A stretch of DNA of 64,000 bases from Aulosira sp. ZfuVER01. Its GTDB lineage: Bacteria; Cyanobacteriota; Cyanobacteriia; Cyanobacteriales; Nostocaceae. The DNA lies in NCBI GenBank assembly GCA_034530615.2, contig JAVRCV020000007.1:106766-170765 (forward strand), read 5' to 3'. The notes under the pieces were generated by a model. It was not told the origin of the DNA. It was given only the letters and a program-made list of their open reading frames with translations, and ran no database searches. This document shows, piece after piece, positions 1 through 64,000 of this stretch. A program made the translations under genes and the position numbers. How positions within the stretch are numbered: position 1 is the stretch's first letter; every line of letters begins with the position of its first letter.

Positions 1-250
1 TCAAGTAAATCCACTTAAATATTTTAATAAACGGTAATTACTTAAGTTTTTTCATGAGAGTATCTGCATATTTTAATGTTTATTATTGTGTATACTTTCT
101 AAGTTAATCACGATTACTGAAACAACTGAGTTATAATCAACCTAAATTAATTGGCTAGTTTATTATTTAGTCTGCAAATTAATTAAAAAAATTCAGTATA
201 AATATATAATAACGCCAAAAAAACAATTTTTAACATATCCTAAAAACGTT

Positions 251-1579
251 ATGCTATTACATAGCTTGATTACGCCATTAGCATTACCAAATGACATATC
301 TGAGTTGGAATTAAAAACAGATATAGCAAAAGTTATGCTGATTGATGACCAATTAATTATTGGTGAAGCGATCGCGCGCATTCTCTCTAATGAAGCAGAT
401 ATTTCTTTCTACTATATCAGTGACTCCACTCAAGCCATGCAAAAGGCGATCGCCATTGCACCAACGGTGATTCTTTTAGATATGGTGATGCCAGATATGG
501 ATGGATTAATGCTGCTACGCTGGTTGCGTTCTCATCCAGCAACTCGTGACATTCCGATTGTTATGCTATCCAGCAAAGAAGAAGCAAAACTAAAAGCAGA
601 AGCCTTTGCTGAGGGTGCAAATGACTATCTGATCAAGTTACCTGATGCAGTTGAACTAACTGCCCGAATTAGATATCATTCCAAAGCTTACAACAACCTC
701 AAAGCACTGACTACAGCAACCGCAACGGCTCAATTACAAGCACAGCAACTAGAGCAAACTATCAAAGAATTGCAAACAGCCCAAGTGCAATTAATTCAAA
801 CTGAAAAAATGTCTAGTTTGGGTAGAATGGTTGCAGGTTTAGCTCACGAAATTAATAATCCTGTTAATTTTATTCATGGAAATTTTTGTCATTTAAATAG
901 CCATATTCAATGTCTATTAGATGTGATGAGATTTTACCAGCAAGAAGATCCTGATTTATATAATAAAGCTCAAGACCAAATAGGTGATATAAATCTTGAT
1001 TTTGTTATAGAAGACTTGCAGAAAATAATTTTATCTATGAAAATTGGCACCGATCGGATTCGAGAAATCGTGCTATCAATGCGCAACTTTTCTCGGCTCG
1101 ATCAAGCTGAAAAAAAAGCTGTAAATCTTCATGAAGGTATTGACAGTACATTATTACTATTAAATCATCGCCTCAAGCAAGAAATTCAAGTTATTAAACA
1201 ATATGGAAATTTGCCCTTAGTTGAATGTTATCCAGCACAACTTAACCAAGTATTTATGAATATTCTTAGTAATGGCATAGATGCCTTACTAGAACAAGAG
1301 GCACATCAAGATTTAAAGCAAATTATCATTAAAACTGAAGTAACTGATATAAAAACAATTCGGGTAAAAATTATAGATAACGGTTCTGGAATTTCAACAG
1401 AAATATACAATAAGATATTCGACCCTTTTTTTACAACTAAACCTGTAAATCAAGGAACTGGGCTAGGATTAGCAATTAGCTATCAAATTATCGAGAGACA
1501 TAAAGGCACTATCAAAGTCAAATCTGAAGCAGGTTATGGAACAGAGTTTGCGATTGAAATTCCCATAGCACTAGCTTAG
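251..1579 (+). CDS. Hybrid response regulator/histidine kinase (WspR-like REC + HisKA + HATPase)
   Basis: REC motifs (LIDDQ, LLDMVMP, GANDYLIK); H-box AHEINNP; N-box QVFMNILSNGIDA; DNGSGI, FDPFFTTK, GTGLGL. True start could be a later ATG. Confidence 0.9.
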   Translation: MLLHSLITPLALPNDISELELKTDIAKVMLIDDQLIIGEAIARILSNEADISFYYISDSTQAMQKAIAIAPTVILLDMVMPDMDGLMLLRWLRSHPATRDIPIVMLSSKEEAKLKAEAFAEGANDYLIKLPDAVELTARIRYHSKAYNNLKALTTATATAQLQAQQLEQTIKELQTAQVQLIQTEKMSSLGRMVAGLAHEINNPVNFIHGNFCHLNSHIQCLLDVMRFYQQEDPDLYNKAQDQIGDINLDFVIEDLQKIILSMKIGTDRIREIVLSMRNFSRLDQAEKKAVNLHEGIDSTLLLLNHRLKQEIQVIKQYGNLPLVECYPAQLNQVFMNILSNGIDALLEQEAHQDLKQIIIKTEVTDIKTIRVKIIDNGSGISTEIYNKIFDPFFTTKPVNQGTGLGLAISYQIIERHKGTIKVKSEAGYGTEFAIEIPIALA

Positions 1580-1668
1580 TAGCGGCGTGACACAGTTCAC
1601 TGAGTGCATGAGAGTCGGATCAAATTTGGTAAATTTTTTTCTTAATCAAAGTAAATGGGATAAAGAAA

Positions 1669-1896
1669 CACTCGCTTGCTTAATTTCATCACGCAACTGA
1701 ATAAAGAGATGCGTACCTTGATAAAGTATGAACAAGCGAGTGGTACTGATGATAGTGATGCCTCTCAATGCTAATCTTATGTCGGGATGTTGAATTCAAG
1801 ACTAACTACTAGGGCAAATTAACATCATCTGTGAAGCAGAGTATGAAGCTAGTGCTGATGCCCTAGACAAAGACCCTGTATGCTTTAACAACATCC
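1669..1896 (-). ncRNA. Candidate structured RNA (two long imperfect hairpins)
   Basis: CACTCGCTTG(1669)/CAAGCGAGTG(1733); GGATGTTG(1785)/CAACATCC(1889) enclosing CTAGGGCA/TGCCCTAG; G-U pairs favour the minus strand. Confidence 0.35.
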
Positions 1897-2188
1897 AGAA
1901 GTTTTTTTAGAGAACAGACAATCACCTAACAATCAGCAATAGAATAGCGATGATAGTCCAAGAGGAAACTCACCAAGTTTACCCAGAATACGCAAAATTG
2001 TAGAGTTGGCAGAATCAGGGAGCAACGATTCTTCAGTTATGAATCATGAAGTACAAACTAGGAAATTTAATCTTGAGCTTCACAATTCATAATTCCTTGG
2101 ACTTTAAATTTGGATGTCAGGATTATCTGAATTGGATTGAGTAATTATGTGCCAATTCATCTTGAGAAAAGACACATACCCACCAACC

Positions 2189-2247
2189 TATCAGCTATCA
2201 GCAGCCAATTAAACAGTTAAAAGCTGACGGCTGAATGCTGATAGCTA
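2189..2247. repeat. Inverted STRR-type heptamer repeats (TCAGCTA/TGCTGA); possible terminator of the response regulator
   Basis: tatcagctatcagcagc ... gctgacggctgaatgctgatagcta directly after the stop codon at 2249. Confidence 0.55.
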
Positions 2248-2248
2248 T

Positions 2249-2926
2249 TTAAGCCATTTGATTTTCAATCGCCCACCGCGCTAGTTCAGTGCGGTTGTGG
2301 AGATTGGTTTTGCCCAACATATTGGACACGTGGCTTTCAACGGTACGTTGACTAACATTCAATTCTTCAGCAATTTCCCGGTTGGCTAAACCCCTGGCTA
2401 CAAACTGTACTACTTTCAGTTCGGTGGGAGTTAACTGCACATCGAAGGGAACCTGGATACGAGACCCATTTTCTCCTCCTTTTGCTTGGTGTTCTTTCCA
2501 ACGGATAGTTTGCTTCAGCGAAGATTCTACTTGCGCTACGAGTTCTTCTGGTTCAAAGGGCTTGACCATATAAACGTCAGCACCTTTATTCAGACCCTTA
2601 ACTCGGTCTGCACTTTGTCCTTTAGCTGAAAGGAATAGAACGGGAATCCAGCTAGTACGTTCATTTTGCCGGACTTGTTCTACAAAAGTGTATCCGTCCA
2701 TTTCCGGCATCATCACGTCGCAGATAATCATATCTGGAACATCATGCTCTAAAATTTCCAGAGCTTCTCTTCCATTTTCGGCGGTGATGACTTCATATCC
2801 CCGGAATTCCAAGTAATCCTTCACCAGCAAGATGAGGTTAGGGTCATCATCAATCAGTAGAAGTCGTTTGTGATCTTTCATGCTGGGCTCTTTCATAGCA
2901 GTGGCACTTGTCGCGCTTCGGTCCAT
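2249..2926 (-). CDS. NarL/LuxR-family response regulator (REC + LuxR HTH)
   Basis: LIDDD, CDVMMP, KPF and LTPTELKVVQFVARGLANREIAEELNVSQRTVESHVSNML HTH. Confidence 0.93.
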   Translation of the reverse strand: MDRSATSATAMKEPSMKDHKRLLLIDDDPNLILLVKDYLEFRGYEVITAENGREALEILEHDVPDMIICDVMMPEMDGYTFVEQVRQNERTSWIPVLFLSAKGQSADRVKGLNKGADVYMVKPFEPEELVAQVESSLKQTIRWKEHQAKGGENGSRIQVPFDVQLTPTELKVVQFVARGLANREIAEELNVSQRTVESHVSNMLGKTNLHNRTELARWAIENQMA

Positions 2927-3258
2927 CAAGGTCTTGTATATTTATCCTCTATGGTGGATTATTTGAGATGTTGTCTTTTTTTCCACTTAACTTGCCTTTG
3001 CTTGTTGAAATTCTTATCAGTGATAACCACAGTTTAGAATACTACTAGCATATAGGCAATAGTCCAGTAAGGATACGTAGAGCAGTAGTAATTATAATGC
3101 GTTATTATATATCGCTTTGAAAGTGGCGGGTGAAAAAATGCTGATTAAATAATAATCCTTCCGATTCACAGGTTCAGTATTGGCTGAAGATGACCCTAGC
3201 TCAAAACCAACCACCGCTTCAGAGCGCTTACTACCTAAATACGATATCCCTCCAGATG

Positions 3259-3732
3259 TTAAGCCTCTATCAGATTTTCACAAGCAACCAGAGAAGTTTT
3301 TGGCAAAGGATGGGTTAAAAATGCATATTCTTCAACCACCATTATGCCTATCAAGTGTTCTTGGACGATCCGCTCAATCACTTCCGGGTTTGCTTGACAA
3401 TACCAGACACCATCCGGGTAAACCACCATTATCGGTCTAGAACAACAAACTCGCAAGCAATTGGCTTTAGTTCTCAAGACGCAGACGGGACTACTTTTTG
3501 GCGGTTGGTTGAGCTTGATCTGCCTCAATCGCCTTTTTAAGTATTCCCAGGATTCCAGACTAACTTGTTTTGAGCAGCAGTTGGCAACTGTCCGATCGCC
3601 ACAAAGAAAATTATGTCTTTGAATCTTTGCAAGTCCTAAAGTTTCTACACAATTACGCAGGGCTTTATTGTCTAGAGATTTAGTGGTTTTGGGGATTTTA
3701 CGGCTGCACTGGATCACTGTATTGTTACTCAT
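3259..3732 (-). CDS. Thioredoxin-like (2Fe-2S) ferredoxin
   Basis: RHxFLC...CC...RTKANCLRVC...P.MVVYPDGVWY...EHL pattern. Confidence 0.85.
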   Translation of the reverse strand: MSNNTVIQCSRKIPKTTKSLDNKALRNCVETLGLAKIQRHNFLCGDRTVANCCSKQVSLESWEYLKRRLRQIKLNQPPKSSPVCVLRTKANCLRVCCSRPIMVVYPDGVWYCQANPEVIERIVQEHLIGIMVVEEYAFLTHPLPKTSLVACENLIEA

Positions 3733-3974
3733 CGAGCTGCTCCCTGATTACAGTTCTATAACAATTTCCCCGCTTTGCAAATAAATTTGTTCATATAAAA
3801 ATATTCGTAACTTAAACAACATAACCTGAAGATTTACAATAAATAAGTATTTATACTTAAGTATATGCTTGAACGGCGTGCAGAAATAATCGATGAAAAA
3901 GGTCATTTGTTAGTGGGCATTGGGTATGGGGCAATAGTTATTTCTCCCTCATCTCCCTCATCCCTCATCCCCCA

Positions 3975-3990
3975 GTTCGGGAACCCGTAC
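3975..3990 (+). promoter_or_regulatory. K-box upstream of groESL
   Basis: GTTCGG-GAAC-CCGTAC matches the cyanobacterial K-box GTTCGG-NNAN-CCNNAC just upstream of the -35 element. Confidence 0.8.
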
Positions 3991-4001
3991 ACCAAGAATT
4001 G

Positions 4002-4031
4002 TTGCCATTGTATGCTGGTCTTCGGTAAATT
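4002..4031 (+). promoter_or_regulatory. sigma70-type promoter of groESL
   Basis: TTGCCA-N18-TAAATT, with the -10 overlapping CIRCE. Confidence 0.65.
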
Positions 4032-4056
4032 AGCACTCAGGAGTTGAGAGTGCTAA
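4030..4056 (+). promoter_or_regulatory. CIRCE element (HrcA operator)
   Basis: Perfect TTAGCACTC-N9-GAGTGCTAA. Confidence 0.97.
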
Positions 4057-4072
4057 CTCTGGAGAAATTAAT

Positions 4073-4384
4073 ATGGCAGCTGTATCTTTAAGCGTTTCTA
4101 CAGTTAAACCTTTAGGCGATCGCGTTTTCGTGAAAGTGAGCGCCTCTGAGGAAAAGACCGCAGGTGGTCTGTATTTACCCGACACCGCCAAGGAAAAGCC
4201 CCAGGTTGGGGAAGTGGTCGCTCTAGGCCCTGGTAAGCGGAATGATGACGGTTCTCGTCAAGATCCCGAAATCAAAATCGGAGACAAAGTACTGTACTCC
4301 AAGTATGCTGGCACCGATATCAAGCTCGGCACCGAAGAGTACGTCCTGCTTTCTGAAAAAGATATTTTAGCAATTGTGGCGTAA
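4073..4384 (+). CDS. groES: Co-chaperonin GroES
   Basis: [38 protein letters not shown]. Confidence 0.99.
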
Positions 4385-4477
4385 TGGGTCTTGGTGATTG
4401 TGGCATAGTGATGCCCAATACGAGAGCGATCTATTACCAAAATTTAAAGACAAACTTGACTTAACTCCCTCAATTAG

Positions 4478-6121
<1,644 letters not shown>

Positions 6122-6144
6122 TACTTTATAGCCCCCTATTTGTC

Positions 6145-6182
6145 AAAACAGCTGCTTCCCTTGTGGAGGCGGCTGTTTTTTT
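6145..6182 (+). terminator. Intrinsic terminator of groESL
   Basis: AAAACAGCTGCTTCC-loop-GGAGGCGGCTGTTTT plus T-run. Confidence 0.85.
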
Positions 6183-6243
6183 GTCTTATTAAATCGCAGA
6201 ATTATAGTAATAAATTAATATCGCATAAAAATCTGAAAATCAC

Positions 6244-7050
6244 TTGAGTTACGACAACGCTTGTAAATATTTAGCTGAACAGTACCCAGCAGATTTTGTG
6301 CGCTGGTTACTAGGAGTAGACGCGCCACAAATTGAAATCTTAAAAACTGAACTGACACTAGAACAAATTCGTGCAGATTCTGTGACATTTCTGCAAGCAG
6401 CTAACAAAATTTTACATATCGAATTTCAAACATTAACGATATCCGATCCGCCACTTAACTTCCGAATGCTCGATTATTCGGTGAGGTTAAAGCGTCAATA
6501 TCGATGTCCTGTAACCCAAGTAATCATCTTTTTACAGGAAACTACTAACGAAATGGCTTTTGCTGAAGAATATCGAGACGACACAACAATTCATCAATAT
6601 CGGGTAGTTAGATTATGGGAGCAAGATTCAGCAGCGTTTTTGGCAAATCCTGCACTGTTACCTCTAGCAACATTAACCAGAACTGAATCACCTCAAGGAC
6701 TGCTTGCACAAGTTGCCGAACGAGTCGCTACAATTCCAAATAGAGAGCAGCGACAAAATATAGCTGGTTGTATAGAGATTTTGGCTGGATTGCGGTTTGA
6801 GAAGGATTTAGTTCAGCAATTTTTACGGGAGGATATTATGAAAGAATCTGTAATTTATCAAGATATCGTTCAAAAAGAAGCATTGAAATTGATTAGCCGT
6901 ATGCTTAAACGGCGTTTTGGCGATATTGATGCATCATTATTTGAACAAGTTCGGAATTTATCTGCTGAACATTTAGAAGATTTAGGAGAAGCGTTGTTTG
7001 ATTTCTCTGAATTTGCTGATTTGGTAGCTTGGTTAGAAGAGCATAATTAA
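6244..7050 (+). CDS. Rpn-family PD-(D/E)xK nuclease-like protein with C-terminal DUF4351
   Basis: YDNACKYLAE, IRADS, LHIEFQT, RMLDY, NPALLPLA; C-terminal RRFG...LEDLGEALFDF. TTG start. Confidence 0.85.
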   Translation: MSYDNACKYLAEQYPADFVRWLLGVDAPQIEILKTELTLEQIRADSVTFLQAANKILHIEFQTLTISDPPLNFRMLDYSVRLKRQYRCPVTQVIIFLQETTNEMAFAEEYRDDTTIHQYRVVRLWEQDSAAFLANPALLPLATLTRTESPQGLLAQVAERVATIPNREQRQNIAGCIEILAGLRFEKDLVQQFLREDIMKESVIYQDIVQKEALKLISRMLKRRFGDIDASLFEQVRNLSAEHLEDLGEALFDFSEFADLVAWLEEHN

Positions 7051-7082
7051 AATGCTCATTTAAATACAAGTATTTGCGTATT

Positions 7083-7748
7083 ATGTCAAAGTTAACAGAA
7101 ACTTTAGATAAAATTCTGAATTGGTTAGAAGAACATGAAGATTTAGACTTTGCTCGGTTTGAATCATTACAACCTGGACTTACATATAAAGAAATTGAAC
7201 AAAAATTAACTGATTTATTACCTTTGCGGTTACCCAAAGAAGTTTATGAACTTTATCAATGGGGTAATGGTGCTTGGTACGACGAGGAAGATTGGGCACG
7301 ATTTTTTGATAATCGGACTTTTCTTTCTTTAGAATCTGCGCTGGATATGTATTTTGGTTTAACAAAATTAGATAAAGAAGCAGATAAATTGGAATTTCCA
7401 TCTATGTGGAGTGATACTTGGAATACTCGATGGTTTCCGATTTTCCAAGAACAATATAATACAGGTTTTTATGCAGTTGTTCTTGATGAAGCACAAAAAG
7501 AAACAACGCCAGTATTAGATATATTTTTGGAAGATTGTGATGATGAGCCTTTTATCATCTATCCAAGCATAACTAAAATGATACTTGCAGAAGCAGAGCT
7601 TTATGAATCCGGTTATTACTTGCAGAAAGCTGAACTCAAACAGTTAAGCTATGACTTGCAATCAAGATATAGATCAGCTTTAGATGAAGAGGCAAAATAT
7701 ATTCGCCAAAAATATCAAGATATGCACATCAAGGTTTGGCGACAATAA
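7083..7748 (+). CDS. SMI1/KNR4 (SUKH) family protein
   Basis: LQPGLTYKEIE...RLPKEVYELYQWGNG...FLSLE...WFPIF; AT-rich. Confidence 0.8.
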   Translation: MSKLTETLDKILNWLEEHEDLDFARFESLQPGLTYKEIEQKLTDLLPLRLPKEVYELYQWGNGAWYDEEDWARFFDNRTFLSLESALDMYFGLTKLDKEADKLEFPSMWSDTWNTRWFPIFQEQYNTGFYAVVLDEAQKETTPVLDIFLEDCDDEPFIIYPSITKMILAEAELYESGYYLQKAELKQLSYDLQSRYRSALDEEAKYIRQKYQDMHIKVWRQ

Positions 7749-7892
7749 AAACTAACAAGCACAGTATTTTTACAAAAAAATCAATAGCTGGTTAACATAC
7801 TTAATCTTTCACTTCGTGCAAAAACACTCAGAAAAAACTTTGCGCCTCTGCGCCTTTGCGTGAGATTATTATCCCTGCTGCTACACAAGATA

Positions 7893-8738
7893 ATGAGTGA
7901 AATTCTAGAAAAAGAAGTTTCTAATACTTGGCATGGCAAACTTAATTTAGTCTACGCCGATCGCCTAAATACCACCCAGCTAATTTACAATCACCAGCAA
8001 GCACCGCTAAAGGTACAGCGTCCGTTTTATCCCGAAGGCGAAAAAGTCTGTCACAGCGTCATTTTACATACGGCTGGGGGAGTCGTGGGAGGCGATCGCC
8101 TTTCTCTCAATTTCCACCTCCAACCCCACGCACAAGCATTAATCACTACAGCTGCCGCTAGTAAGATATACCGCAGCAATGGACTGCAAGCGAGACAAAC
8201 CATTGAGATTCAAGTTGATGCTGGCGCTTGTTTGGAATGGCTACCCCAAGAAACAATTTTGTTTAACAGTGCGATTTATCGGCAAGATTTACGGGTAGAA
8301 TTAGCAACCGGAGCTAGTTGGTTAGGCTGGGAAATTACGCGATTAGGGCGCAGTGCGAGAGGAGAAAAGTTTTTGCAAGGAGAATGGCGATCGCATACCG
8401 AAATTTGGCAGCAAGGTGTTCCCTTGTGGATCGATCGGCAATATTTACCGGGTAGTGAAGAAGTTTTCCACAGTCCTCACGGCTTGGCTGGACAACCAAT
8501 AGTAGGTAGTCTGGTTTGGGTTGGTAATCCAGTTGAATCGGAAATAGTGAAAAAAGCACGCAGTTTATGGCATGGTGCAGGAGAGGTGGGAGTGTCGCGA
8601 CTACAACATGGACTTTTATGTAGATATCGCGGTGCTTCCACATCTGAGGTGAGAAACTGGTTTACGGCTGTTTGGCAAATGCTACGAGTTGAGTTTTTGA
8701 GTCGTGGTAGCTGTATACCAAGAGTTTGGCAGGTTTGA
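7893..8738 (+). CDS. ureD: Urease accessory protein UreD
   Basis: [32 protein letters not shown]; upstream of ureA. Confidence 0.96.
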
Positions 8739-8760
8739 ACGAACCGCAGAGGAGGACGAA

Positions 8761-9063
8761 ATGCAACTTACGCCGCAGGAAAAAGATAAGTTGTTAATTT
8801 TTACTGCTGCTTTATTGGCAGAAAGACGTAAGGAAAGAGGTTTGAAGTTAAATTATCCTGAAGCAGTTGCTTATATTTCTGCTGCGATTTTAGAAGGTGC
8901 GAGAGATGGGCAAACTGTTGCAGAATTGATGAGTTATGGCACAACTTTGTTAACGCGAGATGATGTCATGGAAGGTGTGCCGGAAATGGTGCATGAAGTG
9001 CAGGTGGAAGCAACTTTTCCTGATGGCACAAAGTTGGTAACTGTACATAATCCGATTCGTTAA
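8761..9063 (+). CDS. ureA: Urease gamma subunit
   Basis: [12 protein letters not shown]...[25 protein letters not shown]. Confidence 0.99.
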
Positions 9064-9081
9064 TATGCAAAGGAGTAAAAT

Positions 9082-9387
9082 ATGATTCCAGGGGAAATTA
9101 TTACGCAAGATGGAGAAATTGAATTAAATGCTGGTCGTGAAACTATTAAACTACTAGTAGCAAATACAGGCGATCGCCCAATTCAAGTCGGTTCGCATTT
9201 TCACTTTTTTGAAGTTAACTCCGCCTTAAACTTTGAGCGAGAACAAGCGCGAGGAATGCGCCTCGATATTCCCGCCGGGACAGCTGTCCGTTTTGAACCA
9301 GGCGATGAAAAGGAAATTAATCTCGTCCCGCTTGTTGGGAGTCGTCAGGTTTATGGGTTTAATGGCAGAGTTAATGGAGGACTGTAA
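9082..9387 (+). CDS. ureB: Urease beta subunit
   Basis: MIPGEI...[17 protein letters not shown]...RFEPG. Confidence 0.99.
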
Positions 9388-9398
9388 GGAAGAGATTT

Positions 9399-9864
9399 TT
9401 AACGCAGAGGGGCGCAAAGGGAAACGCAAAGGTACGCGGAGTTAGAGTTTGTTTGCTACACGCTTGATGCCTTGTTTGAGGTGGAGAACGTTAAAGTTGA
9501 GAATCAGACCGAGTTTACAATTTGTGAGTTTCAGATAAGTTAAAAGTTGTACGGAGTGAATTGGGTGAATAGATTCTACAGATTTAACTTCAATAATTAC
9601 TTTATTTTCTACTATTAAATCTAATCGATATACACAATCTAATTCAACTTTTTCATACACAAGCGGTATTGGAACTTGTTTACTAACATGAAATCCCCTC
9701 TTCTTCAATTCGTAATACAAACACTCCTCATAAGCTGACTCCAACAACCCTGGCCCCAACGCCGTATGCACTCTCATCCCACAACCAATTATCGCCCCAC
9801 TTAAATCATTCTCATCCATCCTCCGCGAACCTTTGCGCCTACCTTCGCGCTCCTTTGCGTTTAA
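9399..9864 (-). mobile_element. Inverted-repeat-bounded GxxExxY cassette inserted between ureB and ureC
   Basis: IRs at 9401-9441 and 9821-9861 (34/41 identical by hand alignment) abut the ORF stop and start. Confidence 0.6.
9442..9819 (-). CDS. GxxExxY protein (PD-(D/E)xK nuclease superfamily)
   Basis: [46 protein letters not shown]. Confidence 0.93.
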
Positions 9865-9898
9865 ACTCGATTCTAACCTCACTTACAAGGAATGTAAT

Positions 9899-11614
9899 AT
9901 GCCTTACAAAATGTCTCGCCGTGCCTACGCAGAAACTTATGGGCCAACAGTAGGCGATCGCGTCCGGCTTGCTGATACAGAATTATTTATCGAAGTAGAA
10001 CAAGATTTCACCACCTACGGCGATGAGGTGAAATTTGGTGGCGGTAAAGTAATCCGTGATGGGATGGGACAATCCCCGATTTCTAACGCTGATGGTGCTG
10101 TAGATTTAGTAATTACAAATGCTTTAATTCTTGATTGGTGGGGTGTAGTTAAAGCCGATATTGGTATTAAAGACGGCAAGATTTTTAAAATTGGTAAAGC
10201 GGGAAATCCTTATATTCAAAATAATGTAGATATTATTATTGGCCCGGGAACCGAAGCCTTAGCAGGGGAAGGTATGATTCTCACGGCTGGCGGAATTGAT
10301 AGCCATATTCATTTTATTTGTCCGCAGCAGATAGAAGTTGCGATCGCCTCCGGTATTACGACGATGATTGGCGGTGGTACTGGCCCAGCTACAGGTACGA
10401 ACGCCACTACCTGCACCCCCGGCCCTTGGAATATGTACCGGATGTTGCAAGCTGCTGATGCTTTTCCTGTGAACTTGGGATTTTTAGGTAAAGGTAACGC
10501 CAGCCAACCCCAAGGACTTATTGAACAAGTAGCGGCTGGTGCAATCGGGTTAAAGCTGCATGAAGACTGGGGAACTACACCCGCAACCATTGACACTTGT
10601 CTCAGCATAGCTGATGAATATGATGTCCAGGTGGCAATTCACACCGACACCCTCAACGAAGCCGGATTTGTCGAAGATACGATCGCAGCTTTTAAAAATC
10701 GTGCCATCCACACCTACCATACTGAAGGTGCAGGCGGTGGACACGCGCCAGATATTATCAAAGTTTGTGGCGAGGCGAATGTTCTCCCATCTTCCACCAA
10801 CCCCACACGCCCTTACACCCTCAACACTTTAGACGAACACCTGGATATGTTGATGGTATGCCATCACCTCGATCCAGCGATCGCGGAAGATGTGGCCTTT
10901 GCCGAATCCCGTATCCGTAGAGAAACAATCGCCGCCGAAGATATTTTGCACGACTTAGGTGCATTTAGCATGATTTCTTCTGATTCTCAAGCGATGGGAA
11001 GAGTAGGGGAAGTAATAATTCGCACCTGGCAGACATCTCATAAAATGAAGGTGCAACGGGGAATCCTTAACCCACAAACAGAAGAACAAAGGGCTGATAA
11101 TTTTCGAGCAAAAAGGTATGTTGCTAAGTACACCATAAACCCAGCCATTACCCACGGAATTGCTCAGTATGTGGGGTCAGTAGAAGAAGGGAAACTTGCA
11201 GATTTATGTTTATGGCAACCAGCGTTTTTTGGCGTGAAGCCAGAGATAGTTATTAAAGGTGGAATGATTGCATGGTCGCAAATGGGCGACGCTAACGCCA
11301 GCATTCCCACACCGCAACCAGTACACATGCGACCGATGTTTGGTAGCTTTGCTGGAGCGCGTCATGCTACATCATTAACTTTTGTTTCTCAAGCGGCGTT
11401 AGAAAAGGATATTCCCAGTCAGTTAGGTTTGCAAAAATCGGCCGTTGCAGTTTCCGGGACACGCCAATTAAGTAAACGGGATTTAAAGCTGAATGATGCG
11501 CTACCTCAGATTGAAGTAGATCCAGAAACCTATGAAGTCAGGGCCGATGGCGAATTGTTGATTTGTGAACCTGCGACAGTTTTACCAATGGCCCAAAGAT
11601 ACTTTTTGTTCTAG
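9899..11614 (+). CDS. ureC: Urease alpha subunit
   Basis: [44 protein letters not shown]. Confidence 0.99.
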
Positions 11615-11656
11615 TTCATGACCAAATAATAACTAATTCGGAATTTTGAATTGGTG

Positions 11657-12700
11657 TTACTCGTTGCTTAAAGCTTCACTCAACAAATCACGATGCATTA
11701 AGGCTCGATCCACTAAAGATTGAATTTGCTTCGGCGACAGGGGATCGCCATTAGCATAATGCTCCATCCAAGTTGTACTAATTAAATTGGCGTCCTCTGG
11801 TATATCCGCCAAATCCCACCCAGGCATAGATAAGTCTTCCATGAGACGATTTACCTTGGGATCGTAACTGAGAGCAAAACAGCGACATCCTTCAGCTGCT
11901 GCCATAATCAAGCTGTGTAGGCGCATACCAATGACCATTTCCACACCGCGATACACACCTTTTAAAAGTTGTGGATCTTCCAGACACATAATCTGGCTCA
12001 CATCTTTGAGTTGAGGTTGAATTTCCTCAGCAATTTCTAAATCTTCACTTTTTTGAAATGGCAATAGTAGAATAAACGTTTGCGTGGCTTTTTGAAAATC
12101 AGCCAAAGCACGAGTTAAATTTGCCAAGCGCGTTTCTGTAAGTTGGGGATGCGATCGCAAAGTCACCGCAACTCTGGGCGCAGGTAAATCCCAAAGTCCG
12201 GGTACTGGCTTAGATTCCAAAGCCCAAACTGGGTCAGGTGCAAGGATACAAGGAATTTGCCAATCAGCTAATAAATTCGCACTAGCGCGATCGCGTACAC
12301 TGACCTTGGTACAACCAGCAAAAGTCTGTCTTGCTAACCAACGAGTTTGCGGACGCTTCAAGGGGCCAATTCCCTGGGCCCAAGCAACGGTTTTTAAACC
12401 CATTTTCTGTGCCAAAGTCATCAATCCCCCATAATAAAATGGGTTGATGGCACTAGTAACATCTTGGATTAAACTACCACCGCCCCATATAAAAGCATCA
12501 CAAGAGCGCAAAGCTTGCAGTACAGATGAAACAGCCATGCGATTGTGAGATTCCACACCATAGCGATCGCGGGTTTCCTCAGGATTACCAGAAAGCACCA
12601 CAGGTGTGACATGAGGTGGTAGCATTTGCAAAAGCGTTGCCAATAGAGCTTCGTCACCACCATTACCTTTTCCGTAATACCCAGATAATAACGCCCGCAT
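11657..12700 (-). CDS. csaB: Polysaccharide pyruvyl transferase CsaB
   Basis: LLSGYYGKGNGGDEA, GGGSLIQD, AQGIGP, GMRLHSLI. Confidence 0.92.
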   Translation of the reverse strand: MRALLSGYYGKGNGGDEALLATLLQMLPPHVTPVVLSGNPEETRDRYGVESHNRMAVSSVLQALRSCDAFIWGGGSLIQDVTSAINPFYYGGLMTLAQKMGLKTVAWAQGIGPLKRPQTRWLARQTFAGCTKVSVRDRASANLLADWQIPCILAPDPVWALESKPVPGLWDLPAPRVAVTLRSHPQLTETRLANLTRALADFQKATQTFILLLPFQKSEDLEIAEEIQPQLKDVSQIMCLEDPQLLKGVYRGVEMVIGMRLHSLIMAAAEGCRCFALSYDPKVNRLMEDLSMPGWDLADIPEDANLISTTWMEHYANGDPLSPKQIQSLVDRALMHRDLLSEALSNE

Positions 12701-12829
12701 CGGTTTCATTTTTAATTTTGGATTTTAGCTAATAGAGTTTGTTTGCACCTGATTATCTATCACTTATACAGATGTTAGGTGCGATGGCTGGCATACTTTC
12801 CAAAAAATCGGATTTTTCTTGTGGGAAGA

Positions 12830-12935
12830 TGGGGAGAGGAGAAGCAGGGGAGCAGGGAGCAAGGGGAGAAATGAAAAATGTCCTTGACTCTTGCCTATTG
12901 ACCCTTGACTTTTGACTTTTGACTTTTGACTTTTA
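12830..12935. repeat. STRR-type tandem repeats (GGGAGCA; TTTTGAC)
   Basis: gcaggggagcagggagcaagggg followed by about five TTGACTT units. Confidence 0.8.
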
Positions 12936-12943
12936 ACTTACTT

Positions 12944-13291
12944 ATGCACGCCCTTTCGATTCCCACCTGGATTATTCACGTTTCTAGCGTCATTGAGTGG
13001 ATTGCCGCTATATGGTTAATCTGGACTTACGGCGAACTTACTGGTAATCGGACTTGGTGGGGATTATCCTTCGCCATGTTACCGGCTTTGGTCAGCGCTA
13101 TGTGTGCTTGCACCTGGCACTATTTTGACAATCCAGAATCTTTAGAATGGCTGGTAACACTTCAAGCTACCATGACCTTAGTTGGTAATTTTACTCTTTG
13201 GGCAGCGGCGGTGTGGATTTGGCGTTCCAGCAAATCTGCCCAGAAGGGAATTAATTCTGTTGCAGCCCAACCTATCAAATCAGAGCGATGA
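12944..13291 (+). CDS. Ycf49/DUF2499-family membrane protein
   Basis: MHALSIPTWIIHVSSVIEW...AMCACTWH. Confidence 0.85.
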   Translation: MHALSIPTWIIHVSSVIEWIAAIWLIWTYGELTGNRTWWGLSFAMLPALVSAMCACTWHYFDNPESLEWLVTLQATMTLVGNFTLWAAAVWIWRSSKSAQKGINSVAAQPIKSER

Positions 13292-13602
13292 TATCTAAAG
13301 ACGCCCTTTTTGCCCTTTCACTGTTTCCTTATTTGGGTTTCTTGTGGTTTATCAGCCGCAGTAAGCAAATGCCACGTTTGGCTTTGTATGGATTTTATGG
13401 CACTTTAGTGTTTGTGGGTGTCACCATCCCAGCAGGAATTTATGCCAAGGTCCATTATGGTAAGGCTTTGGCAAATGTCGATTGGCTGCACGGTGGTGCA
13501 GAAGTTTTTTTAACCCTGACTAACATCTTGATTGTGATGGGTTTTTGGCAAGCTGTAAGGCAATTAAAACTGAAAACTTCAACAGAAAAACCCAACGTAT
13601 AG
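13288..13602 (+). CDS. DUF3593-family membrane protein
   Basis: LFALSLFPYLGFL...LANVDWLHGGAE; ATGA overlap with the upstream gene. Confidence 0.85.
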   Translation: MISKDALFALSLFPYLGFLWFISRSKQMPRLALYGFYGTLVFVGVTIPAGIYAKVHYGKALANVDWLHGGAEVFLTLTNILIVMGFWQAVRQLKLKTSTEKPNV

Positions 13603-13633
13603 CTAGCTTTGTGACTGCATTGAGGATGAGGTA

Positions 13634-14407
13634 ATGGATGTAATTCCAGCAATTGATTTACTAGAAGGCCGCTGTGTGCGACTTTATCAGGGTGACTACG
13701 ATCGCTCGCAAGTTTTTAGCGAAAACCCTGCTGATGTTGCTAAACAGTGGGTCGAACAGGGTGCTGCTAGGCTACACGTGGTCGATCTAGATGGTGCAAA
13801 AGCCGGTAAAGTAGTAAACTTGGGGGCAATTGAAGCGATCGCTCAAGCGGTATCAGTACCCATTCAAGTCGGCGGAGGAATGCGCGATCGCGCTAGCGTA
13901 CAGCAAGTATTAAATCTAGGCATACAGCGAGCCATTCTCGGAACCATTGCGGTAGAACAACCCCAGCTAGTACAGCAACTCTGCCAAGAATTTCCCGGAC
14001 AGATTGTCATCGGTATTGATGCTCGCAACGGATTTGTAGCAACTCGCGGTTGGCTAGAAACTTCTGAAGTGTTAGCCACCCAACTAGCTGTACAAATGCA
14101 AGAATTGGGTGCAGCGGCGATTATTTACACCGATATTCACCGCGATGGTACTCTCTCTGGCCCCAATTTAGATGCTTTGCGAGAGCTAGCTACCACAATT
14201 TCTATACCAGTAATTGCCTCTGGTGGAGTGAGTTCTGTCACCGATTTATTGAGCTTGTTGGCATTAGAAGCACAAGGCGTAACTAGTGTAATTGTCGGTC
14301 GTGCCTTATATACAGGCGATATTGACCTTAAAGAAGCACTGCGTGCGATCGGGCCAGGGCGCATTCAAGATATTCCACCCAATCTAGATTTTTCCACCTT
14401 TGCTTAA
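13634..14407 (+). CDS. hisA: ProFAR isomerase HisA
   Basis: [44 protein letters not shown]. Confidence 0.98.
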
Positions 14408-14649
14408 CATTACCTCTCTTCTTTGACAAGATTACAAAGTTAATCTAGCTACAAGGTGGAAATGGTCACTATATGGGGATATGGGACTTTTTCCCTCCCC
14501 ATCCTTTTACAAGAAGTAAATAGCGAACATCTACGAACAGCAAGATATATTAGGCTACACCTTGGTTCTTTTCCTAAATTTTCCGGATTAATAATTTATA
14601 CTCCTGTAGTTCAAGTTGTAGAGAGTTAACAATCCAAGATTGTCTTCTT

Positions 14650-14775
14650 ATGGCTCGTCGAAAACCTCCCAACAATGGCAAGCCAGCCAAAACTGAGCCT
14701 GGTGCTATCAGGATCAACAGCAACCCAAAAACTGAAAATCAAGAACAGCCTAAAAAACTTGATGAAACAAATTAA
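14650..14775 (+). CDS. Putative 41-aa small protein
   Basis: MARRKPPNNGKPAKTEPGAIRINSNPKTENQEQPKKLDETN; shares a motif with the ORF at 15026. Confidence 0.45.
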   Translation: MARRKPPNNGKPAKTEPGAIRINSNPKTENQEQPKKLDETN

Positions 14776-14858
14776 GTTTCTGGTTGTCAATTTTTTGAAA
14801 ATTTAATTTTTATACTTTGTAATTTGAATTTTTTAACGATAATGGGTTTCCTCTGTAT

Positions 14859-14885
14859 TAGAGACGTAAAATCATAACGTCTCTA
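14859..14885. repeat. REP-like palindrome
   Basis: TAGAGACGT-N9-ACGTCTCTA, followed by a T-run. Confidence 0.6.
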
Positions 14886-15025
14886 TTTTTTTGCTATTTC
14901 TTAGCAGTTTTAAATTTTGAATTATCTGAAATATAAAGACTTAGAATAGTTTTCGGAAATGACCTGGCACATCATGTAGATTAAAAACATAGATAAATTT
15001 TGCATGATTTAAGAGGTTTAGGCTT

Positions 15026-15142
15026 ATGTCCAATCAACAAGGTAATTCCCAACAACCATCTAACCAAAAAGATATAAAAAATCAAGCAACAAGCAGGAAG
15101 AAACCCCTAAATAATGGAATTCCCCCTAAAAGAGATCACTAA
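15026..15142 (+). CDS. Putative 38-aa small protein
   Basis: AAGAGG RBS then MSNQQGNSQQPSNQKDIKNQATSRKKPLNNGIPPKRDH. Confidence 0.5.
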   Translation: MSNQQGNSQQPSNQKDIKNQATSRKKPLNNGIPPKRDH

Positions 15143-15197
15143 TTATGAATTAATAGATATGAAAATGCTGCTTTGTAGAAAAAAATTAGTAAGTAAT

Positions 15198-15229
15198 TTC
15201 GTAGCCAGGACTAAATTCCTGACTACGAA
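15198..15229. repeat. Dispersed palindrome (TTCGTAG...CTACGAA), possible bidirectional terminator
   Basis: TTCGTAGCCAGGA-CTAAAT-TCCTGACTACGAA; related copy at 55653-55703. Confidence 0.6.
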
Positions 15230-15275
15230 TCACTAAACTTACATCCCTACATTTATTTTCAGAGTAGAATCGGTT

Positions 15276-16355
15276 TTATTTATTCTTCACCTGACTCTTC
15301 GCCTGCTCTAATGCTATTTCTTTGATTGCTTGGTACGAATTCACATTAGCAGTACCTTCAATTGCTTTTACTGCTAAATCCTGAACTTGTTTGAGAGCAG
15401 ATTCAAGTTGCTTAGAAAGGTTTTGAATGCGAGTATCTTGATTAGTAATTGTCTGTTCTAGAGATTGCAATCTCTGTTCATAAAAACGCTTCTGTCCTTC
15501 TACTTCTTTGCTATATAAATCTGATTTAATTTTAGCTTGATAGTAGGCAATACCTTTACCTTCTTCTGTTGCTTTTTTGAGAGCAGCTTCTTTCTCTTTA
15601 GGAAATGCTTCTACCTTAGCTTTATATTCTTCAAATTGTTTTTCTCGTTCAGCAATTGCTTTCTCTCGTTCAGTCCACTCTTTCTCCGTTTCTTGTTGAA
15701 ATTCTTCTAACTGCTTATTTAATTCTTTTTGCTGCTGTTCGTATTCATCTTTTGCTAATTTACGTTGCAGTTCCAAATTATACTTATACTCAGCCTCATC
15801 TCTTTGCCGAGTTCTTTTAAGATTTTCATCTCGTTCTTTAATTAATCTGTTATTTTCTTCTTGTTCTTTTATCCAAGTTTTTCTTTGCTCATCTATTTCT
15901 TGTAATAATAGTTCCTTTTGCTCGCTAAACTCTTCTTGATAGTTTTTAGAATTCTCTTCATAGTTGGCAATTAGAGTATCTAAAATATCTTCAGATATTT
16001 CTAAATTATGTAGTTGCTTTAGCTGTTGGACTTCTTGCCCTACATTTTCTCCAATTTCTGCTAATTTAGAGGCTTGCGTAGTTAGCTGTTCTGATAATTC
16101 ATTTGCCGCGCTACCAAAGCCTAACTGAATTTTAGCCAAGCTTTCAATTGTATAATTCATCTTTTGCTGAACAGTAGATTGCGGATTCATAGTAGTTTTT
16201 GGCTCTAGTTTGGGTTTTTCTTTCGCGACAGATTGGTTTTCTTTTAGTGCTTGATTCAGTTGTGTTTTAACGGCTGCTGTCTCTTTGGCTAACTCTTCAT
16301 AAGCTTGAAGTATTTCAGCTTTAGTACTCTTATCAGTTGGTTTTTTAACTACCAC
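15276..16355 (-). CDS. Long coiled-coil protein, probable ZacK (Alr4505-like) polymer-forming protein
   Basis: E/K/Q-rich heptads, paralogous to its neighbour; assignment rests on recalled Anabaena synteny with sphR-sphS-phoU-crp-porin. Confidence 0.65.
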   Translation of the reverse strand: MVVKKPTDKSTKAEILQAYEELAKETAAVKTQLNQALKENQSVAKEKPKLEPKTTMNPQSTVQQKMNYTIESLAKIQLGFGSAANELSEQLTTQASKLAEIGENVGQEVQQLKQLHNLEISEDILDTLIANYEENSKNYQEEFSEQKELLLQEIDEQRKTWIKEQEENNRLIKERDENLKRTRQRDEAEYKYNLELQRKLAKDEYEQQQKELNKQLEEFQQETEKEWTEREKAIAEREKQFEEYKAKVEAFPKEKEAALKKATEEGKGIAYYQAKIKSDLYSKEVEGQKRFYEQRLQSLEQTITNQDTRIQNLSKQLESALKQVQDLAVKAIEGTANVNSYQAIKEIALEQAKSQVKNK

Positions 16356-16404
16356 AATTAACCTCTATAATTTCAAAAAAACTTGCTAAAACGATTAAGA
16401 TAGC

Positions 16405-17382
16405 CTATTTAGAACTATCAAAAGCTCTCATTGCTAAGTCTTGTGCCTGTTTCAATGCAGTTTGTAGTTGAGCAGAAATTCCTTCAATTTGCTCTGTTTG
16501 TTTGTTAATAGTTTCTTCTAAAGACTGAATTTTTAATTCGTAACTCTGTTTGCTAGATTCCCACTCTTTTTCAAATAAATCAGCTTCGACTTTGGCCTTT
16601 TGGCTTGTTTCTTTAATTGCTTCTTCTCTAGCCTTTTTAACTGCTTCTTCCAATTCAGTAGGAAATGCTGCTATTTTTTGCTGATATTCTGTAAACAGAG
16701 GTTTATTTTGAGTGAGAATTTTTTCACGTTCTGCCCAGTTTTTCTGTTTTTCTTGGGTACTTTCTTGTATTTCCCTTTCTAAATTGCGTTTCCGTGCTTC
16801 ATAAGCATCTGTAGTTAATTTTCGTGTAGTTTCTAACTTATATTGATATTCTTCTGCTTCAGAAGAGCGTTGTTTAACTAATACATCGTTGTAAGCTTGT
16901 AGCGCTTCTTCGTATTCTGCTTGCTCTTTCTGCCACTCTTTACGCCTAGTTGTAATTTCTTTTTCCAGAGCTTCTCGCTTACTATAAATTTCTTGTTCTA
17001 GAGTTTTTAATTTTTCTTGATGTTCTTGATTTAAAATGTCTAAAGCATCTGCTACAATTCTGATTTGTTGAAGCTCTTGTAACTGCTGAGTTTCAATTTC
17101 TATAGCCCGATTTAATTCATCTAATTTGGAGTTTTCTTTAGCTAATTTTTCTGATAGGGAATTGACAATACTACCAAATTCCAATTGTAAATCAGCTAAA
17201 CCTTTAACAATACTATCAACAGTATATGTAGAAGCAGCTACCAAAATCTCTTGGCTTTTTGCCTTTTCTGCTTCCTCTTGTTTAGTAGCTATTTTTGAGT
17301 CTAATTTTTTTCTTTCTGCAAGAATTTGTTGAAATGCTTGTACTATTTGTTGTTTGCTGTCTTTGATTGCAATTGTCGTCAT
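16405..17382 (-). CDS. Long coiled-coil protein, probable ZicK (Alr4504-like) polymer-forming protein
   Basis: Coiled-coil; shared motifs LQLEFGS/IQLGFGS and ALKQAQDLAMRA/ALKQVQDLAVKA; RBS AAGGAG; synteny. Confidence 0.65.
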   Translation of the reverse strand: MTTIAIKDSKQQIVQAFQQILAERKKLDSKIATKQEEAEKAKSQEILVAASTYTVDSIVKGLADLQLEFGSIVNSLSEKLAKENSKLDELNRAIEIETQQLQELQQIRIVADALDILNQEHQEKLKTLEQEIYSKREALEKEITTRRKEWQKEQAEYEEALQAYNDVLVKQRSSEAEEYQYKLETTRKLTTDAYEARKRNLEREIQESTQEKQKNWAEREKILTQNKPLFTEYQQKIAAFPTELEEAVKKAREEAIKETSQKAKVEADLFEKEWESSKQSYELKIQSLEETINKQTEQIEGISAQLQTALKQAQDLAMRAFDSSK

Positions 17383-17587
17383 ATTCTAACTCCTTTAAAC
17401 ACGCAACAATGTAGTGAGTAGCAAGCCATACCAAGGCTTACCTATGCAGACATCAGGCTAGCCTGGAAATGTGCATTTTTCACGCAGTGCAAATACTGAA
17501 ACCGAGACTCAACAAACACTCAAAATTATCCATAACTATCTACACAAGTGTCTGCTGGTTTCAATGGAAAAGCTTGATTAATTTTAT

Positions 17588-17601
17588 AGTACTTTTGTAC
17601 T
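17588..17601. promoter_or_regulatory. LexA box
   Basis: AGTAC-TTTT-GTACT fits cyanobacterial RGTAC-NNND-GTWCB; the palindrome extends over 17582-17607. Confidence 0.75.
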
Positions 17602-17607
17602 ATAAAA

Positions 17608-17637
17608 AATATACTCAATTACTTCCGTTATTGTCAA
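17608..17637 (-). promoter_or_regulatory. sigma70 promoter for the coiled-coil operon
   Basis: Minus strand TTGACA-N18-TATATT immediately upstream of the LexA box. Confidence 0.7.
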
Positions 17638-17854
17638 GAAGGAATTGCAGTTATACAGAAATTAAAGATCTTAAGTTATCGAAAACACTCTTACCTGCTT
17701 GTAGCCGCAGTGATTTATAATATGTAACATTCTGTGATGTATGTTACGTTTTATCAATTAGAGCATCACGCCAGAGGCGTAAATGCACTGAGGCTCGATA
17801 ATTGATTCAGTCATCGTCTTAATAGCAGCAAAGACTCAAACTTTTGTAATCTCA

Positions 17855-18607
17855 ATGTATACCAGCGAATCAACCAAGTTTTCTGCCAAAGCGGACATAG
17901 GGCAAACAAGCCGCATTCTAGTAGTAGAAGATGAAGAACTAATCCGGGAAATGCTAGTGGTAGCGTTGGAGGAAGAAGGCTATGGAGTAGTAACGGCTAC
18001 TGATGGGCGATCGGCTGTAGAATATCTCAAAAATTTTGAACCCAACTCAGGAGAAGTGGCCTTTGATTTGGTAATCCTTGATTTAATGCTGCCGCAGATC
18101 AATGGATTAGATATTTGTCGCTTACTGCGTCATCAAGGAAACCCAGTACCGATTTTGATGCTGAGTGCCAAAGGTAGCGAAACTGACCGGGTTCTGGGTT
18201 TAGAAGTAGGAGCAGATGACTATCTCACCAAACCCTTTAGTATGCGGGAGTTAGTTGCTCGCTGTCGTGCTTTACTTCGCCGCCAGCGTTTCAGCACTTT
18301 ACCTCAACTACCCGTATTAAAGTACAAGGATGTGAGCTTGAATCCCCAAGAGTGTCGCGTGCTAGTTCGCGGTCAAGAGGTAAGTTTGTCGCCTAAAGAG
18401 TTTCGGCTTCTAGAACTGTTTATGAGCTATGCTCGTCGGGTTTGGTCGCGGGAACAATTGCTGGATCAAGTTTGGGGGCCTGATTTTGTCGGAGATAGTA
18501 AAACTGTGGATGTTCACATCCGTTGGTTGCGGGAAAAATTAGAGATAGACCCTAGTCGTCCAGAGTACATTGTGACTGTCAGAGGATTTGGCTATCGATT
18601 TGGATAA
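17855..18607 (+). CDS. sphR: OmpR/PhoB-family response regulator (SphR/PhoB)
   Basis: REC + winged helix (KTVDVHIRWLREK, TVRGFGYRF); followed by a kinase and phoU. Confidence 0.85.
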   Translation: MYTSESTKFSAKADIGQTSRILVVEDEELIREMLVVALEEEGYGVVTATDGRSAVEYLKNFEPNSGEVAFDLVILDLMLPQINGLDICRLLRHQGNPVPILMLSAKGSETDRVLGLEVGADDYLTKPFSMRELVARCRALLRRQRFSTLPQLPVLKYKDVSLNPQECRVLVRGQEVSLSPKEFRLLELFMSYARRVWSREQLLDQVWGPDFVGDSKTVDVHIRWLREKLEIDPSRPEYIVTVRGFGYRFG

Positions 18608-18660
18608 TTGCCTAGGATAGTTGTTAGTTTTTAGTAGTTATCAAAAAACTAATGACTTAA

Positions 18661-19974
18661 ATGCTTTTATTGGGATTTTGTTTGGGTTTAGCGGTAGGCA
18701 TTGGGTTTTGGATTTGGCAACAGGTCCAACTAGAGCGCTATTTGGAGCGAGTACTCAAACCTTTAAATTCTCACTCTTCTAAAGTAATACTGCCGCTAAT
18801 TCCTCATTTACGGCAGGAAATTGCAATGGTAAAGCAGCAGCGACAGGATCTACAGCAGTCGCTGGAGACGTACCAAGAACTGTTGGATGTTGCACCATTG
18901 GGATATTTGCAGGTGGATGAAGAAAATCAACTGCTGTGGTGCAATCAGCAAGCTAGGGAGATATTGTATCTGGAGCGCTGGCAACCAGGTCAAGTGCGAT
19001 TGTTACTGGAATTAGTGCGTTCTTATGAACTTGACCGCTTAATTGAACAAACTCGCGATCGCCAACAACCACTGGTGAAAGAGTGGGTATTTCACCCTTC
19101 TTGTGAGGATGCAACAGCAATGTTAGAAATAAAATCGCTGGCTATACGGGCATCCAGCTTTCCCTTACCGCAAGGACAAGTAGGAGTATTTTTAGAAAAT
19201 CGCCAACCCCTGCTAGATATGAATCAAGTAAGAGATCGTTCTTTTTCGGATCTAGCTCACGAACTCAGAACACCACTGACTTCGATTCGTCTGGTTGTGG
19301 AAACTTTACAAAATCGTTTAGAACCACCTTTAAATCGTTGGGTTAACCGTCTGATGCTAGAAGTCGATCGCTTGATCAACTTGGTACAAGGTTGGTTAGA
19401 TCTAACTCAAATGGAAACAGATCCCAGCATTCAATTGCATCCAGAAGCAGTAGAAGTGCGATCGCTAATTGCATCCGTTTGGGAAACTTTAGAACCATTA
19501 GCACAAAGGCAGCATCTCAATCTTAACTATTCGGGAGCAGAATCTCTCTGGATTAAAGCCGATCGCTCCCGAATGTACCAAGTGTTTCTCAACTTGCTCG
19601 ACAACAGCATCAAATACAGCCCTCCTTGTACAACCATTCAAATCCAAGCCAAAATTTTAGCGGCAAAAGATGCTCATCAGGGCAATATTACTTTTTCTAC
19701 CTTGGAAATCAATATCATTGATTCGGGAGTTGGATTTTCCGAAACAGATTTACCCCATGTTTTTGAACGTTTTTACCGAGGAGATAAAGCACGAACGCGG
19801 GATTCAGTACAAGATACTAATTCTACTACTACAATTGTTGGTAGTGGTTTAGGTTTGGCAATAGTCAGGCAAATTGTTCTCGCTCACGGTGGTTTAATCA
19901 AAGCCATGAATCACCCCGAAACTGGTGGCGCATGGATACAAGTTCAACTCCCGGAAGTTATGGCAAATACTTGA
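18661..19974 (+). CDS. sphS: Phosphate-sensing histidine kinase (SphS/PhoR)
   Basis: N-terminal TM, PAS-like region, AHELRTPLT, NLLDNSIKY, GSGLGL; lies between sphR and phoU. Confidence 0.85.
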   Translation: MLLLGFCLGLAVGIGFWIWQQVQLERYLERVLKPLNSHSSKVILPLIPHLRQEIAMVKQQRQDLQQSLETYQELLDVAPLGYLQVDEENQLLWCNQQAREILYLERWQPGQVRLLLELVRSYELDRLIEQTRDRQQPLVKEWVFHPSCEDATAMLEIKSLAIRASSFPLPQGQVGVFLENRQPLLDMNQVRDRSFSDLAHELRTPLTSIRLVVETLQNRLEPPLNRWVNRLMLEVDRLINLVQGWLDLTQMETDPSIQLHPEAVEVRSLIASVWETLEPLAQRQHLNLNYSGAESLWIKADRSRMYQVFLNLLDNSIKYSPPCTTIQIQAKILAAKDAHQGNITFSTLEINIIDSGVGFSETDLPHVFERFYRGDKARTRDSVQDTNSTTTIVGSGLGLAIVRQIVLAHGGLIKAMNHPETGGAWIQVQLPEVMANT

Positions 19975-20023
19975 AGCCAAGACTATATTAAAAAAAAATA
20001 ACTTCACGTTTGAGAATACAAGT

Positions 20024-20692
20024 GTGAAAGCAGCCTTTTATAGCCCCAATCCCGATGGAAACCAGCTGGCGCGCGCTATTAGGCGCTTAGAGCGAGATGT
20101 ATTACGCATGGGAGCTTTGGTGGAACAATCGTTTCGTCTCAGCCACCAAGCCTTATTTTCCCGCAATCTCACAGCAGCTGAGGAGCTTCCGCAATTAGAT
20201 AAAAAAATCGATCGCTTTTATAGACAAATCGAGTCAGACTGTACAACAATCATGACACTGCAAGCAACTACGCCACAAGATTTGCGTTGCTTGAGTGCAT
20301 TTATGCAGCTAGTGCGAGATTTAGAACGGATTGGGGATTACGCCGAAGATCTTGCTGAAATTGCCATTAAAATCTTTCCTTACCCGCCTCATGCATCGTT
20401 ACCAGAGATTGCAGTGATGTCTCATCATGCTCAAGCTATGTTAGCTACTAGCTTGGTGGCTTTAGCTGATTTGGATGAAGCTAGTGGGCGCAGTGTTAAA
20501 CACTTAGATGATGCTGTCGATAATGCCTATGAGCGTCTCTATCAGACTTTAGCTTTTCAAAGGGATGTTCCCGGCGTAGTGGAACCCATTGTTCTGTTGG
20601 CATTGGCCATTCGCTGTTTAGAACGCATGGCAGACCATGCTACTAATATTGGTCAACGAGTAGCATACATTGTTACTGGTCAACGTTCCTGA
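20024..20692 (+). CDS. phoU: Phosphate signalling protein PhoU
   Basis: RMGALVE, DLERIGDYA, LERMADHATNI; probable GTG start. Confidence 0.95.
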   Translation: MKAAFYSPNPDGNQLARAIRRLERDVLRMGALVEQSFRLSHQALFSRNLTAAEELPQLDKKIDRFYRQIESDCTTIMTLQATTPQDLRCLSAFMQLVRDLERIGDYAEDLAEIAIKIFPYPPHASLPEIAVMSHHAQAMLATSLVALADLDEASGRSVKHLDDAVDNAYERLYQTLAFQRDVPGVVEPIVLLALAIRCLERMADHATNIGQRVAYIVTGQRS

Positions 20693-21562
20693 TTTAGGCT
20701 ACTAAACCCTAAAAACAAGAAATTGGGACTAACAGAAGAGGCTGGGGAGCAGGGATCAAGGGGGAAGATTTAGGATTTCCTCTGGCAAAAGTGTTTCAAG
20801 CCCACGCCACTTCTATTTTTTGGATAAAAAATTAGTGAAATGTATGATATTTCACTAAAAGCTTACCTGTTCTTAAACTTTCAACTTTAAAGTTAGGCCA
20901 AAATAACACAGTAATACTTGTAGCCCAGTCAGACTGATAAGTATCACTTGTTTGGATTTCTTGATGTTTAGGGGAAAAAGTTCAGGGGGATCAATAATTG
21001 GTTTTTCCAAATATTGTATAAAATAACACAGTCTATTCAGATCTATCAAAGCAAGATAGCAAGCTGGTAAATTTTGAGTAATTAAAGGCAAGGAAGAACA
21101 AGAGATTTTATTTAATCAATACTTGGTAGCATTTGTTGCATATTTTTGGATTCTTGTTTCAGCAGAAAAATGTATGGAGCATCACAGATTTGTATTCTAG
21201 AAAGCTTAACAATATTGTCAAAAGTAATACTTAACTTTATTCTTCCATCTGCAACAAAATTAGTTAAGCCTGTTAATTTTGCTAAAATTACGCTAATTAA
21301 GAAATGTTTTCACCACAAAATAGCAAGTGTGAATAGTTCAGTTAACGTTCAATTAAATGAACTTAGTAAATATAAAAAATTAGCTAGGCTTATTATCGAA
21401 ATATTTTATTATTTTCATAGATGAATATATCTATCTTTATCTTTATTCAAAATTTCTGAATCAATTTTCCCAAGCATTGTAATCTATATAATCAAGTATT
21501 AAATTAATCTTGACTGTTGTTCAAACACTCAAGCATTTCTACTCCATCAAACCTGTATCTGA

Positions 21563-22171
21563 ATGTATTCTACAAGTCCTACCACAGAATCTTCTACTAC
21601 ATTAAATAATTCCATACTAAACGGACTGTTACCTCAAAAGATATTTGCCCGTCGGGAAGTGATTCCACCCCGGCATGAAGTACTCTGGAGAATTGAGCGG
21701 GGAGCGGTTCGTACCTTAACTTGGAGTGAAGATGGAACATTTATTACTCTGGGTTATTGGGGACCAGGCGATATCATTGGCTATCCCTTATCTAAAGTTA
21801 AACCTTATCAAATTGAATCTTTAACAAGCGTGGAAGTGAGTGTTTTACCACCACACCTTTGGTATCAAGATATAGACGCTTTATTATCCCACATTCAACA
21901 AGCTGAGGAGTTGTTAAGTATAGTACATCGTAAACCTATGGCAACACGCTTGTGGCAATTTTTAATTTGGTTAAGTGAAAAATTTGGTCGTGAAGTAGAA
22001 GATGGCAAACTGCTTGATCTAAATGTGACTCATCAGGAAATAGCAGAAGTTTTAAATACAACAAGAGTAACTGTTACCAGACTTTTACAGCAATTTGAAG
22101 AAGAAGGTCAACTTTTGCGCAAAAAACGACGGATGATTATTCGCTTACCTAATAAAGTCAGCACAAAATAA
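21563..22171 (+). CDS. Crp/Fnr-family transcriptional regulator
   Basis: cNMP-like domain and HTH THQEIAEVLNTTRVTVTRLL. Confidence 0.92.
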   Translation: MYSTSPTTESSTTLNNSILNGLLPQKIFARREVIPPRHEVLWRIERGAVRTLTWSEDGTFITLGYWGPGDIIGYPLSKVKPYQIESLTSVEVSVLPPHLWYQDIDALLSHIQQAEELLSIVHRKPMATRLWQFLIWLSEKFGREVEDGKLLDLNVTHQEIAEVLNTTRVTVTRLLQQFEEEGQLLRKKRRMIIRLPNKVSTK

Positions 22172-22317
22172 GGTAAGATAATCTTGATTTACTTGAACAA
22201 TTACCAATTCATTTTGGTAAAATCATTTTTGAATTAACTAAGTAGATTCCCCCATCTTAAAATTTTGGGTGATTTTTCTTAGGACTGAGTTTAGATAGGT
22301 GTGAGCGAGAAAAAACA

Positions 22318-23916
22318 ATGACAAAAGTATTCTGGGATCTGATAAAGGTTGGCCCCTTTGTTGTTGCGGCTACATTTTTGGCTGCCAATAGTACCTTGGT
22401 TGCTGAAGCCAACGAACCTGTAAATAGTGTGGCTCAGTTGTCACAAGACTCTAGCGGCATGGATCAAGTTACATCCGTTTCACAGTTTTCGGATGTACAG
22501 CCCACAGACTGGGCATTTCAAGCTTTACAATCCTTGGTTGAGCGCTACGGCTGTATAGCAGGTTATCCCAACGGTACTTATCGTGGTAATCGTGCTTTAA
22601 CCCGTTATGAATTCGCCGCTGGTTTGAATGCTTGTTTAGACAGAGTTAACGAGCTGATTGCTACAGCTACTAGCGATCTCGTAACTAAACAAGATTTAGC
22701 GACTCTACAGCGCTTACAAGAAGAATTTTCTGCTGAATTAGCGACTCTGCGCGGTCGTGTGGATGCTTTAGAAGCTCGTACTGCTGAACTAGAAGCCAAT
22801 CAATTCTCCACTACCACCAAGTTGCAAGGGGAAGCGATTTTTAGTGTGTCTCAGCCTTTTGGTGACACCAGAGCTGATAATGGCAACGACTTAGATGCCA
22901 ATACAGCCTTCTCTGACCGGGTTCGTTTGAGCTTATTAAGCAGTTTCTCTGGGAAAGACCAGTTGCAAATCCGTTTGCAAGGTCGCAACACTATCTCTAA
23001 TGCGGGTGTAACTGGTACCAACATGACCCGTTTGGGCTATGACGGAGGTACTAATAACAGCGTTGAAATTGATAAAATCAACTATGCTTTCAACCTCAGC
23101 GATGCAGTACGGATCAAGATTGATGCTACTGGTGCTGAGTTGAATGAGAACGTGACCACCTTCAACCCTGACTTTGCTAGCTCTGGTAAAGGTGCGCTAT
23201 CCCGTTATGGACGCTTCAGCCCCATCTATCGTCAAGCTGGAGACGGGGCTGGTATAACTGTGAACTTCCTTCCTAAGGGACCTTTGACCTTGAGTGCAGC
23301 TTATTTCGCTCAAGCTCAAGGAGCAATAAGTAGTCCTAACAATCCGGCTGATGGTAATGGGTTATTTGATGGTAGTAATACCTTTTTTGGTCAGGTAGCT
23401 TTCAAGCCCAGCCAAGTTTTGAATGTTGGGTTTAGCTATGCCCGCACTTATCAAAGGACTCCCAACCTCTTCCAAGGTACAGGAAGTGCCTTTGCGAATA
23501 ATCCCTTTACTGCTGCCGATCGTGTTGAAGCCAACCATTATGGTGTCGAAGCTACCTTCCAACCCAGTCCTAAGTTGGCTTTGAGTGGTTGGGCAGGTTA
23601 CACAACTGCTGATGCTGTCACTGGTGCTGACAGAAGTGCAGATGCTTGGTATTGGGCTGCTTCACTAGGCTTACGAGACCTGGGTAGTAAAGGTAATGTC
23701 TTAGGTGTGATTTTCGGGCAACCACCTAAAGTAACTGGCGGTAGCGGTGGTATTGCTTCCGAACCCAGTACTTCTTACCATTTAGAGGGTCTCTACAAGA
23801 TGAACATATCTGATAATATTCAAATCACCCCTGGTTTGTTGGTGATCTTTAATCCAGAGCACAAAGACAGCGACAACATTTACGTAGGTACTCTTCGTAC
23901 CACTTTCAGCTTCTAA
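22318..23916 (+). CDS. SLH-domain outer-membrane porin (cyanobacterial OprB/SomA type)
   Basis: FSDVQPTDWAFQALQSLVERYGC, FSTTTKL, C-terminal GTLRTTFSF. Confidence 0.95.
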   Translation: MTKVFWDLIKVGPFVVAATFLAANSTLVAEANEPVNSVAQLSQDSSGMDQVTSVSQFSDVQPTDWAFQALQSLVERYGCIAGYPNGTYRGNRALTRYEFAAGLNACLDRVNELIATATSDLVTKQDLATLQRLQEEFSAELATLRGRVDALEARTAELEANQFSTTTKLQGEAIFSVSQPFGDTRADNGNDLDANTAFSDRVRLSLLSSFSGKDQLQIRLQGRNTISNAGVTGTNMTRLGYDGGTNNSVEIDKINYAFNLSDAVRIKIDATGAELNENVTTFNPDFASSGKGALSRYGRFSPIYRQAGDGAGITVNFLPKGPLTLSAAYFAQAQGAISSPNNPADGNGLFDGSNTFFGQVAFKPSQVLNVGFSYARTYQRTPNLFQGTGSAFANNPFTAADRVEANHYGVEATFQPSPKLALSGWAGYTTADAVTGADRSADAWYWAASLGLRDLGSKGNVLGVIFGQPPKVTGGSGGIASEPSTSYHLEGLYKMNISDNIQITPGLLVIFNPEHKDSDNIYVGTLRTTFSF

Positions 23917-23977
23917 AATTGGTTAGAGGTTAGTAGCAATGCTAAAAGTGCTACTAATTTACTAGCTATAAAAATTT

Positions 23978-23999
23978 AACCCGCCAAAGGGCGGGTTTT
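23978..23999 (+). terminator. Intrinsic terminator after porin
   Basis: AACCCGCC-AAAG-GGCGGGTTTT. Confidence 0.85.
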
Positions 24000-24016
24000 G
24001 ATTTGGGAAAAAATTG

Positions 24017-24277
24017 CTATGTGGGCTGAATATCTCGCTGATTAGACAGATCTGTTGGCGGACGATCGCTACTCCAACCCCACCACGCAAAACTACAGTG
24101 ACAATTGTAGAACTCTTGCCATTTACGGCGATGGTCTTCTGTCATCACAGGCGATCGCCTATTAATCCAAACTTCTACAGCTTCTCGGCTACTTGAGTTG
24201 CAATTAGGACAGCAAAACTGATGAGCATGAATTGCTTTATTTGTCCATTCAGGCGGGGTAGTAGCAAAAGCGTCCAT
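24017..24277 (-). CDS. Small hypothetical protein with CPxC...CxC (possible Zn ribbon)
   Basis: MDAFATTPPEW...CCPNC...WQEFYNCHC...WWGWSSDRPP. Confidence 0.7.
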   Translation of the reverse strand: MDAFATTPPEWTNKAIHAHQFCCPNCNSSSREAVEVWINRRSPVMTEDHRRKWQEFYNCHCSFAWWGWSSDRPPTDLSNQRDIQPT

Positions 24278-24374
24278 GTATGTCAGAAGTGAATCGCAAA
24301 TCAAAGGTTAGCACAAAAAGTTAATTTTTTGCATAATTAAATACTATGCATAATCATGGCTGATCGTTAAATTT

Positions 24375-24980
24375 ATGGAGCCAAACGCTGAAATTCGTCG
24401 TTTACTAGATGTAATGCCTGCTTCTGGGCGGATGATTGCAAAGATTGTTAGCAAGCCAGAACAGGCAAAGGTAATTGACGCTTTTTTTCCTCTTCCTTGG
24501 AACCAAGAGCGACCAATATATATTAATTTCGATTTGTGGTTTCGTTTGACAAAATCACAAAGAGATTTACTGCTGTTGCAAATGGTTAGTTGGTTGACGG
24601 GGGTGAAGTGGTTCAAACCCAATATTTATCAAGGCTTAGTACTGGTAGGGCTTTTGGGTGGATTAGTAGAATCATCACAGTCTGATGTCGTGGGTGTAGC
24701 GATCGCAGTAGGATTAAGTGCGATCGCTAGTTTTCGCATCTGGCGTACCAATAAATCTTCAGAGTTAGAATTAAATGCTGATATAGCTGCAATTCGCATC
24801 GCAGGGCGGCGGGGTTACTCCGAAGCTGAAGCCGCAGAGTATTTGTTATCTGCAATTGAAGAAGTAGCTAAGATTGAAGGACGTTCTGGTTTAAATTTTA
24901 CCGAATTGATCCGTTGCCAAAACTTAAGAGCGATCGCTGGTTTATCATCTGTGGGGATACCGGGAAGTTATACAAATTAG
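24375..24980 (+). CDS. DUF3318-family membrane protein
   Basis: EIRRLLDVMPASGRM, two TM segments, ELIRCQNLRAIA. Confidence 0.75.
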   Translation: MEPNAEIRRLLDVMPASGRMIAKIVSKPEQAKVIDAFFPLPWNQERPIYINFDLWFRLTKSQRDLLLLQMVSWLTGVKWFKPNIYQGLVLVGLLGGLVESSQSDVVGVAIAVGLSAIASFRIWRTNKSSELELNADIAAIRIAGRRGYSEAEAAEYLLSAIEEVAKIEGRSGLNFTELIRCQNLRAIAGLSSVGIPGSYTN

Positions 24981-26255
24981 CTATTTAACGTCAGTTACCC
25001 GCCAGCTAAGTTTTAAGTTCACCCAGAAATTCCAGATGGTAGCAACTGCGATCGCAATCAAGTTAGCAATGTAGCGGTTGGGAATGAGGAAATTAAATAC
25101 TAGATTCAAAATCAGCACATTTAAGACTAATCCAGCCAAGCAAATTAAATTGAATTTCAAAAAGCGCTTCAAACGTTGACGCCATTCCTGCTGCTTCATG
25201 GAGACATCAGCAAAAGTCCAAGCGTCATTCCACAAAAAATTATTAAAAATTGCAATTTCACCAGCAATGATTTTGCTGCGAGTCAAGGGTAAAGCTAGGG
25301 TTGTGGGGTCGCTGAGTAAATAAAGTACTGCCATATCCACAAATACTCCACTTAATCCCACCAATCCAAAACGGAGGAATCGACTAATAGGGAAACCAAT
25401 GTCTTGACTGAATTTTTCTAACTTTCCTGTGGCTTGGCTAACTCGCCGCAAACGTCCTGTGGAAAGCCGCAACCGCAGTAGGTGGTGTAAATAATCGACA
25501 TATTGCTTCCACGTCACTTTGCTTTCGCCTTCTTTGCGTTCGCAGAACACATAGCCTACTTCCGCAATTTCCCGCACCTTTCCTCGCCCAATTACCTCTA
25601 GGAGAATTTTGTATCCTACTGGATTGAGGATTGCTTTGGCGATCACATTTCGACGCACCATAAAATAACCACTCATCGGGTCAGAAACTCTTCCCAGTAC
25701 TCCAGGTAAGATAATCAATCCCAAAACTTGAGCGCCACGAGACAAGAACCGCCTCACAATACTCCAACTACTGACACCGCCTCCATCGACATGACGGCTA
25801 GCTACTGCCAAATCCGCACCTTGCTCAATCTCAGCCAATAATTGCGTTAATACCTCTGGTGGATGCTGTAAATCTCCATCAATCACTCCTAGAATACTTC
25901 CCCTTGCTGCTTGCCACCCCCGAATCACCGCCGAGGACAGCCCTCGTTCGTGTTGGCGTCGCATGACCTGTAATTGCGGGTATTGCTCTATGAGGGCTTG
26001 TGCTACTTCCCAAGTGCGATCTGGACTATCATCATCCACCACAATCAGTTCATACTGTCCGGGAATAGACTCATCCAACAACTGGCTTAATACCTTAACT
26101 ACATTCGTGATATTATCGCGCTCTTTGTAAGTGGGAATTACTAAGGAAAGCAGGATAGCTTCTGGATTAGTATCTGCAATCTTAGAAGGCAATTCAGATA
26201 TCTGTAATTTACCAGTTGGTACTGATAATAATGAATTATCTTGGCTGTGACTCAT
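24981..26255 (-). CDS. Polyprenol-phosphate glycosyltransferase (GT2, DPM1-like) fused to GtrA flippase domain
   Basis: LVIPTYKE, VVDDDSPD, DGDLQHPPE, DPMSGYF; C-terminal RFGLVGLSG...NNFLWND...WNFWVN. Confidence 0.9.
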   Translation of the reverse strand: MSHSQDNSLLSVPTGKLQISELPSKIADTNPEAILLSLVIPTYKERDNITNVVKVLSQLLDESIPGQYELIVVDDDSPDRTWEVAQALIEQYPQLQVMRRQHERGLSSAVIRGWQAARGSILGVIDGDLQHPPEVLTQLLAEIEQGADLAVASRHVDGGGVSSWSIVRRFLSRGAQVLGLIILPGVLGRVSDPMSGYFMVRRNVIAKAILNPVGYKILLEVIGRGKVREIAEVGYVFCERKEGESKVTWKQYVDYLHHLLRLRLSTGRLRRVSQATGKLEKFSQDIGFPISRFLRFGLVGLSGVFVDMAVLYLLSDPTTLALPLTRSKIIAGEIAIFNNFLWNDAWTFADVSMKQQEWRQRLKRFLKFNLICLAGLVLNVLILNLVFNFLIPNRYIANLIAIAVATIWNFWVNLKLSWRVTDVK

Positions 26256-26461
26256 GAGAGTAAAATCCAGTTATGGCAAGGTATATAAAAAGCGAGCTAT
26301 TGGAGGAAATTAATTTAATTTTATTACCAATTTACACTATTGTTAGTACTCCTGATTTCCGCTTATTTATATTTTCTTCAATTCTTCAGATTTTACGTAA
26401 ATTTTCCCAGGTTTAACTTTATCTTCAATGTTAATTTAAATAAAACATTTTAGTAAAGAAT

Positions 26462-28414
26462 ATGTTTGGTATTTTGCCCATAATATCTTGGCTGCTTCTT
26501 TTTCTAATCTTTAACCAAAATTGCCAAGATTGGCGTAAAGCATTTATATCAACTTCTATTTTCTGGGGGCTTATCCTCGTTTGCTTCACCGAAGTTTTAA
26601 GTTATTTTCAAATAATTACCTTTAATTGTTTATTCACTACCTGGCTATTATTAAATATTACGCTAGCTTATATATATTTTTTCCGCTTAAAAAATCCCAT
26701 AGCTATAATTCCACAACAAAATAGTATTTTGCAATTAGAAAACTATGTAAAGATTAAATCTTCTTTCGCACTATTATTATTTGGTATATGTTTTGTTGTT
26801 GCCACAGTTGGCTTAATTTCTATTATAGCACCGCCTAATAATTGGGACTCAATGGATTATCACATGGCTCGTGTTGTCCATTGGATGCAAAATCATAGTA
26901 TTTCTCATTATCCAACAAGTTATACACCACAGCTATATCAGAACCCTTGGTCAGAGTTTGTAATTCTGCACTTTCAAATTTTGAGTGGTGATGATTACTA
27001 TGCCAACTTAGTTCAATGGTTTAGTATGATTGGTTGCATACTAGGAGTCTCATTAATTGCAAAACAATTAGGTACAGATTTACGCGGTCAGCTGTTTGCG
27101 GCGGTTACTAGTGCAACGATTCCTATGGGAATTTTACAAGCATCAAGTACTCAAAATGATTATGTACTTGCCTTTTGGCTAATTTGTATAGCTTATTATG
27201 TGCTGCTTGTAGCACAAGAAGGCGCAAGAAGTAGCCCAGCTACTTCATTTTTGATCGGAAGTAGTTTAGGACTAGCTATTTTAACTAAGGGCACAGCTTA
27301 TTTTTACGTGTTGCCATTTTTGATTTTGTTGAGTTTTTATGAAATTAAATACTTACGTTTTAAAGTATGGCAGCCTGCATTGATTGTAGGCAGTTTAGCT
27401 TTATCATTAAATCTTCCTCACTATTTACGTAATTATAATTTATTCGCTTCACCGCTTGGTGAACCAAGTTCCTATAAGAATGAGATACTTGGTGTAAATA
27501 TTCTAATTTCAAATATTTTAAGAAATTTAGCACTGCATATAGGAACTCCAATTGGTTTATGGAATGGAATCGCCAATAAAATAATTAAAATCCTCCATAT
27601 TTTCTTAGGTATAGATGTTAGCGATCCACGGATAACTTTCTCTAAAACTTTCTTTGTTCCAGGCGGCTGGTCAACACTTGGTATCCCAGGTAATGAAAAT
27701 AGTGCTGGCAATTTCTTACATCTATGCATAATAATTTTATGCATACTTATCTTTATTAAAAAGAAGAGTTATAAAAATCACGAGTATGTTTTACCCTATA
27801 CAATTACTGTTTTAGGTACATTTTGCATATTTTGCTATTTGGTAAAATGGCAAGCGTGGAATAGTCGTCTACATTTGCCACTGTTTGTACTTTTATCTCC
27901 ATTTGTTGGGGTAGTACTATCTAAACTGGAAAAAAGAAAAGTAGCAACTTGCTTAGTAATAATTATGTTAATTTCATCCTTGACATGGCTATTTTTTAAC
28001 AGATATAAACCTATATTTGGTAACTATAATATATTTCAAACTAGTAGAATTGAGCAATATTTCAGCAATAGACCGTACCTTAAAGATCCATATATAGGAG
28101 CAGTTGAATTTTTGCAATCAAAAAACTGCTCAAAGATTGGACTTTCACTGGGTAATGACCCTTGGGAGTATCCTTATTGGATACTTTGGCAGCAGGTTAA
28201 GAAAGATACGATCGCAATGCAACATATCAATGTCACCAATATTTCGGCTAAAAAAAATGAGGAATATCCTTATAAAGATTTTGTTCCCTGCGGGATAATT
28301 TCTATGGAAACTAAAAGAAGTAAACAAGAAAAGTCTCAAGAGATGACTGTCAAAAACACAACTTATATTCGAGCCTCCGATTTTCCCCCAGTTGGCATTT
28401 TTATCCCAAAATAG
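26462..28414 (+). CDS. GT-C fold (GT39/ArnT-like) multi-TM glycosyltransferase
   Basis: PPNNWDSMDYH, STQND, GLAILTKGT; many TM segments; AT-rich. Confidence 0.75.
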   Translation: MFGILPIISWLLLFLIFNQNCQDWRKAFISTSIFWGLILVCFTEVLSYFQIITFNCLFTTWLLLNITLAYIYFFRLKNPIAIIPQQNSILQLENYVKIKSSFALLLFGICFVVATVGLISIIAPPNNWDSMDYHMARVVHWMQNHSISHYPTSYTPQLYQNPWSEFVILHFQILSGDDYYANLVQWFSMIGCILGVSLIAKQLGTDLRGQLFAAVTSATIPMGILQASSTQNDYVLAFWLICIAYYVLLVAQEGARSSPATSFLIGSSLGLAILTKGTAYFYVLPFLILLSFYEIKYLRFKVWQPALIVGSLALSLNLPHYLRNYNLFASPLGEPSSYKNEILGVNILISNILRNLALHIGTPIGLWNGIANKIIKILHIFLGIDVSDPRITFSKTFFVPGGWSTLGIPGNENSAGNFLHLCIIILCILIFIKKKSYKNHEYVLPYTITVLGTFCIFCYLVKWQAWNSRLHLPLFVLLSPFVGVVLSKLEKRKVATCLVIIMLISSLTWLFFNRYKPIFGNYNIFQTSRIEQYFSNRPYLKDPYIGAVEFLQSKNCSKIGLSLGNDPWEYPYWILWQQVKKDTIAMQHINVTNISAKKNEEYPYKDFVPCGIISMETKRSKQEKSQEMTVKNTTYIRASDFPPVGIFIPK

Positions 28415-28498
28415 CAGGCTGAGGATAATTGCACCGAAAATATTAAGTTTTACTGACAAAATTAAGAAAGGAATTATTTAGTATTTTCGAGATTTAAT

Positions 28499-29638
28499 GT
28501 GGTGATAACTGCTTTTGACGCTATTCTTGACCGTGCCCTGCTGGGATACGATATATCTCCCGCAGAGGGAGTGGTATTGTTAAACCAAACAGATCCAGAG
28601 GCGATCGCTGCTATTCAAAACACAGCTGACAAACTCCGCCGCATTCAAGCCAGTGATACAGTCACCTATGTAATCAACCGCAATATTAACTTTACTAACA
28701 TCTGCGAGCAGCACTGTAGTTTTTGTGCTTTTCGGCGTGATGATGGTGATGATGGTGCTTACTGGTTAGATTGGGCGCAAATTTTGGAGAAAGCCACAGA
28801 TGGAGTGCGGCGAGGGGCGACGGAAATCTGTATGCAAGGGGGATTGAACCCTCAAGCTCAAGTCAATGGTAAATCTTTGCCTTATTATCTCAAGTTGGTG
28901 GAAACGATCAAGCAAGAATTTCCTCAACTACACTTGCACGCTTTCTCGCCCCAGGAAGTGCAATTTATCGCCAGAGTTGATGGACTTACTTATGCAGAAG
29001 TAATTGCAGCTTTGCTGGATGCTGGTGTAGGCTCAATGCCAGGAACAGCAGCTGAGGTGTTGGATGATGAGGTGCGGCGGGTACTGTGTCCAGAGAAGAT
29101 TGACACGGCTACTTGGCTAGAAATTGTCACTACAGCCCATCAATTAGGCTTGCACACCACCAGCACCATGCTATCGGGGCATATCGAAAGTCCAGAACAG
29201 CAAATAGGACATTTAGAAAAATTGCGATCGCTCCAAAAAACTGCGATCGATAACAACTTTCCAGCAAAAATTACTGAGTTTATTTTATTACCATTTGTGG
29301 GGCAAGAAGCACCCAAACCCTTACGTCGGCGTGTGGGACGCGATCAACCAGTTTTAGGTAATAGCTTACTACTGACTGCTGTAGCACGGATTTACTTAGG
29401 TAATTGGATTCCCAATCATCAGCCGAGTTGGGTAAAGCTGGGGTTGGCTGGTGCTAAAGAAGCTTTAGTTTGGGGTTGCAATGATATCGGTGGCACATTG
29501 ATGGAAGAACACATTACCACAATGGCAGGAGCCTTGGGTGGGACATCAATGGAAGTAGAAACATTACAAATTGCGATCGCTTCGTTAGGACGACCTTACC
29601 AACAAAGAAACACTTTGTATCAAAAAGTTATGAATTAA
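28499..29638 (+). CDS. cofH: FO synthase subunit CofH (radical SAM)
   Basis: [43 protein letters not shown]. Confidence 0.93.
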
Positions 29639-29742
29639 AAGTGGCAGTTAACAACCCATAATTCAGCACTTAGCACTTTGAATGATCCCCGAGATACCAT
29701 TCCAAGATACTATGGACGTTGATTTATGCGTTGTTTCAGTAA

Positions 29743-30144
29743 ATGCTTATGAAGCGCTATTGGTCGCGTCTGCTTGCCCTGGTTTTAGTTGTAGCCATCA
29801 GCTTAATGGGCTGTTCTAGTCCTGATAGTTTGACAGGGGATTATCGTCAAGACACCTTAGCGGTAGTCCAGATTTTGAGAAACGTTCTAGAGTTATCAGA
29901 AGATTCACCAAATAAAGCAGCAGTTCAAGCAGAAGCGCGTCAAAAAATAAATGACTTTTCAGCTCGCTACCAGCGGGCTAACTCTGTTTCTGGTCTTAGT
30001 TCCTTTACTACGATGCGAACAGCCTTAAACTCTCTAGCAGGACATTACAGTTCTTACCCAAATCGTCCTGTACCACAAAAGCTCAAAGATCGCTTAGAAC
30101 AGGAGTTCAATCAAGTAGAGGCGGCGCTGAGGCGCGGTGCTTAA
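29743..30144 (+). CDS. psb27: Photosystem II assembly lipoprotein Psb27
   Basis: Lipobox LMGC, LTGDYRQDT, SFTTMRTALNSLAGHY. Confidence 0.96.
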   Translation: MLMKRYWSRLLALVLVVAISLMGCSSPDSLTGDYRQDTLAVVQILRNVLELSEDSPNKAAVQAEARQKINDFSARYQRANSVSGLSSFTTMRTALNSLAGHYSSYPNRPVPQKLKDRLEQEFNQVEAALRRGA

Positions 30145-30152
30145 CTGTCAAT

Positions 30153-30199
30153 AAAGCAGAGTCAAGAGTCTCAACTTGATTGAGGCTCTTAGCTGCTTT
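30153..30199 (+). terminator. Hairpin terminator after psb27
   Basis: AAGAGTCTCAA/TTGAGGCTCTT inside AAAGCAG/CTGCTTT. Confidence 0.6.
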
Positions 30200-30610
30200 G
30201 TTAAGTTTAGTTGAATCAGGTAAATAACTTTTAAATTTTGCAATTTTATTTATATATATGCCAGGGTATTATCATTGACAACAAAGCAAATAACCAGAAA
30301 TGGGGAATTACTTGAGCATCTCTTAAAACTTAAATAAATAACAAAATGCGGCAACAGAAATAGGGGTTTGAGAGTCTTGAAAAAATAGGCTTCAAAACCT
30401 CTATTTTTTAAATAAAGAATTTGATACCCATCAGCCTCAGCTTTTGTAATTTGAGGTTGATAAGCAGACCTGTTGTACAAGTGCTGTTGGCAAAAGATCG
30501 GAAAAGGTTTATGGGGAAAGTACAATTTCCATCCTTTAGACTTGACTTTATCTTTACCGTTTACCTAACTTTTACAAGAAGTCTACTGTTTTGCCCTGCT
30601 ACCTTGAAGT

Positions 30611-32110
30611 ATGTTTAACCGTCCCTTGAAAGTTACAAAATCAAATTTATTTATCAGGCGTCTAATAGCTACCGTTTTCAGTAGTAGTCTATTGATTCCC
30701 AATTTTGGGAGCCAACCAGCACAGGCGCAAGTTCAAGAATATTGCCAGTTATCCCCAAAAGCAGTCAAAGAAAAAGATAATTTACGTCTTGCAGCGCTCA
30801 GAGGCAATGCAGATGCCCAAAAGCGTTACCAGCAGATATTAAAACAACATGGACAGGAAATAAAGGAATGCCGTAATCGTACCTGGCCGCAAAACCAAGC
30901 AATTTGGTTGCGCTTGTATCCTTGTGACATTAATCCCGGTTTACTCGACCAAATCATGGATCGAATTGTTAACCTTGGCTATAACCAAGTTAATTTAGAA
31001 GTGTTTTATGATGGGCGGGTACTTTTGCCAGCAGCAGCTAACCCCACAATTTGGCCTTCTGTGATCCGTACCCCAGGTGCAGAAAAGGCAGATCTACTGG
31101 CAAATGCGATTCAAAAAGGGCGACAACGGGGTTTGAAAGTTTACGCCTGGATGTACACTATCAATTTTGGTTATAGCTACGCCCAGCGTCGAGATAGAGA
31201 AGCAGCGATCGCACGCAATGGCAAAGGTCAAACCAGCTTATATGTTGTAGATAACGGCACTCCTGTGTTTATCGACCCATATAACGAACAAGCAAAACGT
31301 GACTACTATCAAATAGTGCAGGAGGTGCTGCGCCGTCGCCCTGATGGGATATTATTTGACTATGTGCGCTATCCGCGTCAAACCGGAACTGATTCGATCG
31401 CCACCAAAGTCACAGACTTATGGCTATTTAGTTCAGCAACTCAAGAAGCTTTATTTCGACGCGCCCAAAATAACAAAGGACTAGACTTAATTCGCCGCTT
31501 TTTAAGTAAAGGATATGTAACCGCAGCCGATATTGCGGAAGTCGATCAACTTTATCCTCAAGAAGGAGAAGCCTTGTGGCAAGGCCGCACTTTATCAGCA
31601 GCCCAAAAATCTCTTCTCAATCCCATCGATAAACAACCGCTTTTGCAATGGGATTTATGGCAGCTTGCTGTTGCTCATGCCATGCAAGGTATCCTAGATT
31701 TTGTAGCTTTAGCAACTTATCCAGCACAAAAATTAAGTATTCCTGCGGGGGTAGTATTTTTCCCTGAAGGGAACCAACTTTTAGGACAAGGGTATGATTC
31801 TCGCTTACAGCCTTGGGATCGATTCCCTAGTACTTTACAATGGCATCCGATGGCTTATGCCACTTGCGGTGATGTCAATTGTATTGTGTCCCAAGTACAA
31901 CGGGTTTTGAGTATGGCAAAACCTGGTACGCAAGTGATTCCAGCCTTAGCGGGTAAATGGGGAGACTCAATTAGCAATCGCCCATCTCTAGAAGCACAAA
32001 TGCAAGCACTGCGACAATTTGCCCCCCAAATCAAAGGAGTAAGCCATTTTGCCTATTCTTGGCAATATCCTGAAAATGATAGCGATCGCAAGTTTTGCCG
32101 CAATCAATGA
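30611..32110 (+). CDS. Secreted GHL10/DUF187-like glycoside hydrolase protein
   Basis: Signal peptide (AQAQ), GYNQVNLEVF, GLKVYAWM, DGILFDYVRYP. Confidence 0.75.
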   Translation: MFNRPLKVTKSNLFIRRLIATVFSSSLLIPNFGSQPAQAQVQEYCQLSPKAVKEKDNLRLAALRGNADAQKRYQQILKQHGQEIKECRNRTWPQNQAIWLRLYPCDINPGLLDQIMDRIVNLGYNQVNLEVFYDGRVLLPAAANPTIWPSVIRTPGAEKADLLANAIQKGRQRGLKVYAWMYTINFGYSYAQRRDREAAIARNGKGQTSLYVVDNGTPVFIDPYNEQAKRDYYQIVQEVLRRRPDGILFDYVRYPRQTGTDSIATKVTDLWLFSSATQEALFRRAQNNKGLDLIRRFLSKGYVTAADIAEVDQLYPQEGEALWQGRTLSAAQKSLLNPIDKQPLLQWDLWQLAVAHAMQGILDFVALATYPAQKLSIPAGVVFFPEGNQLLGQGYDSRLQPWDRFPSTLQWHPMAYATCGDVNCIVSQVQRVLSMAKPGTQVIPALAGKWGDSISNRPSLEAQMQALRQFAPQIKGVSHFAYSWQYPENDSDRKFCRNQ

Positions 32111-32116
32111 TAGATG

Positions 32117-35026
32117 TTACTTCGTTTCCATCCAATTCTCACCTGCACGTACATCGACTACCAAAGGCACGCTCAACTGCACCGCATTTTCCATAGCCGA
32201 CTTAATTTGTGGTTGTAATTCTTCCCATTCTTGGGGTGGAACTTCAAACACTAATTCATCGTGAACTTGTAATAACAACCGCGCCTGATATTTACTCAAA
32301 ACATCATGCAGTTTCACCATTGCAATTTTGATAATATCAGCGCTGGAACCTTGGATTGGTGCATTAGCTGCGGAACGAAGTAAACCAGCATCATAAGGGC
32401 CTAAATTCTTTAATTTACTCAAATCAATAGCTTCTGGATTGCTGCCTTTTAATTGGCGTAAACTATTGCTGGTAAACTCAACATAACGACGACGACCGAG
32501 AATTGTTTCTACATAACCTTGAGCGATCGCTTCTTTTTTTACACGCTCTAAATATGTAAATACTTGTGCATAGCGTTCGTTAAATCGCTTAATAAATTCG
32601 TTAGCATTGGCTTTATCTACCCCAGTGGAACGGGCAAACTTTAGAGAACCCATGCCATAAATCACACCAAAATTTATGGTTTTTGCCAATCTCCGTTCGT
32701 CTGATGTCACATCTTCTTTCTCAAATACTAATCTTGCAGTCACAGTGTGAATATCTTCATTTTGCTGATATGCTTGCACCAAAACTGGCTCTTGACTTAA
32801 ATGAGCCAAAATCCTTAACTCGATTTGCGAGTAATCAGCAGCCACCATTAACCAGCTTGGTTCTGGTAAAAATGCTTTGCGAATTTGGCGGCTAAATGCT
32901 GTGCGAATCGGAATATTTTGTAAATTGGGATTAGAAGAAGATAATCTCCCAGTTGATGTCGCTGCTTGGTTGAAATCTGTATGTACTCTGTGGCTATCGG
33001 GACGTACTAATGCTGGTAATGCATCTACATAAGTAGACTTTAATTTAGATAAAGTACGGTACTCTGTGATGGCATCAACAAACCCGGTTTGATCTATTTC
33101 CTGAAGTTTTTCTAACGTCGCTGCATCTGTAGAGTAACCAGTTTGAATTTTGCGGGAATACTTAGTACTTAAACCTAATTTTTCAAACAAAATATGGCTC
33201 AATTGTTTTGGAGAACCTAAGTTGAATTTTTCCCCAGCTATCTCAGTAGCTTGTTCTTCCAACTTTGCCAAATCTGTTTCTAACTGTTGCGAAAGTTCTT
33301 TGAGGTAAGCAGAATTAATCCGAACGCCTGTGTATTCCATTTCCGCTAAAACTGCTTCTAGCGGCTGTTCCACTTCTAGCAATAGGTGATGTAAAGCTGG
33401 AATTTTCTCTAGTTCCTCACGCAACTTTGGTACTAAGCCAAATGTAGAATAGACATCCATACCGCAGTAATCTGCGACAGTAGGAATATCTAAGTCAGCA
33501 ATAGTTTTGCCTTTGGGAACTAAATCTACATAACTTTTGGCAGTTAAACCCAAATATTTTTGAGCTAAATCACTCAAATTATGGCTACTATCTGGATTTA
33601 ACAGGTAACTAGCTAGCATGGTATCAAATACCACTCCTGACAATTTTATTCCTTGACACCTGAGAACTAAACGGTCAAATTTGGTATTTTGCAAAGACTT
33701 GGGATAATCAGCACTTTCTAAAATTGGACGTAGCGCTTTTACAACAATCTCTTGATTTAAATTTTCTCCAGTTTTGTGACCAAGGGGAATATAGGCCATT
33801 TCATCTGGTTGTGTTCCCCAGCAGCAACCAATTCCCACTAAAGCAGCGTCTCGTGGTTCTAAATCTGTAGTTTCGGTATCCCAAGCAACTGGTGTCTCTG
33901 GGTTGGTAAATTGTTGCAGGAGATTCACCAATTCGATGAGCTTCGCTTCGCTATCAATAATCTGTGGTTGAATTACTGAAGCTGGCTTTTGTGCAGCTGC
34001 TGCTGTATCCGCCGCACTAAAAAACCATAAATCACCATCATCGTTAGTGCTGAGTTGCGCTGCTGGAGGTTCTGCAACTGTTCCCCCAAATTTTTGCTGA
34101 ATTTCGTTGATTTGACCTAAGAAACGATTTAATTCTAATTTTTCTAAAATGGGGACGAGAACGTCTCGATCGAATCCTGTTAATTTACAATCTTCTAAAT
34201 TCACTTCTAAAGGCACATCTATAACTATTTTTGCCAAATAGCGAGACTTTTGGGCATCTTCTTTACCTGATTCGAGTTTTTTCTGAGTTGCGCCTTTAAT
34301 TTCATCTAATTTGGCATAAATATTATCTAGAGAACCATAGGTACTAAGTAGCTGTACTGCTGTTTTTTCGCCAATTCCCTTAACGCCAGGAATATTATCT
34401 GATTTGTCACCACAAAGAGCTTTAAAATCAACAACTTGCTCAGGTAATACACCTAGTTTTTCTTGAACTTGTTCTGGGCCAAATTCTGTGATGCCATTTG
34501 TAGAGCGTTTCCAGGCATCTGGACTAAAATTGAGAACAGTGATTTGCTTTTCTAGGTCGATGAGTTGAAATAAATCGCGATCGCCTGTGAGAATTTTCAC
34601 TTGATACCCAGCAGCAGTGGCGATTTGTGCTAAAGTCCCCAAAACATCATCTGCTTCAAAGCCTGGTGCTGTGAAAATAGGCAAATTGAAGCCTGCAAGT
34701 AATTCATGGAGATTTTTTAAATCAGGTACAAAATCTTCTGGTGTACCTGGGCGATCGGCTTTATAGGTATCATCAGCTTCATGGCGGAAAGTTGGCAAGC
34801 CCAAATCAAAAGCTATAGCCATTGCTTGTGGCTGTTGGGTAGCCATGACTTCCAACAGAGATTTGATAAAGCCAAAACAGACACTGGTAGGAATCCCCGT
34901 TTTTGTACGTAGTCCTCCGTCTCGTCCTTTAGCAAAAGCAAAGTAGGAACGAAAGGCCAAAGAGTGTCCATCTACGAGGATGAATGTGGGGCGTGTTGCT
35001 ATTGTAGAAAGGGAAGGTTGGGACAT
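32117..35026 (-). CDS. polA: DNA polymerase I
   Basis: VDGHSLAFRSY, TGRLSSSNPNLQNIP, ADYSQIELRILAH, LQVHDEL. Confidence 0.99.
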   Translation of the reverse strand: MSQPSLSTIATRPTFILVDGHSLAFRSYFAFAKGRDGGLRTKTGIPTSVCFGFIKSLLEVMATQQPQAMAIAFDLGLPTFRHEADDTYKADRPGTPEDFVPDLKNLHELLAGFNLPIFTAPGFEADDVLGTLAQIATAAGYQVKILTGDRDLFQLIDLEKQITVLNFSPDAWKRSTNGITEFGPEQVQEKLGVLPEQVVDFKALCGDKSDNIPGVKGIGEKTAVQLLSTYGSLDNIYAKLDEIKGATQKKLESGKEDAQKSRYLAKIVIDVPLEVNLEDCKLTGFDRDVLVPILEKLELNRFLGQINEIQQKFGGTVAEPPAAQLSTNDDGDLWFFSAADTAAAAQKPASVIQPQIIDSEAKLIELVNLLQQFTNPETPVAWDTETTDLEPRDAALVGIGCCWGTQPDEMAYIPLGHKTGENLNQEIVVKALRPILESADYPKSLQNTKFDRLVLRCQGIKLSGVVFDTMLASYLLNPDSSHNLSDLAQKYLGLTAKSYVDLVPKGKTIADLDIPTVADYCGMDVYSTFGLVPKLREELEKIPALHHLLLEVEQPLEAVLAEMEYTGVRINSAYLKELSQQLETDLAKLEEQATEIAGEKFNLGSPKQLSHILFEKLGLSTKYSRKIQTGYSTDAATLEKLQEIDQTGFVDAITEYRTLSKLKSTYVDALPALVRPDSHRVHTDFNQAATSTGRLSSSNPNLQNIPIRTAFSRQIRKAFLPEPSWLMVAADYSQIELRILAHLSQEPVLVQAYQQNEDIHTVTARLVFEKEDVTSDERRLAKTINFGVIYGMGSLKFARSTGVDKANANEFIKRFNERYAQVFTYLERVKKEAIAQGYVETILGRRRYVEFTSNSLRQLKGSNPEAIDLSKLKNLGPYDAGLLRSAANAPIQGSSADIIKIAMVKLHDVLSKYQARLLLQVHDELVFEVPPQEWEELQPQIKSAMENAVQLSVPLVVDVRAGENWMETK

Positions 35027-35235
35027 AGCCTTATTTTAGCCAGAAGCTTAGGTATCGGGACTAGGTAACGACGACGCAGCTTCAGCATCAAAATTATCTA
35101 GTATTGCTGTGTACTGGTCAAAATACTTTACCGCAGTTTCTGGCAATCTCGGCAGTGCATTGCTCTAGGCGATCGCACTTGGTATGCTTTGAGCAGAGTA
35201 CCTGACTAGGCCGTTGCAGAATTCAATTAATAAAT

Positions 35236-36279
35236 ATGCGATCGCTGGCAGCAATATCTGGATCTATCCGACTTCCACATATAATTTTTACGGGAGTATT
35301 TTTTAGCTTACTCCTCATCAGTTGCTCGCCTCTCAACAGTAATACTAAACCTGAGTCTCATAATGCAGCGCCAGGTGCTTTTAAAGTAGCCATGATTTTA
35401 CCTGGGCAAATCAACGATCAAAGTTGGAATCAATCAGGTTATGAAGGACTAAAGTTAATTCAAAAGCGACTTGGCGCTCAGATAGCTTACACTACTAGCG
35501 TCACTAGAACGAATGCAGAGACAATTCTGCGTCAATACGCTCAACAAGATTTTGATTTTATTATTATTCATGGCGGTCAATATTTAAATTCCTCGGCAAT
35601 TGTCGCTAAAGAATTTCCTCGGGTTAAATTTGCAGTTGTTACCAGTTATGGAGGTAATAACAAAAACTTTGGGGCTTTAGCATTTCGCAGTAATGAAGTT
35701 GGTTATTTAGCTGGAGTAATTGCTGCCTTAAAAACTAAAACTAATAAAATTTCTTTTATTGGTGGGGAACCTCAATTAATTACTCAAGAAGAAGCAATCT
35801 TATTAAAACGCGCTGCCTTAAAAACCAAAAATAATCTAAATGTTTCCATTAAGTGGGTGAATAGTTGGCAAGATCCAGATAAAGCTAAAAGCATAGCCGC
35901 AACAGAAATTGCCAATGGAGCAGATGTTGTAGTCACAGATGCAGATTTAGGAAATTTTGGGGTTTTACAAGCGGTATCTGGAAATAAATCAATATCTGCT
36001 ATTACTTGGATGTATGCCATTGCTGGAGTTCAGCAAAAGTATCAATTAGCTGCAAATAATATTGTTACTAGAGTTGTGCAACAAGTACCGCAGTTATTGT
36101 TAGAAGGAGCAACTTTAGCACAGCAGGGACGCTGGGAAGGTAAGCAGTATAAATTCGGCATTTTAGAAGGAGTTCAAGATTTAAAATCATTCAACAGTTC
36201 GTTAACTTCTCCACAAGCAGAACTGGTCGAGTCTATTAAACAAGATATTCTCACTGGCAAAATTGATATTTCTCCTTAA
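35236..36279 (+). CDS. BMP-family (Med/PnrA-like) lipoprotein
   Basis: Lipobox LLISC, NDQSWNQSGYEGL, EVGYLAGVIAA, WQDPDKAK, GADVV. Confidence 0.85.
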   Translation: MRSLAAISGSIRLPHIIFTGVFFSLLLISCSPLNSNTKPESHNAAPGAFKVAMILPGQINDQSWNQSGYEGLKLIQKRLGAQIAYTTSVTRTNAETILRQYAQQDFDFIIIHGGQYLNSSAIVAKEFPRVKFAVVTSYGGNNKNFGALAFRSNEVGYLAGVIAALKTKTNKISFIGGEPQLITQEEAILLKRAALKTKNNLNVSIKWVNSWQDPDKAKSIAATEIANGADVVVTDADLGNFGVLQAVSGNKSISAITWMYAIAGVQQKYQLAANNIVTRVVQQVPQLLLEGATLAQQGRWEGKQYKFGILEGVQDLKSFNSSLTSPQAELVESIKQDILTGKIDISP

Positions 36280-36288
36280 GGAGTTTTG

Positions 36289-39078
36289 ATGAAAAAACAG
36301 CAGCACCATCATACTTCAAATCTAGCAAGATATGGATTTTTTTCTATCACCAATCAATTGCGATATGGTTTAGTTTTGCTAGTAATTACTGCCATGCTGC
36401 TGGTATCTGGTACATTGACTTATCTCAGCTTTCAAGCACAAATGCAACAGTTAGAAGTTGCACAACAGGAACTTGCTCAAGCTGCGGCGGCGAAAATTAA
36501 TGCTTATTTAGATGATTTACAACGCAAACTCAGTTATTTAGCGAGAGTGCAAGGGTTAACTGATTTATCACCGGAAATTCAACAAAGATTACTTGCGGCT
36601 TTAACTCGACATCATAGCGCCTATGAAACAGTAGCAATTTTGGATAGCACAGGAAAGGTTATTTCTGCTGTTGCTCCTTATGGACAATTCAACGTCGATA
36701 CTATAACGCAAACTCCTGGAATTTTATATGCTATCAAGCACAAGGAAGATTTTGTGAGTCCGGTGGAAATAGATCGGCTTACAAATTTACCAATTGTTAC
36801 TTTAGCAGTGCCAATCCGCAATATAGAAGATGAAGTTAATGGTGTATTAATAGCGCGAATCAATCTCAAATTTCTTAGGTTCTTTATCTACCAAACACAA
36901 GTCGGCAAAACAGGTTATAGTTATGTAATTGACAAGCGAAATTTTCTCATTGCAGCCAAAGAAGAATCAGAATCTATCGAATCTTTGAAGCTTCGAGATT
37001 TGTCAGAGCGGCAGTTTATCAGACAATTAAAACGCTTAGGTAATGATAATTCTCTAGCTAAATATCGCGGTTTAAAAGGTGTACAAGTAATAGGTGCTGT
37101 AGCCCCTATTACTAGTTTACGATGGCAAGTTGTAGTAGAACTTCCCGTTGCAGAAGCTTATGCTCCCATTCGCCAGATGCTTTTATTTATGGGTACATAT
37201 ATCTCTATTGCAACAGTGGTAACGCTAGGAGTAGGTATATGTTTTCAAAGGCAAATTGTTTTTCCTTTACAAGGATTAACAACAGCAGCAAGGCGAATTA
37301 GTACAGGTGATTTGGATACTCAAATCAAAGTTGCACAGCGTAATGAAATGGGAGTCTTAGCCGCTACTTTTAATCAAATGACTTTGCAGTTACGCGAACT
37401 AATTAAGGATTTAAGCCAAGAACGCAATTTTGTTTCCGCAGTTCTGGATACAGTTGGTGCTTTAGTTATAGTAATTGATCGGCAAGGGCGAATTGTCCGC
37501 TTTAATCGGACTTGTGAACAAATCACTAAATATTCATTTGCAGAAGTAGAATATAAATTATTTTGGGATTTATTCGTAATTACCGAAGAAATAGAGTTAG
37601 TTAAATCTAATTTTAAAAATCTAAACAACGAGCAAACACCCAAAACATCTGAAAGATATTTGTTAACCAAGGATGGACAACAGCGGTTAATTGCTTGGTC
37701 AACAACTACTCTTCTAGATGATAACGGGCAAATAAGGTATGTAATCGATACTGGTCTAGACATCACAGAACGCCGACAAGCAGAGATTCAATTACGTGTA
37801 GGCGCAGAAAGAGAGAGATTGATTGCAGAAATTGCTTTAAGAATTCTGCGAAGTCTGAATCTAGAAGAAATTATCAATACTACAGTTATAGAAGTCAGGA
37901 AATTTCTGCAATCTGACAGAGTATTTATTAGTAACTTTAATGATAGTTCTCATTGTAATATTTTTGCAGAATCTTTAAATCCAGATTGGGAATCAATTTC
38001 AGATCTATTTAATACAGACAATGATTATATTCAAGAAATCAAAGTTCTTTTTTCCCAAGGAAATTTACAACAAATTGATGACATCAGCCAAACCCAAATC
38101 TCACCCAAGCGTGCTTACTACTTTGCTAAATATGAAGTAAAAGCTTGTTTAGCCATACCAATTATAGTTTCTGATGAGTTTTTTGGTACATTAGTTGCTC
38201 ATCAGTGTTCCAGAGTGCGTCATTGGGAGCAAGTAGAAATTGAATTTCTCCAGCAGTTAGCAACACAAGTAGCAATTGCTATTCAGCAAGCAAAGCTCTT
38301 TCAAGAAATCCAGATACTGAATGTGAATTTAGAGCGCAAAGTAGAAGCGAGAACTGCTCAATTACAAGAAAAAATGATGGAATTGCAAGATTTGTATAAA
38401 CGCCAAGATGAGTTTTTACATGCAGTTTCCCATGATTTGCGCACTCCGATTACAGGAACCCTTATGCTGTTGAGGCATTGGCAAAAATCACCTCTAGAGA
38501 ATATTTCATTACCTCATAAGATTTTAGAACGCATGATTGAGAGTGGTGAACGCCAACTAAATTTAATTAATTCATTATTAGAAACTCATGTTAGTGATAG
38601 TCGAGGAATTACACTACATTATGAAACCGTAAAAATTAGTGAGTTAGTGAAATCTATTGCAGAAGATTTAGATTCATTGTTAGTCAAAAATCAAGCAACA
38701 ATTAATAATTTAGTATTATCTGATTTACCACTTGTCAATGCAGATACCATGCAATTAAGGCGGGTATTTGAAAACTTAATTACTAATGCCTTAAATCATA
38801 ATCCTCCAGGATTAGAAATTACCGTCCAAGCAAGCGTAGAAGAGGAAATGATTTGTTGCTTAATACAAGATAATGGTGTAGGTATGAGCGAAGAACAATG
38901 CCGAGAAATATTTGAACGCTACGCTAGAGGCGATCGCGCTCGTTCTACTGGTATTGGTTTAGGATTGTATTTATGTCGTCAAATTATCACTGCACATGGA
39001 GGACAAATTGGAGTCAAGAGTAGTCCTGGTGCAGGAGCAACTTTCTGGTTTACCTTACCACATAGTAACCAGAGCTAG
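36289..39078 (+). CDS. Sensor histidine kinase (Cache-HAMP-PAS-GAF-HisKA-HATPase)
   Basis: Two TM segments around a Cache-like domain, NEMGVLAATFNQM, DITERR, SDRV...LVAHQC, SHDLRTP, GIGLGL. Confidence 0.92.
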   Translation: MKKQQHHHTSNLARYGFFSITNQLRYGLVLLVITAMLLVSGTLTYLSFQAQMQQLEVAQQELAQAAAAKINAYLDDLQRKLSYLARVQGLTDLSPEIQQRLLAALTRHHSAYETVAILDSTGKVISAVAPYGQFNVDTITQTPGILYAIKHKEDFVSPVEIDRLTNLPIVTLAVPIRNIEDEVNGVLIARINLKFLRFFIYQTQVGKTGYSYVIDKRNFLIAAKEESESIESLKLRDLSERQFIRQLKRLGNDNSLAKYRGLKGVQVIGAVAPITSLRWQVVVELPVAEAYAPIRQMLLFMGTYISIATVVTLGVGICFQRQIVFPLQGLTTAARRISTGDLDTQIKVAQRNEMGVLAATFNQMTLQLRELIKDLSQERNFVSAVLDTVGALVIVIDRQGRIVRFNRTCEQITKYSFAEVEYKLFWDLFVITEEIELVKSNFKNLNNEQTPKTSERYLLTKDGQQRLIAWSTTTLLDDNGQIRYVIDTGLDITERRQAEIQLRVGAERERLIAEIALRILRSLNLEEIINTTVIEVRKFLQSDRVFISNFNDSSHCNIFAESLNPDWESISDLFNTDNDYIQEIKVLFSQGNLQQIDDISQTQISPKRAYYFAKYEVKACLAIPIIVSDEFFGTLVAHQCSRVRHWEQVEIEFLQQLATQVAIAIQQAKLFQEIQILNVNLERKVEARTAQLQEKMMELQDLYKRQDEFLHAVSHDLRTPITGTLMLLRHWQKSPLENISLPHKILERMIESGERQLNLINSLLETHVSDSRGITLHYETVKISELVKSIAEDLDSLLVKNQATINNLVLSDLPLVNADTMQLRRVFENLITNALNHNPPGLEITVQASVEEEMICCLIQDNGVGMSEEQCREIFERYARGDRARSTGIGLGLYLCRQIITAHGGQIGVKSSPGAGATFWFTLPHSNQS

Positions 39079-39923
39079 GAGTTAACAGTGAGCTTTACTA
39101 ATTGGTCTAACTCATACTGCATCTGACTAACAACTAACTCATAACATTCATTAACATACTCGCGATCGCACGCTGCCTCTCTGCCATAATATTCAAACTT
39201 AATCGGTGGACAAACCCGCGTGTGGATAGTTACAGGCAATGGGATATTAGGCAATGGGCCGAGTGATAATCCCCAAGGTAAGCCTAGATAAATCGGAAAT
39301 ACTACCGGATCAATTCCAAACAACCAAGGCATACCCAATTTGTGGAGTTGCTGCACAATTTCATAGCATTCAGTCAGCACAATCAGCGTATCGTGAGCAC
39401 CCGTGGAAATCACAGGTACAATTGGTACTCGCTCTCGCAGTGCTAGCTTGATAAACCCTTGTCGCCCTGCAAAATAGATTTTATTACGCAAAGAATACGG
39501 TCTAAAAACATCTTCAGCACCACCGGGATATACCAGTACACTAGCTCCAGAGCGCAAAGCAGCATAAGCCATTTTGGGATGAGCTATAACTGCGCCCGTT
39601 TTCGCTACTAGTTGTGCTATTTGTGGGGTTATCTCCCAGACTGTGGGATGCATCAAACCGTAGACTGGCCTCTCTACACCAAAACGCCGAAACCAGTCAT
39701 ACATCATCATCACCATATCAGGAGCAGCTAGTCCCCCATTGTGAGAACCAACAAATAAAACTTTCTCATAGGGTGAGACATACTCCCAACCACTAGTTTG
39801 AACTCGAAAATAGTGGTCATACAACCACCCAAGTAGTGGCATGATTGATTCGATGAATCTTGGATCTCGCTCATCCAAAGACCAACCGAGTTTTTTCTTA
39901 AGGTGATGTTTTGTGTGTGACAT
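39075..39923 (-). CDS. Acyltransferase (PlsC/DGAT2-like)
   Basis: VGSHNGG, VYPGGAED, GFIKLA, VPIVP. Confidence 0.85.
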   Translation of the reverse strand: MSHTKHHLKKKLGWSLDERDPRFIESIMPLLGWLYDHYFRVQTSGWEYVSPYEKVLFVGSHNGGLAAPDMVMMMYDWFRRFGVERPVYGLMHPTVWEITPQIAQLVAKTGAVIAHPKMAYAALRSGASVLVYPGGAEDVFRPYSLRNKIYFAGRQGFIKLALRERVPIVPVISTGAHDTLIVLTECYEIVQQLHKLGMPWLFGIDPVVFPIYLGLPWGLSLGPLPNIPLPVTIHTRVCPPIKFEYYGREAACDREYVNECYELVVSQMQYELDQLVKLTVNS

Positions 39924-40003
39924 CCAGGCATATTACCAGGATTTGTAAAGCTCAGACAATCACTCCTGTTTAGATTCCAGGACAATCTTGAAGAAGCAAG
40001 GGA

Positions 40004-40100
40004 GTGTGGGAGGTGTGGGAAGTGTGGGAAGTGTGGGAAGTGTGGGAAGTGTGGGAAGAAATGCCCAATCACCAATGACAAATGACCAATGACAAATGAC
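40004..40100. repeat. Tandem repeats (GTGTGGGAA)x~6 and (CAAATGA/CCAATGA)x~5
   Basis: Directly visible between the acyltransferase and ddl. Confidence 0.9.
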
Positions 40101-40164
40101 GAATCGAGATTTTTGAGCAGGTTGTGATACGCTATCTGCGAGACGGAGCTAAGAGGTACTGAAG

Positions 40165-41235
40165 ATGACTAAATTGCGGGTGGGGTTGCTATTTGGCGGA
40201 CGTTCTGGGGAACATGAAGTTTCGATTAGTTCAGCACGGGCGATCGCTAAAGCCTTAAGTGCAGAGCAAAATGCTAATAAGTATGAAATACTGCCTTTTT
40301 ACATTCAAAAAGATGGTTTCTGGCAAGCTGGTGAAGTCGCTCAACAAGTTTTAACATCTGGCGTTGCTATCCAGAATCAAGCTGCTAATCCTAACCTTTG
40401 GCAATTTCCACCACAGACACAAGAAGTAGATCTTTGGTTTCCGATTCTCCACGGGCCTAACGGTGAAGACGGCACAATTCAAGGTTTACTTAGCCTAATG
40501 CAAGTCCCGTTTGTTGGTTCTGGGGTGTTAGGTTCGGCAACGGGGATGGATAAAATTGGCATGAAAGTCGCTTTTGCTCAAGCTGGATTACCCCAAGTTA
40601 AGTACAAAGCAGTAACCAGAGCGCAAGTTTGGTCAAATCCTTGTGTATTTCCGAAATTATGTGATGAAATTGAGTCGGATCTGGGCTACCCTTGCTTTGT
40701 CAAGCCTGCAAATTTAGGTTCATCGGTAGGAATTGCGAAGGTGCGATCGCGCCAAGAATTAGAAGCTGCATTAGATAATGCTGCCAGTTACGATCGGCGG
40801 ATAATTGTGGAAGCCGGAGTCGTAGCTAGAGAAGTAGAATGTGCGGTTTTAGGCAACGATCAACCCCAAGCTTCTGTTATTGGCGAAATTACCTATAACA
40901 GCGATTTTTACGATTACGAAACAAAATATACCGAAGGTCGCGCAGATTTACATATACCTGCGCTTTTACCAGATGCGATCGCTAGTCAAATTAAAGACAT
41001 GGCATTACAAGCCTTTGCCGCTGTTGACGCTGCTGGCTTGGCTAGAGTAGACTTTTTCTACGTGGAAACAACAGGAGAAGTGTTGATTAATGAAATCAAT
41101 ACCTTACCTGGTTTCACTGCAACTAGTATGTATCCCCAACTATGGGCATATAGTGGAATATCCTTCCCTGAACTAGTAGATAAATTAATTCAACTAGCTA
41201 TAGAGAGAGATTCTGCTGTCGAGCCGAAGAGTTAA
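40165..41235 (+). CDS. ddl: D-alanine--D-alanine ligase
   Basis: [40 protein letters not shown]. Confidence 0.98.
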
Positions 41236-41423
41236 GCCTAATAATAGCTTGTACTAAGGCATAAATGGTGCTAAAAGCAACGTTTTTGCTGCAAGTTATT
41301 GGATTTAGTAGCTTAAGCTGCACATAAAAATTACTTGATTGCAAAATTTGGCTACGGATACCTGATACTTGAATCCTCCAGTATGATCTTGGATCTAGAG
41401 GGGTACAAATCTGAAAGTAATCT

Positions 41424-42098
41424 ATGGAAAATAGTCAGAGTGTACAGCACGAGCCAACCCAATCTACTGGGGCCACTCCAGATCTGACAAACAGTAAATC
41501 GAGCGCAATCAGTAGCTCACAAGTTCTGATAAATCTGCTCACACGCCATCCTTGGCTGTTGTTGATTGGGTTATCAGCAGTGTTTTTTGCAAGTGCTGTG
41601 CTTGCCTTGTATAATCTTGGTTCTGTGGGAAATGTGCAAAAAGCAGAAGAACCAGACAAAAACCTAGATGTATCAACTACAACCGTAGCCGAAGCTGAAG
41701 TAGCAATCAATACGCCCTCTGAGAATAGCAATCCTACACCTTTATGGATGGTTTTTGCGATCGCCCTCAGCTGCGCTAGTGGTTGCGTAGTAATTTTGCG
41801 AATTATCAACCGTCCAGCCAAGGCTCAAAAAGTCCACAAACATCTTAAACGCTATCCAACACGCTCAGTACAAAGCCAACCGTCTAGAGTCGAACCACAG
41901 CCTCCCAAAAATCCGCAAGTCTTTGTACCACCGCCATCATTAACACCCGTTGTCTCCATGCAATCTAGAACCAAACCGCTGATGACGGTTTTACCACCAG
42001 AACACAGCTATCGTATGGAGAAAAGCAAAGAGTCTTTGGCAGATTTAATGGATCTTCGTAAACAGAGTTCTTTATCTGCTCTTTTACGCAAATATTAA
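41424..42098 (+). CDS. Hypothetical membrane protein (2 TM)
   Basis: Two hydrophobic segments; C-terminal SLADLMDLRKQSSLSALL. Confidence 0.7.
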   Translation: MENSQSVQHEPTQSTGATPDLTNSKSSAISSSQVLINLLTRHPWLLLIGLSAVFFASAVLALYNLGSVGNVQKAEEPDKNLDVSTTTVAEAEVAINTPSENSNPTPLWMVFAIALSCASGCVVILRIINRPAKAQKVHKHLKRYPTRSVQSQPSRVEPQPPKNPQVFVPPPSLTPVVSMQSRTKPLMTVLPPEHSYRMEKSKESLADLMDLRKQSSLSALLRKY

Positions 42099-42140
42099 TC
42101 TCGTTGCAAAATAAAAATCTGTCAAACTAAAAATCTTATC

Positions 42141-42173
42141 AATAAGGGTATGGCATTTCTATACCCTTATTTG
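42141..42173 (+). terminator. Hairpin terminator
   Basis: AATAAGGGTAT-N9-ATACCCTTATT. Confidence 0.7.
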
Positions 42174-42707
42174 TGTTTATCTCATTTTTGCTAGAAAAGT
42201 TATACCAATTAAAAATTCAATATTAATATCAATTTATACCGATTTGAAAAAAAGAATGCCACAGATGAGTGGGGGAATATTTTTGTACCCTTATGAATAA
42301 TTCACGCAGACATTATCGTACTTGAAATTATTGGTATTTTTGTAAGTAGGTTAGATAGATTAATCGGACTAAAAAAGTTAAATATGAACAATTCAACAAT
42401 TTTAAAAATGCCAATTTGGCAACTAACTTACAATTATTACAGTTAAAGTGTAGAAGATAAACGACTTCAAGGGTGTTGTTATCAGGGTCTACCAAGCCAT
42501 TAAATTAATTTATTCAAGCTGTGTCATCGTAGTATTTTTTTAGTATGATAATAGGATATTTGGTTCTTCAGTACTAGTTATGCTTAAATAATAAGCTAAA
42601 TCTAATTCAATAAACTACCAGTTTCGTACATTCTCTAAGTTGCATAGTTCTTGCATAATCCAACTATTCAAATCGCTTAAAGCCTTGATAATCGGTTATT
42701 TAGAATA

Positions 42708-42751
42708 CCTTGGTAAGGGTGAGGTCACGAGTTCAATCCTCGTCACGGGCT
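42708..42751 (+). pseudogene. 3' half of tRNA-Thr(GGT); att-like fragment
   Basis: CC-TTGGTAA-GGGTG-AGGTC-ACGAGTTCAATCCTCGT-CACGGGCT: anticodon loop, T-arm and 3' acceptor strand present; D-arm and 5' acceptor strand absent. Confidence 0.85.
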
Positions 42752-42878
42752 TTGTATTTTATCTATAATAATCAACGGTAAATTAAGATTTTCAGCCTTT
42801 ACAAGAGATTTAGAGGTGCAAAAATTGAGTTATTTACTCATATTTTTGACTATTAAGTCAAAATTTTGGGTATCAAAA

Positions 42879-43535
42879 CTATCCTTCTACTTTCTCAAAA
42901 GCTTTCTTCACCCAATACCCTCTAGGCGGCTTTTCTATACCATAAGCCTTACACCACTTCTCTACAGCTTTATCAGATACACCAAAATCTCTACCGATTT
43001 GCGCTGTAGGTTTTTCCCACACCAATTTTTCTAATTTTTCTTTTGATGGCCTTTCTACCTTTCTGGTGTGAATTCTGGAGTCTGGATTAACTTTCCTAGT
43101 TGTTAAATCAACTCCAAATTCCTTGTAAGTTCGCTTGGGCGCTTCTTGAGTAAAGTTTGTAAAATCTTCCCACCAGTAAAACGGTGTAGCTGAATTAGGT
43201 ATTTGAGTAGTGATGTAGCAACCACTAAAGTTAACTGAAGGATAGACAACTTTATCGATATCAGGTAGATAAACAGCATAAAAATCAAAGTCTTCGGCTT
43301 GATATTTTTTCTGATGAGTACCACTCTTATCTACCCAGATAGTCCTATTGATTACTCTATTGTCTCCTGCATATTTAGCTTGTATCTTGTAAAATTTTTC
43401 ATCTTTGTAAGCAACAAAATCAAATGGCAAATGCTCACACACTAGTGGTGTGAGAATTAAATAGCTTTTAACTGTTAGATCTGCGATCGCTTTTATAGCA
43501 GCAATATCACCTTTACTTTTTGTATGATGCAGCAA
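42879..43535 (-). CDS. Group I intron-associated type PD-(D/E)xK endonuclease (I-Ssp6803I-like) with C-terminal HTH
   Basis: TKSKGDIA...PFDFVAY...YKIQAK...DFDFYAVY; tail LEKLVWEKPTAQIGRDFGVSDKAVEKWCK...PPRGYW; TTG start. Confidence 0.8.
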   Translation of the reverse strand: MLHHTKSKGDIAAIKAIADLTVKSYLILTPLVCEHLPFDFVAYKDEKFYKIQAKYAGDNRVINRTIWVDKSGTHQKKYQAEDFDFYAVYLPDIDKVVYPSVNFSGCYITTQIPNSATPFYWWEDFTNFTQEAPKRTYKEFGVDLTTRKVNPDSRIHTRKVERPSKEKLEKLVWEKPTAQIGRDFGVSDKAVEKWCKAYGIEKPPRGYWVKKAFEKVEG

Positions 43536-43603
43536 AACGAACCCTCAACCGATATAATTACTATATCATGTATCTTTGCTTAAGGGTTCGTATTTAATTA
43601 AAA

Positions 43604-43676
43604 CGAGCGCGGCAGGGTTCGAACCTGCGGCCGATTGCTTAGAAGGCAATTGCTCTATCCACTGAGCTACGCGCCC
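43604..43676 (-). tRNA. trnR: tRNA-Arg(UCU)
   Basis: GGGCGCGTAGCTCAGTGGATAGAGCAATTGC-CTTCTAA-GCAATCGGCCGCAGGTTCGAACCCTGCCGCGCTCG; full cloverleaf, 73 nt. Confidence 0.97.
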
Positions 43677-44032
43677 AAGATGATACTGTGGCTCCCAAAA
43701 GAGTCATCTATACAATTATATCGTTTCCCTTAGCAAGAAGCAATTGAAAATTGCAGATTTCCCAGTGGGAAGGCTAAGATGCTAGTCGCTGGTTAGTCAA
43801 TGTACACTAAAAACGAAATAAATGGACTGTTTGTTAGATATATTGTGTGGACAATGGGTTATTTGGGTGTAAGCGTCAATCACCTTTGGGTGGTGTACTG
43901 TAGATTAGCCTCTTGCGATCGCGAGGTAATGGTCTACAGTATGCTAGGTAATCGCACTCTTGGCGATGTTTTCAAATCGGATTATAGATCGCATATCGAG
44001 AACGCCCCTGTGAGGAGTTATTTGCTAGTGCC

Positions 44033-44692
44033 ATGTTTATTCTCAAACGGCAGGATGTAGAAATATCAAGCATTCAGCACCCGAAGCGGGATCAGCCAAT
44101 GCCAGTCCTCCACTATCAGGGGCAAACCTTTCGCTTGATTAGTGTTTTTAAAGCTAGCCAAGAGGAAGAAGCTAGAGCCTTGTGGAGAGAACTAACAGAT
44201 CAACGAGGTAAAGCCTGTGTTTTGCTGGAAGAACCAGACCGCTATAGCGTCTGGGGTAAAATCCGCTTAGAGCAGCTAGGTAGTGACACAGGTGGTCACA
44301 CTAAGACAGGAGTTTTTACCCAAGGCTGTATTTTGCTGCTGCAAGCTGTGTATGTAGACATTGAAGATTTTTTAGGTGCTAGGCAAGCGGCTTTATTTGA
44401 GAAAGATATTGCCGAAGTATTGCGGCAGAAGCAACTTCCGCAAGCGTCTACACCAGAAGCAGTCAAATACTTGCTCAAACAAGACCCACTCGATACAACT
44501 AGCCTGCCTCCTTGGCAAGAAAATCACATAATTATCTTTTTACAAGAACTCCACAGGCTAGGAAAAACTTATTTTGGCAATGCCAAATTCGCCCATCCAG
44601 TGGTCGATCGGTTACAAGATATGCCTGATGGAGAGCGATCGCTGTTTATCACTTGGCTAAATCAATCTCCAATGAGTAAACTGTGGCAATAG
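44033..44692 (+). CDS. Conserved cyanobacterial hypothetical protein (Npun_F0813-like)
   Basis: MFILKRQDVEI...GQTFRLISVF...GKACVLLEEP; family name from recollection. Confidence 0.7.
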   Translation: MFILKRQDVEISSIQHPKRDQPMPVLHYQGQTFRLISVFKASQEEEARALWRELTDQRGKACVLLEEPDRYSVWGKIRLEQLGSDTGGHTKTGVFTQGCILLLQAVYVDIEDFLGARQAALFEKDIAEVLRQKQLPQASTPEAVKYLLKQDPLDTTSLPPWQENHIIIFLQELHRLGKTYFGNAKFAHPVVDRLQDMPDGERSLFITWLNQSPMSKLWQ

Positions 44693-44855
44693 CATAGACA
44701 GAGTGGGAAAAACTGTTGCCACGGATAGTTGCTTTTGGCATCTGATTGTGTATTGTTTGGCAGAGCAATTGACTAGTTGGTTTTCAGATAAACTGCTTCC
44801 CACACAGTCATGCACGTCAAAATACTGCCAAAGTGCGTTTACATAGTCAAGCCTT

Positions 44856-45713
44856 ATGAGTAGTTCATACGAAAAATCCTACAGTTCTAAATCTATTTTC
44901 ACAACAGGGAACATCGTCTTGCTTGGCATTGGCTGGGCTGTACTGGCACTGCTATACTTTTTATTGTTTAGCGCTAAAGTGCCAGGGCCAGATGGTGTAG
45001 AAAGTCGTGCCGAGTGGTATGTAATTGGTACAAATATTTTTGAAGCCGTAGCTTACCTGGGTGCCAGTATCTTATGCTTGAGGAATTGGCGTAGTCCACA
45101 AATCGTCAGTGGTCGAAATGTTTGGCTCGCCATCGGCATAGGTATGGTGTCTTATTTCCTAGGGGGGATATTTTTCGGTTATACGGAAATAATCTTAAAA
45201 GAAGAACCGGATGTTTCTATTGGCGATGTGTTTTTTGTAATAAATTATCTGTTTGTTGGTGTAGGCATGATTTTGGCAGCGGCTCATAGGCGAATCAATC
45301 TCGAAAAATGGCAATGGCTAATTGTTTTAGCAATTGGCGTGTTTGGTAGTTTGTTAGCCTGGTGGATTTCGCTGCAACAGACAAAATCTTTAGATTTGCT
45401 AGGCACTGTTTTGAATTGGTTTTATGTCGTTAGCGATGTAGCTATTTTAATTATTGCCACTACTTTGCTATTAGCCTTTTGGGGAGGCAGAGTTGCCCAA
45501 TCTTGGAGAATGATTGCAGCCGCAGCGTTTTCGCTCTACATTGCAGATATGTGGTTTAAATACGCCACCAATTCGATTCCCAATTATCAAAGTGGAGAGA
45601 TGCTAGAAGTGTTTTGGGTTTGGAGTGGAGTTTTATTTGGTATGGGCGCTGTTTTGGAATATGACGCATCATTGAGCCGATCGCGGCGGGAGCGAGGAAA
45701 AAAACGAGCTTAG
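44856..45713 (+). CDS. Multi-pass hypothetical membrane protein
   Basis: About eight hydrophobic segments. Confidence 0.75.
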   Translation: MSSSYEKSYSSKSIFTTGNIVLLGIGWAVLALLYFLLFSAKVPGPDGVESRAEWYVIGTNIFEAVAYLGASILCLRNWRSPQIVSGRNVWLAIGIGMVSYFLGGIFFGYTEIILKEEPDVSIGDVFFVINYLFVGVGMILAAAHRRINLEKWQWLIVLAIGVFGSLLAWWISLQQTKSLDLLGTVLNWFYVVSDVAILIIATTLLLAFWGGRVAQSWRMIAAAAFSLYIADMWFKYATNSIPNYQSGEMLEVFWVWSGVLFGMGAVLEYDASLSRSRRERGKKRA

Positions 45714-45722
45714 AAAAGATTT

Positions 45723-46814
45723 TTGGTATCTACCGTGAGAAAATTAACTGATTCTGACAAACAAGAAATTCTGAAACTATATCGAGAAACTGCCGAAACC
45801 ACCTCAACTTTGGCGGAACGCTATGACGTTAGTAACTCGACAATTAGCCGTCTGCTGAAAAGTACTTTGCCAGAAGACGAGTACGAGTACCTTGTTTCCT
45901 TAAAACGTGCGGCAAGAACTCCCGAAGGCAGGGCACAGGTAAACTATGAGCAGTTACCGCTGTTGAGTCAGCCACAGCCAGAAAAAGAAATTAAGAGCAA
46001 AGACAACCTTCCCTTAAAGTTGTCTGAGGTTGAGCCAGAGGAAGTAGTAGCAGAATCTCCAGAAGAAGATGGTAGGGAAACCCCCGCTATCAGACGGGTG
46101 CGGCGGCGCTCTTCAGCGGAGGCAAAACCGACGAAGCCGACCGCAGCAGAGCAACTGGAAATTTTACCCAAAAAACAACCCGAAGCGCCAATCATCCCCA
46201 GTCCGAAACTGCCAGAAATAGTCAGTCTTCCTAGTCCCAAGCCACCGGAAGTCGCCAGCATTCCTAGTCCCAAGCGGCCAGAAATTGCTAGCATTTCTAC
46301 TCCCTTGTTGGATGATGAGCGTTCACAAGCAAACGTTTTTGCCCAAATGCTAGGTGAAGACTTGCTAGATGAGTCAGAGGATTTGGATGACTTAGAGGAC
46401 GATTTAGACGAAGAGGATGACTTTGAGGATGAGGATGAGGAAGATGATTTTGAGGAACAAAGACCTCTAGTTACAAGACGCAGACCCGGTGAAGCACCAG
46501 TTCAGGTGTTGCCATTGTCGTCAGCGCACTTGCCCAAAACTTGCTATTTGGTCATTGACAGATCCTCAGAATTAATTACTCGACCGCTGAGAGACTTTGG
46601 TGATTTGGGGCAAATTCCCAGCTTGGAAACTCAGCAAAGAACTCTACCAGTGTTCGATAACCACCGCGTAGCCAAGCGCTTTTCTACCAAGCGCGATCGC
46701 GTGATTAAAGTGCCTGATAGTAAAATGCTGCAAAAGGCTCGGACTCATCTGCAAGCTAAAGGCATTACCCGACTGTTGATCGATGGTCAGGTATATTCCT
46801 TATCTCCAGTTTAG
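45723..46814 (+). CDS. N-terminal HTH protein with Pro-rich repeats and acidic linker
   Basis: TTSTLAERYDVSNSTISRLLK HTH; D/E tract; C-terminal LPVFDNHRVAKRF. Start may be GTG 45735. Confidence 0.75.
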   Translation: MVSTVRKLTDSDKQEILKLYRETAETTSTLAERYDVSNSTISRLLKSTLPEDEYEYLVSLKRAARTPEGRAQVNYEQLPLLSQPQPEKEIKSKDNLPLKLSEVEPEEVVAESPEEDGRETPAIRRVRRRSSAEAKPTKPTAAEQLEILPKKQPEAPIIPSPKLPEIVSLPSPKPPEVASIPSPKRPEIASISTPLLDDERSQANVFAQMLGEDLLDESEDLDDLEDDLDEEDDFEDEDEEDDFEEQRPLVTRRRPGEAPVQVLPLSSAHLPKTCYLVIDRSSELITRPLRDFGDLGQIPSLETQQRTLPVFDNHRVAKRFSTKRDRVIKVPDSKMLQKARTHLQAKGITRLLIDGQVYSLSPV

Positions 46815-46819
46815 ATTTT

Positions 46820-47152
46820 ATGGAAACACCTACTGGCTATGGTGTGGTATTGACGACTGCTGGCAATATCCAAGAGGCAAAAGCGATCGCAAATGCCCTT
46901 GTGGAAGCTAAACTCGCTGCTTGTGTGAGTATGTTCCCCATCCACTCGGTTTACACCTGGGAAGGGGAAATAAATGCAGAGGATGAATGGCAGTTGTTAA
47001 TTAAAACTGATTTGGTACAATTTCCGACTGTTGAAGCCAAAATCCGGGAAATGCACTCCTATGTGGTGCCAGAAGTCATTGCTCTACCAATTCTTACAGG
47101 TTCTCAACCCTACTTGCACTGGATTTCTGAACAGGTAAAGGGTGAGAGGTAG
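46820..47152 (+). CDS. cutA: Divalent-cation tolerance protein CutA
   Basis: LVEAKLAACV, SVYTWEG, HSYVVPEVIALP. Confidence 0.95.
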   Translation: METPTGYGVVLTTAGNIQEAKAIANALVEAKLAACVSMFPIHSVYTWEGEINAEDEWQLLIKTDLVQFPTVEAKIREMHSYVVPEVIALPILTGSQPYLHWISEQVKGER

Positions 47153-47170
47153 GCAATTCCTCAAAATTAC

Positions 47171-47211
47171 TAGCCCCATCTTCCTATTTCCCTAGGAGAT
47201 GGGGTTATTTT
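47171..47211. terminator. Bidirectional terminator between convergent genes
   Basis: TAGCCCCATCT...AGATGGGGTTA then a T-run. Confidence 0.7.
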
Positions 47212-47225
47212 GTCACATCGACCAA

Positions 47226-48167
47226 TTAGCTATAAACAGCAACGGCAAAACGAGTTGCCAAGTTAATAATGTCTTGTTTGCGGGCAATTTGGTTAATCCA
47301 TTCTTGGGGAATATTCTCCACCCCGTAATAAATTCCTGCTAATCCACCAGTGACGGCGGCGGTAGTATCCGTATCTCCACCTAAATTTACAGCTTTCAAC
47401 ACTGCTTCAGAGTAAGATGAGCTATTTAACAAGCACCACAGCGATGCCTCTAGGGTATCAATCACATAGCCACCAGAATTAATCTCTTCTACTGGTAGCT
47501 TACCGACTTCACCACTGTAGATTCTGGCAAAATGGAGTTTTTCTAACAAATATTCCCGCACAGAATAAATTGTTTGAATTTTGTCTAAACTTTGTAAATA
47601 AGCTGTTTGAGGATCAGCTCCTTCTAGCAAGGCAGCGGCGATTGTAATATAAATGCCACAGGCCATTTGCGATCGCGCATGGGCATGAGTAATTGCAGAA
47701 ACATCATGTACCCGTGCCATTAATTCGCTAAAACTTAAGCTTTTGTGATAATAAGCCATTGGCAAGATTCTCATCAACGAACCATTACCATTGGTATTTT
47801 CAATTTTTCCACCTGCTTCTCGGGGTAAAATACCCTGTTTCAGGCGCATAATCGCTGCATGGGTGGTATTGCCAATATCAAATAGTTCACCACGGGGAGT
47901 CCAGTAAGCAGCTTTGTACCAGCGCCAAAAGGAATTGGCTATAGCATCTAACGAATAGCCTCTACAAAGACTCTCTGCCAAGCAAAACGTCAACGAACTA
48001 TCATCTGACCAAGTTCCTGGTGGTTGATTCCATGTGCCATAACCCAACATCTTTGTTACTGGAGATTTCACTCGTTCAGCGCGGCTAGTAAACTCCACTG
48101 GCACACCCAACGCATCACCAATGCATAAACCCATCAATCCAGACAACGTTTTTGCAGCGGTTAGCAT
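47226..48167 (-). CDS. ADP-ribosylglycohydrolase (DraG family)
   Basis: GDALGVPVEF, WSDDS, GNGSLMR, THAH, GGDTDT. Confidence 0.93.
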   Translation of the reverse strand: MLTAAKTLSGLMGLCIGDALGVPVEFTSRAERVKSPVTKMLGYGTWNQPPGTWSDDSSLTFCLAESLCRGYSLDAIANSFWRWYKAAYWTPRGELFDIGNTTHAAIMRLKQGILPREAGGKIENTNGNGSLMRILPMAYYHKSLSFSELMARVHDVSAITHAHARSQMACGIYITIAAALLEGADPQTAYLQSLDKIQTIYSVREYLLEKLHFARIYSGEVGKLPVEEINSGGYVIDTLEASLWCLLNSSSYSEAVLKAVNLGGDTDTTAAVTGGLAGIYYGVENIPQEWINQIARKQDIINLATRFAVAVYS

Positions 48168-48698
48168 TATTCAGTCTCCATAGAAGTCCCTAAAAGTTAA
48201 CTTTATAGATTCCCTCTAGAGCTTATTGCAATAGCTGCTACAACCTACTGTTTTATCCAGGGTAGAAATATTTTCAGCATGAGATTTATAGATGATTTTC
48301 TCTTACCCAGATCGGCTAATTTTTCTTACTATTTATTGTGCCAGTTTAAAAAGCGTCTACCTCGAGAAAAAAATTCCAAATGACACAATAATAGTGCGTA
48401 ACTATAGCACTTCTATATTAAAGCTTAGATTGCTGCAAAGCTTGTCAGTTGTAAACATTAATAATTTAGTAAAAATATTTATCCGCAAGGGAACTCTTGA
48501 TTTTATTAGTAGTCAGTGGTCAGCAGCCAAGAAATATATGACAAAAGTCATGAGTCAATACACCAAATCCTTGCAACAACTAAGCAATAAAAAATGACAC
48601 AGAAATCGCGGTAAAAATTGTCAATTAAATAGGAACATTTTTTCCACGTTTTCGACTTGTAATTTAACAGCAAAAAAATACAATATTTGGTGAAGATT

Positions 48699-49235
48699 AT
48701 GAAAGGTTTTCTCAAGTCTCTTCTTACAATTTCTGCATTGTCTTCTTTAGTAGTTGCTCCTCTGTTGTTGAATGCTGGTCAAGCTTCTGCTGAAACACAA
48801 AATGGTACTGATGCTAGCTATATTGGTGCAGGTGTTGCCGCTGGCGTGACTAATGGCGGACAACTCGGTCAAGATGCTCAATTTGGTGGTAATTTAACAG
48901 GTCGTTTAAAATTAGGCCCCACTCCATTTTCAGCACGTACTCAAGTCCTGTTTACCGATCAGACGACTGCTATCATCCCCCAAGTTTCCGTAGACGCACC
49001 AATTGCTAAGGGAACTAACGTCTTTTTAGGTGCTGGTTACTCTTTTGTGGAAGCCAATGGTAAACAATCTCCCCTAGGCGATCGAGATGGCGTAGCGCTA
49101 ACTGCTGGTGTGGAATCTGAAGTGTCCAAAAACTTCCTTGTCTACAGCAATGCCACTTTGGGTATGAAAACATATCAAAATAGCCCTGCTTCGGCTGTCA
49201 GCATTCAAGGTGGTCTCGGTTATCGCTTTAGATAA
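48699..49235 (+). CDS. Small outer-membrane beta-barrel protein
   Basis: Signal peptide (QASA), alternating beta strands, terminal GLGYRF. Confidence 0.75.
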   Translation: MKGFLKSLLTISALSSLVVAPLLLNAGQASAETQNGTDASYIGAGVAAGVTNGGQLGQDAQFGGNLTGRLKLGPTPFSARTQVLFTDQTTAIIPQVSVDAPIAKGTNVFLGAGYSFVEANGKQSPLGDRDGVALTAGVESEVSKNFLVYSNATLGMKTYQNSPASAVSIQGGLGYRFR

Positions 49236-49539
49236 AGCTATTCATTAACGCAGCGCACAGACTCGCAGGGAATAGGGAATAGGTATTCTTAATAGTGGCA
49301 AGGGAAGTCAGCTGTTTGTTCTAAAGTTCAAGATGTCATAGTTTGGCACAACCATATATACTGGTATGCTGGTTTTGTTAAGTGTTGCATCACTAACAAA
49401 GCCGGCTTTTGCCGTGTTAAAATTAAAATATTCCTCATAATTCCGACCGGATTTCCGGGGATCATCTAGCCGAATAGCGCTTTGAAATTTGCAGCTTCGG
49501 CGTCTACTGATGCCTTATTGAGAAAAGTCTACAACTCTA

Positions 49540-51555
49540 ATGGTTAAATCTCCTCCTTCCCCGATTGCCAGCCGTAAGCCTTCCAAAGTAGAAGGAATCA
49601 AGGAAAACAGTAATTTTTTGCGTGAACCCGTAGCCACCGAGATACTTCAGGATACTACTCACTTTAGTGAAAATGCAGTGCAGTTGCTGAAGTTTCATGG
49701 ATCTTATCAGCAAGATAACCGTGATAATCGCACCAAGGGGCAGGAGAAAGATTACCAGTTTATGCTGCGGACGAAAAACCCTGGTGGATTAGTACCGCCG
49801 CAGCTGTATCTTGCTTTAGATAAGCTGGCTGATGAATATGGAAACCACACATTGCGGGCAACTACCCGTCAAGGATTTCAGCTACACGGGATTTTAAAGA
49901 AAAATCTCAAGGCTGCGATCGCTTCCATCGTCAACAACCTGGGTTCTACCTTGGGCGCTTGTGGCGATGTCAACCGTAATGTCATGGCTCCCCCAGTACC
50001 CTGGAAGAATCGCCCAGAATATCAGTACGCTTGGGAATATGCTCAAAATATTGCTGATTTGCTGTCACCCCAAACTGGTGCTTATTACGAAATTTGGCTA
50101 GATGGCGAAAAAGCAATTAGCGCAGAGGAAAGCCCAGAGGTAAAAGCAGCGCGACAAAGCGATAGTAATGGGACACTAATCAACAATTCCGAAGAACCCC
50201 TCTATGGCACTTACTATATGCCCCGCAAGTTTAAAGCTTGTGTAACAGTGCCTGGGGATAATTCCATTGATTTATATTCCCAAGACCTGACTTTAGTAGT
50301 AATTACCAATAAGAAAGGCAAACTAGAAGGATTTAACGTGTTTGCTGGTGGTGGTTTGGGACGGACACACAATAAAGAAGAAACCTTCGCCAGAATTGCA
50401 GATCCCATTGGCTATGTGGACAAAGATGATGTTTACGACATCGTCAAAGCAATAGTTGCCACCCAGAGAGATTATGGCGATCGCACTGACCGCCGCCACG
50501 CTAGATTAAAATATTTAATTCACGATTGGGGCGTAGATAAGTTCCGCGCTAAGGTCGAAGAATATTTTGGCAAAGCGATCGCCCCCTTTAAAAAACTGCC
50601 AGAATTCAAATATTATGACTTTCTGGGATGGCAGGAACAAGGTGATGGCAAGCTGTTCTTGGGTATCTCCATCGATAACGGCCGGGTAAAAGACGAAGGT
50701 TCGTTTCAACTAAAAACCGCCTTACGGGAAATTGTTGAGCAATTTAACTTGCCCATCCGCCTCACACCCAACCAAAACCTGCTTTTTTACGAAATTGCAC
50801 CAGAAGATAAACCCGCGATTCAAGAAATTCTCGACCGTTGTGGCATTGTCTCAGACCCCAGCCAAATTGCACCTTTAGAAAGGCTATCAATGGCTTGTCC
50901 GGCTTTACCAACTTGCGGTTTAGCAATCACTGAATCAGAACGGGCAATCCCAGGCATTTTAGAACGGATTACCAAAGTTTTAGATAAAGTTGGTTTACAA
51001 AATGAGCAGTTTGTGGTGAGAATGACAGGCTGTCCTAATGGCTGCGCTCGTCCTTACATGGCTGAATTAGGTTTTGTGGGGAGTGCGCCGGAAAGTTATC
51101 AAGTATGGTTAGGCGGTTCGCCAAATCAGACACGGTTAGCACAGCCTTACATGGAACGGCTGCACCATAACGACTTGGAAACCCAGCTAGAACCGATTTT
51201 CGTTTACTTTAAGCAGTCAAGAAAATCTGAAGAAAGCTTTGGCGATTTTTGCGATCGCGTCGGTTTTGATGCCATCCGCGAATTTGCTGCTAATTACACA
51301 GATCAAACCGTTGCAGCGACAGTTACAGACGATAGCGATGGTTTAGTTGAGGCAATAGCAGACTCAAGAACCGTAGAAAGTGACGGACAAGAAGTGGCGA
51401 TCTCCAATACGACTATCGCCACCTATAAAACCCGCCGTCGTGTAAGCCTGCAACATGAGATTTATGACAAGCTCAAAGCTGCTGCAAGCAGTCAAGGTAA
51501 GCCGATGACGGACTTGGTAAATGAGGCGCTGGAGGCTTATTTACAGAATCTCTAG
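49540..51555 (+). CDS. sir: Ferredoxin-dependent sulfite reductase
   Basis: [37 protein letters not shown]. Confidence 0.97.
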
Positions 51556-51580
51556 TTAGAAATTTCAACCGCCGATAAAC

Positions 51581-51625
51581 GAGCCAGTGCGTTGGGCGGC
51601 TTCGCCGACTTGAAGCAACTGGTGT
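51581..51625. repeat. Small dispersed hairpin element nested in a GCCGAT(A/G)AAC tandem repeat
   Basis: GAGCCAGTGC...GGCG-GCTT-CGCC...GCAACTGGTGT interrupts GCCGATAAAC|GCCGATGAAC-GCTGAT. Confidence 0.6.
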
Positions 51626-51674
51626 GCCGATGAACGCTGATAATTTATCAGTATCATCGGCGTTTTATAATCTC

Positions 51675-52382
51675 ATGACTCAACTACAACGAATTGCGAT
51701 CGCACCTTCTCAACTCCAACAAAGGCAAATTTTACTCACCAAAGAGCAACAACATTACCTAGCGCGTGTGTTGCGTTTGCGTGAAGGCGATCGCTTTATT
51801 GCTATGGATGGTAGGGGTAAATGGTGGTTGACGCAGTTAGTAGGGGAGCAAGGGCAGGTATTAGAAGCTTTGGTGGTGGAAACTGAGTTACCTGTATCAA
51901 TTACGCTGATGGTAGCTTTACCCAAAGGTAATGGCTTTGATGACATAGTGCGCTGCTGTACAGAGTTGGGAGTAACTACTATTGCCCCAGTATTGAGCGA
52001 TCGCACTCTGCTGCAACCTAGCCCCCAAAAACTCGAACGCTGGCGGCGGATTGCGGCGGAAGCGGCTGAACAATCGGAACGGGCTTTTGTACCGACAATT
52101 TTAGAACCTGTAGCTTTTAGCGATAGTTTGTCATTGGACAACAGCCACAAATATATCTGTGAAGCCCGTGGTAATTTCCCACATCTCAAAAATTGCTTAC
52201 CACACCAAGAACAAGGAACAATTGTTATCGCCACAGGCCCAGAGGGAGGGTGGACGCAGCAAGAAATTGATAGTGCGATCGCGGCGGGATTTCAAGCCGT
52301 TTCCCTTGGTCGGCGCATCCTACGAGCAGTGACAGCGCCAATAGTAGCTTTATCACTAGTTTCCGCAGCTTGTGAAGTATAA
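51675..52382 (+). CDS. rsmE: 16S rRNA m3U1498 methyltransferase RsmE
   Basis: HYLARVLRLREGD, TELGV, AAEQSER, GPEGG, LGRRILRAVTA. Confidence 0.95.
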   Translation: MTQLQRIAIAPSQLQQRQILLTKEQQHYLARVLRLREGDRFIAMDGRGKWWLTQLVGEQGQVLEALVVETELPVSITLMVALPKGNGFDDIVRCCTELGVTTIAPVLSDRTLLQPSPQKLERWRRIAAEAAEQSERAFVPTILEPVAFSDSLSLDNSHKYICEARGNFPHLKNCLPHQEQGTIVIATGPEGGWTQQEIDSAIAAGFQAVSLGRRILRAVTAPIVALSLVSAACEV

Positions 52383-52434
52383 ATGATGTATATCTCGCGC
52401 CTTTGTGTGAGACATTCTGACTGCGGTAAATAAA

Positions 52435-53529
52435 GTGATGATTGAGCAAGTTGCCACTGCCTTTGAGCGTAAAGACTATAACACAGCCGCTAAGTTACTT
52501 AAACATCTGTTAAAAGAATCCCCAGAAAATCCTTGGGTGCAATTTTATGTGGGACGGCTGCATGAAGTATCAAAAAAGTTTCCAGATGCGGAAAAAATTT
52601 ACCGACAACTGCTGCGAAGTACAACCAACACCAAAATCTTGACGCAAGCACGTCAAGGTTTACAGCGAATTAAAGACATTGAGCAAGAAGCAAGACAAAG
52701 AGCGATCGCTCAAGCAACAACTGAACCTAGTAATACAGAATTAGGCGTACTCGTCTTAGAACCTCTAAGTAATGAACTCAAAGCCCAAGCAGCCCCCAAA
52801 TTTGCCCAGATTTTCCAAATTGACGCTTATACAGCAAGGTTAACTTTACCCAGTCGTGGCTGGAAGTTATATCGCACTGGACAAATAGGAGAACTCAAAT
52901 TTTACGGCACACAATTAAGACAAGCTGAGATTCCTTGTTTTTGGGCAACAATCGCGGAAATTCAGCAAATTCAAGTTTTTCAAGTTAATTACTTTGTAGA
53001 ATCTGCCGCTACTACTACTGTTGTTTGCAGTAACCATGCAAATCAAGTCGGTTCTTTAACCTTTAACTGGTCAGAAGTCAAAGCACGGGTAGCTGGTCTT
53101 TTGCCTATTTTCGAGCAAGTTGTAGATGTTGATGTGAACCGCAAATTAGAACGTAAAACTCAAACTCAAGACTATGCACAATTTTGTGATTTACACCTAC
53201 CTGGTAGGCGTTGCATTTTGCGACTTTCTGACAAAGGCTATGAATTCCAGCAAGGGTTAGAAATCACTCCTCAAACTAGCCAAAATACCATCAGAATCAA
53301 TTGGAATCTTTTATTAGAATGGCTTGAGCAGCAATTACCTCATGTCAAAGTCTGGTCTGATTTCACACCCTTTGCAGAGACAATATTAGATCAAACAGAA
53401 ATGCTGGGTAACATCCAATCTCACATTCACCTCTTTCGTAGAGATAAGACTAATTGGGACCCAGCATTTCATTTATATAGTGGACTTGTATTTTCCAACC
53501 TCATCCAGCACATAGATGGGGATAATTAG
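52435..53529 (+). CDS. Tetratricopeptide-repeat protein
   Basis: N-terminal TPR (PENPWVQFYVGRLHE...AEKIYRQLL). Confidence 0.75.
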   Translation: MMIEQVATAFERKDYNTAAKLLKHLLKESPENPWVQFYVGRLHEVSKKFPDAEKIYRQLLRSTTNTKILTQARQGLQRIKDIEQEARQRAIAQATTEPSNTELGVLVLEPLSNELKAQAAPKFAQIFQIDAYTARLTLPSRGWKLYRTGQIGELKFYGTQLRQAEIPCFWATIAEIQQIQVFQVNYFVESAATTTVVCSNHANQVGSLTFNWSEVKARVAGLLPIFEQVVDVDVNRKLERKTQTQDYAQFCDLHLPGRRCILRLSDKGYEFQQGLEITPQTSQNTIRINWNLLLEWLEQQLPHVKVWSDFTPFAETILDQTEMLGNIQSHIHLFRRDKTNWDPAFHLYSGLVFSNLIQHIDGDN

Positions 53530-53548
53530 CAACAGCCAATACCTAAAT

Positions 53549-54091
53549 TTAGCCAGGAGTTTTTACCTGACGTGCGAGATCCAAATAAGCACTCATATTA
53601 GCTCCTGGACGGCGGCGACCGTTAGTAGTGCCAAATCCAGCCGCAACGTATTTGGGTGCAAAAGTGGTTTCTTTTGGTGCCTCTTTAACTACTTTGGCTG
53701 CTGCGGCTTTTTCATTTTTGCCAGGTTCAACCTTTAGACCTTCAGCCGTTTGGACTAGCTGCACATCAGCTGGTTTTGCTTCTTTAGTTGATTTTTTCTT
53801 AGACTTGGATGCAGCAGCTTTTGTACCGTTCAATGATTCTGGCTTGGATGGCGCAGGGGCCGCTGATGTAACTGTATCTGCTACTTTCTTAGCACTCTCT
53901 GTAACAGTTGTTGCTGCTTTCTTAGCACTCTCTGCTACTTCTTTCGCTGCCTCTTTAACAGCTGCTACTGGCTTTGCTTCCTTGGATTCATCTAGTTCCA
54001 AGTAATAACCATTGCTTTTCTTATTTTTTCCTGGTAACAGTCCAGTCAGAAAACTGACAATCCCTGAAATTAACTTTTTGATAAAATCCAT
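53549..54091 (-). CDS. Ala/Lys-rich hypothetical protein
   Basis: Amphipathic N-terminus, AKK-rich repeats, C-terminal RRRPGANM. Confidence 0.7.
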   Translation of the reverse strand: MDFIKKLISGIVSFLTGLLPGKNKKSNGYYLELDESKEAKPVAAVKEAAKEVAESAKKAATTVTESAKKVADTVTSAAPAPSKPESLNGTKAAASKSKKKSTKEAKPADVQLVQTAEGLKVEPGKNEKAAAAKVVKEAPKETTFAPKYVAAGFGTTNGRRRPGANMSAYLDLARQVKTPG

Positions 54092-54515
54092 TACAATCTC
54101 TCCTGCCTTTTATACCTGAAATTTTGACCGTAATTGTTAAAAATTACGACATTATGTTACATTTTCTTACTTTGTGTTATCCAAATTTAGGATGACAACC
54201 ACTATTAGGTTTGTACTTAATTAACATTGTAGTAATAATACAGCGCAAGTGTTTTCCAATGATTTTTGCCAGCACTTACAACCTGCATACAATACATACA
54301 CCGAGAACTAATTATTAAATTTTACTGTGACTGAGGGCAAGATTCTGAAAGGTTGCGTAATAAAAATTAACAATTATTTATCTGCTAAATAGCCATTGTT
54401 AGCAAAGTTACGCTGGTTGACTTTTAACCAGTAAAACCAGTGTCATAGGTTATTTGTCAGTAACAATGGGACTCAGTTAAATTTTGTACAGAAGCGATTC
54501 AGCAGAGATCTAGAG

Positions 54516-55184
54516 ATGAACAGTAAAAATCAGCAGCGCAATCCCGTGTTGTTAGTACATGGCATTGATGACACAGGGGCAGTTTTCTATAGAATGGGCA
54601 AATATTTAAAACAACTTGGTTGGTCTGTTTATGCGTTAGATTTAGTACCAAATAATGGTGCTGTAGGTCTAGATAAGTTGGCAAAGCAGGTAGCCGACTA
54701 TGTAGCCACAGAATTTCCACCAGAGCAACCACTGGATCTAGTTGCTTTCAGCATGGGAGGAATTGTTAGTCGTTACTATATCCAACGCCTTGAAGGAATT
54801 AAGCGTGTACAGCGGTTTATTACGATTTCTTCACCCCACAATGGCACTGTAATTGCTTATGGTTCTCAACGACCTGGTTGCGTGCAAATGCGCACTAAAA
54901 GTGCTTTTATCAAGGATTTGAATTCTGATGTGGCAATGTTGCAGGAGCTAAATTTTACATCAATCTGGACTCCTTACGATCTGATGATAGTCCCAGCCAA
55001 AAGTTCACAAATGCCAGTGGGAAAAGAGGTGATATTGCCTGTAGCATTACACCCGTGGATGCTCTCAGACTCTAGGTGTTTGGCAGTAGTAGCAGAAACA
55101 TTAACAGAGCCGATTAAACCCGATCGCCAATTTGAGAATATTCAGAACTTCCAAAAATTGCCTCTGGGTGACGGTAATATTTGA
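54516..55184 (+). CDS. Lipase/esterase, alpha/beta hydrolase
   Basis: PVLLVHG, AFSMGG nucleophile elbow, SPHNGT, HPWM. Confidence 0.88.
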   Translation: MNSKNQQRNPVLLVHGIDDTGAVFYRMGKYLKQLGWSVYALDLVPNNGAVGLDKLAKQVADYVATEFPPEQPLDLVAFSMGGIVSRYYIQRLEGIKRVQRFITISSPHNGTVIAYGSQRPGCVQMRTKSAFIKDLNSDVAMLQELNFTSIWTPYDLMIVPAKSSQMPVGKEVILPVALHPWMLSDSRCLAVVAETLTEPIKPDRQFENIQNFQKLPLGDGNI

Positions 55185-55545
55185 ACTCCATTAAGTTATG
55201 AAAAGGATCTTCTAAAAAGAAAGTGTGATGCTCTAAAGGCAAACCAACAAAGCGGCTTTTGGGTTCTTCGCGAAAAAGTAGTTGGTGCTGTTGTGCCTTT
55301 TCTAATAAATCTTGCCAGTCTTTTTCCGTAGTAAAAACTAGTCCAAAGTGTCTAGGATAGATACCGCGTTGTGGTGTTAAGGGTTCTTTGGTGACGTGAG
55401 CTACCAACTGATGACCATATAAATTGAGAATCAAGGCGTGGGGGTTTTCACGGCCAGGAATGCAGCCTAAGCCATTGACATAATAGGCTTTTGTCTCGGG
55501 AATGTTGGTTACAGGGAAGGCAAGATGAAATAATGTTTGGTTCAT
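55114..55545 (-). CDS. VOC/glyoxalase-family protein
   Basis: FHLAFPV, GHQLVAH, PRHFG, FLEDPFHNLMEFK. Confidence 0.9.
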   Translation of the reverse strand: MNQTLFHLAFPVTNIPETKAYYVNGLGCIPGRENPHALILNLYGHQLVAHVTKEPLTPQRGIYPRHFGLVFTTEKDWQDLLEKAQQHQLLFREEPKSRFVGLPLEHHTFFLEDPFHNLMEFKYYRHPEAIFGSSEYSQIGDRV

Positions 55546-55652
55546 AGCTTTTGCCGAGAACACTAGTAGTTGTTAGTACTATATATAATTTATTCTCAAT
55601 ACTTCGCTATACGATTTTTAAACAAAAGTCAAGAGTATCATCACAAATGAAT

Positions 55653-55703
55653 TTCGTAGTCAGGACATTAGTGCTGGATTTTAAAGCACTGAGGTGCTAC
55701 GAA
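55653..55703. repeat. Dispersed palindromic repeat
   Basis: TTCGTAGTCAGGAC...AGTGCT...AGCACT...CTACGAA; same family as 15198-15229. Confidence 0.55.
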
Positions 55704-55859
55704 TTCTTCAACATTAATGAAACAGAATAATAGCTTTATCCGGAAATAGGAGAAAAAATCTGTAATTCATGAATTATGGGGTCGAGAGAATTAAGCATCT
55801 AAGTGATAAATTCGCTATTGTGTTGATATTCGAGACAAACTAATTGTGATGTATTGCTG

Positions 55860-56657
55860 ATGCTCTCTTTCTTTGATTCTGCAAATCCTTGGTTGGTGGG
55901 AGTCGGATTAAACGCAATTTTGTTGAGTTTAGTTTGGATTGCCCCCAAAAAGCTGCTTACGCCAGCTGGATTATTCCACGCCTGGATCTTGGGCGTAATT
56001 ATTTGGGGAACATTGGGTTGGCAAGGGTATCTAGTAGTAGCTTTCTATTTTTTAGTGGGTTCTGGGGTGACGCGCATAGGAATAGCCCAAAAGGAAGCTG
56101 AAGGCATTGCTGAAAAGCGTTCTGGGGCTAGAGGCCCGGAAAATGTTTGGGGTTCGGCGTTGATTGCGGCGCTGTGTGCTTTAGGAATTGGGATGTTAAA
56201 TTCAGGATTCTTTGCTTCCATTCCCCAATCTCTAGCTCTCAGTCTCCAATCTCTACTTTTATTGGGCTATGTGGCGAGTTTTAGTACCAAACTTTCCGAT
56301 ACTTGTGCGAGTGAGGTGGGTAAAGCATACGGTAAACGAACCTTTTTGATTACCACAATGCAACCAGTACCTCGCGGGACAGAAGGCGCAGTCAGTTTAG
56401 AGGGAACCTTAGCTGGTGTGGTGGCTTCAGTTGCGATCGCTCTTTTGGGTTGGGGAGTCGGTTTAATTGACTTTTTGGGGGTAGTTTGGTGTGCGATCGC
56501 AGCTTTGATTGCTACCAGTTTAGAAAGTGTGATTGGTGCAACACTGCAATCTAAATATACCTGGTTAACTAATGAAGTAGTAAATATTGTCAATACATTC
56601 ATCGGTGCGATCGCTGCTATGTTAATTGCCTTTACATGGGCAAGTCTGATTGCTTAA
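55860..56657 (+). CDS. DUF92/TIGR00297 membrane protein (VTE6-like)
   Basis: RGPENVWGS, KLSDTCASEVGK, GTEGAVSLEGT, ESVIGATLQ, NEVVN. Confidence 0.88.
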   Translation: MLSFFDSANPWLVGVGLNAILLSLVWIAPKKLLTPAGLFHAWILGVIIWGTLGWQGYLVVAFYFLVGSGVTRIGIAQKEAEGIAEKRSGARGPENVWGSALIAALCALGIGMLNSGFFASIPQSLALSLQSLLLLGYVASFSTKLSDTCASEVGKAYGKRTFLITTMQPVPRGTEGAVSLEGTLAGVVASVAIALLGWGVGLIDFLGVVWCAIAALIATSLESVIGATLQSKYTWLTNEVVNIVNTFIGAIAAMLIAFTWASLIA

Positions 56658-56889
56658 TTTGGTCAAGTGTCAAAAGTCCAGTAAAGTTTTGAATTTTGAA
56701 TTTTGAATTGGTATGAGTTTGGCAATTCCTTTCTCACTAGATACTATTAGTAGTAGCGAAAAATAATTTTCTAAATTATTTTACTATATGATTTTTTGGT
56801 ATTAAATTTAACTAATAATATTAGCTGTCTATATATTATTACAGATATGTTCGTATAAAGCATTAAACACTTTTCTAAGTAATAAGTTT

Positions 56890-57648
56890 ATGGAATCTTT
56901 ATCATTTTTAACTGTTGATAACCAACCAATTTCTATTGAACAGGCAGTAAAATATCTGCAAGCCTCTGGGAAGTTAACGCAGTTTATTGGCGATATTATC
57001 CGTCAGTACATAATTGAGCAAGAAATCAATATGCGAGACGATATTGATATCAGTTCAGCTTTAACCGAACAGACAATTATTGATTTTCGTCTCAAAAATC
57101 AACTAACTGAACCCCCAATTTTTCAAGAATGGTTAAAGAAAAATGGCACAGATTACGCTACATTTCACGCATCAATTGCCTTTGGCTTTAAATTAGAAAA
57201 ACTGAAAGCTTTAGTCACAGAACCAAAACTCCCCGAATATTTCATTGAACGCAAAATTTATCTAGACAGGGTGGTACTTTCGAGGATTTTTGTAGATAAT
57301 CGCGAACTCAGTGAAGAACTACAAACTCAAATCGAAGAAGGAGGTAGTTTTGAACAGCTAGCTAAAGAGTATTCACTAGCGGACGATCGCATTGTCAATG
57401 GGATGATGGGGCCAATTAGCCGGGGGACATTACCAGATATATTGAGGGCTGCTATTGATGCAGCAATTCCCGGACAATTGATCGGGCCCATAGAACTCGA
57501 CGGACGTTATGGTTTGTTTCGATTAGAACAATTTCTGCCAGCCTCTTTAGAAGATACTCAACTAAAGCAAGCACTACAAAATGAGTTGTTTGAGAAATGG
57601 CTAGCAGAGAAAATTCAAAAGCTGACAGTCAAATTACAAGTGAAATAA
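56890..57648 (+). CDS. Parvulin-type peptidyl-prolyl isomerase
   Basis: SFEQLAKEYS...GMMG...IGPI; upstream of a T1SS ABC transporter. Confidence 0.85.
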   Translation: MESLSFLTVDNQPISIEQAVKYLQASGKLTQFIGDIIRQYIIEQEINMRDDIDISSALTEQTIIDFRLKNQLTEPPIFQEWLKKNGTDYATFHASIAFGFKLEKLKALVTEPKLPEYFIERKIYLDRVVLSRIFVDNRELSEELQTQIEEGGSFEQLAKEYSLADDRIVNGMMGPISRGTLPDILRAAIDAAIPGQLIGPIELDGRYGLFRLEQFLPASLEDTQLKQALQNELFEKWLAEKIQKLTVKLQVK

Positions 57649-60296
57649 AACTTCTGGATAATCAATCTCTAAGAATAAACGTGCTAGCTTCTGTACCGTG
57701 GAATCAACCGCCGCTATGCTGGCTTACTCCCGAACAACAATCCCGATTACAAAATCAGTCAGAAATTCGTCGCTATCGTCTTGGGGAGAAAATCTGGTCA
57801 ACCAAAACTGGAGGGAACCAGTTTTTTATTGTTACTGGTAAAGTTCGCTTGCGAGAAGAAGATGTTGGCAAGCCGCTAGCAGCTTTACAACCAGGAGACT
57901 GGTTTGGCGACTTACAAAGGTTATCTGTAGAGTGCAAAGCTGTAGCTGCTAGTAAAGAAGTCATAGTAGTGTGCTGGGAAACAGAACTGTGGGCAGAAGT
58001 TTTAACGCCAGAAATGGAACGCTTCTGGTTAGGTTCGCAAGATGAGGAAGTGGAAGAAGCAGGGGAGCAGGGAGCAGAAGAGGTAGAGGAGCAGGGAGCA
58101 GGGAGCAAGGGAGCATTATCTTCCTTGTCCCCCTCGCCCTCTATTCCCCAGCCTCCTGCGCCAACAATCTCTAGTTATCCTTTCGTTGCTAGCTGGAATA
58201 CAGCCGCCGCTTGTTTAACAATGGTGGCGCAACATTTGGATAATGCTGTGAAACTGGAATGGGTGCAACGTCAACTCAGAGGACAACGCCCAAAAAATGT
58301 TGTTGAAGCCGCAGAAAAGTTAGGGTTGGTGTTGCAACGATTGCAAATCGGTTGGAGCGATTTACGCCAATTATCATTTCCAGCTTTAATCCAGTGGAAT
58401 ACTGATTCTCAATCAGCTCCTACTTGGGTTGTGGCTTATGGAGTGAAAGGCGATCGCTTAATTATCGCTAATCCCTTAAATGGCGATCGCACTTGCGAAA
58501 GTCTCCCCCAATCAGTGGTTGAAGCTGCTTGGGATGGGCAAATGTGGCAAGTAGAACTGATCTCCAAGCAGGAAAAATTTAACCTCAGTTGGTTTACTCC
58601 CGCAGTTTGGAAATATCGGGGATTACTCGGCGAAGTATTGCTTGCTTCTTTGACGTTGCAGTTGTTGGGATTAACCACACCGTTAATTACCCAAGTTGTG
58701 ATAGATAAAGTCATGGTACAGGAGAGTTTACCGACTCTCGATGTCATGGCGATCGCACTTTTACTCGTAGCCATATTTGAAGCTGTACTCGGAATTCTGC
58801 GTCTATTTATCTTCACCCATACAGCACGGCGTTTAGATTTAAGTTTATCGGCACAGCTATTTCGCCACTTAATGCGTTTGCCTTTAGCTTATTTTGAGTC
58901 GCGGCGCGTCGGGGACACAATAGCCAGAGTTCAAGAACTCGAACAAATCCGCCAGTTTCTTACAGGTACAGCCTTAACGGTGATTTTGGATAGCATCTTT
59001 GCTGTGGTGTATTTAGCATTGATGTTTTATTACAATATTCCTCTCACCTTTGTAGCTTTGGCAGTACTCCCATTATTTGCGACGTTGACAATAGTTTCTA
59101 CACCAATTCTGCGGGGTTGGCTCAACGAAACCTTTAACCGTAGTGCTGATAGTCAATCATTTTTGGTAGAGACAGTTACCGGAATCCACTCAGTTAAAGC
59201 TCATGCAGCCGAACCAGTAGCACGCGATCGCTGGGAAGGCTTATTTGCTCGCTTCATTCGCACCAGTTTTAAAGCTTCTACCACCTCCAACATCAGCAGT
59301 AATCTCGGTGACTTTCTCACCAATTTGTCCACCTTGCTAATTCTCTGGTTTGGAGCCAAATTAGTCATCGATCAAAAACTCACCATTGGTCAACTTGTGG
59401 CTTTTCAAATGTTATCGGGAAGAGTCACCGGGCCATTGTTACGTTTAGTTCAGTTGTGGCAAAATCTGCAACAAGTTCTCCTTTCCGTAGACCGAATTGG
59501 CGATATTCTCAACGTTGCTCCCGAAGCAGAAGCAGGAACAGGTTTAGTTTTACCAGCATTGAACGGACAAATCACTTTTGAGCAAGTATTTTTCCGGTAT
59601 CAAGCAAGTACCGAACCAGTTTTACGGGGTATTTCTTTCAACGTTGAACCAGGACAATTTGTCGGGATTGTCGGACGCAGTGGTTCTGGTAAAAGTACCC
59701 TTTCTAAATTGTTGCAACGCCTTTATCAAATTGAATCAGGACGCATTTTAATAGATGGTTTTGATATTAAAAGTGCTGATTTAGCTTCACTAAGACAACA
59801 AATTGGTGTCGTTCTCCAAGAAGACTTTTTATTCAACGGTTCAATATTAGAAAATATCACTCTGGGAAGTCCTGATATTACCGCAGAACAAGTAGTAGAA
59901 GCTGCAAGACTAGCTGTAGCCCACGACTTCATCAGTCAATTACCCTACGGTTACGAAACCAATGTGGGAGAACGAGGTACAGCTTTATCTGGCGGACAGA
60001 GACAACGGATAGCCTTAGCGCGGTTGTTCCTCTCCTCAGCACCGATTTTAATTTTGGATGAAGCCACCAGTGCTTTAGATAGTGAAACCGAACAGCAAGT
60101 ACTGCAAAATCTGCAAAAAATTTCCGCCAACCGCACCGTATTTCTCATTGCACACCGTTTTGCTCCCCTCAAACGTGCAGATTTAATTTTGGTGATGGAG
60201 CAAGGCGTTATTGCGGAACGCGGTACACATCCACAATTGTTACAACAAAAGGGATTGTACTGGTCACTTTATCAAAGACAACAGGCGAATATTTAG
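57597..60296 (+). CDS. Type I secretion ABC transporter (cNMP + C39-like + TMD + ATPase; HlyB family)
   Basis: GRSGSGKST, LSGGQRQR, LDEATSALD, IAHR; C39-like NTAAACL. Confidence 0.93.
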   Translation: MASRENSKADSQITSEIKLLDNQSLRINVLASVPWNQPPLCWLTPEQQSRLQNQSEIRRYRLGEKIWSTKTGGNQFFIVTGKVRLREEDVGKPLAALQPGDWFGDLQRLSVECKAVAASKEVIVVCWETELWAEVLTPEMERFWLGSQDEEVEEAGEQGAEEVEEQGAGSKGALSSLSPSPSIPQPPAPTISSYPFVASWNTAAACLTMVAQHLDNAVKLEWVQRQLRGQRPKNVVEAAEKLGLVLQRLQIGWSDLRQLSFPALIQWNTDSQSAPTWVVAYGVKGDRLIIANPLNGDRTCESLPQSVVEAAWDGQMWQVELISKQEKFNLSWFTPAVWKYRGLLGEVLLASLTLQLLGLTTPLITQVVIDKVMVQESLPTLDVMAIALLLVAIFEAVLGILRLFIFTHTARRLDLSLSAQLFRHLMRLPLAYFESRRVGDTIARVQELEQIRQFLTGTALTVILDSIFAVVYLALMFYYNIPLTFVALAVLPLFATLTIVSTPILRGWLNETFNRSADSQSFLVETVTGIHSVKAHAAEPVARDRWEGLFARFIRTSFKASTTSNISSNLGDFLTNLSTLLILWFGAKLVIDQKLTIGQLVAFQMLSGRVTGPLLRLVQLWQNLQQVLLSVDRIGDILNVAPEAEAGTGLVLPALNGQITFEQVFFRYQASTEPVLRGISFNVEPGQFVGIVGRSGSGKSTLSKLLQRLYQIESGRILIDGFDIKSADLASLRQQIGVVLQEDFLFNGSILENITLGSPDITAEQVVEAARLAVAHDFISQLPYGYETNVGERGTALSGGQRQRIALARLFLSSAPILILDEATSALDSETEQQVLQNLQKISANRTVFLIAHRFAPLKRADLILVMEQGVIAERGTHPQLLQQKGLYWSLYQRQQANI

Positions 60297-60379
60297 CACT
60301 TCAGAACTATATCGGTGGCAGGGGCAAGGCATTGCCCATTGGTGCCAACTTAACGCGAAAAGCTTTGTTGCTCAAGATA

Positions 60380-60461
60380 TTCGATCCCCCTAAATCCCCC
60401 TTATTAAGGGGGAATTTGATTCTTTTCCCCCCTTTTTTAAGGGGGGTTAGGGGGGATCGAA
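60380..60461. repeat. Nested palindromic dispersed repeat (MITE/REPIN-like)
   Basis: TTCGATCCCCCTAA...TTAGGGGGGATCGAA enclosing two CCCCCTT/AAGGGGG hairpins; truncated copy at 63888-63946. Confidence 0.8.
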
Positions 60462-60510
60462 AGTTTACGGTGCAAAGAAAGAGAACCCCAAAGACTTACG
60501 CTGTATCTGC

Positions 60511-61359
60511 TTAAGCTGGGGAGATATTTGTGAGGTAACTTACTAAATCAGCTTGGCTAGTGAAATCTAACAACGCCTCGGCTAACTCTTCTAGTTGAGC
60601 GATCGATAAAGCGCGAATCTGCTCTTCCGTCTGGGGTTCAATTGCACCTAAACGACGAGTCAAAAGACGCAGCACCAGTTGTAGCGCTTCTTGTTTCTTT
60701 CCTCGTTCTTCTCCCTGTTGTAATCCCTTCTGCAAAATATCCTGGTAAATCACAGATTCTTGCATAATATCCTCTCGAAAAAGCTGTGTAATCAAATTCT
60801 TTTCAAACCGCAAACCAGCTAGAACTTGGACGCAAGCTGATATATTCTGTCGCTCATCTGTTTCTTCAATCATATCCACAGCCGCAGCGACTTGCTGTAA
60901 CAAATCTGGGGGTGAGTTGCTTTGCGCTAATGTCGCTAGAGGTAATAGTGCGGGGTTAGCTAGTAAAGGTGTGGGATCTTCTTCCCATAGGCGAATGACG
61001 CGGTATTTATGTATGGTGTTGGTATCTACATATTGAGTTTGATAAGCAATTTCTGAAGATGTAAATTGCAGGAAAATTAGCACCTGCTGAATCTCGCACC
61101 AGTATTGGCGTTTTAATCTGGTGTAGTAATCCAGCATCCGAAAGTCAAGAGGTGGTGTGGATTTGGGAGAAGTCTGAAACTCTAAATGCAGTATTTGATT
61201 AGCGATTTGCAGAAAGGTAACAGAATCAGCGCGAATCGGTTCCAAAGTTAGTTCGGTTTTAAGTACTTGGATATCTGAAGTATCAGAAGCAAGTAGCCAT
61301 CTGGCAAAATCGGCTGGATAGGTTTCTGCGAGATATTTGCAGGTGTTATCGTAACTCAA
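60511..61359 (-). CDS. Rpn-family PD-(D/E)xK nuclease-like protein with C-terminal DUF4351
   Basis: YDNTCKYLAE, PIRADS, LHLEFQT, RMLDY; LEELAEALLDF; paralog of 6244-7050. Confidence 0.85.
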   Translation of the reverse strand: MSYDNTCKYLAETYPADFARWLLASDTSDIQVLKTELTLEPIRADSVTFLQIANQILHLEFQTSPKSTPPLDFRMLDYYTRLKRQYWCEIQQVLIFLQFTSSEIAYQTQYVDTNTIHKYRVIRLWEEDPTPLLANPALLPLATLAQSNSPPDLLQQVAAAVDMIEETDERQNISACVQVLAGLRFEKNLITQLFREDIMQESVIYQDILQKGLQQGEERGKKQEALQLVLRLLTRRLGAIEPQTEEQIRALSIAQLEELAEALLDFTSQADLVSYLTNISPA

Positions 61360-61453
61360 GGGCTGATGCGTACTCGGTAACTATAATTTTGCAATAAAGC
61401 GATCGCGTTGTGGAATTGTTCAGGCGATCGCTTAAGTATATTTACTGGTTAAT

Positions 61454-61645
61454 GAGGAAAATAACCTCATTCACGAGCTTCTGAGCCTCATTCACGAGGA
61501 AAATAACCTCATTCACGAGCTTCTGAGCCTCATTCACGAGGAAAATAACCTCATTCACGAGCTTCTGAGCCTCGTTCACGAGGAAAATAACCTCATTAAT
61601 GAACTTCCGAACCTCATTAATGAGGAAAATAACCTCATTCACGAG
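61454..61645. repeat. Nine tandem 21-bp units in alternating A/B order
   Basis: A=GAGGAAAATAACCTCATTCAC, B=GAGCTTCTGAGCCTCATTCAC. Confidence 0.95.
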
Positions 61646-61759
61646 AAGTAGAGGCTTGTTGCCAATGCCCAATGCCCAATACCCTAAAAATATCTCACCA
61701 TTGCTGAATATACAGGCTTAAGCGTGTAGTAAAATTTGCTCATCTTCGCGCAATGGAAC

Positions 61760-63790
61760 ATGGGGTTAGAATTTTCCGGGCGAAATCTCCGAGGACGCAA
61801 CTTCAAAGGACAAGACCTTGCGGGTGCAAACTTTAGCTATGCCGATATTCGAGGGGCAAATTTCACCAATGCTAATTTAACAGACGCAAACTTCAGCCAT
61901 GCCAAAGCGGGACTGCAACGCCGTTGGGCAATTTTTCTAGTTCTGATTTCCTGGTTATTGTCAGGAGTGTCTGAATTTTTATGGGCGGTCAACGGTGCAT
62001 TGGCGGCGTACATATCTTATGACATGACAGACGACCGGATAGTGGGCGGGGTTGCTTTAATCGTATTGATTGTGTTTTGCTTTGTCATAATTCGCCAAGG
62101 AATAGCAGCTGTTTTAGGAACTGTCGCCGTCGCCGTCGTCGTCGTCGGAGCCGTCGCTGTCGCCGCAGCCTTCTCCGTCACCGTCACCTTCTCCGTCGCC
62201 TTAGCCTTTGTCTTCACCGCCGCCGTCGCCATTGTCGCAGCCTTAGTCGGAGCCTTCGCCTTCGCCTTATCCGTCGCCTTATCCGTCGCCGTCGCCGTTG
62301 CCGTCGCCGTCGCCGTCGCCGTTGCCTTAGCCTTAACCGGAGCCGGAGCCGTCATCGGAGCCATCACCTTCGCAATCACCGGAGCCGGATCTGTAGTTAG
62401 TATCTACATCGCTTGGCGAGCAATGAAAGGAGATGAAAAATATCCCTTGATTCGTAATATTGCTATTGCCTTTGCAGCTATAGGAGGTACAAGTTTTCGT
62501 AGTGCTAATTTAACTCAGGCTGATTTCACCAAAGCCACACTCAAAAGTACAGATTTCCGCAACACTATCCTGACTAATACCCGTTGGTATCAAGCCAAAA
62601 TGCTTGACCGCGTTCGCCCTGGCTCAGCTTACCTGCAAAACCCGCAAGTCCGAGAATTGCTAGTTACAGGACAAGGACAAGACAAAAACTTTGACCGTCA
62701 AAACCTGCGAGGTGTCAACTTACAATCGGCAAACTTAGCAGATGCTAGCTTCATCGGTGCTGACCTCAGTGAAGCTAATTTGCAAGATGCGGATTTATCC
62801 AGAGCCAAACTCAAGCAAACCCAACTAGACGCAACCGATTTAACAGGTGCAACTCTCACAGGTGCATTCATTGAAGATTGGGGTATTACAAATACAACTA
62901 AATTGCATGGAGTGAGGTGTGAATATGTCTTCATGCGCTTACCCACCAAAGAAAACCCCGATCCCCTCCGCAAACCTGATAATAAACAAGAAGTATTCAA
63001 AGACGGGGATTTTGGCGACTTTATCAAGCCAATTTTTGACACCCTTGACCTTTACCACAATCAAAGTGTTGACCCCCGCGCCATTGCAATTGCATTCAAA
63101 AAACTGGCAGAAAATCACCCAGAAGCCGAGTTAGAAATTGTCGCAATGGAGAAACGCGGCAACGATCAATTATTACTCAGAGCCAAAACCGCACCAGGGA
63201 GTGATAAATCCCAACTGAGCGCTGAATATTTTGATGACTATAATCAACTCAAAGCTTTATCCCAAAGTCAGCAATTATTACTGATAGAAAAAGATAGTCG
63301 CATTCTGAGTTTAGAAAATATGCTCACAACTGCACTTCAGCAGTCGAAATACTATATACAAGGAGATAACAAAGTGTCCGATATTAGCGGTATCAATATT
63401 CAAGGTAGTACAAATGTTAGCGGTATTGCTGGCGGTGGTTCCGTCGCCAACCTGGGAACGATTAGCGGTAATGTGAGTATTGCCCTCAATCAGTTACCCG
63501 ATTCCCCAGAAGCAGATAAACCCGGAATCAAAGAATTGTTGACGCAATTGCAAGCAGCAATTTCCCAGTCAACAGAGTTATCAGATGACGATAAAGCTGA
63601 GGCGTTGTCACAGGTGCAAAGTTTGGCAGAAGCGGCGCAAAATCCCCAAGAGAATGCGACGAAGAAGACTGCAAAGACTGCAATTACAATGTTGAAGGGA
63701 ATATTTACAGGCTTACCTGCTGTGGCTTCGCTAGTAGAAGCTGGGAATAAATTATTGCCTGTAATTTCTAAGTTCTTCGGTTTGGGATGA
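61760..63790 (+). CDS. Pentapeptide-repeat membrane protein with low-complexity Ala/Val TM block
   Basis: A(N/D)(L/F)xx repeats in three blocks; AVAVAV hydrophobic region; C-terminal helical domain. Confidence 0.9.
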   Translation: MGLEFSGRNLRGRNFKGQDLAGANFSYADIRGANFTNANLTDANFSHAKAGLQRRWAIFLVLISWLLSGVSEFLWAVNGALAAYISYDMTDDRIVGGVALIVLIVFCFVIIRQGIAAVLGTVAVAVVVVGAVAVAAAFSVTVTFSVALAFVFTAAVAIVAALVGAFAFALSVALSVAVAVAVAVAVAVALALTGAGAVIGAITFAITGAGSVVSIYIAWRAMKGDEKYPLIRNIAIAFAAIGGTSFRSANLTQADFTKATLKSTDFRNTILTNTRWYQAKMLDRVRPGSAYLQNPQVRELLVTGQGQDKNFDRQNLRGVNLQSANLADASFIGADLSEANLQDADLSRAKLKQTQLDATDLTGATLTGAFIEDWGITNTTKLHGVRCEYVFMRLPTKENPDPLRKPDNKQEVFKDGDFGDFIKPIFDTLDLYHNQSVDPRAIAIAFKKLAENHPEAELEIVAMEKRGNDQLLLRAKTAPGSDKSQLSAEYFDDYNQLKALSQSQQLLLIEKDSRILSLENMLTTALQQSKYYIQGDNKVSDISGINIQGSTNVSGIAGGGSVANLGTISGNVSIALNQLPDSPEADKPGIKELLTQLQAAISQSTELSDDDKAEALSQVQSLAEAAQNPQENATKKTAKTAITMLKGIFTGLPAVASLVEAGNKLLPVISKFFGLG

Positions 63791-63858
63791 TGTTAAATAG
63801 GTTTCGGTTAAGGGAAAAGCTGCACGTCTACATTCTGCTTCGCTACATTCGCAATGAC

Positions 63859-63955
63859 TAGGACTTACGCACTGAAGCCCGAAACCCCGATCCCCCCTAA
63901 CCCCCCTTGAAAAAGGGGGGAACTAAAATCAAAGTCCCCCTTTTTAACTGTGCGT
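63859..63955. repeat. Degenerate MITE-like end (TAGGACTTACGCA) with a truncated CCCCCT/AGGGGG palindrome
   Basis: TAGGACTTACGCAC...GTGCGT flanking a partial copy of the 60380 element. Confidence 0.5.
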
Positions 63956-64000
63956 TCGCTGATTTTTAACTAGTAATCAGGAATTAAGTCTTGCAGAGTA

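Follow-up and report, generated by a model that had tools for sequence, protein, structure and literature searches.

GxxExxY genes lie between inverted heptamer arrays that are also dispersed in intergenic DNA: a cassette in a cyanobacterial urease operon and its likely relation to repeat-plus-nuclease systems

GxxExxY genes lie between inward-pointing arrays of CRCNRAG-type heptamers, and the same arrays are dispersed in the intergenic DNA of the genomes that carry these genes. This partnership of gene and repeat is real and widespread and, apparently, undescribed; we infer its mechanism below. Our starting point was a 470-bp unit (outer tags included) in a 64,000-nucleotide stretch of DNA from Aulosira sp. 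ZfuVER01 (contig JAVRCV020000007.1, positions 106,766 to 170,765), here called the window, to which all coordinates refer unless a contig is named. We put the probability at roughly 55% that this unit belongs, as the member with the gene, to a repeat-plus-nuclease system that resembles REPIN-RAYT systems and works with a different chemistry.

The cassette and its surroundings comprise the following features.

9082 to 9387, plus strand: ureB, urease beta subunit, host flank (gene annotation).
9396 to 9441, plus strand: left (downstream) arm, a T-rich tag (9396-9402) and four CGCRRAG heptamers at 10/12/10 spacing; subfamily A of the dispersed repeat, outer boundary taken from the ends of dispersed copies.
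9442 to 9819, minus strand: GxxExxY gene (TIGR04256, PF13366), 125 aa, predicted PD-(D/E)xK fold (profile search, homolog conservation, structure model, dN/dS of about 0.10).
9821 to 9865, minus strand: right (upstream) arm, with its TTTAAA tag at 9860-9865 and four heptamers directed at the ATG; predicted to be the 5' leader of the gene (repeat search, ends of dispersed copies).
9870 to 9898, minus strand: candidate GxxExxY promoter, -10 TAGAAT at 9875-9870 and a weak -35 at 9898-9893 (consensus match), in the ureC leader and outside the arm.
9899 to 11614, plus strand: host flank ureC (urease alpha subunit), to whose 5' end the cassette remains linked in relatives.
7838 to 7860, minus strand: lone subfamily B arm of three units at 8/8 spacing, where ureD starts (repeat search).
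8740 to 8751, plus strand: single heptamer with a subfamily C tag at the ureD-ureA junction, where some relatives have three units.

The GxxExxY gene is read on the minus strand, from 9819 to 9442, within the spacer between ureB and ureC. An earlier note on this DNA had described two arms of four heptamer units each, at 9401-9441 and (as reverse complement) 9821-9861, identical at 34 of 41 positions, with the 125-aa ORF filling the interior. We confirmed both points: the four CGCRRAG heptamers of each arm are spaced by 10, 12 and 10 nt, the left arm abuts the stop codon of the gene, and a single base separates the right arm from the ATG. A repeat finder extended the match between the arms to 53 nt at 79% identity. 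Dispersed copies in contigs of other organisms have alignments ending at 9396 and 9441 for the left arm and at 9821 and 9865 for the right one, and the repeat unit thus includes the outer T-rich or TTTAAA tag. The similarity of the two arms is typical for the repeat, as 19% of the 351 pairs among the 27 such arms of this genome reach 34/41. A search of the arms against Rfam gave no match. The minus-strand frame 9442-9882 stays open through the right arm up to a GTG at 9882 (146 aa), and some database GxxExxY proteins are called at this length, probably from over-extended starts. Further upstream, a DUF4351-containing protein (6244-7050) and an SMI1/KNR4 protein (7074-7748) are encoded between groEL and ureD.

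The protein is a clear member of its family, a putative nuclease of the PD-(D/E)xK fold. It matched the GxxExxY profile TIGR04256 with 151.3 bits (cut-off 35) and PF13366 (PDDEXK_3) with 149.2 bits (cut-off 22), while the Cas4 profile PF01930 scored 17.8 bits, under its cut-off of 22.7. Residues E27, D67 and K79 were invariant in 94 homologs, and E77, Q91 and Y95 were conserved in at least 90% of them. The structure model (pLDDT 95) placed residue 8 in the first helix, and its top fold matches were 3s1s (Z 8.0, rmsd 2.6, 91 residues aligned) and 4ic1 (Z 7.9, rmsd 3.2, 99 residues aligned), with many further PD-(D/E)xK members at Z 5 to 7; these Z values are middling. Among the matches were the PD-(D/E)xK nucleases BpuSI, Cas4 SSO0001, HsdR and Hjc. 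Foldseek returned no match for the model at E 0.001, a sequence search of the PDB none for the 125-aa protein, and an Atlas search GxxExxY clusters only. The earlier note's statement that the cassette holds no transposase or integrase agrees with the Pfam, NCBIfam and fold searches, which gave PD-(D/E)xK only and no DDE, tyrosine (HUH/Y1) or serine transposase or recombinase domain.

The family is large, with 7,478 representatives at 50% identity reaching E 1e-10, and the entry for GxxExxY/PDDEXK_3 in a survey of the PD-(D/E)xK superfamily reads "Unknown" (PMC3424549). With the queries used, relatives were found in 4 of 72,556 plasmid records and in 7 viral contigs. The median dN/dS was 0.105 (78 pairs of 13 genes, after 3 gapped genes were dropped). 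These data and the distribution described below show that the gene has stayed intact under purifying selection, with one copy per lineage and a long residence. Proteins of 260 to 295 aa with two tandem GxxExxY domains also exist and may be natural single-chain dimers.

Next, we looked into how GxxExxY genes and inverted arrays are associated across genomes. The sample consisted of the best 80 of 596 loci and is therefore biased towards the query; 75 of these loci were non-cyanobacterial (Bacteroidota, Chloroflexota, Proteobacteria, Planctomycetota, methanogenic archaea and others), and 72 of them had usable flanks. The earlier note had suggested searching the flanks of all GxxExxY genes for such arms: inverted flanks with a local alignment score of at least 30 were present at 45 of the 72 non-cyanobacterial loci and at 4 of 114 other ORFs in the same neighbourhoods. 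Under a strict motif defined from the present genome, inverted arrays stood on both sides of 20/72 GxxExxY loci vs 0/114 control ORFs. The same strict arrays were found at 43/54 and 25/30 loci in two cyanobacterial sets, vs 0/22 and 0/10 controls, and the polarity of the arrays around GxxExxY genes was biased inward. Five more distant viral homologs had no heptamer arrays, and two of the five had other inverted flanks, scoring 76 to 87.

Gene and repeat also co-occur at the level of whole genomes. In a sample of the phylum, a GxxExxY gene was present in 24 of 31 array-rich genomes and in 9 of 120 others (hand count). Within the host family, all 27 genomes with the gene lineage had at least 7 A-type arms (median 27, up to 113, counts that include up to two arms of the cassette itself), compared with 17 of the 94 genomes without it (median 0). 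Because related genomes are not independent, these counts are descriptions and not tests. Among the 17 arm-rich genomes without a full cognate gene, 10 were checked; 2 had gene fragments at contig ends, and in 8 the gene was not seen.

In the present genome, we counted 112 arrays of at least 3 units, compared with 1 in a shuffled genome, and 105 of the 112 lay outside ORFs of at least 120 aa. They fell into subfamilies A (four units, 27 arrays), B (8/8 spacing, 18) and C (8-9 spacing, 54), with 13 others. The genome has four GxxExxY genes. Inverted arms bracket three of them, A arms at the urease copy, B arms at a second paralog and C arms at a third, in each case with the spacing of a dispersed subfamily. 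The fourth has a related, CACGGAT-like repeat on its flanks. When 106 arrays were classed by their neighbours, with a partner required to have at least 2 intact units so that decayed partners were possibly missed, 72 were solo, 15 were in close inward pairs, 11 in outward pairs and 8 in long inward pairs; six of these last eight were the arms of the three cassettes. A constant polarity of the arms around host genes was considered and rejected, as the 45 arrays lying at most 40 nt past a stop codon were divided into 23 forward and 22 reverse.

We also evaluated whether protein and heptamer vary together. The set comprised 161 distinct proteins, 98 of which had enough units for a majority base call. 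Residue 8 was the best of the 125 protein columns for base 5 of the heptamer, a choice made after the full scan. K, Y, N or H at residue 8 was accompanied by A at base 5 in 45/45 loci, and G, T, E, D or Q by G in 41/47 loci, with R and S mixed. Several clades show this pattern anew, and there are two orthologous sites where a change of residue 8 between alleles goes with a change of heptamer in both arms. A natural pair at the frhB-like site has G8 with CGCAGAG and K8 with CGCAAAG. The window's own clade is the exception to the rule, with G8 and mixed A/G at base 5. Five independent pairs could be drawn on supported branches; a mean of 3.4 to 4.2 of them agreed with the rule and none opposed it, which is not significant (sign test, median P value = 0.125 to 0.25). 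Recombination within the ORF could also hold the N-terminus and the two arms together with no selection acting. Covariation at residues 124 and 125 was discarded because their codons overlap or abut the arm.

A candidate -10 box, TAGAAT, lies 10 nt before the first heptamer of the right arm, so by consensus match the predicted transcript would start at the outer end of that arm. The promoter scan relied on consensus matches only and found 3 sites vs 1.1 expected. TAGAAT or TAAAAT stands at the same distance in 14 of 16 antisense orthologous loci. Rfam family RF02514 (5' ureB sRNA) matched 10054-10330 on the minus strand with 98 bits, antisense to the 5' part of ureC and 150 nt upstream of the antisense promoter candidate; this match probably reflects the conservation of urease coding sequence.

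The history of the cassette was traced through its relatives. It is present at 11 of 30 ureB loci, in 7 genera, with one copy decayed; at the remaining loci, the ureB-ureC spacer measures 27 to 1284 nt and its content is unrelated. For PCC 7120, a review places an unknown gene between ureDAB and ureC (PMC6737895). The gene lineage has one match in each of 27 genomes, at two sites in all: 16 copies are antisense beside ureC, one is in the ureB-ureC spacer in the opposite orientation, and 10 follow one other large gene. In the tree, the 17 genes at the urease site make up a single clade (support 95/98) nested among the genes at the other site, which indicates one move followed by one flip or re-insertion. 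These results show that in the Nostocaceae, the lineage moved once and flipped once as an arm-bounded unit. The earlier note's reading is weakened in that the cassette is an ancient resident of many genera and no fresh insertion. Relatives often have extra DNA on the ureB side of the left arm, with the cassette still joined to ureC. The TTTAA of an arm can supply the stop codon of the host gene at both sites, though not in this window.

The same note had looked to empty ureB-ureC alleles to define the ends of the insertion, and this search was negative. No clean pair of filled and empty alleles was found among 30 ureB-ureC loci (7 of them without a long ureC match within 3.3 kb) or among 30 loci at the frhB-like/methionine gamma-lyase site. 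No target duplication was definable against the empty alleles compared, the empty ureB-ureC spacers being too diverged to align. Comparison of five sites with solo or doublet arms, each against up to 5 relatives, gave no precise insertion ends; at two of the five, the arm was present in all aligned relatives, so arms are often simply inherited, and for one further arm region no ortholog was found for comparison. TTTAA stands at both outer ends of the cassette, but it also begins solo arms, and TTTAAA is palindromic. At the orthologous site, a genome 96% identical in the flank carries a gene-less inverted doublet whose gene was lost through a 4-nt microhomology deletion, and similar gene-less remnants occur at other sites. 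Arms also travel as passengers, as A-type arms occur inside a MITE-like element: it is about 150 nt long, has terminal inverted repeats of its own and holds one such arm in its middle. Two genomes of one genus have many near-identical copies (20 and 12 matches, some of them the arm alone), and this genome has one diverged copy (contig C33:16829-16956). An exact-pattern search with one pattern in 121 genomes found no arm-less copy of the element.

Both sites are busy in other respects. The ureB-ureC spacer (9388-9898) is a hot spot in which relatives have several unrelated genes, or none. At the frhB-like site, a GxxExxY cassette is present in some genomes, and GGCAGAG-type or other heptamer runs and GTAG-like palindromes are found there in others, which suggests that several repeat systems compete for the same junctions. 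A gene-less doublet at one site is shared by five genomes in which the arm subtypes differ, suggesting conversion or replacement in place.

The association of gene and arms, the dispersal of the arms and the covariation of residue and base are what one would expect of a protein that recognizes the repeats, and they suit an analogy with RAYT/REPIN. We consider it probable that the protein binds the heptamers through its N-terminal helix, at sites that the 10/12/10 spacing would set on roughly one face of the DNA helix, and that this binding limits its own expression, since the upstream arm overlies the predicted transcription start. For the next steps, we see about even chances: the Cas4/RecB-type active site would nick or cut at bound arms, and host repair would then copy the arms, and rarely the entire cassette, into AT-rich gene boundaries, with deletion of the gene leaving hairpin doublets and solo arms. 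The earlier note had proposed that the nuclease recognizes or mobilizes its repeats as RAYTs do theirs. The family-wide association, the dispersed arms and the covariation favor that proposal; the preponderance of singlets (72/106) and the origin of at least one doublet as a deletion scar count against it. A broader claim, for which we would give slightly less than even odds, is that these systems represent a third chemistry for a repeat partner, in which a minimal Cas4/RecB-fold nuclease with a retunable N-terminal residue controls itself via the arrays and disperses them to gene boundaries, in bacteria and archaea alike.

The dispersed arms could also have arisen without any action of the nuclease on them. 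The protein might bind the arms for self-regulation only, or as a host-serving or addictive factor, with host recombination moving the cassette passively and the dispersed arms being scars left by former cassettes or passengers of other elements. The conserved -10 box just outside the upstream arm (14/16 loci) is in keeping with this, and so are the microhomology deletion that left a gene-less doublet, the similar remnants at another site, the amplification of an arm within the MITE-like element, the use of only two sites in 27 genomes and the readiness of the ureB-ureC spacer to accept many unrelated inserts. However, a gene that moved once does not easily yield the arm numbers seen per genome (median 27, maximum 113), and neither the same-type downstream arm nor the selected, intact nuclease site is explained; we regard this reading, the main rival, as unlikely but worth keeping in mind. 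Chance flanking of an unrelated small gene by a common intergenic repeat would draw on the abundance of the repeat (112 arrays here), yet it is already refuted by the lack of strict inverted arrays at all three sets of control ORFs, and three paralogs in one genome are each bracketed.

The two arms might instead serve as RNA, as in 23S rRNA intervening sequences, pairing on the host transcript and hiding or excising the insert so that the gene would be harmless in operons. The earlier note had raised such a loop-out on the mRNA, and the stem is physically possible: when 9385-9900 is folded, the minimum-energy structure and the centroid structure are each closed by a stem of the two arms (z -3.80, with 0/100 shuffles as good), and cassettes are located at gene junctions. 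What speaks against a function of this stem is that complementarity within a cassette (34.2/41, 9 cassettes) is about the same as between cassettes (33.7, 72 pairings), that the heptamers are conserved while the spacer bases vary freely, that most arms have no partner and that some genes keep one arm only. As judged from sequence, the arms thus carry no sign of selection for mRNA pairing, and we hold this reading to be improbable. Still less probable is a free-standing homing endonuclease that would cut a fixed site wherever the cassette is missing, such as the ureB-ureC junction or a gene-less hairpin, and would be copied into it by gene conversion. Its fidelity to sites, its patchy presence at ureB loci, the different alleles with different arms at one site and a median dS somewhat under that of ureC (0.70 vs 0.97) would be expected of such a gene; against it, no conserved target was evident in the unrelated spacers of the cassette-less alleles, the distances of gene and ureC correlate as expected from co-inheritance (Spearman 0.46, 16 loci), and the dispersed arms go unexplained.

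The repeat-plus-nuclease reading can be set beside several known classes of element. Insertion sequences and MITEs have one ORF between terminal inverted repeats and gene-less derivatives, and the cassette is like them in both respects. It differs in lacking a DDE, tyrosine or serine recombinase domain, in being present as one copy per lineage per genome, and in having made one move and one inversion across a host family; no target duplication was seen against the empty alleles compared. Lacking a transposase domain, the cassette is no insertion sequence. I-Ssp6803I of cyanobacteria is a PD-(D/E)xK homing endonuclease, a small selfish gene with fixed sites and a patchy distribution; the cassette gene likewise stays at fixed sites and is patchy, but it has no intron or intein and is repeat-bounded, and no conserved empty target was found for it. 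ORF-carrying 23S rRNA intervening sequences hold a small ORF in a stem formed by their flanks on the host transcript, whereas the cassette lies antisense in an mRNA spacer and its two arms do not covary.

The cassette resembles REPIN-RAYT systems in that its gene is present once and passed on mostly by vertical descent, in that the repeats beside this gene are also dispersed outside genes, in that a genome has several types of gene and repeat, and in its long persistence. In the REP/REPIN literature, RAYT is a single-copy and mostly vertically inherited nuclease gene flanked by dispersed intergenic repeats, and the REPs of P. fluorescens are mostly doublets (PMC3116915; bioRxiv 10.1101/2022.05.22.493013; PMC3733652). 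The differences are that the cassette protein has a predicted PD-(D/E)xK fold and RAYT is a tyrosine (HUH) transposase, that the cassette repeat consists of heptamers that are not palindromic, stand in phased tandem arrays and have no GTAG or CGTC tag, that cassette arms are mostly singlets, and that no excision product of the cassette was seen among contigs of other organisms aligned to the locus. Fold and catalytic layout (E27, D67, E77-x-K79, Q91-x3-Y95) are those of Cas4/RecB/lambda-exonuclease nucleases (PDB 4ic1, 4r5q), with weak Cas4 profile matches; the protein differs in having only 125 aa, in scoring below the Cas4 cut-off and in being framed by repeat arrays of its own. No cas genes were present among the neighbors examined. 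The relevant sections of a paper on Cas4/RecB-type nucleases do not mention PF13366 (PMC5704561). A literature search, covering mainly the main texts of non-subscription papers, found no description of a pairing of GxxExxY genes with repeats.

The GxxExxY family thereby gains a concrete candidate for its substrate, another for the residue that sets specificity, and a group of hosts that can be cultured, which makes its function directly testable. If the protein spreads the arms, this would account for repeats that number tens to hundreds per genome in the intergenic DNA of filamentous cyanobacteria, and it would mean that REP-like systems also arose with an unrelated enzyme. Should the broader claim of a third chemistry be true, a family of thousands of clusters would have a function and a common class of intergenic repeats an origin. 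A site-specific nuclease of 125 aa whose specificity can be switched simply would have practical appeal too.

The small dispersed repeats (SDR) of Nostoc, reportedly described by Elhai et al. in 2008, are said to be short, intergenic repeats of heterocystous cyanobacteria to which no partner protein was assigned. The heptamer arms are likewise short repeats dispersed in intergenic DNA, but they form arrays with a partner protein gene; overlap with published SDR lists is possible. Inserts of about 21 to 27 nt, which we take to resemble the SDR, interrupt arms at five loci in relatives and at contig C39:22244-22290 of this genome, and in one cassette they interrupt both arms.

Follow-up and report, generated by a model that had tools for sequence, protein, structure and literature searches.

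A free-standing I-Ssp6803I-type nuclease gene with an HTH tail, linked to tRNA-Arg(UCU) in Aulosira and its relatives

The window, a 64,000-nt stretch of the Aulosira sp. ZfuVER01 genome, contains on its minus strand a tRNA-Arg(UCU) gene followed by an ORF of 218 aa with a TTG start (Table 1). The initial annotation had described a PD-(D/E)xK ORF beginning 68 nt after a co-oriented, uninterrupted tRNA-Arg(UCU), and both ARAGORN and Rfam bear this out: the two genes lie on one strand with a gap of 67–68 nt. Rfam places the tRNA at 43604..43676 (minus strand) as a full-length, intron-free match of 71.1 bits, and a scan of positions 41500–45000 with E-values up to 1 returned the tRNA alone and no intron. 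With its tRNA-Arg full length and unsplit, the ORF does not belong among the intron-encoded homing endonucleases, which carry the I- prefix. The anticodon stem of this tRNA-Arg is of the ATTGC/GCAAT type, the one accompanying class A nucleases.

Table 1. Positions in the window of the nuclease ORF, its domains and the neighbouring features.
Feature	Position	Strand	Basis or remark
Whole ORF	42879..43535	-	218 aa, single copy in this genome
Nuclease domain, residues 1–130, PD-(D/E)xK fold of I-Ssp6803I type	43146..43535	-	Pfam, Foldseek, conserved residues
Linker, residues about 131–157	43065..43145	-	AlphaFold model; residues 148–158 of low confidence
C-terminal three-helix HTH module, residues about 158–212	42900..43064	-	Common to HNH homing endonucleases of tRNA arrays and phage tRNA clusters
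tRNA-Arg(UCU), uninterrupted	43603..43677	-	ARAGORN; Rfam RF00005
Sigma-70-like promoter match just 5' of tRNA-Arg	43680..43707	-	Consensus match only, 9/12 hexamer positions
Spacer hairpin, 12-bp outer stem	43537..43591	-	Fold -20.6 kcal/mol, z -2.8
3' 46 nt of tRNA-Thr(GGU), neighbour outside the nuclease unit	42708..42753	+	Rearrangement or integration scar

The profile search that had been proposed for this protein gave a clear result, with Pfam PF11645 (PDDEXK_5) matching residues 3–103 (E = 7.7e-20, 71.8 bits, curated cut-off 26.1). The sole PDB match by sequence was 2OST, the structure of I-Ssp6803I, and its chain 2ost_B was also the best Foldseek match of the predicted model (E = 1e-7, 127 columns, target-normalised TM 0.65), with Hjc resolvases as runners-up at E about 0.02. 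Identity to 2OST over the fold alignment is 24–26%. Residues D39, Q52 and K54, which we take to be the catalytic positions (D ... Q-x-K), show no variation in 30 homologues, and the same residues stand at the aligned positions of 2OST. An extra C-terminal HTH had also been noted from the sequence, and the AlphaFold model (pLDDT 85.3) agrees, with three helices within residues 165–198 and another at 207–212; Pfam HTH_28 gives a weak match (E = 0.13), and the module is highly conserved among homologues. Since the Pfam search returned PDDEXK_5 and the weak HTH_28 only, the protein carries neither a GIY-YIG domain nor an HNH motif in that search, and NCBIfam profiles gave nothing meaningful. Judged by its sequence, the ORF protein is an intron-less I-Ssp6803I-type nuclease with a flexible linker and an HTH tail; the suggestion of a free-standing enzyme of this type holds up through the PF11645 match and the tRNA without an intron.

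The spacer between tRNA and ORF has features of its own. The 3' arm of its hairpin contains a GAGG-like stretch, the T-run after the stem leads into the TTG start codon, and the loop contains an extended -10-like motif of the TGnTA type that is conserved among relatives. These elements could serve as a promoter and an SD, and we infer that the hairpin may control expression. Across 44 relatives, 85.6% of the cells in the stem are paired, against at most 52.5% when the stem is slid. RNAalifold predicted no consensus structure on the 44 spacers and covariation in the same relatives was not above shuffles, so we describe the hairpin as a conserved stem only. A simple terminator scan called none, because the hairpin loop exceeds the length that its rule allows. 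Promoter-like sites in the region, including the match upstream of the tRNA, were not more numerous than in shuffled sequence. Matches in four metatranscriptomes were tRNA parts or contigs of relatives, none with this allele. One of these relatives has a contig that covers both tRNA-Arg and the ORF, a weak hint, with DNA carry-over possible.

As the ORF starts inside a terminator-like hairpin, its expression could be coupled to transcription of the tRNA. This start position would suit a DNA-binding protein whose nuclease is dead or irrelevant, the HTH regulating transcription of tRNA-Arg or a neighbour and the nuclease fold serving as a scaffold; the high conservation of the HTH module fits as well, and so, weakly and with the same caution over DNA carry-over, does the metatranscriptome contig. 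We nevertheless consider such a regulator very unlikely: D39, Q52 and K54 are invariant in the 30 homologues and the N-terminal half is equally constrained, phage homologues beside tRNA-Arg(UCU) have no HTH tail, and a tail of identical type is found on HNH nucleases.

Beyond the other end of the ORF lies the tRNA-Thr fragment, convergent to it. An intact tRNA-Thr(GGU) is present on contig C23, and the fragment matches its 3' 46 nt with 100% identity. The ORF had been reported to end about 130 nt from this fragment, and the distance between fragment end and ORF stop is indeed 125 nt. Many integrases targeting tRNA genes break homology in the anticodon loop, and the homology with relatives ends at 42708, in the anticodon loop of the tRNA-Thr. 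Were this half-gene an att site, the nuclease might have arrived as cargo of an island, and both the nearness of the fragment and the place of the break would fit. However, in 53 of 80 relatives the tRNA-Arg and tRNA-Thr/Tyr genes on either side of the nuclease are intact. Moreover, the 125 nt between ORF and fragment are homologous to the usual region downstream of tRNA-Thr, which places the breakpoint at the end of the fragment that points away from the nuclease. We noticed no integrase-like ORF next to the fragment or the intact tRNA-Thr copy (on C23, ORFs of at least 120 aa within 10 kb were judged by their first residues). We rejected the island reading, which seems to us scarcely credible, on the synteny with relatives and the homologous 125 nt. 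From the homology break in the anticodon loop and the synteny in 53/80 relatives, the sequence comparison indicates that the fragment is a separate event and no part of the nuclease unit.

Tabulating tRNA adjacency among homologues, another of the checks proposed initially, gave a consistent picture in close relatives. A co-oriented tRNA-Arg(UCU) lies about 60–78 nt upstream of the nuclease in 78 of 80 related genome loci, and adjacency at the same spacing and orientation in so many loci is not chance. Two full-length copies lie within long tRNA arrays, 55–66 nt behind an array tRNA-Arg(UCU). Homologues consisting of the nuclease domain only follow tRNA-Arg(UCU) in Synechococcus phage Sf-FR1 (by 67 nt) and Acinetobacter phage Herod (by 21 nt), and two of eight viral contigs show the tRNA-Arg(UCU) pattern. 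Among distant metagenome loci with enough upstream DNA (n = 73), tRNA-Arg(UCU) was co-oriented in twenty-five and on the opposite strand in five, and thirty-one had no tRNA within 250 nt upstream. One distant PDDEXK_5 subfamily (29–32% identity) follows tRNA-Ser(UGA) instead, in 2/2 loci. The chromosomal nuclease occupies a fixed site in single copy across several Nostocales families; no partner genes are conserved near it, and the downstream DNA is highly variable among relatives. Linkage to tRNA-Arg(UCU) is a fixed feature of this nuclease in chromosomes, tRNA arrays and phages.

The HTH module is found on other nucleases too. It is fused to HNH nucleases in the gaps of cyanobacterial tRNA arrays, where ORFs with the same tail match HNH or HNH_3, and over residues about 150–215 it is 65–79% identical to these array HNH proteins. 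It also matches the C-terminal end of phrog_15471 (E = 1.4e-10), and of seven phage HNH genes with the module that we checked, six have a tRNA no more than 91 nt away. HNH_3 is present in fifty-seven, and PDDEXK_5 in six, of the 150 best of 6800 representatives.

Presence of the nuclease at this locus is patchy. Across 53 Nostocaceae genera, twelve have a full-length gene, eleven have fragments or an interrupted copy, and thirty have no nuclease. The 127 Nostoc species genomes divide into 77 with uninterrupted DNA matches, 27 with truncated genes, stubs or spacer only, 20 empty sites, and 3 split by contig ends. The left breakpoints of empty sites vary in their distance from the tRNA start, between 80 and 203 nt. 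All twelve Nostoc empty sites that we examined carry a tRNA allele or a spacer remnant of class A or B, so they look like losses; they resemble deletions or replacements with differing breakpoints, and no never-invaded target allele was found among them. In Nostoc class A, dS is 0.33 for the nuclease and 0.25 for the flanking gene, and dN/dS of the nuclease is 0.07. A dS no lower than that of the flank, together with this dN/dS, looks like long vertical descent under selection and not like recent sweeps. By halves of the protein, dN/dS is 0.064 (N-terminal) versus 0.082 (C-terminal). Nuclease and flank distances in class A have a Spearman correlation of 0.16, to be read beside values of only 0.31 and -0.02 between halves of the same gene. 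The nuclease is under purifying selection despite its patchy presence and many independent decay states, and the sequence comparisons support a gene that behaves like a dispensable, recombining cassette.

Low dN/dS and a divergence like that of the flanking host gene would also be compatible with a domesticated nuclease kept for the benefit of its host. Such an enzyme would cut incoming foreign tRNA-Arg(UCU) alleles, whether in phage tRNA clusters, plasmid-borne tRNA arrays or the DNA of other strains, while its own stem allele was immune, and would serve the host in exclusion or defence. Purifying selection and a weak PADLOC match support this indirectly. The single copy at a fixed chromosomal site in several Nostocales families agrees with this, as do the unusually variable anticodon stem of tRNA-Arg and the relatives with tRNA-Arg(UCU) partners held by phages and mobile arrays, which would be natural targets. 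Still, we think host benefit unlikely. The gene has been lost often and independently, and an intact copy is missing from 30/53 genera and, in Nostoc, from about 40% of species genomes; it has no conserved partner genes and lies beside highly variable DNA; its match in PADLOC is weak and is to PDLC03700, 'HEase homing endonuclease' (E = 3.4e-4, 18.8 bits); and both of its domains come from families known in homing endonucleases.

Comparing loci in pairs, we found 327 pairs with flank identity of at least 92% and nuclease identity of at most 80%, and none with the reverse pattern. In three Nostoc pairs, identity drops from 98–100% to 50–75% from within tRNA-Arg to about codon 115 and then recovers. 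The divergent tract comprises the tRNA-Arg anticodon stem, the spacer and the nuclease domain, swapped as one unit. Between classes, dS is about 2.0 in the N-terminal half, 0.34 in the C-terminal half and 0.26 in the flank. The mosaic of classes A and B may go back to one old recombination event, perhaps unrelated to nuclease action, that has been inherited since. In 61 loci, tRNA-Arg(UCU) has six different anticodon stems, and the neighbouring tRNA-Thr and tRNA-Tyr keep a single stem in 58/61 and 60/61 loci, respectively. A comparison of tRNA-Arg alleles had been suggested at the outset, and these alleles do differ between nuclease classes, a class B allele having an ACGGA stem. Every anticodon-stem type is represented among the empty sites, so the stem alone cannot tell carriers from non-carriers.

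On balance we favour, with modest confidence, the reading of the ORF as a free-standing, SegB-like homing nuclease that targets tRNA-Arg(UCU) genes. By analogy with I-Ssp6803I and T4 SegB, the enzyme would recognise DNA in or beside the tRNA-Arg(UCU) of alleles that have no nuclease or one of another class, and would make a double-strand break there. Repair of the break by recombination with a carrier would copy the nuclease gene and the adjoining part of the tRNA, and the differing anticodon stem would protect the carrier's own tRNA allele. That the enzyme cleaves DNA, where it does so, that the linked allele is immune and that homing takes place are all inferred from these analogies. Several observations count against homing. 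The dS of the class A nuclease is not below that of the flank and resembles vertical descent; the empty Nostoc sites look like losses, with no never-invaded allele found, and empty sites occur with all stem types. In addition, the A/B mosaic may be that single old event, 31/73 distant relatives have no tRNA inside 250 nt upstream, and hairpin covariation does not exceed that of shuffles.

A more speculative possibility, which we put forward tentatively and with some doubt, is a target-immunity arms race between the nuclease and the tRNA-Arg(UCU) anticodon stem: each class would cut tRNA-Arg genes with other stems and be accompanied by a stem that is compensated and resistant. Rapid compensatory evolution of an essential tRNA would in that case be driven by a selfish (or defensive) nuclease. 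In a wider version of the arms race, the HTH tail would mark a pan-bacterial guild with HNH or PD-(D/E)xK heads, each head lineage with its own tRNA, and the tRNA arrays of phages, plasmids and chromosomes would owe their shuffling, assembly and spread to this guild.

To our knowledge, a single intron-encoded enzyme and its close relatives represent the PD-(D/E)xK type among known homing endonucleases. The homologues described here form a large, well-conserved, free-standing branch of the I-Ssp6803I family that has acquired the DNA-binding tail carried by HNH endonucleases of tRNA clusters. Whether in chromosomes, in mobile tRNA arrays or in phages, this branch is tied to one tRNA gene. If these enzymes cut tRNA-Arg genes, this would explain the large variation in the anticodon stem of tRNA-Arg(UCU) among close relatives and provide a concrete mechanism for the rearrangement and spread of tRNA arrays. 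The nucleases used for engineering would also gain a compact, modular member whose natural target is long. If host benefit is instead the reason why the gene is kept, a homing nuclease would here have become an exclusion factor.

I-Ssp6803I is encoded by the group I intron in the tRNA-fMet gene of Synechocystis and targets tRNA-fMet genes in their anticodon region. The window protein shares with it (2OST, PF11645) the nuclease fold, the family and the aligned D...QxK positions, and both are cyanobacterial and tied to a tRNA gene. In contrast to I-Ssp6803I, the window ORF lies outside any intron, is partnered with tRNA-Arg(UCU) rather than tRNA-fMet, and has an additional linker and HTH module of about 90 residues. 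True I-Ssp6803I-like proteins in other cyanobacteria are 172–185 aa long (PF11645, E = 8.8e-55) and tail-less. I-Ssp6803I reads its 23-bp pseudo-palindromic target as a tetramer (PMC3384342).

T4 SegB recognises a T-psi-C motif of tRNA and promotes the inheritance of the T4 tRNA region, both of its own gene and of the flanking tRNA genes (PMC2330249). Like SegB, the window gene encodes a free-standing nuclease among or beside tRNA genes, and the mosaic tract of its family, extending into the tRNA gene, is reminiscent of flanking markers that are co-converted. The window protein is not a member of the SegB family, however, being PD-(D/E)xK where SegB is GIY-YIG; SegB resides in the tRNA gene cluster of a phage and the window ORF in a bacterial chromosome, and the activity of SegB has been demonstrated whereas that of the window protein is predicted. 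A stand-alone ORF between conserved genes, polymorphic in its presence among relatives, is also what free-standing homing endonucleases of the Seg/Mob kind look like.

Santamaria-Gomez et al. (2021, PMC8421152) described genes for HNH homing endonucleases that are associated with cyanobacterial L-arrays. The available text of that paper mentions the HNH type only, and the titles, abstracts and passages covered by our literature search, which brought up tRNA-array HNH endonucleases, SegB and I-Ssp6803I, contained no description of a PD-(D/E)xK gene linked to tRNA-Arg(UCU). Unlike the L-array HNH proteins (all8564 type), the window protein has a PD-(D/E)xK catalytic domain without HNH, and its gene lies at a single chromosomal tRNA-Arg gene outside arrays; the 28-tRNA array of its own genome (contig C32), which includes a copy of tRNA-Arg(UCU), has no such ORF. 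The two kinds of gene are nonetheless alike in carrying the same C-terminal HTH module (65–79% identity) and in starting a few tens of nucleotides past a co-oriented tRNA gene, and L-arrays also contain full-length homologues of the window protein.

The initial annotation described a PD-(D/E)xK ORF with an extra C-terminal helix-turn-helix (HTH) module, lying 68 nt downstream of a co-oriented, uninterrupted tRNA-Arg(UCU) and ending about 130 nt from a convergent tRNA-Thr fragment. This description was accurate in all particulars. ARAGORN and Rfam both report a single tRNA, tRNA-Arg(UCU), on the window's minus strand, and the tRNA-Thr(GGU) fragment lies 125 nt beyond the ORF stop. The nuclease gene is present in a single copy in this genome. 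Homology to all relatives ends exactly at 42708, within the tRNA-Thr anticodon loop. The sole intact tRNA-Thr(GGU) of the genome is found on another contig together with tRNA-Tyr; ordinary-looking genes follow this pair, and no integrase was noticed beside it. The half-gene resembles a scar left at tRNA-Thr by an integrase-type event or by rearrangement. A similar lone tRNA-Thr fragment is found at an Amazonocrinis locus (L034). Elsewhere in the window, a mechanical ORF translates to FPH repeats, indicating a short tandem DNA repeat around 40000-40080.

Positions of the features discussed (window coordinates unless a contig is named)
Feature	Position	Strand	Remarks
tRNA-Arg(UCU), uninterrupted	43603-43677	minus	ARAGORN; Rfam 71.1 bits, full length
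Nuclease ORF, 218 codons, TTG start	43535 to 42879	minus	67-68 nt 3' of tRNA-Arg(UCU)
tRNA-Thr(GGU) 3' half, 46 nt	42708-42753	plus	identical to the genome's intact copy
ORF translating to FPH repeats	39728-40081	minus	
Intact tRNA-Tyr/tRNA-Thr pair	source genome (G000), contig C23:81645-81887		
Compact tRNA array	source genome (G000), contig C32:178953-181569	one strand	28 tRNA genes
Split Nostocaceae nuclease gene (L127)	G417:C2:2793000-2797900		

The spacer between the tRNA and the ORF contains a predicted hairpin (-20.6 kcal/mol, z -2.8) whose outer stem is 12 bp long. A GAGG-like stretch in its 3' arm lies ~7 nt before the TTG start, and a T-run past the stem extends into this codon. Across 44 relatives the stem is conserved, with 85.6% of cells paired compared to at most 52.5% in slid controls; covariation across these relatives was not above that of shuffles. 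From these features we infer a putative tRNA terminator that would also mask the ribosome-binding site. The loop carries a conserved TGnTA-type motif and possibly a candidate promoter.

The nuclease domain (the head, residues 1-130) matches the Pfam family PDDEXK_5 over residues 3-103 (E 7.7e-20), and I-Ssp6803I (2OST) was the only solved protein retrieved by sequence. An AlphaFold model built from 30 homologues (mean pLDDT 85.3) also has 2OST as its top structural match (E 1e-7, 127 aligned columns), with archaeal Hjc resolvases next and far behind. Residues D39, Q52, and K54 are the same at the aligned 2OST positions and invariant across the 30 homologues. Beyond a poorly predicted linker (residues 148-158), the HTH tail is modeled as three helices at 165-198 followed by a fourth, short one. 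A match to the tail (E 1.4e-10) lies at the C-terminal end of phrog_15471, a phage 'HNH endonuclease' family.

The initial annotation had suggested tabulating how often homologs abut tRNA genes, and the association was borne out. The 80 best-matching reference-genome loci all come from Nostocales. In every one but L064 and L075 (78 of 80), a tRNA-Arg(UCU) of the same orientation ends ~60-78 nt upstream of the ORF, and in 53 of the 80 a convergent tRNA-Thr(GGU)/tRNA-Tyr pair follows 37 nt to ~2.6 kb downstream of it. Outside Nostocaceae, both full-length homologs examined sit within long tRNA gene arrays, 55-66 nt 3' of the array's own tRNA-Arg(UCU). Homologs consisting of the nuclease domain only follow tRNA-Arg(UCU) by 67 nt in Synechococcus phage Sf-FR1 and by 21 nt in Acinetobacter phage Herod; across viral contigs, this arrangement occurs in two of eight, and a different tRNA precedes the homolog in two more. 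In a more distant sample of 80 metagenome loci, 73 had at least 150 nt of upstream DNA. Of these, twenty-five have a co-oriented tRNA-Arg(UCU) within 51-118 nt, five have it on the opposite strand, twelve have a different tRNA, and thirty-one have no tRNA within 250 nt upstream. A separate PDDEXK_5 subfamily (29-32% identity) with the same tail follows tRNA-Ser(UGA) in 2/2 loci. Given these surveys, the tRNA partner goes with the nuclease head and not with the tail.

Two further observations concern related genes and arrays. The compact array on contig C32 of the source genome has no protein-coding gaps and includes a second, very different tRNA-Arg(UCU). True I-Ssp6803I-like proteins of 172-185 aa without the HTH tail were found at three loci (L116-L118, in genomes G357, G281, and G218; PF11645 match of L116, E 8.8e-55). 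ARAGORN found no tRNA within 2.5 kb of them, though they may lie in tRNA-fMet genes that contain an intron, a kind that ARAGORN would not detect.

The tail has a wider distribution. In ORFs of 230-300 aa, a profile search across the order (401 genomes) matched just the C-terminal 65 residues (E ~1e-30); these ORFs occupy 0.8-1 kb gaps in tRNA arrays, in the same orientation as the tRNAs, and their N-terminal parts are HNH nucleases. In the arrays of other cyanobacteria (L105-L115), each ~0.8-1 kb gap contains an HNH ORF with the tail module, beginning 32-102 nt after a tRNA. tRNA-Leu(CAG) precedes one type of gap ORF in 2/2 loci, and tRNA-Ala(UGC) precedes another type in 2/2. The module, at 50-65% identity, also ends HNH genes of Bacillus, Salmonella, Pseudomonas, Stenotrophomonas, Erwinia, and Vibrio phages. 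Six of the seven phage genes examined have a tRNA gene within 91 nt, and five of these six are downstream of and co-oriented with it. A library of 1.84 billion representatives contains 6800 proteins with the module (E <=0.001); among the best 150, fifty-seven match HNH_3 and six match PDDEXK_5. The tail is a homing-endonuclease module. Some proteins of 480-800 aa (P0139, P0145, P0151, P0156, P0196) carry 5 to 9 tandem HTH modules.

Nostoc nucleases fall into two allele classes, with 86-89% (class A) and 72-73% (class B) identity to the window's protein, itself class A. We compared nucleases and upstream flanks across 70 loci with both. In 327 locus pairs, flanks at least 92% identical accompany nucleases at most 80% identical (the extreme being 99.7% against 78.3%), and no pair showed the reverse pattern of divergent flank and similar nuclease. 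Sliding identity along three of these pairs is 98-100% for the flanking DNA, falls to 82% within tRNA-Arg and to 50-75% over the spacer and the first ~115 codons, then recovers to 92-96% over the rest of the gene and 98-100% past it. Between the classes, synonymous divergence is ~2.0 for the N-terminal half of the gene, 0.34 for the C-terminal half, and 0.26 for the flank. In the nuclease-domain tree, class A forms a clade of window, Nostoc A, Calothrix, Tolypothrix, and Scytonema sequences (support 100/99), and the class B sequences of Nostoc fall together with Cylindrospermum (94/93). The tRNA-Arg difference between classes is almost all in the anticodon stem (ATTGC/GCAAT in class A, ACGGA/TCCGT in class B). 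At 61 control loci with all three tRNAs, tRNA-Arg(UCU) has twenty distinct sequences and six anticodon stems; tRNA-Thr keeps a single stem in 58 and tRNA-Tyr in 60. The stem kept by tRNA-Tyr(GUA) is the same 5-bp stem as in class B tRNA-Arg, which may reflect coincidence or exchange between neighboring genes.

Only 8 of the 401 genomes in the order-wide sample, this one included, have a full-length match. Across 53 Nostocaceae genera, the tRNA-Arg locus has a full or nearly full gene in twelve and fragments, frameshifts, or insertions in eleven; the other thirty have no detectable nuclease gene, and one of these belongs to the same genus as the window. A manual count over 127 Nostoc species genomes gave 77 that match at the DNA level without interruption through the gene; the others are truncated or interrupted copies (nine), 5' stubs (nine), spacer only (nine), empty sites (twenty), and loci split by contig ends (three). 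At twelve degraded or empty Nostoc sites, the points where homology to filled loci stops fall at ten distinct distances (80 to 203 nt) from the start of the tRNA, and each site retains a class A or B tRNA or spacer. These look like independent losses rather than virgin target alleles. At one Nostocaceae locus (L127), the gene is apparently split after ~codon 40 by ~2.8 kb of inserted DNA, its two parts matching query positions 977-1325 and 1330-1930.

Premature stops or frameshifts occur in 5/78 close relatives, and intact genes are under strong purifying selection (dN/dS ~0.07, compared to 0.10 for the neighboring host gene). Such constraint, the vertical-looking divergence, and the failure to find a virgin target allele all speak against an element that is purely selfish and spreading at present. 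They leave room for the nuclease being kept in a host-beneficial exclusion role, though we consider this unlikely. The gene is built entirely from homing-endonuclease parts and behaves like a dispensable cassette fixed to a single tRNA gene.

Both the PD-(D/E)xK homing family and free-standing homing endonucleases next to tRNA genes are already known. Our literature search, which covered titles, abstracts, and selected passages, found no description of the head-tail fusion, of a specific tie between such a nuclease and tRNA-Arg(UCU), of its conserved chromosomal location, or of the co-varying tRNA anticodon stem. The gene for T4 SegB is reported to lie in a phage tRNA cluster; the enzyme recognizes a tRNA-gene motif and promotes inheritance of itself and neighboring tRNA genes (PMC2330249). 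The same action has been proposed for the HNH homing endonuclease genes described in association with L-arrays of cyanobacteria (PMC8421152), and HNH genes have been noted within phage tRNA clusters (PMC6409571). I-Ssp6803I is described as a tetramer reading a 23-bp pseudo-palindrome (PMC3384342); a tRNA anticodon stem-loop is a sequence of this kind. Based on these precedents, the homing-type parts, and the tRNA-bound cassette, the most likely reading is that the nuclease would cut other tRNA-Arg(UCU) alleles, within the tRNA gene or next to it, and that the nuclease gene would be copied together with the adjoining tRNA segment. The closest working model for the window's nuclease is T4 SegB.
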